Origin: an uncultured delta proteobacterium
GTDB taxonomy: Bacteria > Desulfobacterota > Binatia > UBA9968
DNA: 40,278 nt
Direction of reading: 5' to 3'
NCBI GenBank assembly: GCA_963840855.1
Contig: CAWJBB010000017.1
Coordinates: 1-40,278 of the forward strand
Shown here in pieces: positions 1-40,278 of the stretch. Every line of letters starts with the position of its first letter. The stretch's first letter is position 1. The notes beneath the pieces are model-generated. The model worked only from the letters and a program-made list of their open reading frames with translations. It did no database searches and had not been told where the DNA came from. The position numbers and the translations under genes were made by a program.

Positions 1-60
1 CTTGAAATCTTTGTTCCGGTCAATTTGTAAATTGAAATTCGTACGTGACATGAGGGGGAT

Positions 61-1126
61 ATGAAATACACCCTTAAGGTTATCACAATCGCATTAACAT
101 TGGTGTGGTGTGGGGTCGTCGCCGAAGCGCAAGGCGCCGCCGCCGCCACCCCGGCGGGCTTTGGCAAGACCCTCGATGAGATCGGTAAATTGGCCGAGAA
201 GGAGGGTCGTGTCCGCATTGCCAGCGGCCTGCAAGAAAAGGACGTGCCGAAGGTTCTCAAGAAATTCAACCAAAGGTATCCGGGCATCAAGGTGGAGAAT
301 GCCTACGTGGGCGGGGCGGAAAATGAAAAACTGTTTACCGAGTTGATGGCCGGCCAGACGGATTACGATGCCGTGAACATCCCCTCGGAACTGGTGCCAA
401 GGTACAGAAAGGCAGGACTCCTGGCGGGTCCGTTCGAGTGGAAGATGGTTTCGCCGCAGACGCCGCGGGAACATTTCAGTCCCGACGGCTACTTCGCCGC
501 GGTGGGGTTTATTACTTATGTCATCACTTACAATACATCTCTGGTGTCTTCAGAGAAAGTTCCAAAAGATTGGAGCGCTTGTCTCGATCCCTTATTGGAA
601 GGGAAAACTGGTGGTGGACACCCGGCCCAAAACGTTTACCGCTCTCTATCCGGCGTGGGGAGAGAAAAAAACCATAGAATTTGCCCGCCAACTCAAGGAG
701 AACCAGCCGGTTTGGAAAAGAGGACAAACGGACGCACTGGCGCTCATCGCCAATGGCGAATATTCCATGATGTGCGGCACCTACTATCAATCCGCGCTCA
801 GGATGGTGACGCGCGACCCGCAGACCAAACTGGCCATAGCCTGGCCCCGTGAGGTGCCCGGCCACCTGACGGAAATCTGGTTGGTGCTCAAGGGCGCCAA
901 GTTCCCCAACGCGGCCCTGCTCCTTTCCGGCTGGCTAGCATCCCGGGAAGGCCGGGAGGAATACGACCAGCTGGGAATCGGTTCTGCATTCGATCCGGAA
1001 AGCCGCATAGCAAAAATGATCCAGAAGATAAAAGCCAAGCCAGTCTTTGGCGGATGGCGCGACGACGAACCCGTGATCACGCAAAAGATTGTCGCGACCT
1101 GGGGATTGTCTCCGGAAAAAAGATAG
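61..1126 (+). CDS. ABC transporter SBP (Fe3+/thiamine/polyamine-type), split by one +1 frameshift near 592
   Basis: Signal peptide and AEKEGRVR motif. ORFs 61..852 and 518..1126 join into a full paralog of the next gene (CLDPYWKGKLVVDTRP) if one T of CCCTTATTGG is removed. RBS GAGGGGG. Confidence 0.85.
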
Positions 1127-1139
1127 CAGAGGAGTTCGG

Positions 1140-2198
1140 ATGATCTCTCGCGCATGGACGCTGTCCGTCACAATCATGCTCGCGGCGGGTTTCCCCGCTT
1201 TTTCCAGTGGCGCTTCTTTGCAGCAACCTATTTTCGGCAAAAGTTTAGAGGAAGTCGAAAAGATGGCCGCTAAAGAAGGCAAGCTGCGCATGGTCAGCAA
1301 TCTGTTTCCAGAGGAGGTGCCTCAGGTTCTCAAAGGTTTCTATGCGAAGTACCCGGCGATAAAAGTCGAATTCACCCGCGGCTCGGGGGTCGGTTACAGC
1401 GAACGCATTTTGAGCGAGGCCCTGGGGGGTCTTGTAGAATACGATCTCATCGACATTGCCAACGAATTCTACGCAAAATACTTGAAAGCAGGAGTGTTGG
1501 CCGGCCCTTTCGAATGGCGCAGTCTCTTCCCTGCTATCACAGAAGTGCAGGTCAGCGCAGATCGTAACTTCGTTGGCATAGCCTACAGCTTGCGCGTGTT
1601 TGCTTATAATCCGTCCGTGGTTCCCGCGGAACGTGTCCCCAGGGACTGGGCCGATTGTCTTGATCCCTATTGGAAGGGAAAACTTGTTGTGGATACCCGC
1701 CCCAATACATTTACCACTCTCGCCAAGCTCTGGGGCGAGGCAAAGACCTTGGAATACGCCGAGCGTTTGCGTAATAACCAACCAATTTGGAAAAGGGGAC
1801 AGCCGGAGAGTCTGGTTCAGATCGCGGCGGGAGAATACCCGATGTTCTGTGGTATTTCCTATCACACGGTCAACGGCGCGTTGCGCCGTGATCCGAAAGC
1901 AAAATTGGCACTCTCGTGGCCGCGCGAGGTACCGGTGAGCGTGAGTACGACAATGACGGTTCTCAAAGGGGCCAAGAGCCCTAACGCGGCTTTACTATTG
2001 GCGGGATGGCTCGCATCACCTGAAGGACAAAAGGGTTACGAACAGATAGGCAGGGCATCACCCTACGCGGTGGGAAGCGAGCTCTGGAAACAGTTGCAAA
2101 AGGCGGGCGCTAAAACTGTTTTGCGAGATCTGGGTGAGTCCGATCCGGAGCAAGCCATCACCAAGAAAATCCTCGCAATCTGGGGTTTTGCCAAGTAG
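1140..2198 (+). CDS. ABC transporter SBP (Fe3+/thiamine-type), tandem paralog of 61..1126
   Basis: AGGAG RBS before ATG 1140, signal peptide, AAKEGKLR, AYNPSVV..P.DW.DCLDPYWKGK and PNAALL motifs. Confidence 0.9.
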   Translation: MISRAWTLSVTIMLAAGFPAFSSGASLQQPIFGKSLEEVEKMAAKEGKLRMVSNLFPEEVPQVLKGFYAKYPAIKVEFTRGSGVGYSERILSEALGGLVEYDLIDIANEFYAKYLKAGVLAGPFEWRSLFPAITEVQVSADRNFVGIAYSLRVFAYNPSVVPAERVPRDWADCLDPYWKGKLVVDTRPNTFTTLAKLWGEAKTLEYAERLRNNQPIWKRGQPESLVQIAAGEYPMFCGISYHTVNGALRRDPKAKLALSWPREVPVSVSTTMTVLKGAKSPNAALLLAGWLASPEGQKGYEQIGRASPYAVGSELWKQLQKAGAKTVLRDLGESDPEQAITKKILAIWGFAK

Positions 2199-2300
2199 CG
2201 ACGAACAGGTTGAGAATCTTCAGCGGCCGAACGGAGAATTCATATCTATCAATTCAGGCTTCGAAACATTGTGACTAAAACATACGGTCCATTTGTTTCA

Positions 2301-2341
2301 TCGCGCCAAGCATGTCCTGAGCCAAGTCGAAGGGACGCCAA
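2301..2341. repeat. Fragment of the CGCCAAG repeat family interrupted by a GTCCTGAGC-N-GTCGAAGGG palindromic unit (2311-2334)
   Basis: Reads TCGCGCCAAG[CATGTCCTGAGCCAAGTCGAAGGG]ACGCCAA; compare 5800-5826 and 28403-28425. Confidence 0.55.
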
Positions 2342-2391
2342 TTCTCTGGCCACGCTTCACTGACCGCGAAGCCGATAGCCCAGGATCACCT

Positions 2392-4149
2392 TTGACCACC
2401 GCAGTCCTAACCCAAGTCAAAACCTCGCAGCTCTGGGGGCAAATCAAGAATCACATGGTGCTGATCCTTGTGACCGGTTTGCTGCTTTTATTAATTCTTG
2501 TGCCGCTCGTGAGATTGATTTTGAGCAGTTTCCAATATGGCCATCCGGCGATGCCCGAAGGATGGACTTTACAAAACTACCTTTCCGCTTACTCGCTGCC
2601 CGCCTTTTACCGCGCCCTGGCGACCACCATCCTGCTCTCTGCGGTGGGGACTGGTATTACCATGACGATCGCTGTTCTGTTCGCCTGGCTCATCGAGCGG
2701 ACGGACATGCCGCTGCGAAATCTGGCCTGGAGCTTGATCTTGATCCCCATGGCCATTCCGGGAGTGCTGTTTGCCCTCGGCTGGGCGCTTTTGCTTGCGC
2801 CAAAAACCGGCGTCATGAATCTGTTTCTGCGCAGCGGCCTGGAGCTGTTCGGCATCCATCTTACCCAAGGTCCACTGAACATTTACTCGCTGGGCGGGCT
2901 GATCTTTCTCGACGGACTGAGAGGCGTGACTACTATCTTTCTTATGGTCGTCGGCTCTTTCCGGATGATGGACCCAAGTTTGGAGGAAGCCGCGCGGGTG
3001 TCAAAGGCAAGTTCCATGGGCACCTTTTTCCATGTGACCTTGCCGGTTTTGTTGCCCGCGGTCCTTACCGCCGGGATGTATGAGTTCGTCTCAAGCATGG
3101 AGTCCTTCGAAGCTCCATTAGCCGTGGGGTTGCCGGCAGGGATCTTTGTTTTGAGCACGTTGATTTATTTTACGGTGCGCTTGCAGGCTCCCGTGGACTA
3201 TGGCCTTGGCGCAGTCTACGGCGTCACGTACATGATCATGTTGCTTTTTCTCCTCTGGGGCTATCGCCGCGCCGTGCGCTACACGGAGCGTTACAGCACG
3301 GTCACAGGGAAAGGATTTCGTCCTCGGGTTACCGCTCTCGGCAAGTGGCGCTACCCTGCACTGGCCATGTTTCTGATCTATTTCTCTTTAACCGTTCTGG
3401 CGCCCTTCGCGATCCTTCTCTGGGCCGCCTTGCTGCCGAGCTATCGCGCGCCTTCCTTTGCGGCGCTTTCACTGCTCTCTTTGGGCAATTTCGCCGAGGT
3501 GTTTTCCCGGCCTCATTTCTTTTCGGTCATTTGGAACACTTTGATCCTGATGGTATTGGGCGCGACAGCCACGATGCTGCTTGCGTTCTTCGTCTCATGG
3601 ATCGTCGTGCGCACGAAGATCCACGGCAGGGCCATTCTGGATGGGCTGTTGTTTCTACCGCATTCCATTCCAGGCATCGTCGTTGCGTTGGCCATGATCA
3701 TGGCCTATTTGACGGCGCCGCTCAGTTATCTCGGCATCTATGGAACGCTCTGGATTGTCGCCATGGGACTAATCGTCAGTTATATCGCCTTTGGCACAAG
3801 GCTGATGAACAGTTCCATTGTGCAGATTCAAAAGGAGCTGGAAGAGGCGGCCTATGTGTGCGGCGCCACTTCGACCCGAACTCTTCTCGCCATCACGATG
3901 CCGCTAATCTTTCCTGCTTTTGCCGCCGGATGGATTTGGGTGTCGGTTCACGCCTTGCGCGCCTTTTCCATTCCATTGATGCTCGCGAGCAAGAAGAATG
4001 AGGTTTTTTCCGTTCTGATGTGGCAGTACTGGTCGGATGGGGAGGTTTCTCTGGCGTCCACCTTAGGGGTGTTGCTCATGATCGCGCTTATCCCGCTGAC
4101 CTTGCTGATGCGGCGTTTCATCGTGCAGATAAGCGGACAGCAGAGCTAG
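2392..4149 (+). CDS. FbpB/ThiP-type fused double ABC permease
   Basis: About 12 hydrophobic segments and two EAA loops (DPSLEEAARVS, KELEEAAYVCGA). Start uncertain (TTG 2392 or ATG 2455). Confidence 0.9.
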   Translation: MTTAVLTQVKTSQLWGQIKNHMVLILVTGLLLLLILVPLVRLILSSFQYGHPAMPEGWTLQNYLSAYSLPAFYRALATTILLSAVGTGITMTIAVLFAWLIERTDMPLRNLAWSLILIPMAIPGVLFALGWALLLAPKTGVMNLFLRSGLELFGIHLTQGPLNIYSLGGLIFLDGLRGVTTIFLMVVGSFRMMDPSLEEAARVSKASSMGTFFHVTLPVLLPAVLTAGMYEFVSSMESFEAPLAVGLPAGIFVLSTLIYFTVRLQAPVDYGLGAVYGVTYMIMLLFLLWGYRRAVRYTERYSTVTGKGFRPRVTALGKWRYPALAMFLIYFSLTVLAPFAILLWAALLPSYRAPSFAALSLLSLGNFAEVFSRPHFFSVIWNTLILMVLGATATMLLAFFVSWIVVRTKIHGRAILDGLLFLPHSIPGIVVALAMIMAYLTAPLSYLGIYGTLWIVAMGLIVSYIAFGTRLMNSSIVQIQKELEEAAYVCGATSTRTLLAITMPLIFPAFAAGWIWVSVHALRAFSIPLMLASKKNEVFSVLMWQYWSDGEVSLASTLGVLLMIALIPLTLLMRRFIVQISGQQS

Positions 4150-4179
4150 GCTAGACAGAGCGATCAGATGGGCTTAGCG

Positions 4180-4246
4180 CGTAGCCCGGATGGAACGTAG
4201 TGAAATCCGGGGATTCCTGGATTCGTTTCACTTCATCCAGGCTACG
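4180..4246. repeat. GTAG-type REP inverted doublet (REPIN-like)
   Basis: CGTAGCCCGGATGGAACGTAGTGAAATCCGGGGA / TTCCTGGATTCGTTTCACTTCATCCAGGCTACG: GTAG foot, internal palindrome, inverted pair. A related pair is at 24356-24466. Confidence 0.8.
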
Positions 4247-4262
4247 AAGCTCGCTTCTTTAA

Positions 4263-4285
4263 CCCCTCTTTGAAAAAGAGAGGGG
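4263..4285. terminator. Hairpin between convergent genes (possible terminator or repeat unit)
   Basis: CCCCTCTTTGAAAAAGAGAGGGG between the permease stop and the MmgE stop. Confidence 0.45.
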
Positions 4286-4295
4286 AAGGGGAGAT

Positions 4296-5632
4296 TTATC
4301 GTACGAAGTCCATCAGCGTTGCGACATCCGGAAGATTTTCTACGTTGAGTATCGTATCGCGGATCTTCGCCGCTGCCTCGGGTGATAGGCTTCCCTGCAC
4401 GCAAGTAAAAAACTTCGCTTCGAGATCCTCGCGTTTATCGATGCGGCGCGCATGCGTCGCTTCAGCGGAATGACTTTGCCCGTTCTTCATGTACACCGTA
4501 ACGCGCTCCTTGGGCCTTCTTTCCACCGAGCCTCCCGGGGGCGGGACGATGCGCAGCCGGCCCATCAGAGCCTGTACATCCCGGGCTCGCACCCTTTCCT
4601 CAGTCATCTGGCGCAGTCCCATCCGGCCATCGAGCAGCGCCACGGATAGACAGTACTTCAAACTATACTGACCTTCGTGGCTGTCGGCGGCTCCATCTCT
4701 CCTCAAGGAGAAGGAATGAAGATCGCACTCGATTGAGTCGACGTCGTCGGCATGGATGCCGTGTTCGTTGACGATCTTCAACAGAGCTTCGATGGGCCGG
4801 TGCGCCGGGCTGCAACAGGGATAATCTTTCGTAATCGCACCCCGCTCTAGCTCGTAATGCTTGCCCAAGTCGCGGGTCATAGACGGCCAGTCAATATCGT
4901 CCTCAAGGCAAAACGCATTCGCCATTCCCTGCGGAGTTTCGAGAACGGCTTTTTCCGCCGTGAAGCCACGTCCGGCCAAGTGTGGCAGCCATGACGCCGT
5001 TGCGCGCGGCGTTGCCGGAAACCAAAGCTTTGGCCATCGTGCCCATGTTGGCGCGCAAACCGCACGCTCCATTGGCCGCGATTCCGAAAGCCGTCTTGAT
5101 TTGATCCAGACTCCAAGCTCAGAACCACAGCGGCCGACGCAGCTGCCCCCAGGGATCCGTTTGTGCCGGTGTGGTGCCAGCCACGAAAGGTTGGCCCGCT
5201 TAACTTTTCCCGACCGGCATCGAACGCAGCGTCCAGGCGGGAACAGACTTCCCGTCCCAAAATATAGGCGTGGAGAACTTTGGCGCCGGAAGCATGCGCC
5301 GGCTCTCCCAGCGCCAGAGCTGCCGGCAGCGTTTGGGTGCTGTAGTGGCCGCTGTCGTCATAGTCCAGCGCATGGGAAGCATGGCCATTGACGAGAGCTG
5401 CAAGCAGCGGCGAGCTACGAAATCCTTGCCCGATGACCGTTGCGCGCGGGGCGGCTTCCTGGTCTTTCACCCATTGCGCGAGCAATTTGCACCCTGGATC
5501 GCGGGCTCCCGCAAGGATCACTCCGAAAGTGTCGAGCATCATGAGCTTGGCATTTTGAACGGCGGCGGCGGGAATATCTTCAAGCTTTGTCCCTCTGACA
5601 AACTGCGCAAGCGCTTCGGTGGCTCCCTTCAT
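4296..5632 (-). CDS. MmgE/PrpD family protein, interrupted by two +1 frameshifts (~5107, ~4977)
   Basis: N-part: LDTFGVILAG, NGHASHALDYDD, GWHHTGT. A middle frame absent from the ORF track reads DQIKTAFGIAANGACGLRANMGTMAKALVSGNAARNGVMAAT. C-part: LAGRGFT, KDYPCC..AH, GQYSLKY. Confidence 0.85.
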
Positions 5633-5667
5633 CTTTTTGGCTCCTTTTAATACGGATTGATACAGAC

Positions 5668-5722
5668 TCACCACGAAGGCACGAAGGACACGAAGATTCG
5701 GATATTTATGCTCTTAAACTTC
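5668..5722. repeat. CACGAAG repeat family, copy with truncated right arm
   Basis: TCACCACGAAGGCACGAAGGACACGAAGATTCGGATATTTATGCTCTTAAACTTC, near-identical to 11852-11906. Confidence 0.85.
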
Positions 5723-5798
5723 ATTCTACTATCTTTGACAATTTGCGCAGCTCGCGCAAATTGGCGGGTGATCTGGAATACTCAAACACGGGGATTGA

Positions 5799-5911
5799 CT
5801 CGCGCCAAGGCGCAAAGCACGCCAAGTTCGGAAGGGAAAGATAGATTATCTTATAGACGGTCTTCACCATTTTATTCTCCGACCTTTGCGGCCTTGGCGT
5901 CTTTGCGCGAG
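5799..5911. repeat. CGCCAAG/CGCAAAG palindromic repeat family
   Basis: CTCGCGCCAAGGCGCAAAGCACGCCAAG ... CTTTGCGGCCTTGGCGTCTTTGCGCGAG inverted arms. Same family at 30502 and 30661-30740. Confidence 0.8.
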
Positions 5912-5973
5912 ATATTCTGATTTTCGTTTGCGGCCTCGCCGCGCTAGGCTCTTTGTGGTTAAATCATCTTGTT

Positions 5974-7344
5974 TTACGGGCGAAGCAGCTTGGTGAGCAG
6001 GCGCACGTCCGGCAAATCCGCCAGATTGCGGGTGAGCGCGATGACCTCCTCGGCCCTCTCCTCTCCCAACTTCTTCCGTGTCAGTTGGCGAAACTTCTGC
6101 TCCAGCGCTTCGTCCGGTAATGGATTGTTGGGGTGGCCGGCAGGGAACACCTGGCATTGCGACAGCTCCTGGCCGCTCGTTGTCCGGATCGTTATGGTTG
6201 CTGGATTGGCAAACGGCCAATGGGGCTCGAGAGATTCGTCCCAGTGGACCGAGCTTCGATCGAACAAATCAACGATATCAGGAGAGCTGAGCTTGTCCGG
6301 TTCAAATTGATCAGAAGTCAATTCGCCGTCGACCAGCGCGGCGGCGACGGAGAAACGAACGCTGTGGTTGGCCGTGTCGCGGTTTTTCGGCCGGCTGGTT
6401 GGCGGATTGCGCGTCTGGCTGGCGGCGTCCCTACGGGCCAGCCCGATGCGCAGCTCGGCGACATCGCGGGGGCTGACACTATGTTCGCGAGCCAGCCCCA
6501 GCGCCGCGCCCACCGCGGTCTGACCGCACTTGACGGTATTGTATAACTTCGTATAGGTTTCCAGAATTTTGTGGCGCCCGACGGGCACCAAAAGTTTTTC
6601 GAAGTCGCAGGTTCCCGCGACCGCGTTTGCATAGCCGCCCTTTCCCTCGATCGCCTCGCGGGGTCCGCTCACGCCTTGCTGGGCCAGCAGACAAGCAACC
6701 ACGCCATTCATCGCCGCCACGCCATCGAGAATCGATTTGCTTGTCGGCATCTGCCCATGGCTGGCGCTATCCATCACGCCGCCGTGCGTAACGGCAATCC
6801 CCAGCGCGTTGATCGCTTGTTCTCTATCGAGGTGAAGCAGATGGGCGCATGCCAGCGGAACGGAGAAAGCCAAGTTCGTGGGGCCCGCCCAGCCGCGGGC
6901 GCCGAGATCCGGCAAGCCCGCTTGCTCCTGAAAGCGCGGCATGATTTCGTAGCCGATCACTATGGCCGCGACGAGATCCTTGCCGCTGGAGTGCGCGCGC
7001 TCCGCCACCGCGGCGATGGGCGGAATATTAAAGCATGCATGACATGGATAGGGACCTGGGTGTCCATCCATGAAGTCCAAAAAGCGCAGAGCCGTGCCGT
7101 TCACGAGAGCCGCTTTTTCGCACGATATAGAGTCTTGGGTGCCCAGGATACTGGATTCGGGCGCGCCGCCGAGGGCGAGCGCCGTCTTACGCACCTGCTG
7201 TGTCGTCAGACCCTCGGCGCCGGCGATCGCACAGCCCAGCGCGTCCAGTAACCGCCTGCCGGCCTCACGGATCACCTCAGCCGGCAGGTTCTCGAATCGG
7301 ACCTCATTGGCGATATCCACTAAGCGTTCAGATGCGGTGCTCAT
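5974..7344 (-). CDS. MmgE/PrpD family protein (2-methylcitrate dehydratase-like, divergent)
   Basis: LLDALGCAIAG, NGTALRFLDFMD, PKNRDTANHSVRF, GHPNNPL..EALEQKF motifs. GAGGAG RBS. Confidence 0.9.
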   Translation of the reverse strand: MSTASERLVDIANEVRFENLPAEVIREAGRRLLDALGCAIAGAEGLTTQQVRKTALALGGAPESSILGTQDSISCEKAALVNGTALRFLDFMDGHPGPYPCHACFNIPPIAAVAERAHSSGKDLVAAIVIGYEIMPRFQEQAGLPDLGARGWAGPTNLAFSVPLACAHLLHLDREQAINALGIAVTHGGVMDSASHGQMPTSKSILDGVAAMNGVVACLLAQQGVSGPREAIEGKGGYANAVAGTCDFEKLLVPVGRHKILETYTKLYNTVKCGQTAVGAALGLAREHSVSPRDVAELRIGLARRDAASQTRNPPTSRPKNRDTANHSVRFSVAAALVDGELTSDQFEPDKLSSPDIVDLFDRSSVHWDESLEPHWPFANPATITIRTTSGQELSQCQVFPAGHPNNPLPDEALEQKFRQLTRKKLGEERAEEVIALTRNLADLPDVRLLTKLLRP

Positions 7345-7459
7345 TTGCTCCTCATTCAATGTCTTGCTTTGGCCCGATGTCGTTTATATGATCCAATCCG
7401 GTGGTGGAGTCCTTGATTGACGTTGCCGAAATGACATCAAGTGAGCCGGCGAGCTTACC

Positions 7460-8473
7460 ATGAACAATTCCGGGCCATGGATAATTATTACTCTTCTAGT
7501 TTCGTTATTGTTGGGCATACCATGTGCGCGGGGCCAGCCGCAACATACCGCAAATCTCATCGAGGGCGCGAAAAAAGAAGGCGAGGTTGTGGTTTATGGG
7601 ACGATGAGTTTGCCGGATGCCAATCAGCTCAACGCCAAGTTCCGAGAAAAGTACCCGTTCCTGGATGTCAAGTTGAACCGCTTGGGCTCTGGAAAATTTG
7701 TCCCTCGGGTGGTCGCCGAACTCAGAGCCAACAAACACCTTGCCGACATTCTCCAAACGAACAGCCTCTCCCTCCACTATTTGAAGACGGAGCGATTCTT
7801 AGGTCAATACCTTTCCGCCGAGGACCGATTTTTTCCCAAACAGTACAAGGAACAGGGATATTGGACGACAACAAATATAAACGTTCACGTTGTTGCATAT
7901 AACCCGAAGCTACTCGCCCGCGAAAAACTTCCGCGGACCTTTGACGACCTGTTGAACCCTGTTTGGAAGGGAAAAATGGTTCTGGACCCCTCGGAACAGT
8001 GGAGCGCGCTGATGTTCCAGATCATGGGTAAGGAAAAAGCCTTAAGATACCTGCGCGAGCTAGCCAAGCAGAATATTTTGCTGCGCCGCGAATCCAGCTC
8101 GATGCGGGCCCAGCTCATCGCCGCCGGTGAGGCGCCCATGGACATCGATTCAACGCTCGGCCCCGTGGAAGAACTAAAAAAGCGGCGCGCACCCATCGAC
8201 TGGATTACCCTCGGTCCCGTGCCCGTTGTGACCAGCGCTCATGCGATTGCCGTTCGGCCACTCCATCCAAACGCGGCCAAGCTTTACTTGGATTTCGTCC
8301 TCTCCAAAGAAGGACAAAGGACGGTTTTAAATTTCGGCAGGCAAGTTGCCAGGACCGACCTGCTGGCCGAACAGGAAATCATCAAGAATCTGGAGCTAGT
8401 GCCGCTCGATCCGCGGGCCGGCGAAACCATGGACTACCACGCAAACCTGGCGCGAGAAATCTTCCAGCAGTGA
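7460..8473 (+). CDS. ABC transporter SBP (Fe3+/thiamine-type)
   Basis: Signal peptide, GAKKEGEVVVYG, AYNPKL..P.TFDDLLNPVWKGK, HPNAAKLYLDFVLSKEGQ. Confidence 0.9.
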   Translation: MNNSGPWIIITLLVSLLLGIPCARGQPQHTANLIEGAKKEGEVVVYGTMSLPDANQLNAKFREKYPFLDVKLNRLGSGKFVPRVVAELRANKHLADILQTNSLSLHYLKTERFLGQYLSAEDRFFPKQYKEQGYWTTTNINVHVVAYNPKLLAREKLPRTFDDLLNPVWKGKMVLDPSEQWSALMFQIMGKEKALRYLRELAKQNILLRRESSSMRAQLIAAGEAPMDIDSTLGPVEELKKRRAPIDWITLGPVPVVTSAHAIAVRPLHPNAAKLYLDFVLSKEGQRTVLNFGRQVARTDLLAEQEIIKNLELVPLDPRAGETMDYHANLAREIFQQ

Positions 8474-8495
8474 ACGCCCGAGGGAGGGGGAGTTT

Positions 8496-8573
8496 TCACC
8501 ACGAAGGCACGAAGTTCACGAAGTTAAAGAGAATAAATTTCCGAACCCTTCGCGTCCTTCGTGCCTTCGTGGT
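8496..8573. repeat. CACGAAG repeat family, complete copy in reverse orientation
   Basis: CACCACGAAGGCACGAAGTTCACGAAG-spacer-CTTCGCGTCCTTCGTGCCTTCGTGGT. The spacer is close to the reverse complement of the 11852 copy spacer. Confidence 0.9.
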
Positions 8574-8635
8574 AAAAAATTAAAATTGACGTAATTGTGC
8601 CATAGCCTAACGAGAGCCGTCGAGGAGAAATCACA

Positions 8636-9700
8636 GTGAAGATTTCAGATGTGCGAGTTACACGCATCAACATGCCGCGCGTTGATCCCGCGTGGAGAAC
8701 CGCGTCCTACGCGGGAAACGCCGTTGAAGGATTTATTCTCGAGATCGATGCCGATGGCGTCACGGGGATCGGCGGCACGGCGGCGCACCCTAGCAATATT
8801 TCCGGAGACGAACTCGAAGCCGAGTTGAATGGCCCCGTTCGTGCCGCGCTGCTGGGAGCGGATATTCTTTCCGCCAACGCCGTTCGCGAGACGATACGCG
8901 AGACCAACGTTCATAACAGAAGCACCATCGCCGCCGACCTGGCGCTCCATGATCTGACCGGCAAATTGGCTAAACTCCCCTGCTACGCGCTATGGGGCGG
9001 ACGAGTTCGCTCTCATGTGAGAATAGTTCGGATGGTCGGGATCAAGGCGCCGGCCGAGCTGGAAGCCGCCGTAAGTCAACTCGTCGAGCAAGGCATCACG
9101 CATATGAAAGTCAAAGTTGGCACCGGCATCCAGGAAGACGTAGAGCGGATTCGCGCGCTGCGCGAAGCATTTGGCAAGAGCATCTGGATCGGCATCGATG
9201 GCAACGGCGCCTATACGCCCGAGCAAGCCATCGAGCTGAGTCGCGCCCTGGCGCCGTACGACGTCGCATTGATCGAACAACCGATTAACTACCGCGATCT
9301 GGACGGCCTTGCGCGGGTCACGGCGGCCAGCGCCATTCCCATCATGGCCGACCAGTGCGTCGACGACGCGGAGTCGGCGCTGGAAGTCTGCCGGAGGCGC
9401 GCGGCTCACGTCGTCTCCGTCAAAGCAACCAAGATGGGGTCGTTGGATGAATGCAGGCGCGTGTTTGAGATCTGCCAGGCTTTCGGTGTCCGGGTGCATA
9501 TGGGCGGCTCGGCCGGGCCGGCGGTGGTCGACGTGGCCGTCGCCCAATTGGCGGCTATCTTTCCGGGCATGGATGAGGAGTGTGAGGTGGGTGAGCATCA
9601 GGCGCTCAAAGGCGACCCGTCAAGTGGAACAATCATCAAAAACGGTTGTATGGAATTTGGAACAGCGCCGGGTTGGGGCTTAAGCCTGCCCCGGCGCTAA
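8636..9700 (+). CDS. Enolase superfamily, muconate lactonizing enzyme/dipeptide epimerase subgroup
   Basis: DLALHDL.GK capping motif, KxK (MKVKVG), metal ligands DGN / EQP / ADQ, second Lys (SVKATKMG), C-terminal PGWG. GAGGAG RBS with GTG start. Confidence 0.9.
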   Translation: MKISDVRVTRINMPRVDPAWRTASYAGNAVEGFILEIDADGVTGIGGTAAHPSNISGDELEAELNGPVRAALLGADILSANAVRETIRETNVHNRSTIAADLALHDLTGKLAKLPCYALWGGRVRSHVRIVRMVGIKAPAELEAAVSQLVEQGITHMKVKVGTGIQEDVERIRALREAFGKSIWIGIDGNGAYTPEQAIELSRALAPYDVALIEQPINYRDLDGLARVTAASAIPIMADQCVDDAESALEVCRRRAAHVVSVKATKMGSLDECRRVFEICQAFGVRVHMGGSAGPAVVDVAVAQLAAIFPGMDEECEVGEHQALKGDPSSGTIIKNGCMEFGTAPGWGLSLPRR

Positions 9701-9723
9701 GCGCATTTAACAGGAGGTGTGTC

Positions 9724-10845
9724 TTGAAACTTGAGTTGAAGAAGCTGTACGTGGTTTGTATCTCGATTCTCGGGCTCTGCGCCGGCATTGCCAGCGCTCA
9801 CGCGGCTGCCGCGAACCCGGCGCTGTTAAAAGCCAAAAAAGAGGCAGAAGCGAAAGGCTATGTTTTTGCGGCGAGTCAAGAAGAGGTCATTGCCAACGCT
9901 AAGAAAGAGGGAAAGTTGCGTGTCATGGGTTCCCTCGATGCGAAGACTCTCAAGGCTCTCAGTGATGCGTTCCGTAAGAAGTATCCCTTCATCGACTCGC
10001 AGGCGCAGGAAATCGCCGGCACGGACAACTACATCCGCATGATTCAAGAGATGAAAGCAGGCATGGCCAAGGGCTGGGACGTGAATTACGTCGCCTTCGA
10101 TATGTATCCCGAATACGTGCCGTTTCAGAAGAAATTCGATATTTTGGGGATGGCGCAACATGGCGTCGTGCAGATCCCGCAGAAGATGATCGACCCGACC
10201 AATCGCCACATCGTGGTGGTGGCCAGCGACCTTCAGGTCGTTGCCTTCAACAAAAAGAACATCGCCGCCGAAAGAATACCCGGCACTTGGGAAGGATTTC
10301 TGCGCGAAGAGTTTAGTGGCAGAAAGTTCATGCTCGACATCCGCCCAAAAGACCTGGCAGCGCTGGTTCCAGCTTGGGGAATAGAGAAAACCGTGGATTT
10401 CGCCCGCAAATTGGCGGCGCAAAAGCCGGTGTGGATCCGCGGCAATAGCCGAGCGATGACGATGATTCAGACGGGGGAATACGGCACGCTATTTGGCCCC
10501 AACATTGGCACCGTGATGGAGTTAGAGAAGAAAGACCCGAACATCGGCCTTAAAATACTCGAGCCCGTCCCGACCCGCCTTAACGAGGCCCAGGCGGTGC
10601 TCAACTCGGCGAGCAATCCGTATGCCGGCCTGCTCTGGCTGGAATTCGTAACTTCTCCCGCGGGTCAAGCGCTGCTTGACCAGTTGGAGCCGTATGGCGC
10701 ATCCTATCTCACGGCCGGCTCAATTCAGGAAAAGATAGTGCGCGGGCTCAAGCTGTCAGTAGTGGACTGGGATCATGTGACCAAGTTGGAAGAATATCAA
10801 AAGAAGATTACCGAGGCCTACGGTTTTCCCCGAGCGGACAAATAG
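9724..10845 (+). CDS. ABC transporter SBP (Fe3+/thiamine-type)
   Basis: AGGAGG RBS with TTG start, signal peptide, AKKEGKLRV, AFNKK..P.TWEGFL motifs; homologous to the first two SBPs. Confidence 0.88.
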   Translation: MKLELKKLYVVCISILGLCAGIASAHAAAANPALLKAKKEAEAKGYVFAASQEEVIANAKKEGKLRVMGSLDAKTLKALSDAFRKKYPFIDSQAQEIAGTDNYIRMIQEMKAGMAKGWDVNYVAFDMYPEYVPFQKKFDILGMAQHGVVQIPQKMIDPTNRHIVVVASDLQVVAFNKKNIAAERIPGTWEGFLREEFSGRKFMLDIRPKDLAALVPAWGIEKTVDFARKLAAQKPVWIRGNSRAMTMIQTGEYGTLFGPNIGTVMELEKKDPNIGLKILEPVPTRLNEAQAVLNSASNPYAGLLWLEFVTSPAGQALLDQLEPYGASYLTAGSIQEKIVRGLKLSVVDWDHVTKLEEYQKKITEAYGFPRADK

Positions 10846-10851
10846 CTTCGC

Positions 10852-11820
10852 TCAGACCTCGTGGCAGGCGACGTGGTGCGACGGCTGTTTCTCTTCCAAC
10901 GGCGGCTCGATGGTTTTGCACTTCTCGACGCGAATTGGACAGCGGGGCTCGAGTCTGCAACCCGGCGGCGGGTTGACCGGGAACGTGATTTCGCCGTGCA
11001 GCATTGATTGGATGTTTTCCGTAAACGATTCCACCGTAGGGTTCGCCGCCAAAAGCGCTTTGGTATAGGGATTCAATGGGGTTTGGAAGATTTTCTCGGC
11101 CGGAGCAATTTCCATAATTTTTCCGGCATACATGACGCCGACGATATCGGCCAGGTAACCCACGACGTTGAGGTCGTGGGATATGAAAATCAGGGTCAGT
11201 TTCAATTCGCGTTGCAAGCGCTTCAGGAGATTCAGCACCTGCGCTTGCACCGAGACATCCAGCGAGGACACCGGTTCGTCGGCGATGATGAGTTCGGGAT
11301 TGGCCGCCAGCGCTCGCGCGACTCCTATACGCTGGCGCTGCCCACCGCTGAATTCATGTGGATAGCGGAAAAGATGTTCGGCGCTGAGACCGACCAATTC
11401 CAACAACTCAACGACCCGATCAACTCTTTTTCGCCCTTTGGTTCCGGCGAAAATGGTTACCGGCCGGCCGACGATATCCACGACCCTCATGCGCGGGTTT
11501 AGCGACGCGTAGGGGTCCTGAAAAATAATTTGAATCTGTTTGCGCAGTTCCCGGACACCCTTGTTGGGGAGGTGGAGAATCTCCCGTCCCTGGAAGTAAA
11601 CCTCGCCGCCGGTGGCGGCGATAAGCCTGGTAATCAGGCGAGCCGTGGTCGATTTGCCGCAGCCGCTCTCTCCCACTAGACCAAAAGTTTTTCCTTCGGG
11701 AACGGAAAAGGAAATTTGATCAACGGCTTTAAGGATTTTTCGGCCGCTAAACAAACGGCTCACCACGCCGCCGCTAACGTCAAAATGTTTGGTCAGTTCT
11801 TTTACTTCCAGAAGGGCCAT
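10852..11820 (-). CDS. Dipeptide/oligopeptide/nickel ABC ATPase (DppF/OppF-like)
   Basis: Walker A GESGCGKS, FSGGQRQR, IIADEP, C-terminal GCRLEPRCP..C..C motif. Confidence 0.95.
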   Translation of the reverse strand: MALLEVKELTKHFDVSGGVVSRLFSGRKILKAVDQISFSVPEGKTFGLVGESGCGKSTTARLITRLIAATGGEVYFQGREILHLPNKGVRELRKQIQIIFQDPYASLNPRMRVVDIVGRPVTIFAGTKGRKRVDRVVELLELVGLSAEHLFRYPHEFSGGQRQRIGVARALAANPELIIADEPVSSLDVSVQAQVLNLLKRLQRELKLTLIFISHDLNVVGYLADIVGVMYAGKIMEIAPAEKIFQTPLNPYTKALLAANPTVESFTENIQSMLHGEITFPVNPPPGCRLEPRCPIRVEKCKTIEPPLEEKQPSHHVACHEV

Positions 11821-11851
11821 GCTCAATCAGCTCATTATCGGTTTAATTTTG

Positions 11852-11962
11852 CACCACGAAGGCACGAAGGACACGAAGGGTTCGGATTTTTATACTCTTA
11901 AACTTCGTGAACTTCGTGCCTTCGTGGTGAGTCTGCTCTTCTTGTGCTCATTGTGGTTAAAT
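11852..11962. repeat. CACGAAG repeat family, complete copy with GTGGTTAAAT tail
   Basis: CACCACGAAGGCACGAAGGACACGAAG..TTCGGA..CTTCGTGAACTTCGTGCCTTCGTGGTG, between dppD and dppF. Confidence 0.9.
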
Positions 11963-11975
11963 CTCTTCACCAATA

Positions 11976-12947
11976 CTAAGCACCGGGAAAGTAACAAGCG
12001 GCGAGACCCTTGCCGATTTTTTCTTCCAGCCGCGGCGGCTCTGTTTTACAAATCTCCCGGGCTTTGGAGCAGCGCGGATGAAACTTACATCCCGGCGGAG
12101 GGTCGAACAGGTTGCAAACCGTTCCCGGAATCGCCTTCAAGGAGTCGCGGCGCGATTGGGGTCGTGGAATCGCTTCGAGCAAGGCGATGGTGTAGGGGTG
12201 TTGCGGGCGCGTAAAGAGAGGTTTTTTCTCGGCGAGCTCGACCATGGAGCCGGCATACATGACGCCGATCCGGTCGCACAGGCGCGCGACCACGCCGAGA
12301 TTATGAGAGATGAAGATAAGCGCCATCTTGAATTTTTCTTGCAGCTCTTTAAGCAGCTCGATGATTTGCGCCTGAATCGTCACATCCAAGGCCGTCGTCG
12401 GTTCATCGGCGATAAGCAACTTAGGCTGGCAGGCCAGCGCCATGGCAATCATCACTCTTTGCCGCATGCCGCCGCTCAATTCATGGGGATAGCGATCCGC
12501 CAGAGTTTTCGGCGCCGGCAAGCGCACCAGCGCGAGGACATTTTCGGTGTGGTCACGGGCAACCTTTTTCGAATGGCCCATGTGGACCTGGTAACATTCG
12601 CCGATCTGCGTGCCGACGGTCAGCGACGGATTGAGCGAGGTCATCGGTTCCTGGAAAATCATGGATATTTTGCGTCCCCGGATCCTTTCCATTTCGCGCG
12701 GACTTTTATTAAGCAGGTCTTCACCCTCGAACAACAACTCGCCCTGAATGATCTTGGCGGGCGGCGTGGGGACGAGGCGCAGGATCGAAAGCGCAGTCAC
12801 GCTTTTGCCGCAACCGGTTTCCCCAACGATGCCAAAGGTTTCCCCTTCCGAGAGCGTAAAAGACAGATCCCGGACCGCGGCTAACACGCCGCGCTTGAGG
12901 TTGAAATCGACGGAGAGATTCCTGATCTCGAGAAGAGGGGGGGGCAT
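11976..12947 (-). CDS. ABC ATPase (DppD/OppD-like)
   Basis: [43 protein letters not shown]. Confidence 0.95.
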
Positions 12948-13018
12948 TTTGGATTTCAGATTGTGACGATTGTGCTGATTAGTGACAAATTCAATTGATT
13001 CTGGGAATCGTTCAGCTT

Positions 13019-13106
13019 TCACCACGAAGGTCACGAAGAACACGAAGGGTTCGGATATTCTTAACGACTTAAACTTCGCGACCTTCTTTGTGCTCTTTGT
13101 GGTTAA
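13019..13106. repeat. CACGAAG repeat family copy
   Basis: TCACCACGAAGGTCACGAAGAACACGAAGGGTTCGGATA...CTTTGTGCTCTTTGTGGTTAA. Confidence 0.85.
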
Positions 13107-13150
13107 GTTCTCTCTCTTTCCTCTGGCGTCCTTTGCGTTGTTCTCCGCTT

Positions 13151-14053
13151 TTAGCGGTCATACTGGCGCGGATCGAAAACGTCGCGCAGTCCGTCACCCA
13201 ACAGGTTAAAGCCAAGGATGATCAGCGAGATCGTCAAGCCCGGAAAAAAAGCAGCCATCGGTTGAAGCTGCAGAAAAGGAGTCACCTCCTTCAACATCAG
13301 CCCCCAGCTGGCAGTGGGTGGCGGCAAGCCGAGGCCGAGAAAGCTAAGCGATGACTCGGCCAAGATGGCATTGCCAAAATCAAGGCTCAAGCGAACGAGT
13401 AGAGGAGACAAGCAATTCGGCAAAACCTGAAAAAAAAGGATGCTAAGGTCGGACTCTCCCGTCATCCGGGCCGCCTCCACATACTCTTTCTCTTTTTGTG
13501 AAAGCACCGCGCCGCGGACAATCCGCGCGTAGGAAGGAATAGAGTTGACGCCGAGCGCGATGTAAAGTGGGAAAAGCCCCCCTCCTAAGGAAGCGACCAG
13601 TGCGATAGCCAAAAGCCGGCCGGGGAATGCGATGATTGCGTCCATCAGGCGCATCAACGCCGCATCAACCCAGCGACCGGCAAATCCCGAAATCGCCCCG
13701 ATCGGGATGCCAAAAAAGGCGCCTAGAAAAACAGCGCCGATGGCCACCAGAAAGGCCGTGCGCGCGCCAAAAACAATCCGGCTGTAGGTGTCTCGGCCCA
13801 AGTAGTCCGTTCCCAGCCAATGGCTGCTGCTCGGATCCTGGAGGCGGTTCGCGATGTTGATTTCGTAGGCGTCATGGGTGGCCAAGTAGGGCGCCAGGAG
13901 AGCTGTCAGAAGCCAAATCGTGACGATGATCACCCCAATAAGCGCCAGCCGATTGCGGGCGATGACCCGGCAGGCCGCAAGAAACCCGGTAAAGTGGCCG
14001 TTCGCGGTATCTCTGGCGGTCCATACGGGTCCGGGTAAAGCTTCTTGTTCCAT
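13151..14053 (-). CDS. ABC permease (DppC/OppC-like)
   Basis: HWLGTDYLGRD, EYVEAAR, ESSLSFLGLG, NLLGDGLRD. Confidence 0.95.
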   Translation of the reverse strand: MEQEALPGPVWTARDTANGHFTGFLAACRVIARNRLALIGVIIVTIWLLTALLAPYLATHDAYEINIANRLQDPSSSHWLGTDYLGRDTYSRIVFGARTAFLVAIGAVFLGAFFGIPIGAISGFAGRWVDAALMRLMDAIIAFPGRLLAIALVASLGGGLFPLYIALGVNSIPSYARIVRGAVLSQKEKEYVEAARMTGESDLSILFFQVLPNCLSPLLVRLSLDFGNAILAESSLSFLGLGLPPPTASWGLMLKEVTPFLQLQPMAAFFPGLTISLIILGFNLLGDGLRDVFDPRQYDR

Positions 14054-14062
14054 AGCTGTTCT

Positions 14063-15028
14063 CTATTCGAGCTTGATGCGGGGATCCAACCATTTATAGA
14101 CGATATCCACAAACAGATTGATGAAGACAAAGGTGACCGCAATGAGGAGAACCGCTCCCTGGACGATCGGGTAGTCACGCGAATAGATACCTTCAATCAA
14201 AAGTCTGCCGACCCCGGGCCAGGAAAACACGGTTTCGACGATGGTAGAGCCGCCCAGCAGTCGAGCTGTCTGCAAACCGATTACGGTCACCGCCGCGATC
14301 AGCGAATTCTTGAGCGCGTGCCTGACGATGACCATGCGCGCCGGCAGCCCCTTGGCCCAGGCCGTCCGCACATAGTCTTGGGTGAGCTGCTCTAACATCT
14401 CGGCGCGGATATAGCGCGTCAGCGGCGCCGCGAGATCCGTTCCCATGACGATGGCAGGCAAAAAAACATGCTGGAGGAAAAGCCAGGGGTTCTCAAGGGG
14501 ACTGGCGTAGCCGATCGAAGGAAGCCAGCCCAGCTTCAGGCTGAAAAGAACGATGAGCATGAGAGCGAGCCAGAAATTGGGCACGGCGATGCCCCATAAT
14601 GCAAATCCCATAGCGGCGTAATCCACACTTGTGTTCTGCCGCATGGCGGCAATGACACCGGTGGGGATGGCAATAAGCACGCCCGTGAGCAGGGCGGTGA
14701 GCGCCAGATAGAGAGTCGCAGGATAGCGCTCGAAGATGACTTCGAAAATCGGCCGCCGCGAGCGCAGCGACAATCCCATGTCACCCTGAACAATTCTGCT
14801 CACCCAGTTGACGTATTGCACGTAGATAGGCCGGTCGTAGCCCAGTTGGTGTTTGAGCGACTCGTACTGTTCCTCACTGATGCGCGCGCGTTCTTCGGGG
14901 TCGATCCCGAGCATGACCAGGACCGGATCTCCTGGAATAATGCGGATGATAAGGAAGACCGCTACACTGACCAGGATAAGGACAGGTATGAGCTGGAGAA
15001 CGCGTTGGACGAAGTAGCGGCCGAACAC
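14063..15028 (-). CDS. ABC permease (DppB/OppB-like)
   Basis: IPGDPV, DYVRTAWAKGL, HALKNSL, ETVFSWPGVG, LDPRI. Confidence 0.95.
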   Translation of the reverse strand: MFGRYFVQRVLQLIPVLILVSVAVFLIIRIIPGDPVLVMLGIDPEERARISEEQYESLKHQLGYDRPIYVQYVNWVSRIVQGDMGLSLRSRRPIFEVIFERYPATLYLALTALLTGVLIAIPTGVIAAMRQNTSVDYAAMGFALWGIAVPNFWLALMLIVLFSLKLGWLPSIGYASPLENPWLFLQHVFLPAIVMGTDLAAPLTRYIRAEMLEQLTQDYVRTAWAKGLPARMVIVRHALKNSLIAAVTVIGLQTARLLGGSTIVETVFSWPGVGRLLIEGIYSRDYPIVQGAVLLIAVTFVFINLFVDIVYKWLDPRIKLE

Positions 15029-15040
15029 GAGGGATGCCCG

Positions 15041-16591
15041 CTATTTGTCTACCCAAGCGTGGCTCAAGCCGGCGCCCCAGGGCTCAAAGTCGCCGCTCCC
15101 GTTGGTGACGAAACCCTTCACATGGTCACGGAAAGTAAAAAACCGCGGCGTAAATCCAATGGCGAATATCGGCGAGTCGTCCAACAATTTGGTGACTATT
15201 TGCCTGAACAAGGTTCGTCTTTTGTCCTGGTCCACCTCCGCTTCCGCCTTTCTCAACAGGGCGTCGTATTCCTTGTCGCAATAACCGCTTTCATTGAGAC
15301 GCCGCTTGCGCGGATCCGGTTCACAGACATATTCTTCGTAAGCCGGCAGTGGGTCCGGATAATCGCTACCGCCGGCGAGCTTGAACATGTATTTTCCCTG
15401 GCGCCGGGCCTCGAGGGCCGACGCGCGCTCGAGGATCTTCAACTCGACTTTGACGCCGATGCGCTTGAGCTGGGCCTGAATCGTGGCGCCCTCGATGTCC
15501 GCAACCTCACCCCGGTTGCCCATAAGCTCGAGGGTTTCGCCCTTGTAACCGGATTCCTTTAAGAGAGCCTTGGCCTTGTTCAGATCGAACGCCGGCGAAG
15601 GCACATCGAAATTCCAATAATGACCCTTGGGGAATCTCTGGTCGGCAGTGTCGGCCAGGCCGTGGTAGGCCGCCTGTAAAATCTCCTTCCGATCGAGCGC
15701 GTGGGCGATGGCCAGGCGGAGCTTCTTGTTGTTGAAGGGCGGATCGGCCACGTTAAACTCGAGGTTGCGCGCCCCGGCGCGCGCTGCTTTCGCATAGCCG
15801 ACGCCCCTGATTTTGCCCTCGACGATCTGCTGGACCCACTCGTACGGCGTCCGTTCGATCATATCGACATCGCCCGCTTGCAACGCGGTGAAGCGCACCG
15901 TGTCGTCGCCGATTTCTTTCATGATGACGCGATCGACATAGGCTTTCTGACCCCAGTAATCGGCGAAGCGATCGAACACGATGCGCTGGCCGGGTAGCCA
16001 TTCGACGAACTTGAAGGGACCTGTGCCCGGTGGAAAAGTTGTCGGCTTTCTCATGCCCTCGGTCAAAGACTCCTTGGGAATCGCCGAGAAGGCGCGAATT
16101 TCGGAGAGCACCGTGAGGAAAAGCGGGCTATGCTGCTTCAGGTGAATCTTGAACGTATGTTTATCAACCACCTCGGCGCGTTCGACGCCGCTGAGATCTT
16201 CGAAGCCGTACGCGCCGTTCTTGGGGTTCAACGTGTAGTCTATGGCGAACTTGATGTCATCGGCCGTCAGCTCCTTGCCGTTATGGAACTTGACGCCGCG
16301 GCGGAGCTTGAAGGTGTAAACTTTACGGTCTTTCGAAATCTCCCATGATTCCGCAAGCCGTGGATGAATCGCGCCCTTCAGGTCGCGGGCCAACAACGGC
16401 TCGAACATCAGTTCGCGGATGCGCGCCTCCGTCGAGCTGGTGTTGATCAAAGGATTCATCAGGGCGAGCTCTTTGCTGATGCCCAGGGTGATGCTGCCGC
16501 CGCGCTTGGGTTCGGCGGAGGCAGCGTGCAGAGACGCGGCGAAGCACAAAGAGAGAACCAAGACGAAACTCAGTGGGTTGGGTTTTTTCAT
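15041..16591 (-). CDS. Family 5 SBP (DppA/OppA-like)
   Basis: LAESWEIS.D.KVYTFKLRRGVKFHNG, GTGPFKF, signal peptide, GAGGAG RBS. Confidence 0.95.
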   Translation of the reverse strand: MKKPNPLSFVLVLSLCFAASLHAASAEPKRGGSITLGISKELALMNPLINTSSTEARIRELMFEPLLARDLKGAIHPRLAESWEISKDRKVYTFKLRRGVKFHNGKELTADDIKFAIDYTLNPKNGAYGFEDLSGVERAEVVDKHTFKIHLKQHSPLFLTVLSEIRAFSAIPKESLTEGMRKPTTFPPGTGPFKFVEWLPGQRIVFDRFADYWGQKAYVDRVIMKEIGDDTVRFTALQAGDVDMIERTPYEWVQQIVEGKIRGVGYAKAARAGARNLEFNVADPPFNNKKLRLAIAHALDRKEILQAAYHGLADTADQRFPKGHYWNFDVPSPAFDLNKAKALLKESGYKGETLELMGNRGEVADIEGATIQAQLKRIGVKVELKILERASALEARRQGKYMFKLAGGSDYPDPLPAYEEYVCEPDPRKRRLNESGYCDKEYDALLRKAEAEVDQDKRRTLFRQIVTKLLDDSPIFAIGFTPRFFTFRDHVKGFVTNGSGDFEPWGAGLSHAWVDK

Positions 16592-16917
16592 ATTGCTCTC
16601 CTCATTCGTTATTAGTGGAGCCACGATCGGGACGGCGCCGTAGATTTGACCGTCATCAGCACGCCCTGGGTAAAATCATCGCTCCCTGCCCCATGATCTC
16701 AGGGAACTGTTCGCAAGAGGCCCGCGCGAAGGGGATTTTCGATCCACTGCGGAGCTTAATCACATCTTGCCTGCGTCGTCGAGACCCCCCGGGCAGGCTT
16801 GTGTCTTTGTTCGCGATTAGACTCGAACTTCTGCCGGCCGCCGGCTGTTGCGCTCGAATCAGCTCCCTCGATATTCATCCGCGTTGGGCGCTTATCCTGA
16901 CGCGCGCTTCGGCCGCG

Positions 16918-18486
16918 TCATTTATCCAGCCATGTTTGATTCAAACCGCCGCCCCCCCACACGAACTCTCCGTCATACGCCGTCGTGAACCCCTTGACGT
17001 AATCACGGACCGCAAAGAAACGGGATGTATGGCCGATAGTCACGGTCGGAATATCTTCTTGTAATCGGATGACGATTTTTCTCATCAATGCTCGCAACTG
17101 ATTTTCATCGTGCTCCGCGGCGGCTGCTTTCAGGAGCGCGTCAATTTCCTTGTCGCAATAACCGGATTCGTTCTGGTTGCGGTTCCGGGGATCCGACTCA
17201 CAGACATGGATCGGCAGGTAAGAATCGACAGGGTTGGGATTCACGCCGGGATCGCCGGAGAGTTTGAACGCGTATTGGCCCTTGCGGCGGATCTGGACGT
17301 TTGCCCCCCGATCCGCCATCTTGATCTTGACGTTCATGCCGATCTTCTTGAGCTGGGCCTGAACAGTTGCAATCTCCACTTCCTGAGTTCCTCCCATACT
17401 GCCGAGCATCTCAATCTCCTCCCCTTTGTAGCCCGCCTCCTTGAGCAACGCCTTGGCCTTGTTGACGTCATAGGCGGGTGATGGAATGCCCTCGAAGTAC
17501 CATTTGTGACCCTTGGGATAGATTTGATCCGACGGCTCGCCGAAGCCGAAGTATGCCGCCTGAAGAATTTCCTTGCGGTCGATGGCGTGCGCCACCGCCA
17601 GGCGCAGCTTCTTGTTGTTAAACGGCGGATCGACGACGTTGAATTCGATCGCGCGGCCCGCCGAGTAGCGCGATTCAGCGAAACCGATGCCCTTGAGTTT
17701 TCCCTCACGGATATCCTTGATCCATTCGTAAGGCGCGCGCTCCGTCATGTCGATGTCGCCGGCTCGAAGGGCGGTGAAACTAACCGTGGTGTCGCCAATG
17801 ATCCTGAGGATCGCCCGATCCACGTAAGCCTTGTGTCCCCAGTAGTCGGCAAATCTTTCGAACACAATGCGTTGTTGCGGTTGCCACTCGACAAATTTAA
17901 ATGGACCTGTGCCCGGAGGAAACTTGCCCGGATTGCGCAGCCCCTCCGCCACGGACTCTTTTGGAATTACTGAAAAAGTCTCGATCCTGGCGAGCGCGTA
18001 AATAAACCCGGGTGCGGAGCGTTTCAGGTGGATATTAAGCGTGTATTTGTCACGCGCCTCGGCGCGATCGACAATGGCCAGCTCGGCAAAACCACGCGCG
18101 CCGTTTTTCGGGTTCATGCTGTAATCGATGGCAAACTTCGCGTCTTCGGCGGTCATCTCCTGCCCGTTGTGAAACTTCACTCCTTTGCGGAGCCTGATGG
18201 TATAAAGCTTGCCATCCTTGGAGACCTCCCACGCCTCGGCCAAGCCGGGCTGGAGATATCCCTTGAGGTCGATGCCCAAGAGCGGCTCAAACATCAGATC
18301 GCGAATCCGCTTCTGAGTTGAACCGGTGTCCACCAGGGGGTTCATCACCGAAATGTCTCGAGTGATGCCGAGAGTCACAGTGCCGCCGCGTTTCGGCTCG
18401 GCGGCTGCCCCGTTTGCGGGTTGTGCGGTCGGCGAAAAAGTAAAGAAGAGCAGCCCCAAGATATGAATGCCGAAATAGCGCTTCAT
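16918..18486 (-). CDS. Family 5 SBP (DppA/OppA-like), tandem paralog of 15041..16591
   Basis: LAEAWEVS.DGKLYTIRLRKGVKFHNG, PPGTGPFKFVEW; long identical stretches shared with its neighbour. Confidence 0.95.
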   Translation of the reverse strand: MKRYFGIHILGLLFFTFSPTAQPANGAAAEPKRGGTVTLGITRDISVMNPLVDTGSTQKRIRDLMFEPLLGIDLKGYLQPGLAEAWEVSKDGKLYTIRLRKGVKFHNGQEMTAEDAKFAIDYSMNPKNGARGFAELAIVDRAEARDKYTLNIHLKRSAPGFIYALARIETFSVIPKESVAEGLRNPGKFPPGTGPFKFVEWQPQQRIVFERFADYWGHKAYVDRAILRIIGDTTVSFTALRAGDIDMTERAPYEWIKDIREGKLKGIGFAESRYSAGRAIEFNVVDPPFNNKKLRLAVAHAIDRKEILQAAYFGFGEPSDQIYPKGHKWYFEGIPSPAYDVNKAKALLKEAGYKGEEIEMLGSMGGTQEVEIATVQAQLKKIGMNVKIKMADRGANVQIRRKGQYAFKLSGDPGVNPNPVDSYLPIHVCESDPRNRNQNESGYCDKEIDALLKAAAAEHDENQLRALMRKIVIRLQEDIPTVTIGHTSRFFAVRDYVKGFTTAYDGEFVWGGGGLNQTWLDK

Positions 18487-18529
18487 CAGAGTATCTCCTT
18501 TATGATCGGCGCCGCTTCCGCAAAGCTCC

Positions 18530-19651
18530 TCAAGCTGCTTCTGCTTTCGCGGTACAAAATGGATGTTTGCCGCCCATCCTGCAGGTTACACCCTGCTCGG
18601 CCAGGGCAGCCTCGTAATCGCGATGAATCGCGGGGTCTTCCTCTTCATACTCGATTTGATCGCCGCCCTCTTTGACGCTCTTGTAAACGTACTGCTTGCC
18701 GCCAGCCTTCGGTTTGTCGCTGCCCCAGCCGATGGCAAGAAAGAGCACCGGATCTTTCCCCGTGTTGAAGTGTTGGTGGAACCACATCTCCGGCGGCACG
18801 AACACGCTGCCGGGCTGCCAATCGATCCGCTCGACCGGCTTACCTTCCTGCCACATGAGCGAGTAACCATGCCCCTTCAGGATCACGACGTGAATTCCCG
18901 GCCCGTGACGGTGACTCTTCTTATAGGTACCAATAGGCCAGAACGAGCTGTGCGATTTCATCGTGCCGTTGACGAGCGCAAAGCCCAAGGATTTGACGCC
19001 GACGCCTCTCCCTCCCTCGATCATCTGGCAGGCCATTACATCGGCTACGAAGTTAGTTTGCCAGCGGCGTTGGTCGATTTTTCGATCTGACTCTCTGAAG
19101 TATCCTTCTTCGGAGTTGAAGCGGTCCTCGAATACAAACGGGTTCTCGAACACGAACTTGTAATTGTCGAACGTGTCGATCACGCGCGGCGCGCTGGTCA
19201 TGGCGACATAACGCGCCGGCTCGGTGCCGGAGGCGTTGAAGTGCTGGTGCCAGGCATTCATCGGGATGGCGAAATAACTGCCGGCGTGCCACTCGAAGGT
19301 TTGTTTCTTGGTCTCGTCGAGCCACACCGACGTCGCGCCCTGTCCTTTGAGAATATAGATGGTTTCTTCGAACAGGTGCTTGTGCGGCTTGAGGGATTTT
19401 CCGCGCGGAATCTCCGCGACGTAAGCGTCGTTGAAGCCGCCCGTTCCCTCGAGATTGATTATCGCCGCCGAACCGTCACCACTGGACTTCCACGGGGCGA
19501 GGTCAAGCTCCAGAAGGTTCTTGACATAGTAACCGCGCACCGTCGGCAAACCCTCCGCCTCTTTCCACCTCTCGTAGGGTGATTTGTAGACTTCGGCTTG
19601 TTTGACCATCTCCCGTTCCGCGCGCACCATCGTCGGATCTGTATTTGCCAT
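18530..19651 (-). CDS. Bicupin protein (gentisate 1,2-dioxygenase-like fold)
   Basis: Two cupin motif pairs: HKHLFEE...PMNAWHQHFN and HRHGPG...PPEMWFHQHFN. GGAGG RBS. Confidence 0.85.
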   Translation of the reverse strand: MANTDPTMVRAEREMVKQAEVYKSPYERWKEAEGLPTVRGYYVKNLLELDLAPWKSSGDGSAAIINLEGTGGFNDAYVAEIPRGKSLKPHKHLFEETIYILKGQGATSVWLDETKKQTFEWHAGSYFAIPMNAWHQHFNASGTEPARYVAMTSAPRVIDTFDNYKFVFENPFVFEDRFNSEEGYFRESDRKIDQRRWQTNFVADVMACQMIEGGRGVGVKSLGFALVNGTMKSHSSFWPIGTYKKSHRHGPGIHVVILKGHGYSLMWQEGKPVERIDWQPGSVFVPPEMWFHQHFNTGKDPVLFLAIGWGSDKPKAGGKQYVYKSVKEGGDQIEYEEEDPAIHRDYEAALAEQGVTCRMGGKHPFCTAKAEAA

Positions 19652-19789
19652 GAGTTCCTCCCTTACTCTGCTGAATCTCCTCCTACAACCCGATCTCAAC
19701 CTTGTCAACCACTACCCAACAGCGGATTGAATTGACACGATACCGGGCCGCATGGTACTCACGGGACGAGAGCAAGCTCAGGAGGGAAT

Positions 19790-20203
19790 ATGGCGATTGA
19801 GATCCACAACCTTATCGAGATGGCGCATCAAGAGAAGAAGAGAAAGAAAATTTTCAATACTCAGAGATTTCACTCATGGCTCCATGTGTACGCCAAGCCG
19901 GGCGACAAGGACGACATGCATTGCCATAACGCGGACCAGAGTTTCTATGTAATCGAGGGCGAGTGCACCATGCATTTTCCCGATGGTGGAGCCGCTGTGT
20001 TAAAGCCCGGTATGGCCGCGACGATCACGGGTGGCTCCTTTTATCAGCTCGAAAACACCGGCACCGACGCGATGGTGCTCATGGGAAATCGCTCCGGTCC
20101 CTCGGAAGCGATCAAGCACATCAACTATGAGTTGCGTAGAGACCTTAAGGAATTGTCGCCGGAAGAGCGGGAACAGATTCAGCACGCCGGCGGCGGGCGA
20201 TAG
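19790..20203 (+). CDS. Cupin domain protein
   Basis: MHCHNADQSFYVIEGE cupin motif 1, GGAGGG RBS, TTGACA at 19732 upstream. Confidence 0.85.
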   Translation: MAIEIHNLIEMAHQEKKRKKIFNTQRFHSWLHVYAKPGDKDDMHCHNADQSFYVIEGECTMHFPDGGAAVLKPGMAATITGGSFYQLENTGTDAMVLMGNRSGPSEAIKHINYELRRDLKELSPEEREQIQHAGGGR

Positions 20204-20218
20204 GGTGGCTCTAGGCTG

Positions 20219-20309
20219 GTTCAATGTTCAAGGTTCAACGTATTCGGAAACTTTACGAACCGCATGGGCTCGATCTCTAACCTTGAACCTTGAACTTTGA
20301 ACTTTGAAC
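20219..20309. repeat. Inverted arrays of the 7-mer GTTCAAN
   Basis: GTTCAATGTTCAAGGTTCAAC ... CCTTGAACCTTGAACTTTGAACTTTGAAC. Second copy at 28335-28440. Confidence 0.85.
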
Positions 20310-21368
20310 TGAATTCCCCGGCTTGGCCGGAGAACCGCTGGGTGCGCTTTGGATCTTTTGCCAAAAATGACACGACACCCAGTGGTCTTTCCCTGACGTG
20401 GCTTTGATATTTTCAAGGGACGGAGTTTCATCACGGCAGCGCTGCTCCGCGTAGGGACAGCGCGGATGGTAGCGGCACCCTTGCGGTGGATTCAAGAGGC
20501 TGGGAACGTCGCCAGGCACAAAGCGTTCCACGGCGTTCAGCTGGGCGCGGGCTCCCAGGTCGGCGCGCAGCACGGATGCCAGCAAGCCTCGAGTGTAGGG
20601 ATGTAGAGGCTGCGTAAACAGCTGTTCCGACGACGCCATTTCGACAATCCGGCCCAGGTACATCACCGCCACGCGGTCACTCAAATAGCGCACGACCCCT
20701 AGGTTGTGGGCTATGAACAGGTAGGCAACTCCCATGCGCGCCTTGAGATCCTGCAGCAAATTGATGACCTGGGCTTGGATCGACACATCCAAAGATGAAA
20801 CCGGTTCATCACACACCACCAACTTTGGATGGGTTACAAGAGCGCGCGCGATGCCGACGCGTTGCTGCTGCCCGCCGCTTAGTTGGGCCGGCCGCTGGTC
20901 GTCATAGGTTTCGTCAAGGCCTACCTGTGCGAGCATTTCGCGCGCGATGCCGCCCCGTTTGCGCCGGCTGGCCAAATGGTGGACGCGCAGCGGTTCTTCA
21001 ACGATCCGGCGCACCTTCCAGCGCGGGTTCAATGAGCCGCGCGGATCCTGAAACACGATCTGCATATGACGGCGCATGGAACGAAGAGGCGGACCGGATA
21101 GTTGCGTCAAGTCTCGGCCGAGGAAACTGACCTTGCCCGAAGTTGGACGAATCAATTGCAGTATCGCCCGCCCTAAGCTTGATTTCCCACAGCCGCTCTC
21201 ACCCACCAGTCCCAGCGTTTCACCTTCGCGCAGCTCTAGCGACACCCGATCCACCGCGGTCAGGAATCGATTGCGGCCGAGAGCGAAACGCACTTCCAAC
21301 CCTTCGACCGAAAGCAAAAGGTCGGCGCTACCCCGCGTATAGCCGTGAGCTCTTTCCGGCTCGTTCAT
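20277..21368 (-). CDS. ABC ATPase (DppF/OppF-like)
   Basis: GESGCGKS, LSGGQQQR, CDEPVSSLD, GCRYHPRCP; overlaps the stop of the upstream ATPase gene. Confidence 0.93.
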   Translation of the reverse strand: MNEPERAHGYTRGSADLLLSVEGLEVRFALGRNRFLTAVDRVSLELREGETLGLVGESGCGKSSLGRAILQLIRPTSGKVSFLGRDLTQLSGPPLRSMRRHMQIVFQDPRGSLNPRWKVRRIVEEPLRVHHLASRRKRGGIAREMLAQVGLDETYDDQRPAQLSGGQQQRVGIARALVTHPKLVVCDEPVSSLDVSIQAQVINLLQDLKARMGVAYLFIAHNLGVVRYLSDRVAVMYLGRIVEMASSEQLFTQPLHPYTRGLLASVLRADLGARAQLNAVERFVPGDVPSLLNPPQGCRYHPRCPYAEQRCRDETPSLENIKATSGKDHWVSCHFWQKIQSAPSGSPAKPGNSVQSSKFKVQG

Positions 21369-22396
21369 GCTTTTTCCTGACTCTCCATCGAATCTTGCCG
21401 GGCGGATCCCACTATCCGCTCGTGGGCCAGCCAGCAAGCACTGCTGTGATTGGCGCCGACTTCCGCCGATGGCGGGTCTTCCTGGCGACAACGCTCAAGG
21501 GCAAACTCACAACGCTCAGCGAAGCGGCAGCCCTGGTGGGAATCAAAGACCGGCGCGGGTTGACCCGGAATCGGTCTGAGCCGCTCCTTGGCCAAGGTCT
21601 CCAAGCGCGGCACCAACTGCAGTAAGGCAGTCGTATAAGGATGATTGGGCCGCTCCAGGATGTCCGCTACTGTTCCCCGCTCGACGAGCCGTCCGCCGTA
21701 CATGACTTGGGCGGCGTCGCAGGTGGCGGCGACCACGCCAAAATCATGACTGATCATGATGAGCGCCATCCCGGATTCCTCTCTGAGATGATTGAGAAGC
21801 GCCAGGACCTGGGCCTGAACGGTGACATCGAGAGCCGTGGTGGGTTCGTCCGCGATCAATAATTTAGGCTCGCAGGCTATCGCAATGGCAATCATGATGC
21901 GCTGGCGCATGCCGCCGCTGAAGCGGTCGGGAAGATCGTCGTAACGGCGGGCCGGGTCGCCGATCCCAACGCGCTCCATCAGTTCTTGAGCTTTGCGCCT
22001 TGCTTGCGCGCCACCTAATGCGCGCTGAAAGCGCAGGGTCTCTGCAATTTGCTCACCCACCGAGATCATGGGGTTCAACGACGTCAACGGGTCCTGAAAC
22101 ACCATGCCGATCTGCGCCCCACGGACCCGGCGTAATTCAGACTCCGGGAGCTGAAGAAGATTGGTGCCCTCAAACAGCACCTCCCCTGCCAGTTCAACTC
22201 TGTCCAGTGGCCCGAACAGGCGCAGGATCGTGAGCGCGGTTACACTCTTGCCGCTGCCGCTCTCGCCAACGATGCCAACGGCCTCGCGTCGCCCGAGAGA
22301 AAAGGAAACATCGTCGACTGCGCGCAAAATACCCCGTGGCATTACAAAACGCGTGCTCAGGTTTCTCACTTCCAGGAGTGGCGAAAGTGCGTTCAC
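21365..22396 (-). CDS. ABC ATPase (DppD/OppD-like)
   Basis: [28 protein letters not shown] start overlaps the dppC TGA (GTGA). Confidence 0.93.
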
Positions 22397-23298
22397 GCCG
22401 CGGCGCCCCGCAGTTTGGCAAAATGACGTGAAAGCATATTGAGCGCGAGAACCGTCAAGCCGAGCATCAAGCCGGGCATGATCGCCAGCCACCACGCCAC
22501 GGCGAGATAGGGACGGCCACGGGCGATGAGCAGACCCCAGGTCGACTGGGGCGGCTGAACCCCGACCCCAAGAAAGCTCAAGCCGGCTTCCGCAAGCATA
22601 ACGTGGCCGATCTCGATGACCGCCAGCACCGCGATCCGCGGGGCAAGATTGGGTAGGATGTGATACCAGAGCACAGCCCAATCCGTACAGCCGGAGGCGA
22701 TCGCGGCTTCGACGAACAGACAAGCGCGAATGCGCCCGCTTTCGGCACGCACCAGACGGGCAAATACGGGCCAGACCAGAGTGGGCAGGATGATCATCAC
22801 GTTGAGGATGGTCGGCCCGATCACCGTCAGAAAAAAAATCGCCACAAGGAACATGGGCATCGCCGTCTGTGCTTCGGTGAGCCGCATCACCAGGCGATCG
22901 ACCAACCCGCCATAGAAACCTGCCAGCATCCCGAGCGCGACGCCCAAGATCAAGCCGACAAAAGTGCTCGCGACACCGATAATCAAGGTCAAGCGGGCCC
23001 CGGCGATCAGGTTTGACAGCACGTCACGTCCCAACTGGTCCGTGCCAAGTAAATGAAGCCCCCGGCTCGACTCCGAGAACGGCGGCAGCAACCTTGCGGT
23101 AACCATTTGGCTAGTGGAATCATAGGGCGCAAGCTCGCCCCCGGTAACCGCGAACAAGGATACAAGCAGCAGGTAGACAACCCAGAGAAGGACACTGAGG
23201 CCGCCTGTTGAGGCCCACATCGAGTTGATATTCACCACCGGCGCCGGCAACGCCTGTGCCGAAGATCCGGCTTCATGGTTCGGACTATTCATTGCCAC
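22393..23298 (-). CDS. ABC permease (DppC/OppC-like)
   Basis: HLLGTDQLGRD, FVEAAIASG, EAGLSFLGVGVQPP. Confidence 0.93.
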   Translation of the reverse strand: MAMNSPNHEAGSSAQALPAPVVNINSMWASTGGLSVLLWVVYLLLVSLFAVTGGELAPYDSTSQMVTARLLPPFSESSRGLHLLGTDQLGRDVLSNLIAGARLTLIIGVASTFVGLILGVALGMLAGFYGGLVDRLVMRLTEAQTAMPMFLVAIFFLTVIGPTILNVMIILPTLVWPVFARLVRAESGRIRACLFVEAAIASGCTDWAVLWYHILPNLAPRIAVLAVIEIGHVMLAEAGLSFLGVGVQPPQSTWGLLIARGRPYLAVAWWLAIMPGLMLGLTVLALNMLSRHFAKLRGAAA

Positions 23299-23344
23299 TG
23301 ATATTTCATCACTCGAAGCTAGAGAATTTCACCACGAAGTGATT

Positions 23345-23570
23345 CATGATCTTACGCTCGCCCGCAGAAGATGAAAATGGGAGGCAGATGCGGTAAGCAG
23401 GGAGCGGCGCCCCAGCGAAGAGATCGATAAGTGAGTGGCGCGAGAGAGCCCGACACGAAGTGTGATCCGGGACATCCTTCGGCGCCTCAGATTGTCGCCT
23501 CGTCATCTGCCGACGAGAGCACGCGAAGGAGAATCGAATATGCCGTATGTCCCCTGGGTGTGCCGCAAGA
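23345..23570 (+). ncRNA. Putative IS110 bridge RNA (left non-coding end)
   Basis: 245-nt non-coding left end with stems (e.g. CTCGTC/GACGAG 23499-23517). Loop arms CACGAAG (23454-23460) and TCCTTCG (23475-23481) match the left and right sides of the target. Boundaries approximate. Confidence 0.7.
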
Positions 23571-23584
23571 AAGGGGGAGCGTCT

Positions 23585-24355
23585 ATGAGCAAGAAGAACA
23601 GTAGCCCTGCGGGGCTGCAGGCCTTGTATGCGCGCGTGTGCGGGTTGGACCTGCACAAAAAACTGATCGTGGCGTGCGTGCGTATCCTCAATGCGAAGGA
23701 TGGCACGGTGCAGAGCACGCTGCGTAAGTTCGGTACGATGACGGCCGATCTGATAGAGCTGCGCCAGTGGTTGACCGAGCAGGGGGTGACCCACGTGGCG
23801 ATGGAGTCGACGGGGATTTACTGGCAGCCGGTGTTCAACCTGCTCGAAGGCCATTTCAAGCTGTTGCTGATCAACGCCCAGCATCTGAAGAAAGTGCCTG
23901 GGCGAAAGACCGATATGAAGGACGCGGAGTGGATCGCGCAGCTTTTGCAGTGTGGGCTGTTGAGGCCGAGTTTTGTTCCCGACCGCCAGCAGCGCGAGCT
24001 GCGGGATCTGACGCGTCAACAGACCAAGCTGGTGCAGCAGCGAAATGCGGTGGACAACCGCATCCAGAAGGTGTTGGAGACAGCCAACATTAAGCTGGGC
24101 TCGGTAGCCAGTGATGTGATGGGGGCGTCGGGACGCAAGATGATCGAGGCGCTGATCGCTGGAGAGAAAGACGTTACAGTGTTGGCGGATCTGGCCCAGC
24201 GCCAGCTGCGCGGCAAGATCCCCGAATTGCAGCGCGCTTTGGAGGGAGAGCTGACCGAGCATCACCGCTTTTTGCTGCGGCAGTTGCTTGGACAATACGA
24301 CTTTCTCGAAAAGGAGATCGCCAGCGTAAGCGAGCGGTTGGGGGCGGTCCCCCTT
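23585..24355 (+). pseudogene. IS110 recombinase, N-terminal DEDD/RuvC domain and coiled coil only; C-terminal Tnp (serine) domain missing
   Basis: CGLDLHKK, VAMESTGIYWQP, PGRKTDMKDAEWIAQL; AAGGGGGAG RBS. IS110-like sequence stops after SERLGAV where a REP begins. AAAGCAGCCTGA at 24466-24477 may be the original 3' end. Confidence 0.9.
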
Positions 24356-24466
24356 CGTTGCCCGGATAGAGCAAAGCTTAATGCGGGTTTCTTCATTCAC
24401 GCACGCCGTTGCCTCTGCCACGCCACATGACACCTTCCTGGATTCCGCTTCGCTCCATCCAGGCTA
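24356..24466. repeat. Degenerate GTAG-type REP doublet inside the IS110
   Basis: CGTTGCCCGGATAGAGCAAAGCTTAATGCGGG ... TTCCTGGATTCCGCTTCGCTCCATCCAGGCTA, homologous to both halves of 4180-4246. Confidence 0.75.
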
Positions 24467-24504
24467 AAGCAGCCTGAAGCCCACCCCCACCCAAATTTTC
24501 GAAG

Positions 24505-24612
24505 GAGGCACGAAGAACACGAAGGGTTCGGATATTTATACTCTTAAACTTCGTGAACTTCGTGCCTCCTTCGTGGTGAGTCCCCTCTTCTTTGCGCCCT
24601 TTGCGGTTAAAT
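24505..24612. repeat. Remainder of the CACGAAG repeat interrupted by IS110 (first part at 23329-23339)
   Basis: Near-identical to 11861-11962, including spacer TTCGGAT.TTTATACTCTTAAA and tail. Confidence 0.9.
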
Positions 24613-24647
24613 GTCTTCTTCGGTTGCGAGCTACACCGTCCTGGGCT

Positions 24648-25583
24648 TTACGCCAGCCGCATGCGCATATCCAAGACGCGGTAGAAAAGGTCCACAATCG
24701 CATTTGTCAGGACCACAAAAGCTCCGGCCACGATCACCGCGGCCTGCAGCACGGGGAAGTCCTGGCGCGAAGCGGCATGAATCATCAGCTGGCCGATCCC
24801 CGGCCAAGCGAATACCACCTCGATGGCAAAGGCTGCTCCGCCCATCATGCGGACATATTCCCAGCCGATGGCCGTCATCATAGTCACCGCAATATTGCGC
24901 AAAATATGGCGCCAAAGGATCAGCCGGTCAGGCAATCCTTTGCTTCTGGCCACCAGGGCATAGGGCTTAGCCATCTCCTCGAACGTCGCCGAGCGTACCA
25001 ACTGAAATATGCGCCCCCCGTGAACCATCCCCAGGGTTATTGACGGGAGTATCAAACCCTGCCAGCTGGCAAAGCCCGAGGTTGGCAGCGCCCGCAAATT
25101 AACCGAGACAACGACGATTAGAAGCAACCCTAACCAGAAATTAGGAACTGAGAGGGCGACCACCGAGAGAAAATTTCCACTGCGATCTAAAAAAGACTCC
25201 GGGCGCGCTCCCGCCAGGACACCGAGAAAGGAGCCCCCTAGACCGGCCAGAAAAATGCCTAACACCGTTAATAAAATCGTCGCCGGCAGAGCTTCGATGA
25301 CGACGGCCAAGGCGGGCCGGTTTTGCCATAGCGACTGGCCGAAGTCACCGCGAGCGAGGGCGCCAAAATAGGTTATGAACTGCTCACTGAAAGGCCGGTC
25401 GAGGCCGAGTTGTTGCCTGATGCGGGCAATTTCCTGTTCGCTGGCGTCCACGGGAGCCATTACCAAAGCGGGGTCGCCAACGACATGGCCCAAAACAAAA
25501 ATCACCAAAGTCACGAGAAACAGGACAACGAGCCCGTCGCGCAAGCGTCGGAGCGTGAACCCGGCTACCGATTGGAAATCCAA
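24648..25583 (-). CDS. ABC permease (DppB/OppB-like)
   Basis: VGDPA, LGLDRPF, YALVARSKGL, EVVFAWPGIG; TTG start. Confidence 0.93.
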   Translation of the reverse strand: MDFQSVAGFTLRRLRDGLVVLFLVTLVIFVLGHVVGDPALVMAPVDASEQEIARIRQQLGLDRPFSEQFITYFGALARGDFGQSLWQNRPALAVVIEALPATILLTVLGIFLAGLGGSFLGVLAGARPESFLDRSGNFLSVVALSVPNFWLGLLLIVVVSVNLRALPTSGFASWQGLILPSITLGMVHGGRIFQLVRSATFEEMAKPYALVARSKGLPDRLILWRHILRNIAVTMMTAIGWEYVRMMGGAAFAIEVVFAWPGIGQLMIHAASRQDFPVLQAAVIVAGAFVVLTNAIVDLFYRVLDMRMRLA

Positions 25584-25705
25584 GGCGTACCTATTTTAAT
25601 CTTTGTGCACCGTCGGACTCACTTAGGGCGAACCAAGAAAGGCTGGAGAATGGCCAAGACTTGAGGCGATTGACAGCGCATTGCAGTTTCGACGGCGCGT
25701 TAGAG

Positions 25706-27199
25706 TCACTCCGTGAGCCGCATGGCAGCGACCCGTACGTCATCGTCGAGCCGTGGTTGCCAGTCCAGACGTTTTGCCAACCCGTAGATGAGATTCTGCT
25801 GCAAAAGATAGATTGCATGCGGGTCTTCATTGAGAGTAGCCCAGACTTGCTGGTACAGATTGTCGCGCGCCTTCTGGTCTAACGTTTTGATCGCCCGATC
25901 CATCAGGTCGTCAATTTTTTTGTTGCACAGCTTACTCGAAGTGCCATCGCAGGTAATATGCGCCACGATCCGCGAAGCGTCAAACCACTCATTGGAGTTC
26001 CAACCGTACTTGAGGTCGAAAGCTCCCGCCTCGTTACCGGGGATTCTACCCAACTTGCGATAGGCGTTCCATTCATGCAATTGGAGTTTGACCCTCACGC
26101 CGATTTCCTTCAGCTGCGCCGCGACCACTTCAGAGGTTTCTTCTCCCTTGAGATATCTGCCGATGGGCGCATGAAGGACCAGTTCGAAACCGTCCGGATA
26201 ACCGGCTTCCTTGAGCAACTGCCGCGCGCGCTTCGGGTCGTAGGGAAATGGTTTCAACTTGGGGTTGTAACCCAGCATTCCCTTGGCGAGATGCTGCGCG
26301 TCCATGGGGCGTCCATGTCCTAGATAGATGGTCTTGGCGAGGGTTTCCTTGTCCACCGCAAGATTCAGCGCAAGGCGAACTTTGGGGTTCGCCATTTCTT
26401 TCTTATGCGCGTTGAATTGAATGTAGCTGAATTCTGTCGCCGGAACGGAAACGAACCTGGGGGCGAGTTTCGCCTGCTCCGGCAAGAGATCCAGCACTAA
26501 ATCAATCTCTCCGGTTTGCAAAGCTGCGATCTGCGTCTGAGGATCGGGAATGACACGAACGATAAATTCGCTTATGGAAGGCTTCTTACCCCAGTATCCG
26601 TCGTGGATTGTCAGGGAAATCTCCCGGCCTCGATTCCAGCGCACAAACTTGTAAGGACCCGTACCCACGGGAGCCTCGCCGAATGTTTTCTCCCGCGCCG
26701 CCTTGGCTGGCACCATGACGAGCTGGGTCATCTGGACCGGCAGCACCGCATTGGTGCCGTCGGTCGTAACATCGATGGTGTTTTCGTCGACAACTTTAGC
26801 GCCGGTGATGGCTTCGATATAGGAGGTCCGCTGGGTCTTGAACTGCTTGTCGATGATCCGGTTCACGCTGAACGCCGCGGCGTGCGCGTCGAAGGGCTCG
26901 CCGTTGTGGAACTTCACATTTTTACGCAGGCGGAACCGCCAAGTGTTGTCGTTAACCGCGCGATAGCTTTCCGCCAGCCACGGCACGATCTCGCCGCTAC
27001 GGTCCCGATCCAACAGGCTTTCAAAAATATTCCCGCTGGCCACGCGCGAATTGCGGTCGATCACCGCCTGCCCGTCCAGGGTGGAAGGCTCGGTGGATAT
27101 TGCGATGACCAACGGCCGTGTAGGTTTCACGGCGGCGCCCGTCAGGCAAAACAGGGCAACACTTAAGAGAGTGGTGTATCTAAAGACACTAGATTTCAT
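25706..27199 (-). CDS. Family 5 SBP (DppA/OppA-like)
   Basis: LAESYRAVNDNTWRFRLRKNVKFHNGEPF, PVGTGPYKF, GGAGG RBS. Confidence 0.95.
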   Translation of the reverse strand: MKSSVFRYTTLLSVALFCLTGAAVKPTRPLVIAISTEPSTLDGQAVIDRNSRVASGNIFESLLDRDRSGEIVPWLAESYRAVNDNTWRFRLRKNVKFHNGEPFDAHAAAFSVNRIIDKQFKTQRTSYIEAITGAKVVDENTIDVTTDGTNAVLPVQMTQLVMVPAKAAREKTFGEAPVGTGPYKFVRWNRGREISLTIHDGYWGKKPSISEFIVRVIPDPQTQIAALQTGEIDLVLDLLPEQAKLAPRFVSVPATEFSYIQFNAHKKEMANPKVRLALNLAVDKETLAKTIYLGHGRPMDAQHLAKGMLGYNPKLKPFPYDPKRARQLLKEAGYPDGFELVLHAPIGRYLKGEETSEVVAAQLKEIGVRVKLQLHEWNAYRKLGRIPGNEAGAFDLKYGWNSNEWFDASRIVAHITCDGTSSKLCNKKIDDLMDRAIKTLDQKARDNLYQQVWATLNEDPHAIYLLQQNLIYGLAKRLDWQPRLDDDVRVAAMRLTE

Positions 27200-27318
27200 A
27201 AATGCCTCCGTAGTACTGCCCCGCTACAAACTCTGCCAACCATCGCCGGCCGATCCGGACGCTTTTTTCCTTTCACTCTCTTCACGCTAGTTCCACGCCC
27301 GACCAACCGCTAAAACCG

Positions 27319-28257
27319 CTATTGGCGACGAGCCGAACGCGTATACAGTTTATCGATAAACCCAGAGTTATCCAATTCCCGCAGATAATGCAGGTCCCAT
27401 AATGCCAGCGGGCTGATTTCCCTGGCTTCAGGCGACTTGATGCAACCGAGATCGTAAGCGTTGATCACCCCTTGAGGGTCCGGATAAGGCTTCTTGGGCA
27501 TGCGCTCGAAGCTTCTGTACGAGTAGGATTCGCCGGTTCTCTTATTGAGCTTCTCGAGAATGCGCTCAGTCTTGGCCCGCTGGGTTTTGGCAAAATGGAT
27601 GCCGAGCACCAGCGCTTTTACCAGGCGCTCGCCCAGCCCTTTCTTTTTCTCCAAGACCGTGTACGACGTCGTCAACGTCGGCCCGTTGATCATCGGCAAA
27701 GGTCCCAGCGGCAAAACGTGAAAGCCGGCCTCTTTGTATCGGTCGCCGGTGCCGGAGATAAAACGCGCATCGGCCTCGCCCGCTTTCAGCGCTTCGAACT
27801 GGGCCTCCGAGTCTTCATGCTCGACCCATTTCACGTCGTCAATGCCAATTCCAGCGCGGATCAAGTACATCATGTGATTGCCCCGGCCATGATGAAACCC
27901 CCCGTCTCTCCCCTCCATGGGCGTATCGGTGATCCGTTTGCCGCGCAGATCCTGAATCGACTGCAACGGTTGGTGCGACGCCACGCTGGCGTTTTGTCCG
28001 TTGACAGGGGAGGCGATGCTGACGATGGGTTTACCCTGAGCGACCAATGCATAGGGTGTAAGATGGTCACCGGAAATGAAATCGATGTCACCCTTAAAGA
28101 GACTGCGCTCCGCATCCGGCGGCTTGGCACAGTATTCGAAACCGACCAGCTCTATACCTGCCTTTTCCCAGATGCCGGCTTGTTGCAGCACCTCCCAAAT
28201 CGGCAGATGACTGCCAGAACGATAAACACCGCGAACCTTTAATTTGCGCTGAGCCAT
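27319..28257 (-). CDS. SsuA/TauA/NMT1-like SBP-fold protein without an obvious signal peptide
   Basis: GIWEKAGIEL, G.IDFISG, SIQDLRGKRI, ALKAGEADA, DL.YLRELDNSGFIDKLY. GGAGAGGAG RBS before ATG 28257. Confidence 0.75.
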   Translation of the reverse strand: MAQRKLKVRGVYRSGSHLPIWEVLQQAGIWEKAGIELVGFEYCAKPPDAERSLFKGDIDFISGDHLTPYALVAQGKPIVSIASPVNGQNASVASHQPLQSIQDLRGKRITDTPMEGRDGGFHHGRGNHMMYLIRAGIGIDDVKWVEHEDSEAQFEALKAGEADARFISGTGDRYKEAGFHVLPLGPLPMINGPTLTTSYTVLEKKKGLGERLVKALVLGIHFAKTQRAKTERILEKLNKRTGESYSYRSFERMPKKPYPDPQGVINAYDLGCIKSPEAREISPLALWDLHYLRELDNSGFIDKLYTRSARRQ

Positions 28258-28334
28258 AATTATCTCCTCTCCCGTTTTTATCAATCGCTGATTATGTGCC
28301 AGAGACCTTCCGACCCTCGTCAGTAAGCATGCTC

Positions 28335-28440
28335 GTTCAAAGTTCAAGGTTCAATGTTCAACGTATCTTGATCCTTGTGACGCGCCGTCCCCAACTTTGA
28401 ACCCGTTCGATAAACTCAGGGCAGACCTTGAACGTTGAAC
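28335..28440. repeat. Inverted GTTCAAN 7-mer arrays, right arm interrupted by CCGTTCGATAAACTCAGGGCAGA (28403-28425)
   Basis: Four GTTCAA units on the left and TTGAAC units on the right. The insert is a reverse-complement relative of the 2311-2334 unit. Confidence 0.8.
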
Positions 28441-28579
28441 CGCGGTCGATACCGCTGATCTCGGTGCCAATAACATACCCCGAGGGAGAAAAAAAGCCAC
28501 GCGGAAGGGGGGCCCTTGACGGCATTTCCACCGGTGCAGTATTGTAGGCAGTCACTAATTTTGAAAGGGAGGTCATTCT

Positions 28580-29005
28580 ATGATCGAAGGAGAAATTCCG
28601 GAGCCGTTTAAGGTCGCCAAGATTCAACCCCAGATGGTTAGCCGTGGAAAAATGGGAAATTCGTTGTTTAGGACGGATATCCTCGGAACTACGGTCCAGG
28701 TGGTCACCGAGGGCGGGGAAACCAATCTTCACGCTCACGCGGGCAGCGACGCAACCTGGCTCGTCATATCCGGTCAGGCGACCTTCTACGCCAAAGGCGA
28801 TAAGGTCGTAGCGCGGTTGGACAAAAATGAAATGCTGCTGATTCCGAGGGGCACGCCTTACTGGTTTGAAAGCAGCAGCAAAGAACCCCTCGTCATCATA
28901 CGCTTTAGCGCCCGGGTCAAGGACCACATCGACAGGCGGATCGATTACACCGAGCGCAAGGCAAAACCGCGAGAGGTAATCCCGGACGCCTTCTTCGAGG
29001 GATAG
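28580..29005 (+). CDS. Cupin domain protein
   Basis: GGETNLHAHAGSDATWLVISG and IPRGTPYWF motifs; GGAGGT RBS. Confidence 0.88.
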   Translation: MIEGEIPEPFKVAKIQPQMVSRGKMGNSLFRTDILGTTVQVVTEGGETNLHAHAGSDATWLVISGQATFYAKGDKVVARLDKNEMLLIPRGTPYWFESSSKEPLVIIRFSARVKDHIDRRIDYTERKAKPREVIPDAFFEG

Positions 29006-29063
29006 GGGTCCGCTGCCGGGAAAAACGGTTCGTTGTTCCCGAAATTGTCGTGAAATCTTCGCT

Positions 29064-30008
29064 ATGATCAAAATGAATCAGCGGCGTATGTATTATTTTG
29101 TCCTCGTCGCGGCGGCGCTTCTCGTCGGCGTAACTACGGATTCCAACGTTGCCGCACAAACGCGGGAGCAGGCGGAAATCAAGACGCTGTCTTTGGGAAT
29201 GGTTTCTGAAACCCATCGGAAGCAAGTTGAAGAGCACTTCGGCGACTTTGTGCGCTACGTGACGCGCAAGCTCTCGTCCGGGTCGGAGATCGAGGGCAAA
29301 GTTGTGACGGCGCCGACGCCGTTCGAGCTCGCGAAGCTTCTTGATCAACGGCGGGTCGATTTCTATATGGAAAGCGCCTATCCGACTTATGTCGTCAATT
29401 TTGTGCACGGCAATGGGAAGTTGCTCTTGCGCCGTTGGAAGAGCGGCATGGCCGATTATTACAGCGTCATTTTTACCAAACGGAACAGTGGCATAAAGCG
29501 CCTGGAGGACCTGAAGGGCAAAACTATCGTCTTCGAGGATGCGGCATCGACTTCAGGCTACTTGCTGCCGAAATTGTTTTTGCTCCGCCGCGGATTGAAG
29601 CTTACGGAAAAGCGAGGATTCAATCCCGATAGCGCGCCGACGGACATTAGCTATGTTTTTGCTTACACTCAAGAGACGCTTGTCGAGCAGGTTCTCACGC
29701 AACAAGCGGCCGCCGGCGCTTTCAGCAACGACGATTTTGGCGCGCTCGACGAAAAGACAAAGGTCGACATTGCCATCCTGGCGCAAACTGAACGGCTGCC
29801 GCGCCACTTGGTTTCCGTGCGTAGCGATCTCGCTCCGGCGCTGGCTAGCCGCCTGGAAACGATTTTGCTCGCGATGCATGAAGACGCGGAAGGTCGAAAA
29901 ATCTTGCAAAAGACCGATAACACCACCAAGTTCGATATGCTGCCGGGAGGGGAAGCGAGCATGCGCCGGAGGCTATTAGATAGTTTTTTCTCTCCCGATA
30001 AAAAATAG
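29064..30008 (+). CDS. Phosphate/phosphite/phosphonate SBP (PhnD-like), orphan
   Basis: YYSVIF, LEDLKGK.IVFEDAASTSGYLLP motif, signal peptide; no phnCE nearby. Confidence 0.85.
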   Translation: MIKMNQRRMYYFVLVAAALLVGVTTDSNVAAQTREQAEIKTLSLGMVSETHRKQVEEHFGDFVRYVTRKLSSGSEIEGKVVTAPTPFELAKLLDQRRVDFYMESAYPTYVVNFVHGNGKLLLRRWKSGMADYYSVIFTKRNSGIKRLEDLKGKTIVFEDAASTSGYLLPKLFLLRRGLKLTEKRGFNPDSAPTDISYVFAYTQETLVEQVLTQQAAAGAFSNDDFGALDEKTKVDIAILAQTERLPRHLVSVRSDLAPALASRLETILLAMHEDAEGRKILQKTDNTTKFDMLPGGEASMRRRLLDSFFSPDKK

Positions 30009-30037
30009 GCACTTCCGGGTTTAATGTGAAGGAGGAT

Positions 30038-30122
30038 TCACCGCAGAAGCACAGAGTTCGCAGAGTTCGGAGTATTGTTTAAGCAACACTCTTTACTCCG
30101 CGCCCTCCGCGCCTCCGCGGTG
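30038..30122. repeat. CGCAGAG palindromic repeat family
   Basis: TCACCGCAGAAGCACAGAGTTCGCAGAG-TTCGGA-spacer-CTCCGCGCCCTCCGCGCCTCCGCGGTG. Confidence 0.75.
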
Positions 30123-30171
30123 CAATCTCCGAGTCATTGTGCTGAAATAGCATTGCCCGGGTTAACCATAG

Positions 30172-30297
30172 CCGGCCGCGTTCGGCGACGATCCGTGGCC
30201 CCATGGAATCCGGAAAAACCGCGCCAACCTGGAACGCTTTATCGATTACTCCCTCGACCAAGGACTCATGGAGAAAATACTCGGGCTGGATTCGTAA
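30172..30297 (+). pseudogene. C-terminal remnant of a 4,5-dihydroxyphthalate-decarboxylase-like/SBP-fold gene
   Basis: Frame reads FGDDPWPHGIRKNRANLERFIDYSLDQGLMEK; no start codon, in-frame TAG at 30169. Confidence 0.65.
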
Positions 30298-30299
30298 AT

Positions 30300-30494
30300 A
30301 TGCCGCTTACCGTAAAGTGTCCCACTTGTCGCGCCGAGACTCACTGGGAAAACAACCCGCACCGACCCTTTTGTTCCGAGCGCTGCCAGCTCATCGATCT
30401 CGACGCGTGGACTACGGACAAATATCGTGTTCCCGCGCAGGATCTGGATTTTGACGCTGGCGATGATGAGGACGATGAAGAGGAACGCGGTTAA
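30300..30494 (+). CDS. yacG: DNA gyrase inhibitor YacG
   Basis: VKCPTC...RPFCSERCQLIDL.AW....YRVP zinc finger and acidic tail. Confidence 0.93.
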   Translation: MPLTVKCPTCRAETHWENNPHRPFCSERCQLIDLDAWTTDKYRVPAQDLDFDAGDDEDDEEERG

Positions 30495-30501
30495 AGTGTG
30501 A

Positions 30502-30740
30502 CTCGCGCAAAGGCGCAAAGACGCCAAGGTGACGGGCGAAGGCCCGTCATGCCGAGCGAATGCGAGGGATCTGAGAAAGATTTCTCTCGTTGGTCGAAAT
30601 GACAACGCGTCTTACTTGGCGACTTGGCGGGAGATAAATCCGATTCTGGAGAAGAGTATACTCGCGCAAAGGCGCAAAGACGCCAAGGGTCGGACAAATA
30701 AGTAAGAGTCTTTCCTTGCGCGCTGGGCGTCTTGGCGCGA
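30502..30740. repeat. Composite repeat: two CTCGCGCAAAGGCGCAAAGACGCCAAGG arms (30502, 30661), an inverted arm (30714-30740) and a nested CGTC-type REP doublet (30545-30604)
   Basis: Exact 28-nt direct repeat; CGTCATGCCGAGCGAATGCGAGGGATCT / AGATTTCTCTCGTTGGTCGAAATGACA inverted pair. Confidence 0.8.
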
Positions 30741-30764
30741 AAAACAATAGCGAAAATCGCTTCC

Positions 30765-31619
30765 ATGAGTATTCACCCCACCGCAGTCATTGACCCTCAG
30801 GCGGAGATCGATGCCGATGTCGCCATCGGTCCCTACGTCGTCATCGATGGCCCAGTCAAAATCAAACGCGGCAGCCGAGTGATGGCCCACGCCTACCTGA
30901 CGGGGTGGACGGAGATCGGCGCCGACAACGAGATTCATCCAGGCGCAGTCATCGGCGAGGCGCCCCAGGATAAAGCCTACAAGGGGGAAGAAACCTACCT
31001 AAGAATCGGCGACCACAATATCATTCGCGAACATGCGCAGATTCATCGCGGCACGGCGCCAGGCTCGGCGACGATAGTAGGTAATCATAACTTTCTCATG
31101 GCGAACTCGCACATTGGCCACAACTGCAATATTGGCGATAACGTAACGCTCGCCAACGGCGCCCTGATCGCCGGTTACGTTGAAATGGGTAAACATGTCT
31201 TTATCTCCGGCAACTGCGTCGTACACCAGTTCGTGCGCATCGGCGACTACGCCCTGATGCGCGGTCTCAGCGCCACGAGCCGCGATGTGCCGCCCTACGC
31301 CATCATCGATTGGCAACACACCGTGCGCGGCGTGAACGTCATCGGCTTGAAGCGCGCCGGATTCGATGACAAACGCATTCGCGAGATTAGAGAGGCCTTT
31401 CGCGTGCTGTTCCGCAAAGGACGCAATCTTTCGCTGGCGGTGAAGGAGTTAGAAATGCACGAAGGGGCCAACAGCGATGTGTCGACCCTGCTGGATTTTA
31501 TCAAGTCCTCGAAGCGCGGTGTCTGCTTTGGCGATCAGCGCGTGGCGGTCGTCTCGGGCGTAGCCGGAGCCGCTTCGACGCGCGGGCCGCTTTCGGGCGG
31601 CGGCGCTCCGACGAAATAA
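30765..31619 (+). CDS. lpxA: Acyl-ACP--UDP-N-acetylglucosamine O-acyltransferase
   Basis: IHPTAVID, hexapeptide repeats, PQDKAYKGE, IHRGT, SHIGHNC (catalytic His), VHQFVRIG, DVPPY, GVNVIGLKRAGF. Confidence 0.95.
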   Translation: MSIHPTAVIDPQAEIDADVAIGPYVVIDGPVKIKRGSRVMAHAYLTGWTEIGADNEIHPGAVIGEAPQDKAYKGEETYLRIGDHNIIREHAQIHRGTAPGSATIVGNHNFLMANSHIGHNCNIGDNVTLANGALIAGYVEMGKHVFISGNCVVHQFVRIGDYALMRGLSATSRDVPPYAIIDWQHTVRGVNVIGLKRAGFDDKRIREIREAFRVLFRKGRNLSLAVKELEMHEGANSDVSTLLDFIKSSKRGVCFGDQRVAVVSGVAGAASTRGPLSGGGAPTK

Positions 31620-31948
31620 AGCGGGTCCGTGCCCTTCAGGTTGCTCGGCGTGACAACCCAGTTGCCCTTCACCGCGGGGTATATAATGTTATTCGCTACG
31701 TCTGCGCGCCCCATGGTCACTGCGTACCCGAGCCCACCCGTTAGCAGACCCAAGGTTGCATAGGTGAACTTCGCCGGGATGTAAAAAAAACTGGCGACTG
31801 CCGCTCCGAAGCCGTAACCCATCTCCTCCGTTATCGATTCCTGAGCGGGCGGCGGTTCCTGTGGCGCCGCCGTCTGGGCGTGCAGGGGAGAAAAGGTCAT
31901 GGCCACAAACAAACTTAGGGCAAGGCCCTTGAGCATTTGTGTTTTCAT
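31535..31948 (-). CDS. Hypothetical exported/membrane protein
   Basis: Signal peptide ending LHA-Q, Gly-rich hydrophobic core, Pro-rich tail. Confidence 0.75.
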   Translation of the reverse strand: MKTQMLKGLALSLFVAMTFSPLHAQTAAPQEPPPAQESITEEMGYGFGAAVASFFYIPAKFTYATLGLLTGGLGYAVTMGRADVANNIIYPAVKGNWVVTPSNLKGTDPLYFVGAPPPESGPRVEAAPATPETTATR

Positions 31949-31954
31949 GCGCCA

Positions 31955-31983
31955 AAAATATCCCAGAAGCGTGTTATTGTCAA
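31955..31983 (-). promoter_or_regulatory. sigma70-type promoter (TTGACA-17-TATTTT), 6 nt before the ATG
   Basis: Reverse strand TTGACA ATAACACGCTTCTGGGA TATTTT TGGCGC ATG. The -35 lies in the palindrome TTATTG-T-CAATAA. Confidence 0.6.
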
Positions 31984-32139
31984 TAATATCATTCTAAATT
32001 GACGATTTGTACGAGAACTTGGCTTTGCACGTGCTCCGCGCGGGGGCTATGAATTTATAAGTGTCTAAAATCGTAATAGTAGGCTAATTTTCAGGCGTTA
32101 AAAATAACAAAACGCCATTCTTAAAATGTACAAACGCAG

Positions 32140-35100
32140 CTAAGACTTTGGTCTGCCCAGAAAAAAACGCTCATAGCAGGCGCGGATTTTTTCCCGCTTG
32201 GATTCGTAATCGCGCAGCAGTCTTAGGCCGGATTTCGCTTTCGAAGTTTTGCCGCTTCCCTGCGCGCCGTTGTAGCCAAGGGCGCGCGCGATGCCTTCCA
32301 AACGCGTGGCATCGGCTTCGAAGGCGTCGATGGATTGGTCGCGTTCCAGGCGCAGGCGATGATCCAAACGGCGCAAGAACAGATAACCTTCGGCGAGTAG
32401 TTTGTAGTCAACGTTTTTCAGTATCTTGCACTCGAACAATTTTTTTAGCGCTTCCAGAGTTTCGCGGCGGCGCAGTGCTCGCGCATGATGGCCGTGAGCG
32501 AGCTGCAACATCTGCGTTGCGAATTCAATGTCCACAAGGCCACCGCGGCCTTTCTTGAGATTGAAGCGTGTCTCGTCTTCGCCCGCCAGCTCCCGCTCCA
32601 TGCGCATACGCAGATAATGAATCGCGCCGATACCTTCCTCCGACAAGCCCGCGCCATAGGCGAAGCCTTCTGCGATTTTTTCAATTTCCTTTCCGAGGGC
32701 TGGATCACCAGCAACGAACCGCGTCTTGATTAGCGCTTGTCGCTCCCAGAGCTGGGAATCGCTCTGGTGATACTGCCGATAGGCATCCAGCGAACAGACC
32801 ACGGGGCCGGCTTTGCCGGAGGGGCGAAGCTGCATGTCAATCTTGTATGCGATGCCCTCCTCGGTGGGAGCGGAGAGATAGGTGATCAATTTCTGTCCCA
32901 GGCGCACGTAGAATTCATGGGCCGTCAACCGGCCTTGGGAGCCGCCACGGGACCGCGCGTCGTGATCCGCTTGATAAACGAAGACTAGATCGAGATCGGA
33001 GTTGTAATCGATCTCGCGGCCGCCCATCTTGCCGCCGCCGATGATTGCGAAATGCCCCTCGGGCACCCCGCCGTATTTTTTCTCGAGCTCCTCGAAGGTA
33101 AAGCTCAGCGCCCCTTCAAGGCAGGCGGCAGCGAGATCCGAGAGCTGATGCAGAACGGGAACCAGCTCAACGGCGCCGCCGAGATCGTGCAAGCCAATGC
33201 GGATGAATTCCTCGGTCTTATAGCGCCTGAGCGCGTTCAACTTTGCTTCGACGTCGCTTTGCTCATCGAGCGCCGCACGCAGGTCAAAAAGCATCTCGTC
33301 TTTGGTCTTCTCGACGCGCGTTAAATCAACGCGAATCAAAGTATCGATCAACTCCGGTCGGTTCAAAAAAAGATCGGTGAGAAACTGGCTATCGGCGAAC
33401 AAAGTAACCAGCAAGCGCATGGTTTCCGGATTCTCCGCAAGCAGCGTGAGAAAGCCGGTGCGGCCGCCGATACTGTGGCAAAACTTGGAGAGATTAAGCA
33501 GCGCCTGATCCGGCGCGCCGGTTTTTGCGATCTCCGTGATCAAGGCTGGCCCGAGAGCGCGCATCACCTGGCGTCTTTTCGGGCTTGGCGGCGCAAAGAC
33601 CTCGCCATCGCGCACAGCAAGCAGATTCTCGTACGCTTTTTTCGGTTGGGTAAATCCGGCGCTGCGCAATTCGTTGACGATGACCTCCTCGCGGTCCAGG
33701 TCATGCCAGATCGCGCCGGTATGGGAAACTCCTTCGTCGGCTATTTCCTTCTGCGCGCTGTAGAACAGCCGGTCAAAGATCTCCCGCACAGTTTTGGTAT
33801 ATTTCCGATGATCGCGCCAAAAAAGCTCGCGCTCGCTCAGTTTGCCTCTGGCTCGATAGCCGAGGCGGCGCGCGAAGCGCTGCTCTTCGTCTTTGCCCTC
33901 GGGAATCGAATGAGCGTGGGCTTCCTGCACGATTTGAACTTTATGTTCCGCCTGGCGAAGAAAGCGATAGGCTCTGGTTAACTTGTCGCGTTCTTTGGGG
34001 GAAATGAAATTATGGCGCGCTAGCTCCGCCAGGGCCGGTAGCGTGCTTGGGCCTTTCAGCTCAGGCTCGTAACCGCCATTGACCAGTTGCAGCGCCTGGG
34101 TAAAGAATTCAATCTCGCGAATGCCGCCGTAGCCGAGCTTGATGTTACGCTGCTTACCGTCGCCGGTCAGCAGTTCATTTTCGATCCGCAACTTCATGTG
34201 CCGCAGCTCGTCGACGGTCGTATAGTCGAGGTAACGCCGGTAAATGAACGGCTCGACCTCTTTAAGGAAGGCGTTTCCCAAATCGCGAGCGCCCGCCACC
34301 GGCCTGGCTTTAATCAAGGCGGCGCGCTCCCAGCATTGTCCCCACGATTCATAATAGAGCATAGCGGAGCCGACGGATTGTACCAACGGGCCGTTGGCGC
34401 CGAGGGGGCGAAGCCTGAGGTCGATGCGAAAAACAAACCCGTCTTCGGTGACCTGACCCATGGCTTGAATGATTTTCTTGCCGATGGCGGCGAAAAACTC
34501 CCGTGGGCGTCGTTTTACCTTTCAGGCCGCCTGCGCTTTCTCCTTCGTCGCTCTCGTAGAGAAAGATCACGTCGATATCGGAGCTGAAATTGAGCTCGCC
34601 GCCGCCGAGCTTGCCCATGCCGAGTATGACCATACGGTTGCGCTGTGTGCTGCCGGGGACGTTCAGGACGCCGTAATCCTTTTCGACTTCCGCTCTGCAG
34701 AACCGGTAAGCAGCTTCCAGTGACGCTTCGGCAAGCGCGGTGAGCTCCCGCACGGTCTCCTCCATGGTAAACGACGGCATAAGATCACTCGCGCCGATGC
34801 GCAGGTACTCGCGCTGCTTGTAACGGCGCAGGTCGGCGCAAAATTCCGCAATCGAACCGGCGTTCCTTAGGTAAGGCTCTAATTCGCGCAGGTGCACCGC
34901 GACAGATTTGCTCTTGATCCGGAGCTGGTGGAGAAAGAGATCTGGCCAGTCTTTTCCCTGGCGGAACAGAATGTCGCTGAGATAGGTACTGCCGCCGAGA
35001 ACTCCAAACAAGGCGGCCAAGTCGGCGCGGGGGACTTTAGCCAAGGCCTTTGCGCCGCCGCTTTCGATGAGCCGCGAGAGATTGGCTTCCGCGAGCGCAG

Positions 35101-35179
35101 GGGACGGGCCGTTTTTTAGGAACGACTGATATTTCCGCGGGAGAGCCGAAGCGCGTTGATTCTTGCGACCCTTATTCAC
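32140..35179 (-). CDS. glnE: Bifunctional glutamine synthetase adenylyltransferase/adenylyl-removing enzyme, one +1 frameshift near 34506
   Basis: Two nucleotidyltransferase domains: GMGKLGGGELNFSSDID...RIDLRLRP.G and GKMGGREIDYNSDLD...IDMQLRPSG. Removing one C joins the ORFs as KTTPREFFAAIGKKIIQAMGQVT. Confidence 0.95.
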
Positions 35180-35185
35180 GTTTTC

Positions 35186-35214
35186 ACAGTAGCGGCATCA
35201 AAAAAAACCTTCAA
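35186..35214 (-). promoter_or_regulatory. sigma70-type promoter of glnE (TTGAAG-17-TACTGT), 6 nt before the GTG
   Basis: Read directly on the reverse strand; no Shine-Dalgarno. Confidence 0.5.
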
Positions 35215-35253
35215 GCTAGTATTGTATCTCTAAAATCGGGGGACTTATTTACA

Positions 35254-35374
35254 CGTCATTCCGGCCAAGCTGGCGATAGCTAGCGCGAGCCGGAATCCAG
35301 GAATTTTAGAATGTTATAAATTCCCGCTTTAGCCTCCGGCTGATCCGTCCTTTGGCGGATCCGCGGGAATGACG
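35254..35374. repeat. CGTC-type REP inverted doublet
   Basis: CGTCATTCCGGC...GCCGGAATCCAG ... ATTCCCGC...GCGGGAATGACG with nested small palindromes. Confidence 0.75.
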
Positions 35375-35574
35375 ACTAAGGCTATCTTGCATAAAATACA
35401 ACAGCGTGAGACGCGACACTAGTTTCGGTGCGATTCCACTGCTCGTACTCTAGTATCTGCGTTTACACCGCCGTGAACGGATGGACACCCTTCTGCCTGG
35501 CGCTGACCGCACAAGAAAACAACAGCGTGAACAATTTCAACGCCTTACACCGATGCAAGTAGACATGACCCGAG

Positions 35575-35591
35575 CTGGCATTGAGGTTGCT
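35575..35591 (+). promoter_or_regulatory. sigma54 (-24/-12) promoter
   Basis: CTGGCATTGAGGTTGCT, GG-N10-GC, close to consensus YTGGCAC-N5-TTGCW. Confidence 0.7.
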
Positions 35592-35747
35592 CATTCCTTT
35601 GGGAACGATTGATTGAATCATCGTCGCACGAGGTGAAGCTCTCATCTAAGGAAAGGCGCTGGGTCATGAGACGAAACCTTGAGCATGTCGGAACAGTCAA
35701 CGACTGCGGGGATGGTTGTTGAAATTGACCTTTGGAGGGTAGCAGTC

Positions 35748-36566
35748 ATGCCGATCATCACAATCTATCAAGGCGCTTCCGCCGAAGGCCAGGAATTGGC
35801 CGAAAGTGTGGCCCAGACTCTTGGCTGCCGTTGTATCGGGCGGGAAGTGCTCGTCAGGGCGAGCCGGTGCTATGGCATACCCGAAGCAAAACTCAACGAG
35901 ATCGTCGAAAAAGGCCCACACTGGTGGGAGCGTCTGGTGCGAGATCTGCGGCCCTACAGGGTCGCCCTTCAAGCAACCTTGTGCGAACTGGCTCACGACG
36001 GCAAAGTGGTTTACCATGGCCACTTGGGTCATGAGCTTTTGTCCGGTATCGGGCATGTGTTGAAAGTACTTTTGACCGCGCCAATCGAATATCGCGTCGA
36101 GCAAGTCCAGCGGCGGCAAAATTTCACTGCCATGGCGGCGCGCCACTATATCGAAGAGGTAGACAAAGCGCGCAGCCGCCGGCTCATGACGATGTTCGGC
36201 GCGGATTGGCGCGATCCTAATCGCTATGACCTTATTCTCAATATGAGCAAGGTGAGCCGAGAGGGAGCGAAGCGTCTAATCATTGAGGCGGCAAAGCTCC
36301 AAGAGTACCAGGCCACTCCGGTATCCAATCAGGCTTTCAACGACCTCGCTCTTGGTTCGCAGGTCCTTGCCACGTTATTTGCATCGCCCGAAATACAAAG
36401 ATCCGGTCTCGAAGTTCGCGCCGCGGCTGGTCATATTCACGTCAAGGGTAGAGTAGACTTCGGATTGGAAGACGAAGTAGTAACGCTTGTAAAAAACATG
36501 CCGGGTGTGATCAAGGTGACAACAGACGTTTATTCTGTCCCGCCTGAAGGTCTCGTGAGACTCTAA
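35748..36566 (+). CDS. Cytidylate kinase-like family protein with C-terminal BON domain (copy 1)
   Basis: IITI..G...G.ELAE.VA..LG, YIEEVDKARSR, DWRDPNRYDLILN; BON-like LEVRA..GHIHVKGRV...VKNMPGV..V. GGAGG RBS. Confidence 0.85.
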   Translation: MPIITIYQGASAEGQELAESVAQTLGCRCIGREVLVRASRCYGIPEAKLNEIVEKGPHWWERLVRDLRPYRVALQATLCELAHDGKVVYHGHLGHELLSGIGHVLKVLLTAPIEYRVEQVQRRQNFTAMAARHYIEEVDKARSRRLMTMFGADWRDPNRYDLILNMSKVSREGAKRLIIEAAKLQEYQATPVSNQAFNDLALGSQVLATLFASPEIQRSGLEVRAAAGHIHVKGRVDFGLEDEVVTLVKNMPGVIKVTTDVYSVPPEGLVRL

Positions 36567-36894
36567 GTAACGGCGAATCAGTCGCGGTTGGTTTTTGCCG
36601 TGGCCGGTCTCAGTGATGAAATGGACGCGGCCTACATCGCAGAACATATTAAGAGTAGAGGAAAACCAGATTGACCATCCACGCCGGCGAAGCGAAAAGC
36701 TTTATCCGGCGGACGTGGTGATGGAGTGAACCTTCGACCGTCTACTTTGGATACAGCGGTGGTAACTAATCGATACACGGTAATAGGAAAAAGGCTACGT
36801 CATTCCTCGTCCCTAGCAACCTTTGAAGCTGCTTCGGGCAACAAGCTCCTTTAACTCAAGAGAATTATTCTTGCTCGGCTCTTCCTTAGCTTGG

Positions 36895-36910
36895 CGGCAT
36901 ATGGTTTGCT
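36895..36910 (+). promoter_or_regulatory. Possible sigma54 promoter
   Basis: CGGCATATGGTTTGCT, GG-N10-GC, about 50 nt upstream of the ATG at 36960. Confidence 0.55.
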
Positions 36911-36959
36911 GTGCTATTTGTTAGGTTACTACGTCTAACTCCGTGGGGAGGGTAATCCG

Positions 36960-37382
36960 ATGAAAAGGTTTTTCTTGGCGGTCACACTGCTGGCTTTGCT
37001 TGTCTTGGGCACCCGCGACCTTCAGGCGCAGGCATATGGTCCTTACTACTACAATCCATATTGGGATGTTCAGTATCAGCAATATCAGCAGTATTTGCAG
37101 TGGCAGCAATATTTGGCTTATTTGCAACAATATGATCCGTACTATGAGCTGCATGTGATGCACTACCAGCTATATCTCCCCCCGTACCCGTCATATCAAC
37201 TATATCAACCCTGCTGCTATGCAGGGGGTGTTATCGTTCCAGAGCCGCGACCGATTATGAATCCTCGATTGCGAGCGTTTACTGGCACTCGGTCGCAAGC
37301 GGCTGTCGCTCCGCTACCGCGAGCCGCCGGTCCACTCCCAGGGGCGGTCAGTCCATTGCCACAATCGACCGGGAGAAGGTAA
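36960..37382 (+). CDS. Secreted Tyr/Gln-rich low-complexity hypothetical protein
   Basis: GGGAGGG RBS, Sec signal peptide, YQQ repeats, PCCY, Pro-rich tail. Confidence 0.8.
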   Translation: MKRFFLAVTLLALLVLGTRDLQAQAYGPYYYNPYWDVQYQQYQQYLQWQQYLAYLQQYDPYYELHVMHYQLYLPPYPSYQLYQPCCYAGGVIVPEPRPIMNPRLRAFTGTRSQAAVAPLPRAAGPLPGAVSPLPQSTGRR

Positions 37383-37525
37383 AGAGGCCCAGGCCTGTAG
37401 CTGCTCCGACCGTGCTCGAGAATACAGGGCGCCTCTGCAGGAGCCAACCAGCCAAGCGGCAGAAGTTTCAGTTTGACAATGTAGACTGAAACGTCATTCA
37501 ACCTGACCGTGAGGTGAAACGGATC

Positions 37526-37667
37526 TTGACAGCCCTCCGCAATGTGATATTTGTGCGTTCCTAACAAAGCCTCCCCCAGTCATTGAGAAGGCTTCCCGTG
37601 TGATGCGAGGCCAAACCGGAGGAACGCACGACGTTCTTCGGAGGGGGAAATGAACAGAAGAGTTTAG
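37526..37667 (+). promoter_or_regulatory. Candidate structured leader or small RNA with a 5-codon uORF
   Basis: TTGACA at 37526, perfect 10-bp stem 37553-37562/37620-37629, SD GGAGGGGG followed by ATG AAC AGA AGA GTT TAG. Confidence 0.45.
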
Positions 37668-37716
37668 GGCCAGCCGCTCGGGCGATTTGTCTCGCCAGAG
37701 TGCGCTGGCCTTTTTT
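37668..37716 (+). terminator. Intrinsic terminator
   Basis: GGCCAGC-CGCTC-GGCGA..TCGCC-GAGTG-GCTGGCC stem followed by TTTTTT. Confidence 0.8.
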
Positions 37717-37843
37717 ATTCCCTGAGATCAGCTACAAGGCCCATCGGGACCCCAAGTCAATCAGGTGCACTCGCTATGCATTTCGTTTTCCGTGTCGTCG
37801 CCAATCGAAAGAGGGTCTCAATAAATTCAAACGGAGGTGCTTT

Positions 37844-38128
37844 ATGCCTAGAGGAGTTATTTTAGTGGACTATACAGATCAAGGTCGACGCACTATCGCA
37901 GACTCGCCTGATAGAGCCGAGGCGTCCAAAGCCGAAGCGGCTAAACTGGGCATCCAGGTCAAAGACCTCTTCTATACGCCGGGCGGCCCGCATGATGCGG
38001 CAATTATCATCGAGGCGGAAGGCCCTGAGCCTATCAACAAGTTCATGTCGAGCGTCCAGTCGTTAGGCAACGTGAAAATGAAATTTATCCGGGCTTTCTC
38101 AATCGAGGAGATGCGTAAAATGGTCTAG
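37844..38128 (+). CDS. GYD domain protein
   Basis: YTDQG..TI.DSPDRAEA....A.KLG..VK..FYT.G..D.....E...GNV pattern; GGAGGT RBS. Confidence 0.85.
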   Translation: MPRGVILVDYTDQGRRTIADSPDRAEASKAEAAKLGIQVKDLFYTPGGPHDAAIIIEAEGPEPINKFMSSVQSLGNVKMKFIRAFSIEEMRKMV

Positions 38129-38266
38129 CAGCAAATTTGAGCAGGTGGCGAACAGAACAGTTTGGAGCAGCCCCCAACGAGGACCCTGTCAAATTGGGTC
38201 CCGGCCGGGGTTAGGGCGCCGAGGTGAACAAGATTTTGGCAGAAATTGCGAAACAAGGAGGGTTTT

Positions 38267-38593
38267 ATGCCTAAGTTTCTTATGCAAGCGACGTTCAGCC
38301 CTGACGGGGTAAAAAACCTCATCGAACAGGGCGGTACAACGCGGGAGCAGCAGTTACAGGCTCTCGCGCGATCTTTGGAAGGATCGCTGGAAGCCGTTTA
38401 TTTTTCTCCGCAGCGCAACGAGGGATTCGTCATCCTCGATCTGCCAGACGGCCAGCGCATCAATTTGGCGGGCACGTTGATGGCCGTTAACGCCGGGGGA
38501 TTTGTCCAAATCAAGGCTCAGCCAGTGCTCACTGCGCGGGAGCTGGACAGCGCGATAGAGAGGGCCCGGAGCGTCAAGGTTCCCGGCAAGTAA
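38267..38593 (+). CDS. GYD domain protein (second subfamily)
   Basis: MPKFLMQATFS.DG...L...GGT.R......L..SL.G.LEAVYF, LT..ELD.A; AAGGAGG RBS. Confidence 0.8.
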   Translation: MPKFLMQATFSPDGVKNLIEQGGTTREQQLQALARSLEGSLEAVYFSPQRNEGFVILDLPDGQRINLAGTLMAVNAGGFVQIKAQPVLTARELDSAIERARSVKVPGK

Positions 38594-38733
38594 AATAGAT
38601 GGAGGCTCAGTGCGGGAGTTGCCGGCCGCTCCCGCACGGGCCAACGAAAGGTAAAAGAAAATGCCCCCGTTTGACTTTTTACTAACCTTGGCGGAAACGG
38701 CTTGCGCGCCGTTGGAGTGATTCAGGCTCGGAG

Positions 38734-39213
38734 GTGAATATGAATAGCCTTAAGGATTTTGCATGGGCCGTAATTTTCGGCGTTGTGTGCGTCGGAGGCC
38801 CATACGTCTGGGCACAGACTGGCGCTCATATAATGGTCACAGCGGCTGATCTTAAGTGGGTTGAGGTCCCGTCACTGCCGCCAGGAGCGAAGATTGCCGT
38901 CGTCGAAGGCCCGTTGAATGAGGCGGTCCCGTTTACATTCCGGCTAAGGTTCCCGGCTGACTACAAGATCCCGGCTCACTGGCACCCGGCTATTGAGCAT
39001 GTAACCGTGATTTCTGGCACGATTAATATGGGCGTCGGAGATAAGCTCGATGCGGCAAAAACCAAACCATTGCCGGCTGGAAGCGTCGCCATCATGCAAC
39101 CGAAAACGAACCATTTTCTCTGGACGAAAGAAGAAACAATCGTTCAGATACACGGGGTAGGACCCTGGGTTATCACTTACGTCAATTCCGCAGACGATCC
39201 CAGAAAGAAATGA
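38734..39213 (+). CDS. Exported cupin domain protein (DUF4437-like)
   Basis: Signal peptide, DLKW...P.LPPGA..AV..G, IPAHWHPAIEHVTVISG, QIHGVGPW.ITYVN..DDPR. Confidence 0.85.
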   Translation: MNMNSLKDFAWAVIFGVVCVGGPYVWAQTGAHIMVTAADLKWVEVPSLPPGAKIAVVEGPLNEAVPFTFRLRFPADYKIPAHWHPAIEHVTVISGTINMGVGDKLDAAKTKPLPAGSVAIMQPKTNHFLWTKEETIVQIHGVGPWVITYVNSADDPRKK

Positions 39214-39294
39214 CCTCTTAAGCAAACCGAGAAGGGACTTGAGAAGACGAGGGCCGAAACATTCGCGCGAATGAAGCTAAGGAGGATAGCTGTC

Positions 39295-40113
39295 ATGCCG
39301 ATCATCACAATCTATCAAGGCGCTTCCGGCGAAGGTCAGGAATTGGCTGAAACTGTGGCTCAGGCTCTTGGCTACCGTTGTGTCGGGCGTGAGGTGCTCG
39401 TTGAGGCGAGCCGGCGCTATGGCATACCGGAAGCAAAACTCAACGAGATCGTCGAGAAAGGCCAGCACTGGTGGGAGCGTCTGCTGCAAGATCTGCGGCC
39501 CTACCGGATCGCTCTTCAAGCTACGCTGTGCGAACTGGCTCACGACGGCAAGGTGGTTTACCACGGCCACTTAGGTCATGAGCTTTTGCCCGGTATCGGG
39601 CATGTGCTGAAAGTACTTTTGAACGCGCCGATCGAATTTCGCATCGAACAAATCCAGGCTCGGCAAAATCTGACTGACATCGCGGCGCGCCATTATATAG
39701 AAGAGGTCGATAAGGCGCGCAGCCGCCGGCTCATGGCGATGTTCGGCACGGATTGGCGCGATCCTAATCGTTATGACCTTATTCTCAATATGGGCAAAAT
39801 GCGCCGAGAGGGGGCCAAGCGTGTGATTATCGAGGCAGCAAAACTCGAAGAGTACCAGCCCACTCCGGCGACCAACCAAGCTTTCAGTGACCTCGCTCTT
39901 GGTTCTCGGGTCCATGCCGTGTTATTTGCATCGCCCGATGTACGAGGATCGTCCCTCGAAGTTCGCGCCCAGGGTGGCCATATTCACCTCAAGGGTAGAG
40001 TAGACGAAGGATTGGAAGAAGAAGTCGTAAAGCTAGTGAAAAACGTACCGGGCGTGACCGACGTGACAACAGATTTTTATTCCGTTCCGCCGGACGCGTT
40101 TTTAGGACCCTGA
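39295..40113 (+). CDS. Cytidylate kinase-like family protein with BON domain (copy 2)
   Basis: Colinear with 35748..36566, about 80% aa identity by eye; AGGAGG RBS. Confidence 0.88.
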   Translation: MPIITIYQGASGEGQELAETVAQALGYRCVGREVLVEASRRYGIPEAKLNEIVEKGQHWWERLLQDLRPYRIALQATLCELAHDGKVVYHGHLGHELLPGIGHVLKVLLNAPIEFRIEQIQARQNLTDIAARHYIEEVDKARSRRLMAMFGTDWRDPNRYDLILNMGKMRREGAKRVIIEAAKLEEYQPTPATNQAFSDLALGSRVHAVLFASPDVRGSSLEVRAQGGHIHLKGRVDEGLEEEVVKLVKNVPGVTDVTTDFYSVPPDAFLGP

Positions 40114-40199
40114 GTGCGGGCTAATCAATCGCGCTCGGTTTGTTTTTGCCGTGGCGGGCTTGACAATGAAATATTTCGTTCAGTCATGAGGAGGACACG

Positions 40200-40278
40200 A
40201 TGACCGCCAAATCACCTGATGCGAGTGAGACGGGGTCAATATTCGCGTCCGGCGAGGTCGCCGAACAATGGCGCCGTG
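40200..40278 (+). CDS. Start of a CDS truncated by the window edge (MTAKSPDASETGSIFASGEVAEQWRR...)
   Basis: GAGGAGG RBS, ATG, frame open to the end of the window. Confidence 0.6.
   Translation, partial: MTAKSPDASETGSIFASGEVAEQWRR

What the first reader, a model, noticed from the sequence alone, without database searches (positions are those of the whole stretch)
23329..24579. IS110 element whose non-coding end appears programmed against the host's own CACGAAG repeat family
Seen: the element splits one CACGAAG palindrome. The empty site reads CCACGA-AG-GAGG and the predicted circle junction reads TTTTCGA-AG-TGAT, with CGAAG shared at both ends. In the left end, GCCCGA[CACGAAG]TGTGATCCGGGACA[TCCTTCG]GCGCC carries a 7-nt copy of the left target and the reverse complement of CGAAGGA on either side of a small inner stem. 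Established: IS110 recombinases (IS621) use a bridge RNA whose left guide equals the target top strand and whose right guide is complementary to it, and IS621 targets E. coli REPs. Inference: this is a natural bridge RNA with a probable AG core (IS621 has CT), aimed at a different repeat family with at least five copies in 40 kb. The donor loop is only partly readable (ATTGTCG at 23491 vs donor ATTTTCG).
Basis: partly seen in the sequence, partly recalled or inferred. Interest (0 to 1): 0.85.

Follow-up and report, generated by a model that had tools for sequence, protein, structure and literature searches.

The report
Defective IS110 element with repeat-aimed guide RNA
This is a broken copy of an RNA-guided (IS110-type) jumping gene whose built-in guide sequence matches the host's own CACGAAG repeat family, which makes it a natural example of an already known mechanism rather than a new one.

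Summary
An IS110-group element (window 23340-24507) splits one CACGAAG palindrome, and its left end carries CACGAAG at 23454-23460. Comparison with relatives supports this as a left target guide: 9 of 9 relatives with a variant guide sit behind the matching variant flank, and about two dozen different guides in distant relatives match their own flanks at the same position. The AG core is supported, and AG is already known from ISPpu9.

Three details need correcting:
- **Donor guide.** It is CGAAGG-AG at 23524-23531, not ATTGTCG, which is a motif conserved across the family.
- **Right guide.** TCCTTCG has no comparative support. It is no better than chance (510 of 5000 shuffles) and partly lies in a covarying long-range helix.

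The window copy lacks the catalytic C-terminal domain and carries a MITE-like 3' segment. Three intact 1550-bp copies and at least 7 complete MITEs lie elsewhere in the genome.

Verdict: a new member of a known kind, of moderate interest.

The parts
23330..23339 (+). Left half of the target (CACCACGA + core AG at 23338-23339), the first unit of a CACGAAG repeat array
   Evidence: All 4 IS copies in the genome have CCACGAAG directly left of TGATTCATG.
23340..24507 (+). Defective IS110-group element (1168 bp, counting the right-hand AG). Intact copies are 1550 bp.
   Evidence: Positions 1-1047 match the intact copy's 1-1053 at 98.8%. The right end CGAAGGAG is set by the family rule found.
23340..23584 (+). 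Non-coding left end (245 bp) that holds the guide RNA region
   Evidence: The long left end and short right end fit the IS110 group (Durrant 2024).
23373..23378 (+). GAAAAT, complementary to ATTTTC in the right end (24495-24500): a subterminal inverted repeat. It may also be part of an internal promoter (inference only).
   Evidence: It is found at LE 31-42 in all 15 elements examined, with matching variants (GAAAAC/GTTTTC, GAAAAUAG/CTATTTTC, GAAAAUGG/CCATTTTC). No sigma-70 consensus hit.
23429..23435 (+). AAGTGAG just 5' of stem A: the place where distant relatives carry a top-strand (right) target guide. This is a weak candidate here.
   Evidence: L027 has 11 nt complementary to core+RT at this place, L029 and L041 have 6, and L021 has 5. 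G(U/C)G varies with C(A/G)C of the right flank (4 of 6 against 1 of 17), but only two lineages are involved.
23437..23486 (+). Stem A (GGCGC 23437-23441 with GCGCC 23482-23486), which encloses the target-guide module
   Evidence: helix 1: 90.6% of cells paired and 1 of 5 pairs changed on both sides. One position is unpaired in 7 of 17 sequences.
23453..23462 (+). Left target guide ACACGA + core AG (23453-23460) plus a 2-nt extension TG that equals the first two bases of the element
   Evidence: The flank matches the guide in 34 of 38 close relatives, and 9 of 9 variant guides have the matching variant flank. The extension equals RD1-2 in 14 of 15 diverse elements.
23469..23553 (+). Long-range helix B (GGGACATCC 23469-23477 with GTATGTCCC 23545-23553). 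It ties the target-guide and donor-guide modules together and crosses stem A.
   Evidence: helix 2: 82.9% paired and 6 of 9 pairs changed on both sides; the offsets are the same (6-8 and 10-12 nt after the guides) in 12 of 15 elements, although the sequences are unrelated.
23475..23481 (+). It is complementary to the element's own CGAAGGA (donor end and donor guide). Its function is unresolved.
   Evidence: chance level; 46 of 48 unchanged; L100 has TCCTTTG together with CAAAGGAG, the one compensated case among 5 CAAAGGAG elements.
23491..23497 (+). ATTGTCG, a motif conserved across the family 5' of hairpin C. It is not a donor guide.
   Evidence: T69, G70 and T71 are invariant in alignment A1. 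The motif does not follow A/G changes in the right-end TTTTC motif.
23499..23517 (+). Hairpin C (CTCGTC / GACGAG)
   Evidence: helix 3: 89.7% paired and 4 of 6 pairs changed on both sides.
23524..23533 (+). Left donor guide CGAAGG + core AG (23524-23531), plus AA, directly after the AGCACG anchor
   Evidence: In 31 of 39 loci the string after the anchor is identical (7-10 nt) to the right end after TTTT(C). Here it equals 24500-24507.
23585..24430 (+). Truncated recombinase gene. It has the DEDD/RuvC-like domain only. Likeness to the intact protein ends near 24386.
   Evidence: PF01548 only; the intact copy has PF01548 + PF02371.
24350..24466 (+). Segment shared with the ~206-bp MITE family (94.9% to MITE positions 48-164). 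It replaces about 440 bp of the recombinase gene.
24495..24507 (+). Right end: ATTTTC + left donor arm CGAAGG + core AG
   Evidence: The right end reads C(G/T/A)AAGGAG in 36 of 36 parsed relatives, whatever follows it.
24508..24580 (+). Rest of the repeat: the right half of the target (GCACGAAG AACACGAAG), the loop and the inverted arm. The inverted arm carries 3 extra bases (within cctcc 24565-24569) compared with paralogous copies.

Best explanation
**What it is.** Window 23340-24507 is a non-autonomous copy of a 1550-bp IS110-group insertion sequence. It sits at an AG dinucleotide between the first and second units of a REP-like CACGAAG array, in the spacer between two ABC-transporter permease genes.

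**How targeting works.** The element family uses an RNA made from the 245-bp left end to choose its sites.
[quoted passage not shown] It would therefore pair with the bottom strand, as the left target guide of IS621 does.
- A second module (UGUCGCC motif, hairpin C, anchor AGCACG, then CGAAGG-AG) does the same for the element's own right end.
- Recombination between AG in the circle junction (CGAAGG-AG-TGATTC) and AG in the site (CCACGA-AG-GCACGAAG) gives the two junctions seen.

**State of this copy.** It keeps both ends and the guide region but has lost the serine-bearing C-terminal domain. It could move only with recombinase from one of the three intact copies.

**Shown:** anatomy, copy census, site specificity, guide-flank and guide-end covariation, and helix covariation.
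**Inferred:** that the region is made as RNA, the base-pairing with DNA, the AG crossover and mobilisation in trans.
**Open:** how the right arm of the target and of the donor is read.
For: - **Domains.** PF01548 in the window copy. PF01548 + PF02371 in the intact 424-aa protein.
- **Copies.** Three intact copies plus this one, all behind CCACGAAG and ending TTTTCGAAGGAG.
- **Close relatives.** The flank's last 7 nt equal the guide's in 34 of 38. All 9 elements with variant guides have the same variant flank: CAAAGGAG x3, ACACAGAG, CCACAAAG, CCACAGAG x2, CCGCAGAG x2.
- **Distant relatives (33-55% protein identity).** A same-sense match of 9 nt or more between flank and the homologous left-end position in 44 of 55 loci, against 41 of 306 permuted pairs.
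- **Donor guide.** The string after the AGCACG-type anchor equals the right end in 31 of 39 loci.
- **Right boundary.**
  - 47 unoccupied CCACGAAGGCACGAAG sites against 1 with GAG.
  - All four other repeat copies in the window lack GAG.
- **Structure.** Three helices: 86.9% of cells paired, 11 of 20 pairs changed on both sides, and 0 of 500 shuffles reach this.
- **Guide polarity** as in IS621 (Durrant 2024 passages).
- **AG crossover, REP targets and an associated MITE** are shown experimentally for ISPpu9 (PMC12288879 passages).
Against: - No RNA evidence of its own. Contigs from four RNA-library runs (2 studies) cover the left end, one of them at 100% over LE 37-199. Contigs cannot show transcription, ends or strand, and DNA may be present in such libraries.
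- No Rfam family matches.
- The single-sequence fold is no better than shuffles (z -0.48).
- No sigma-70 consensus promoter was found.
- No convincing top-strand guide for the right target arm or right donor arm was found in this subgroup.
- Stem A and helix B cross, so the fold is either a pseudoknot or two alternative states. Stem A has an unpaired position in 7 of 17 sequences.
- 4 of 38 close relatives sit behind a flank that does not match their guide.
- 44 of 92 close loci were not parsed by my pattern and were left out.
Confidence: 0.85

Rival explanations
1. The element ends at ...TTTTCGAAG (24504). The host site is the rare CCACGA-AG-GAGG variant. UCCU(UCG) at 23475-23481 is the right target guide plus handshake bases. 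ATTGTCG is the left donor guide.
For: - The intact arm of this palindrome reads CCACGAAGGAGGCACGAAG.
- UCCU would pair with AG+GA and the next UC with the donor's GA, as RTG plus handshake guide do in IS621 (Hiraizumi 2024 passages).
- GAG follows the CNAAG of the right end in 36 of 36 relatives, and TCCTTCG is unchanged in 46 of 48.
- L100 has TCCTTTG together with a TTTTCAAAG end.
Against: - Only 3 unoccupied repeat sites with GAG exist, against 47 canonical ones.
- MITE copies would each need a private host spacer (GCG, AG) that is never seen unoccupied: 0 counts.
- Partner arms of other occupied palindromes lack GAG.
- It would break the 8-9-nt unit spacing seen in all arrays.
- The family rule 'right end = TTTT + string after the AGCACG anchor' puts GAG inside the element.
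- ATTGTCG is conserved whatever the donor end is.
- The UCC of TCCTTCG lies in helix B.
- The 7-mer is at chance level.
Confidence: 0.08
2. The recombinase protein alone picks the site. The copy of the target in the left end is not a guide but a by-product, for example a captured piece of target or a DNA-level site for the protein.
For: - No direct RNA evidence for this element (one search is not decisive).
- No right-arm guide was found.
- The match runs 2 nt past the core into the element's own first bases, so the left-end string equals the integrated junction. A copying event could also produce this.
Against: - The matching string always stands at the same place behind a conserved anchor, inside covarying helices. 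This holds across relatives down to 33% protein identity and with about two dozen different sequences.
- A second string, at the homologous place of a second module, tracks the right end.
- The mechanism is established for the family (Durrant 2024 and Hiraizumi 2024).
Confidence: 0.04
3. The window copy is not just a decayed IS. It is a modular IS-MITE hybrid of the ISPpu9/MITEPpu9 kind, formed by recombination between an IS and a MITE, and still moved as a unit in trans.
For: - Window 24350-24466 is 94.9% identical to MITE positions 48-164, while 23340-24386 is 98.8% identical to the intact IS.
- Both ends and both left guides are intact.
- Tandem IS-MITE junctions that share one AG exist in relatives: L012, L014, L110 and L141.
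- ISPpu9 makes several circle types from combinations of IS and MITE ends.
Against: - Only one such hybrid copy is in the genome.
- A simple internal deletion or replacement would look the same.
- The MITE's donor arms differ from the resident donor guide by 1-4 nt.
Confidence: 0.3

Closest known systems
IS621 (E. coli) and its bridge RNA (Durrant et al. 2024, PMC11208160; Hiraizumi et al. 2024, PMC11208158)
   Same: - DEDD + Tnp-domain recombinase.
- Long left end that encodes the guide, short right end, and no target duplication beyond a shared core dinucleotide.
- Inserts into REP-type repeats.
[quoted passage not shown]
   Different: - The protein is only distantly alike. The only stretch that passes on its own is in the C-terminal part (E 3.3e-11).
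- The core is AG, not CT.
- 6 + 2 nt follow a conserved G anchor, plus a 2-nt extension that matches the partner's right arm.
- The top-strand target guide, where it can be seen in relatives, lies 5' of the stem and not 3' of the left guide.
- A long-range helix joins the two modules and crosses stem A.
- A conserved TTTTC/GAAAA subterminal inverted repeat is present.
- No handshake guides could be placed.
ISPpu9 and MITEPpu9 of Pseudomonas putida KT2440 (PMC12288879)
   Same: - An IS110-family element in REP sequences.
- Recombination at an AG present at both ends.
- A small non-autonomous partner that shares the IS's end sequences.
- Tandem IS-MITE arrangements that share one AG.
- Copies with a truncated tnp.
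   Different: - Different host and different repeat family.
- I did not compare the sequences, because no ISPpu9 sequence was at hand.
- The MITE here shows no sign of an sRNA gene that I tested for.
- Circles were not tested here.
ISPpu10 (bioRxiv 10.64898/2026.03.19.712850, abstract seen)
   Same: An IS110 element whose natural insertions all fall in copies of one conserved, stem-loop-forming intergenic sequence.
   Different: There, the target's stem-loop was shown to add specificity. Here, the role of the palindrome is untested.

Membership tests
IS110 family, IS110 group | [quoted passage not shown] | tested here: met
   window copy, E 4e-29; intact copy.
IS110 family, IS110 group | C-terminal Tnp domain with the catalytic serine (PF02371) | tested here: not met
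   Absent from the window copy. Present in the three intact copies elsewhere in the genome (E 2.4e-18). The family assignment therefore rests on the intact copies, and the window copy is defective.
IS110 family, IS110 group | Long non-coding left end, short right end, no terminal inverted repeats, and no target duplication other than a shared core | tested here: met
   The left end is 245 bp. About 30 bp follow the stop codon. AG stands at both junctions.
IS110 family, IS110 group | Site-specific insertion | tested here: met
   4 of 4 IS copies and 7 of 9 listed MITE copies lie behind CCACGAAG. 25 of 29 close relatives with the ACACGAAG guide do so too.
Bridge RNA system | Left-end segment that covaries with the target's left arm plus core (left target guide) | tested here: met
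Bridge RNA system | Left-end segment that covaries with the donor's left arm plus core (left donor guide) | tested here: met
   across the family. Within the close subgroup the support is partial: 2 of 2 CAAAGGAG guides with a known end have a CAAAGGAG end, but 12 of 34 CGAAGGAG guides face CTAAGGAG or CAAAGGAG ends.
Bridge RNA system | Top-strand guides for the right arms (RTG, RDG) and handshake guides | tested here: inconclusive
   An RTG-like complement lies 5' of stem A in L027 (11 nt), L029, L041 and L021. For this subgroup there is only a one-base covariation hint. No RDG was found.
Bridge RNA system | Two stem-loops with internal guide loops, as in IS621 | tested here: inconclusive
   Covarying helices exist, but stem A and helix B cross. 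No Rfam model matched.
Bridge RNA system | The RNA is made and binds the recombinase; recombination needs it | not testable with these tools
   Only contigs from RNA libraries are available, which cannot show a transcript.

The most novel reading that the evidence does not exclude
This clade's guide RNA may be built differently from the IS621 bridge RNA, in three ways.
- Both left guides run 2 nt past the core into the other partner's right arm, so they match the integrated junctions rather than the substrates. This would be a built-in 'handshake' on the bottom strand. Counts: 14 of 15 for the target guide; for the donor guide, 6 of 15 in full and 12 of 15 for the first base; cross-controls 0 of 15.
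- The top-strand target guide sits 5' of the stem.
- The target and donor modules are tied by a covarying long-range helix that crosses stem A, giving a pseudoknot.

Also not excluded: the 3 repeat sites that carry an extra GAG may be footprints of excision in a second AG register inside the right end CGA-AG-G-AG.
Probability: 0.3. Interest if true: 0.6.

Novelty: new member of a known kind. Interest (0 to 1): 0.35.

Why it matters
It gives a well-documented natural case, from soil bacteria far from E. coli, of an IS110 guide RNA aimed at a host repeat family.

- More than 80 close relatives were fetched. In those that could be read, natural reprogramming of the left target guide can be seen base by base: six guide variants, each with its own flank.
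- Such series are useful for learning which positions of a guide can be changed, and for finding recombinases with cores other than CT.
- The corrected anatomy (true right end, true donor guide, helix B) is what anyone would need before testing or reprogramming this element.

The mechanism itself, REP targeting, the AG core and an associated MITE are all already in print.

Tried and rejected
- **Rfam scan** of 22800-25000 at E up to 1: only two chance-level hits, mir-4788 on the palindrome and BcKCsr2.
- **Single-sequence fold** of the left end: z -0.48, not informative.
- **Promoter scan** of 23250-24650: 0 sigma-70 consensus sites. A possible internal promoter (ATGAAA, 17 nt, TAAGCA/TAATAA in relatives) was seen by eye only.
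- **RNA-library contigs**: they cover the left end and gene in 4 runs of 2 studies, but cannot show transcription, strand or ends. Two contigs that end at the same place come from one study.
The GGGACAUCC stretch pairs with 23545-23553 instead.
- **TCCTTCG pairing with the donor guide or end as a family feature:** only 4-nt CCUG/CAGG matches in L023 and L026, none in L019, L029, L030 or L033 (read by eye).
- **Right donor guide:** GAAUC after the donor guide complements GATTC of the element's start here, but nothing comparable stands at that place in relatives.
- **Shuffle tests of helix B per sequence** are weak.
- **My first coordinates** for the element's end were one base short and were corrected.
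- **** failed on a script error and was repeated.
- **My pattern** parsed 48 of 92 close loci. The other 44 (contig ends or divergent left ends) were not examined.
Full report
**What is at the coordinates**

One search shows the left flank ...gaatttcaccacgaag (ending at 23339), then TGATTCATGATC..., and at the right ...CCCAAATTTTCGAAGGAG (ending at 24507). After that come GCACGAAGAACACGAAGGGTTCGG...CTTCGTGAACTTCGTGCCTCCTTCGTGGTGAG.

- The element therefore splits the left arm of a palindrome built from CACGAAG units.
- CACGAAG occurs 27 times in the window, against 5.82 expected (largest of 100 shuffles was 12). The copies lie in five clusters plus single copies.
- In the whole genome there are 1293 copies in 7.10 Mb.
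- The repeat lies between two genes for ABC-transporter permeases (PF00528), as REP-type repeats often do.

**The element**

- The ORF in the window has only the DEDD domain PF01548.
- The genome holds three longer copies: two on contig C2 and one on C3. They are 98.8% identical to window positions 1-1047 of the element.
- Each is 1550 bp, counting one AG. Each has a 245-bp non-coding left end and a 424-aa protein with PF01548 and PF02371.
- The protein is only distantly like the solved IS621 and ISCro4 recombinases (E about 3e-11; the only stretch that passes on its own is in the C-terminal part).
- In the window copy, about 440 bp of the gene's 3' half are replaced by a segment that is 94.9% identical to the core of a ~206-bp MITE family.
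- That MITE family has 7 near-complete copies, 4 partial copies and 4 fragments in the genome.
- The MITEs keep the first ~41 bp of the left end and a related right end, but have no guide region. Of the 9 copies listed, 7 lie behind CCACGAAG, one behind CCCCGAAG and one behind GATACGAG.

**The left target guide is real**

- All four IS copies lie behind CCACGAAG.
- In ten close relatives from genome records, the left-end string after GAGCCCG follows the flank:
  - L014: flank TTTTCAAAGGAG, string CAAAGGAG.
  - L031: flank CCACAGAG, string ACACAGAG.
  - L017: flank CCACGAAG, string CCACGAAG.
  - L018 does not match.
- 80 metagenome relatives were added. My pattern parsed 48 of the 92 close loci, and 38 of these had a readable left junction. 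In 34 of the 38, the last 7 nt of the flank equal those of the string.
- All 9 elements with a variant string have the same variant flank.
- The four exceptions are L018 and L093 (CTACGGAG), L159 (one mismatch) and L110 (which lies behind another element's end).
- In more distant relatives (33-55% protein identity), a string at the homologous place, behind a CCCG/CCUG anchor, equals the left flank. The longest same-sense match is 9 nt or more in 44 of 55 loci, against 41 of 306 permuted pairs.

**The donor guide and the true right end**

- Across the family, a second module follows: a UGUCGCC motif, a covarying hairpin, an AGCACG-type anchor, and then a string identical to the element's right end after TTTT(C). 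This holds in 31 of 39 loci.
- Here that string is CGAAGGAG (23524-23531), and the right end reads AAATTTT-CGAAGGAG (24500-24507).
- Both guide strings carry AG at positions 7-8 after their anchor G. The same holds for L030, L033, L026 and L029 (AG), and for other relatives with AA. I therefore take AG as the core.
Independent support:
  - The right end reads C(G/T/A)AAGGAG in 36 of 36 parsed relatives, while the next two bases take 13 different values.
  - Unoccupied CCACGAAGGCACGAAG occurs 47 times in the genome and the GAG version once.
  - The four other repeat copies in the window all read CACGAAG-G(T)CACGAAG.
  - Partner arms of other occupied palindromes lack GAG.
  - Tandem junctions read ...GGAG|TGATTC.
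- The one GAG-bearing arm is the intact arm of this same palindrome. That is what misled the symmetry argument.
- Two more repeat sites with GAG exist on contig C40.
- Because the right end reads CGA-AG-G-AG, excision in the inner AG register would leave exactly GAG. This is a speculation that I could not test.

- ATTGTCG (23491-23497) is conserved in relatives whose ends differ. It does not follow the A/G change in the right-end NTTTTC motif.
- The partner that does follow that change is the left-end GAAAAN motif (23373-23378). It is found at LE 31-42 in 15 of 15 elements, with matching variants. This is a subterminal inverted repeat.
- TCCTTCG (23475-23481) is complementary to CGAAGGA, which is the element's own donor arm and donor guide.
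Against the corrected site only a 6-mer remains (1902 of 5000).
- It is unchanged in 46 of 48 relatives.
- Its first three bases lie in helix B, GGGACAUCC with GUAUGUCCC at 23545-23553. Helix B is supported by:
  - a compensated change in L014;
  - unrelated but complementary sequences at constant offsets in 12 of 15 diverse elements;
  - 6 of 9 pairs changed on both sides.
- One relative (L100) has TCCTTTG together with CAAAGGAG. Three others with CAAAGGAG keep TCCTTCG, and one has TCGTTCG. A donor-directed or intramolecular role is therefore possible but not shown.
- In distant relatives, a complement to core plus right target arm lies just 5' of stem A: L027 with 11 nt, L029 and L041 with 6, and L021 with 5.
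- At that place this subgroup has AAG(U/C)GAG. The middle base goes with C(A/G)C in the right flank: 4 of 6 against 1 of 17, with 13 rows without a recognisable unit dropped. Only two lineages carry the C form, so this is a lead and no more.

**Fold**

- On a 17-sequence alignment, stem A, helix B and hairpin C together have 86.9% of cells paired and 11 of 20 pairs changed on both sides. 0 of 500 shuffles reach these values, and slid controls give 34-53% paired.
- Stem A is the weakest: one compensated pair, and one position unpaired in 7 of 17 sequences.
- Stem A and helix B cross, so the RNA forms either a pseudoknot or two alternative states. I could not decide which.

**An unexpected regularity**

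- The two bases after the core in the target guide equal the first two bases of the element in 14 of 15 diverse elements.
- The two bases after the core in the donor guide equal the first two bases of the right flank in 6 of 15 (first base: 12 of 15).
- Crossed comparisons give 0 of 15.
- The left guides thus match the integrated junctions over 10 nt.
- In this subgroup the donor-guide extension (AA) does not fit most flanks.
- The published handshake guides of IS621 act on the top strand, next to the right guides (abstract of PMC13626964). I did not find this bottom-strand version in what I read, but I read only passages and abstracts.

**What is known**

- Durrant 2024 (passages): IS110 elements insert into REP sequences; bridge RNAs were predicted in 85.7% of IS110 elements catalogued in ISfinder; the target-binding loop covaries with natural targets; structures differ between subgroups.
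- ISPpu9 (PMC12288879, passages): REP targets, recombination at AG on both sides, a MITE partner with the IS's end boxes, tandem junctions that share one AG, and a copy with truncated tnp.
- ISPpu10 (abstract): a stem-loop in the target adds specificity.
- Searches made: bridge RNA / IS621 / IS110; IS110, bridge RNA, non-autonomous, MITE, miniature.
- Supplements were closed. The catalogues of Durrant 2024 may already list this clade.

**Verdict**

The finding is a sound identification of a natural guide-RNA-bearing IS110 element aimed at a host repeat. The left guide and the core are correct. The right boundary, the donor guide and the right guide are wrong or unsupported. The copy in the window is defective. 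It is a new member of a known kind, and the clade's RNA architecture and its natural series of reprogrammed guides are the parts worth following up.

Noticed in passing
window 24557-24575 (minus strand) and 24565-24569; also genome C40:120324 and C40:230039: The intact arm of the interrupted palindrome carries 3 extra bases (GAG on the repeat's own strand), exactly where an element of this family would insert. It is the only CCACGAAGGAGGCACGAAG in 7.1 Mb, against 47 canonical sites. Two more repeat sites with GAG lie on contig C40. These may be footprints of excision in the inner AG register of the right end CGA-AG-G-AG.
   Followed up: partly
genome contigs C30, C4, C45, C50, C67, C7, C79 (complete); C2:16691, C2:131267, C32, C81 (partial): A ~206-bp MITE family keeps the IS's first ~41 bp (terminal hairpin plus GAAAAT) and a related right end (TATTTTC + 7 nt), but has no guide region. 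It sits in the same CACGAAG sites. Its donor arms differ by 1-4 nt from the resident IS's donor guide. Metagenome relatives with a CAAAGGAG donor guide exist (L100, L111, L124, L151, L168).
   Followed up: partly
window 23373-23378 with 24495-24500; relatives L023, L027, L030, L036, L052, L076: The left-end motif (U)GAAAAU is complementary to the right-end motif ATTTTC(G/A), and the two change together across the family. This subterminal inverted repeat is longer and less symmetrically placed than the 2-3-bp one described for the IS110 group.
   Followed up: partly
window 23461-23462 and 23532-23533; 15 diverse relatives: The left target guide runs 2 nt past the core and matches the element's own first two bases (14 of 15). 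The left donor guide often matches the first bases of the right flank (6 of 15 in full, 12 of 15 for the first base). Crossed controls give 0 of 15.
   Followed up: yes
relatives L019, L033, L041, L047, L060, L069; window about 23357-23369 against 23480-23490: An 8-10-nt same-sense repeat links the segment just after the terminal hairpin of the left end with the segment just after stem A (for example GCACCACGUA twice in L033). In this element the likeness is weaker (CGCC..CAGA). Its meaning is unknown.
   Followed up: no
genome C2:17946-19495 (+) and C2:23803-25351 (-), with a partial MITE at C2:16691-16824: Two identical intact IS copies lie in inverted orientation about 4.3 kb apart, next to a truncated MITE. 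One of them has a right flank that is not a repeat unit (TCCACTTCG). This could be a composite arrangement or an inversion product.
   Followed up: no
L012, L014, L110, L141 (relatives): Head-to-tail IS-MITE or IS-IS junctions share a single AG (...GGAG|TGATTC...). In four relatives (L014, L126, L158, L167) the target guide reads CAAAGGAG, which is the end of a related element. This lineage therefore seems aimed at the right ends of its relatives.
   Followed up: partly
window 22393-25583: The repeat and the 1.17-kb insertion lie between two permease genes (PF00528) of one ABC-transporter gene row on the minus strand. The insertion may be polar on the downstream genes.
   Followed up: no
record titles of L011-L018, L031, L044: Relatives with 68-94% identical recombinase, mostly in the same type of repeat (L014 sits behind another element's end and L018 behind CTACGGAG), come from assemblies labelled Binatia, delta proteobacterium, Actinomycetes, Chromatiales, Verrucomicrobiia and Acidiferrales. 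This points to mislabelled bins or transfer of both the element and the repeat family.
   Followed up: no
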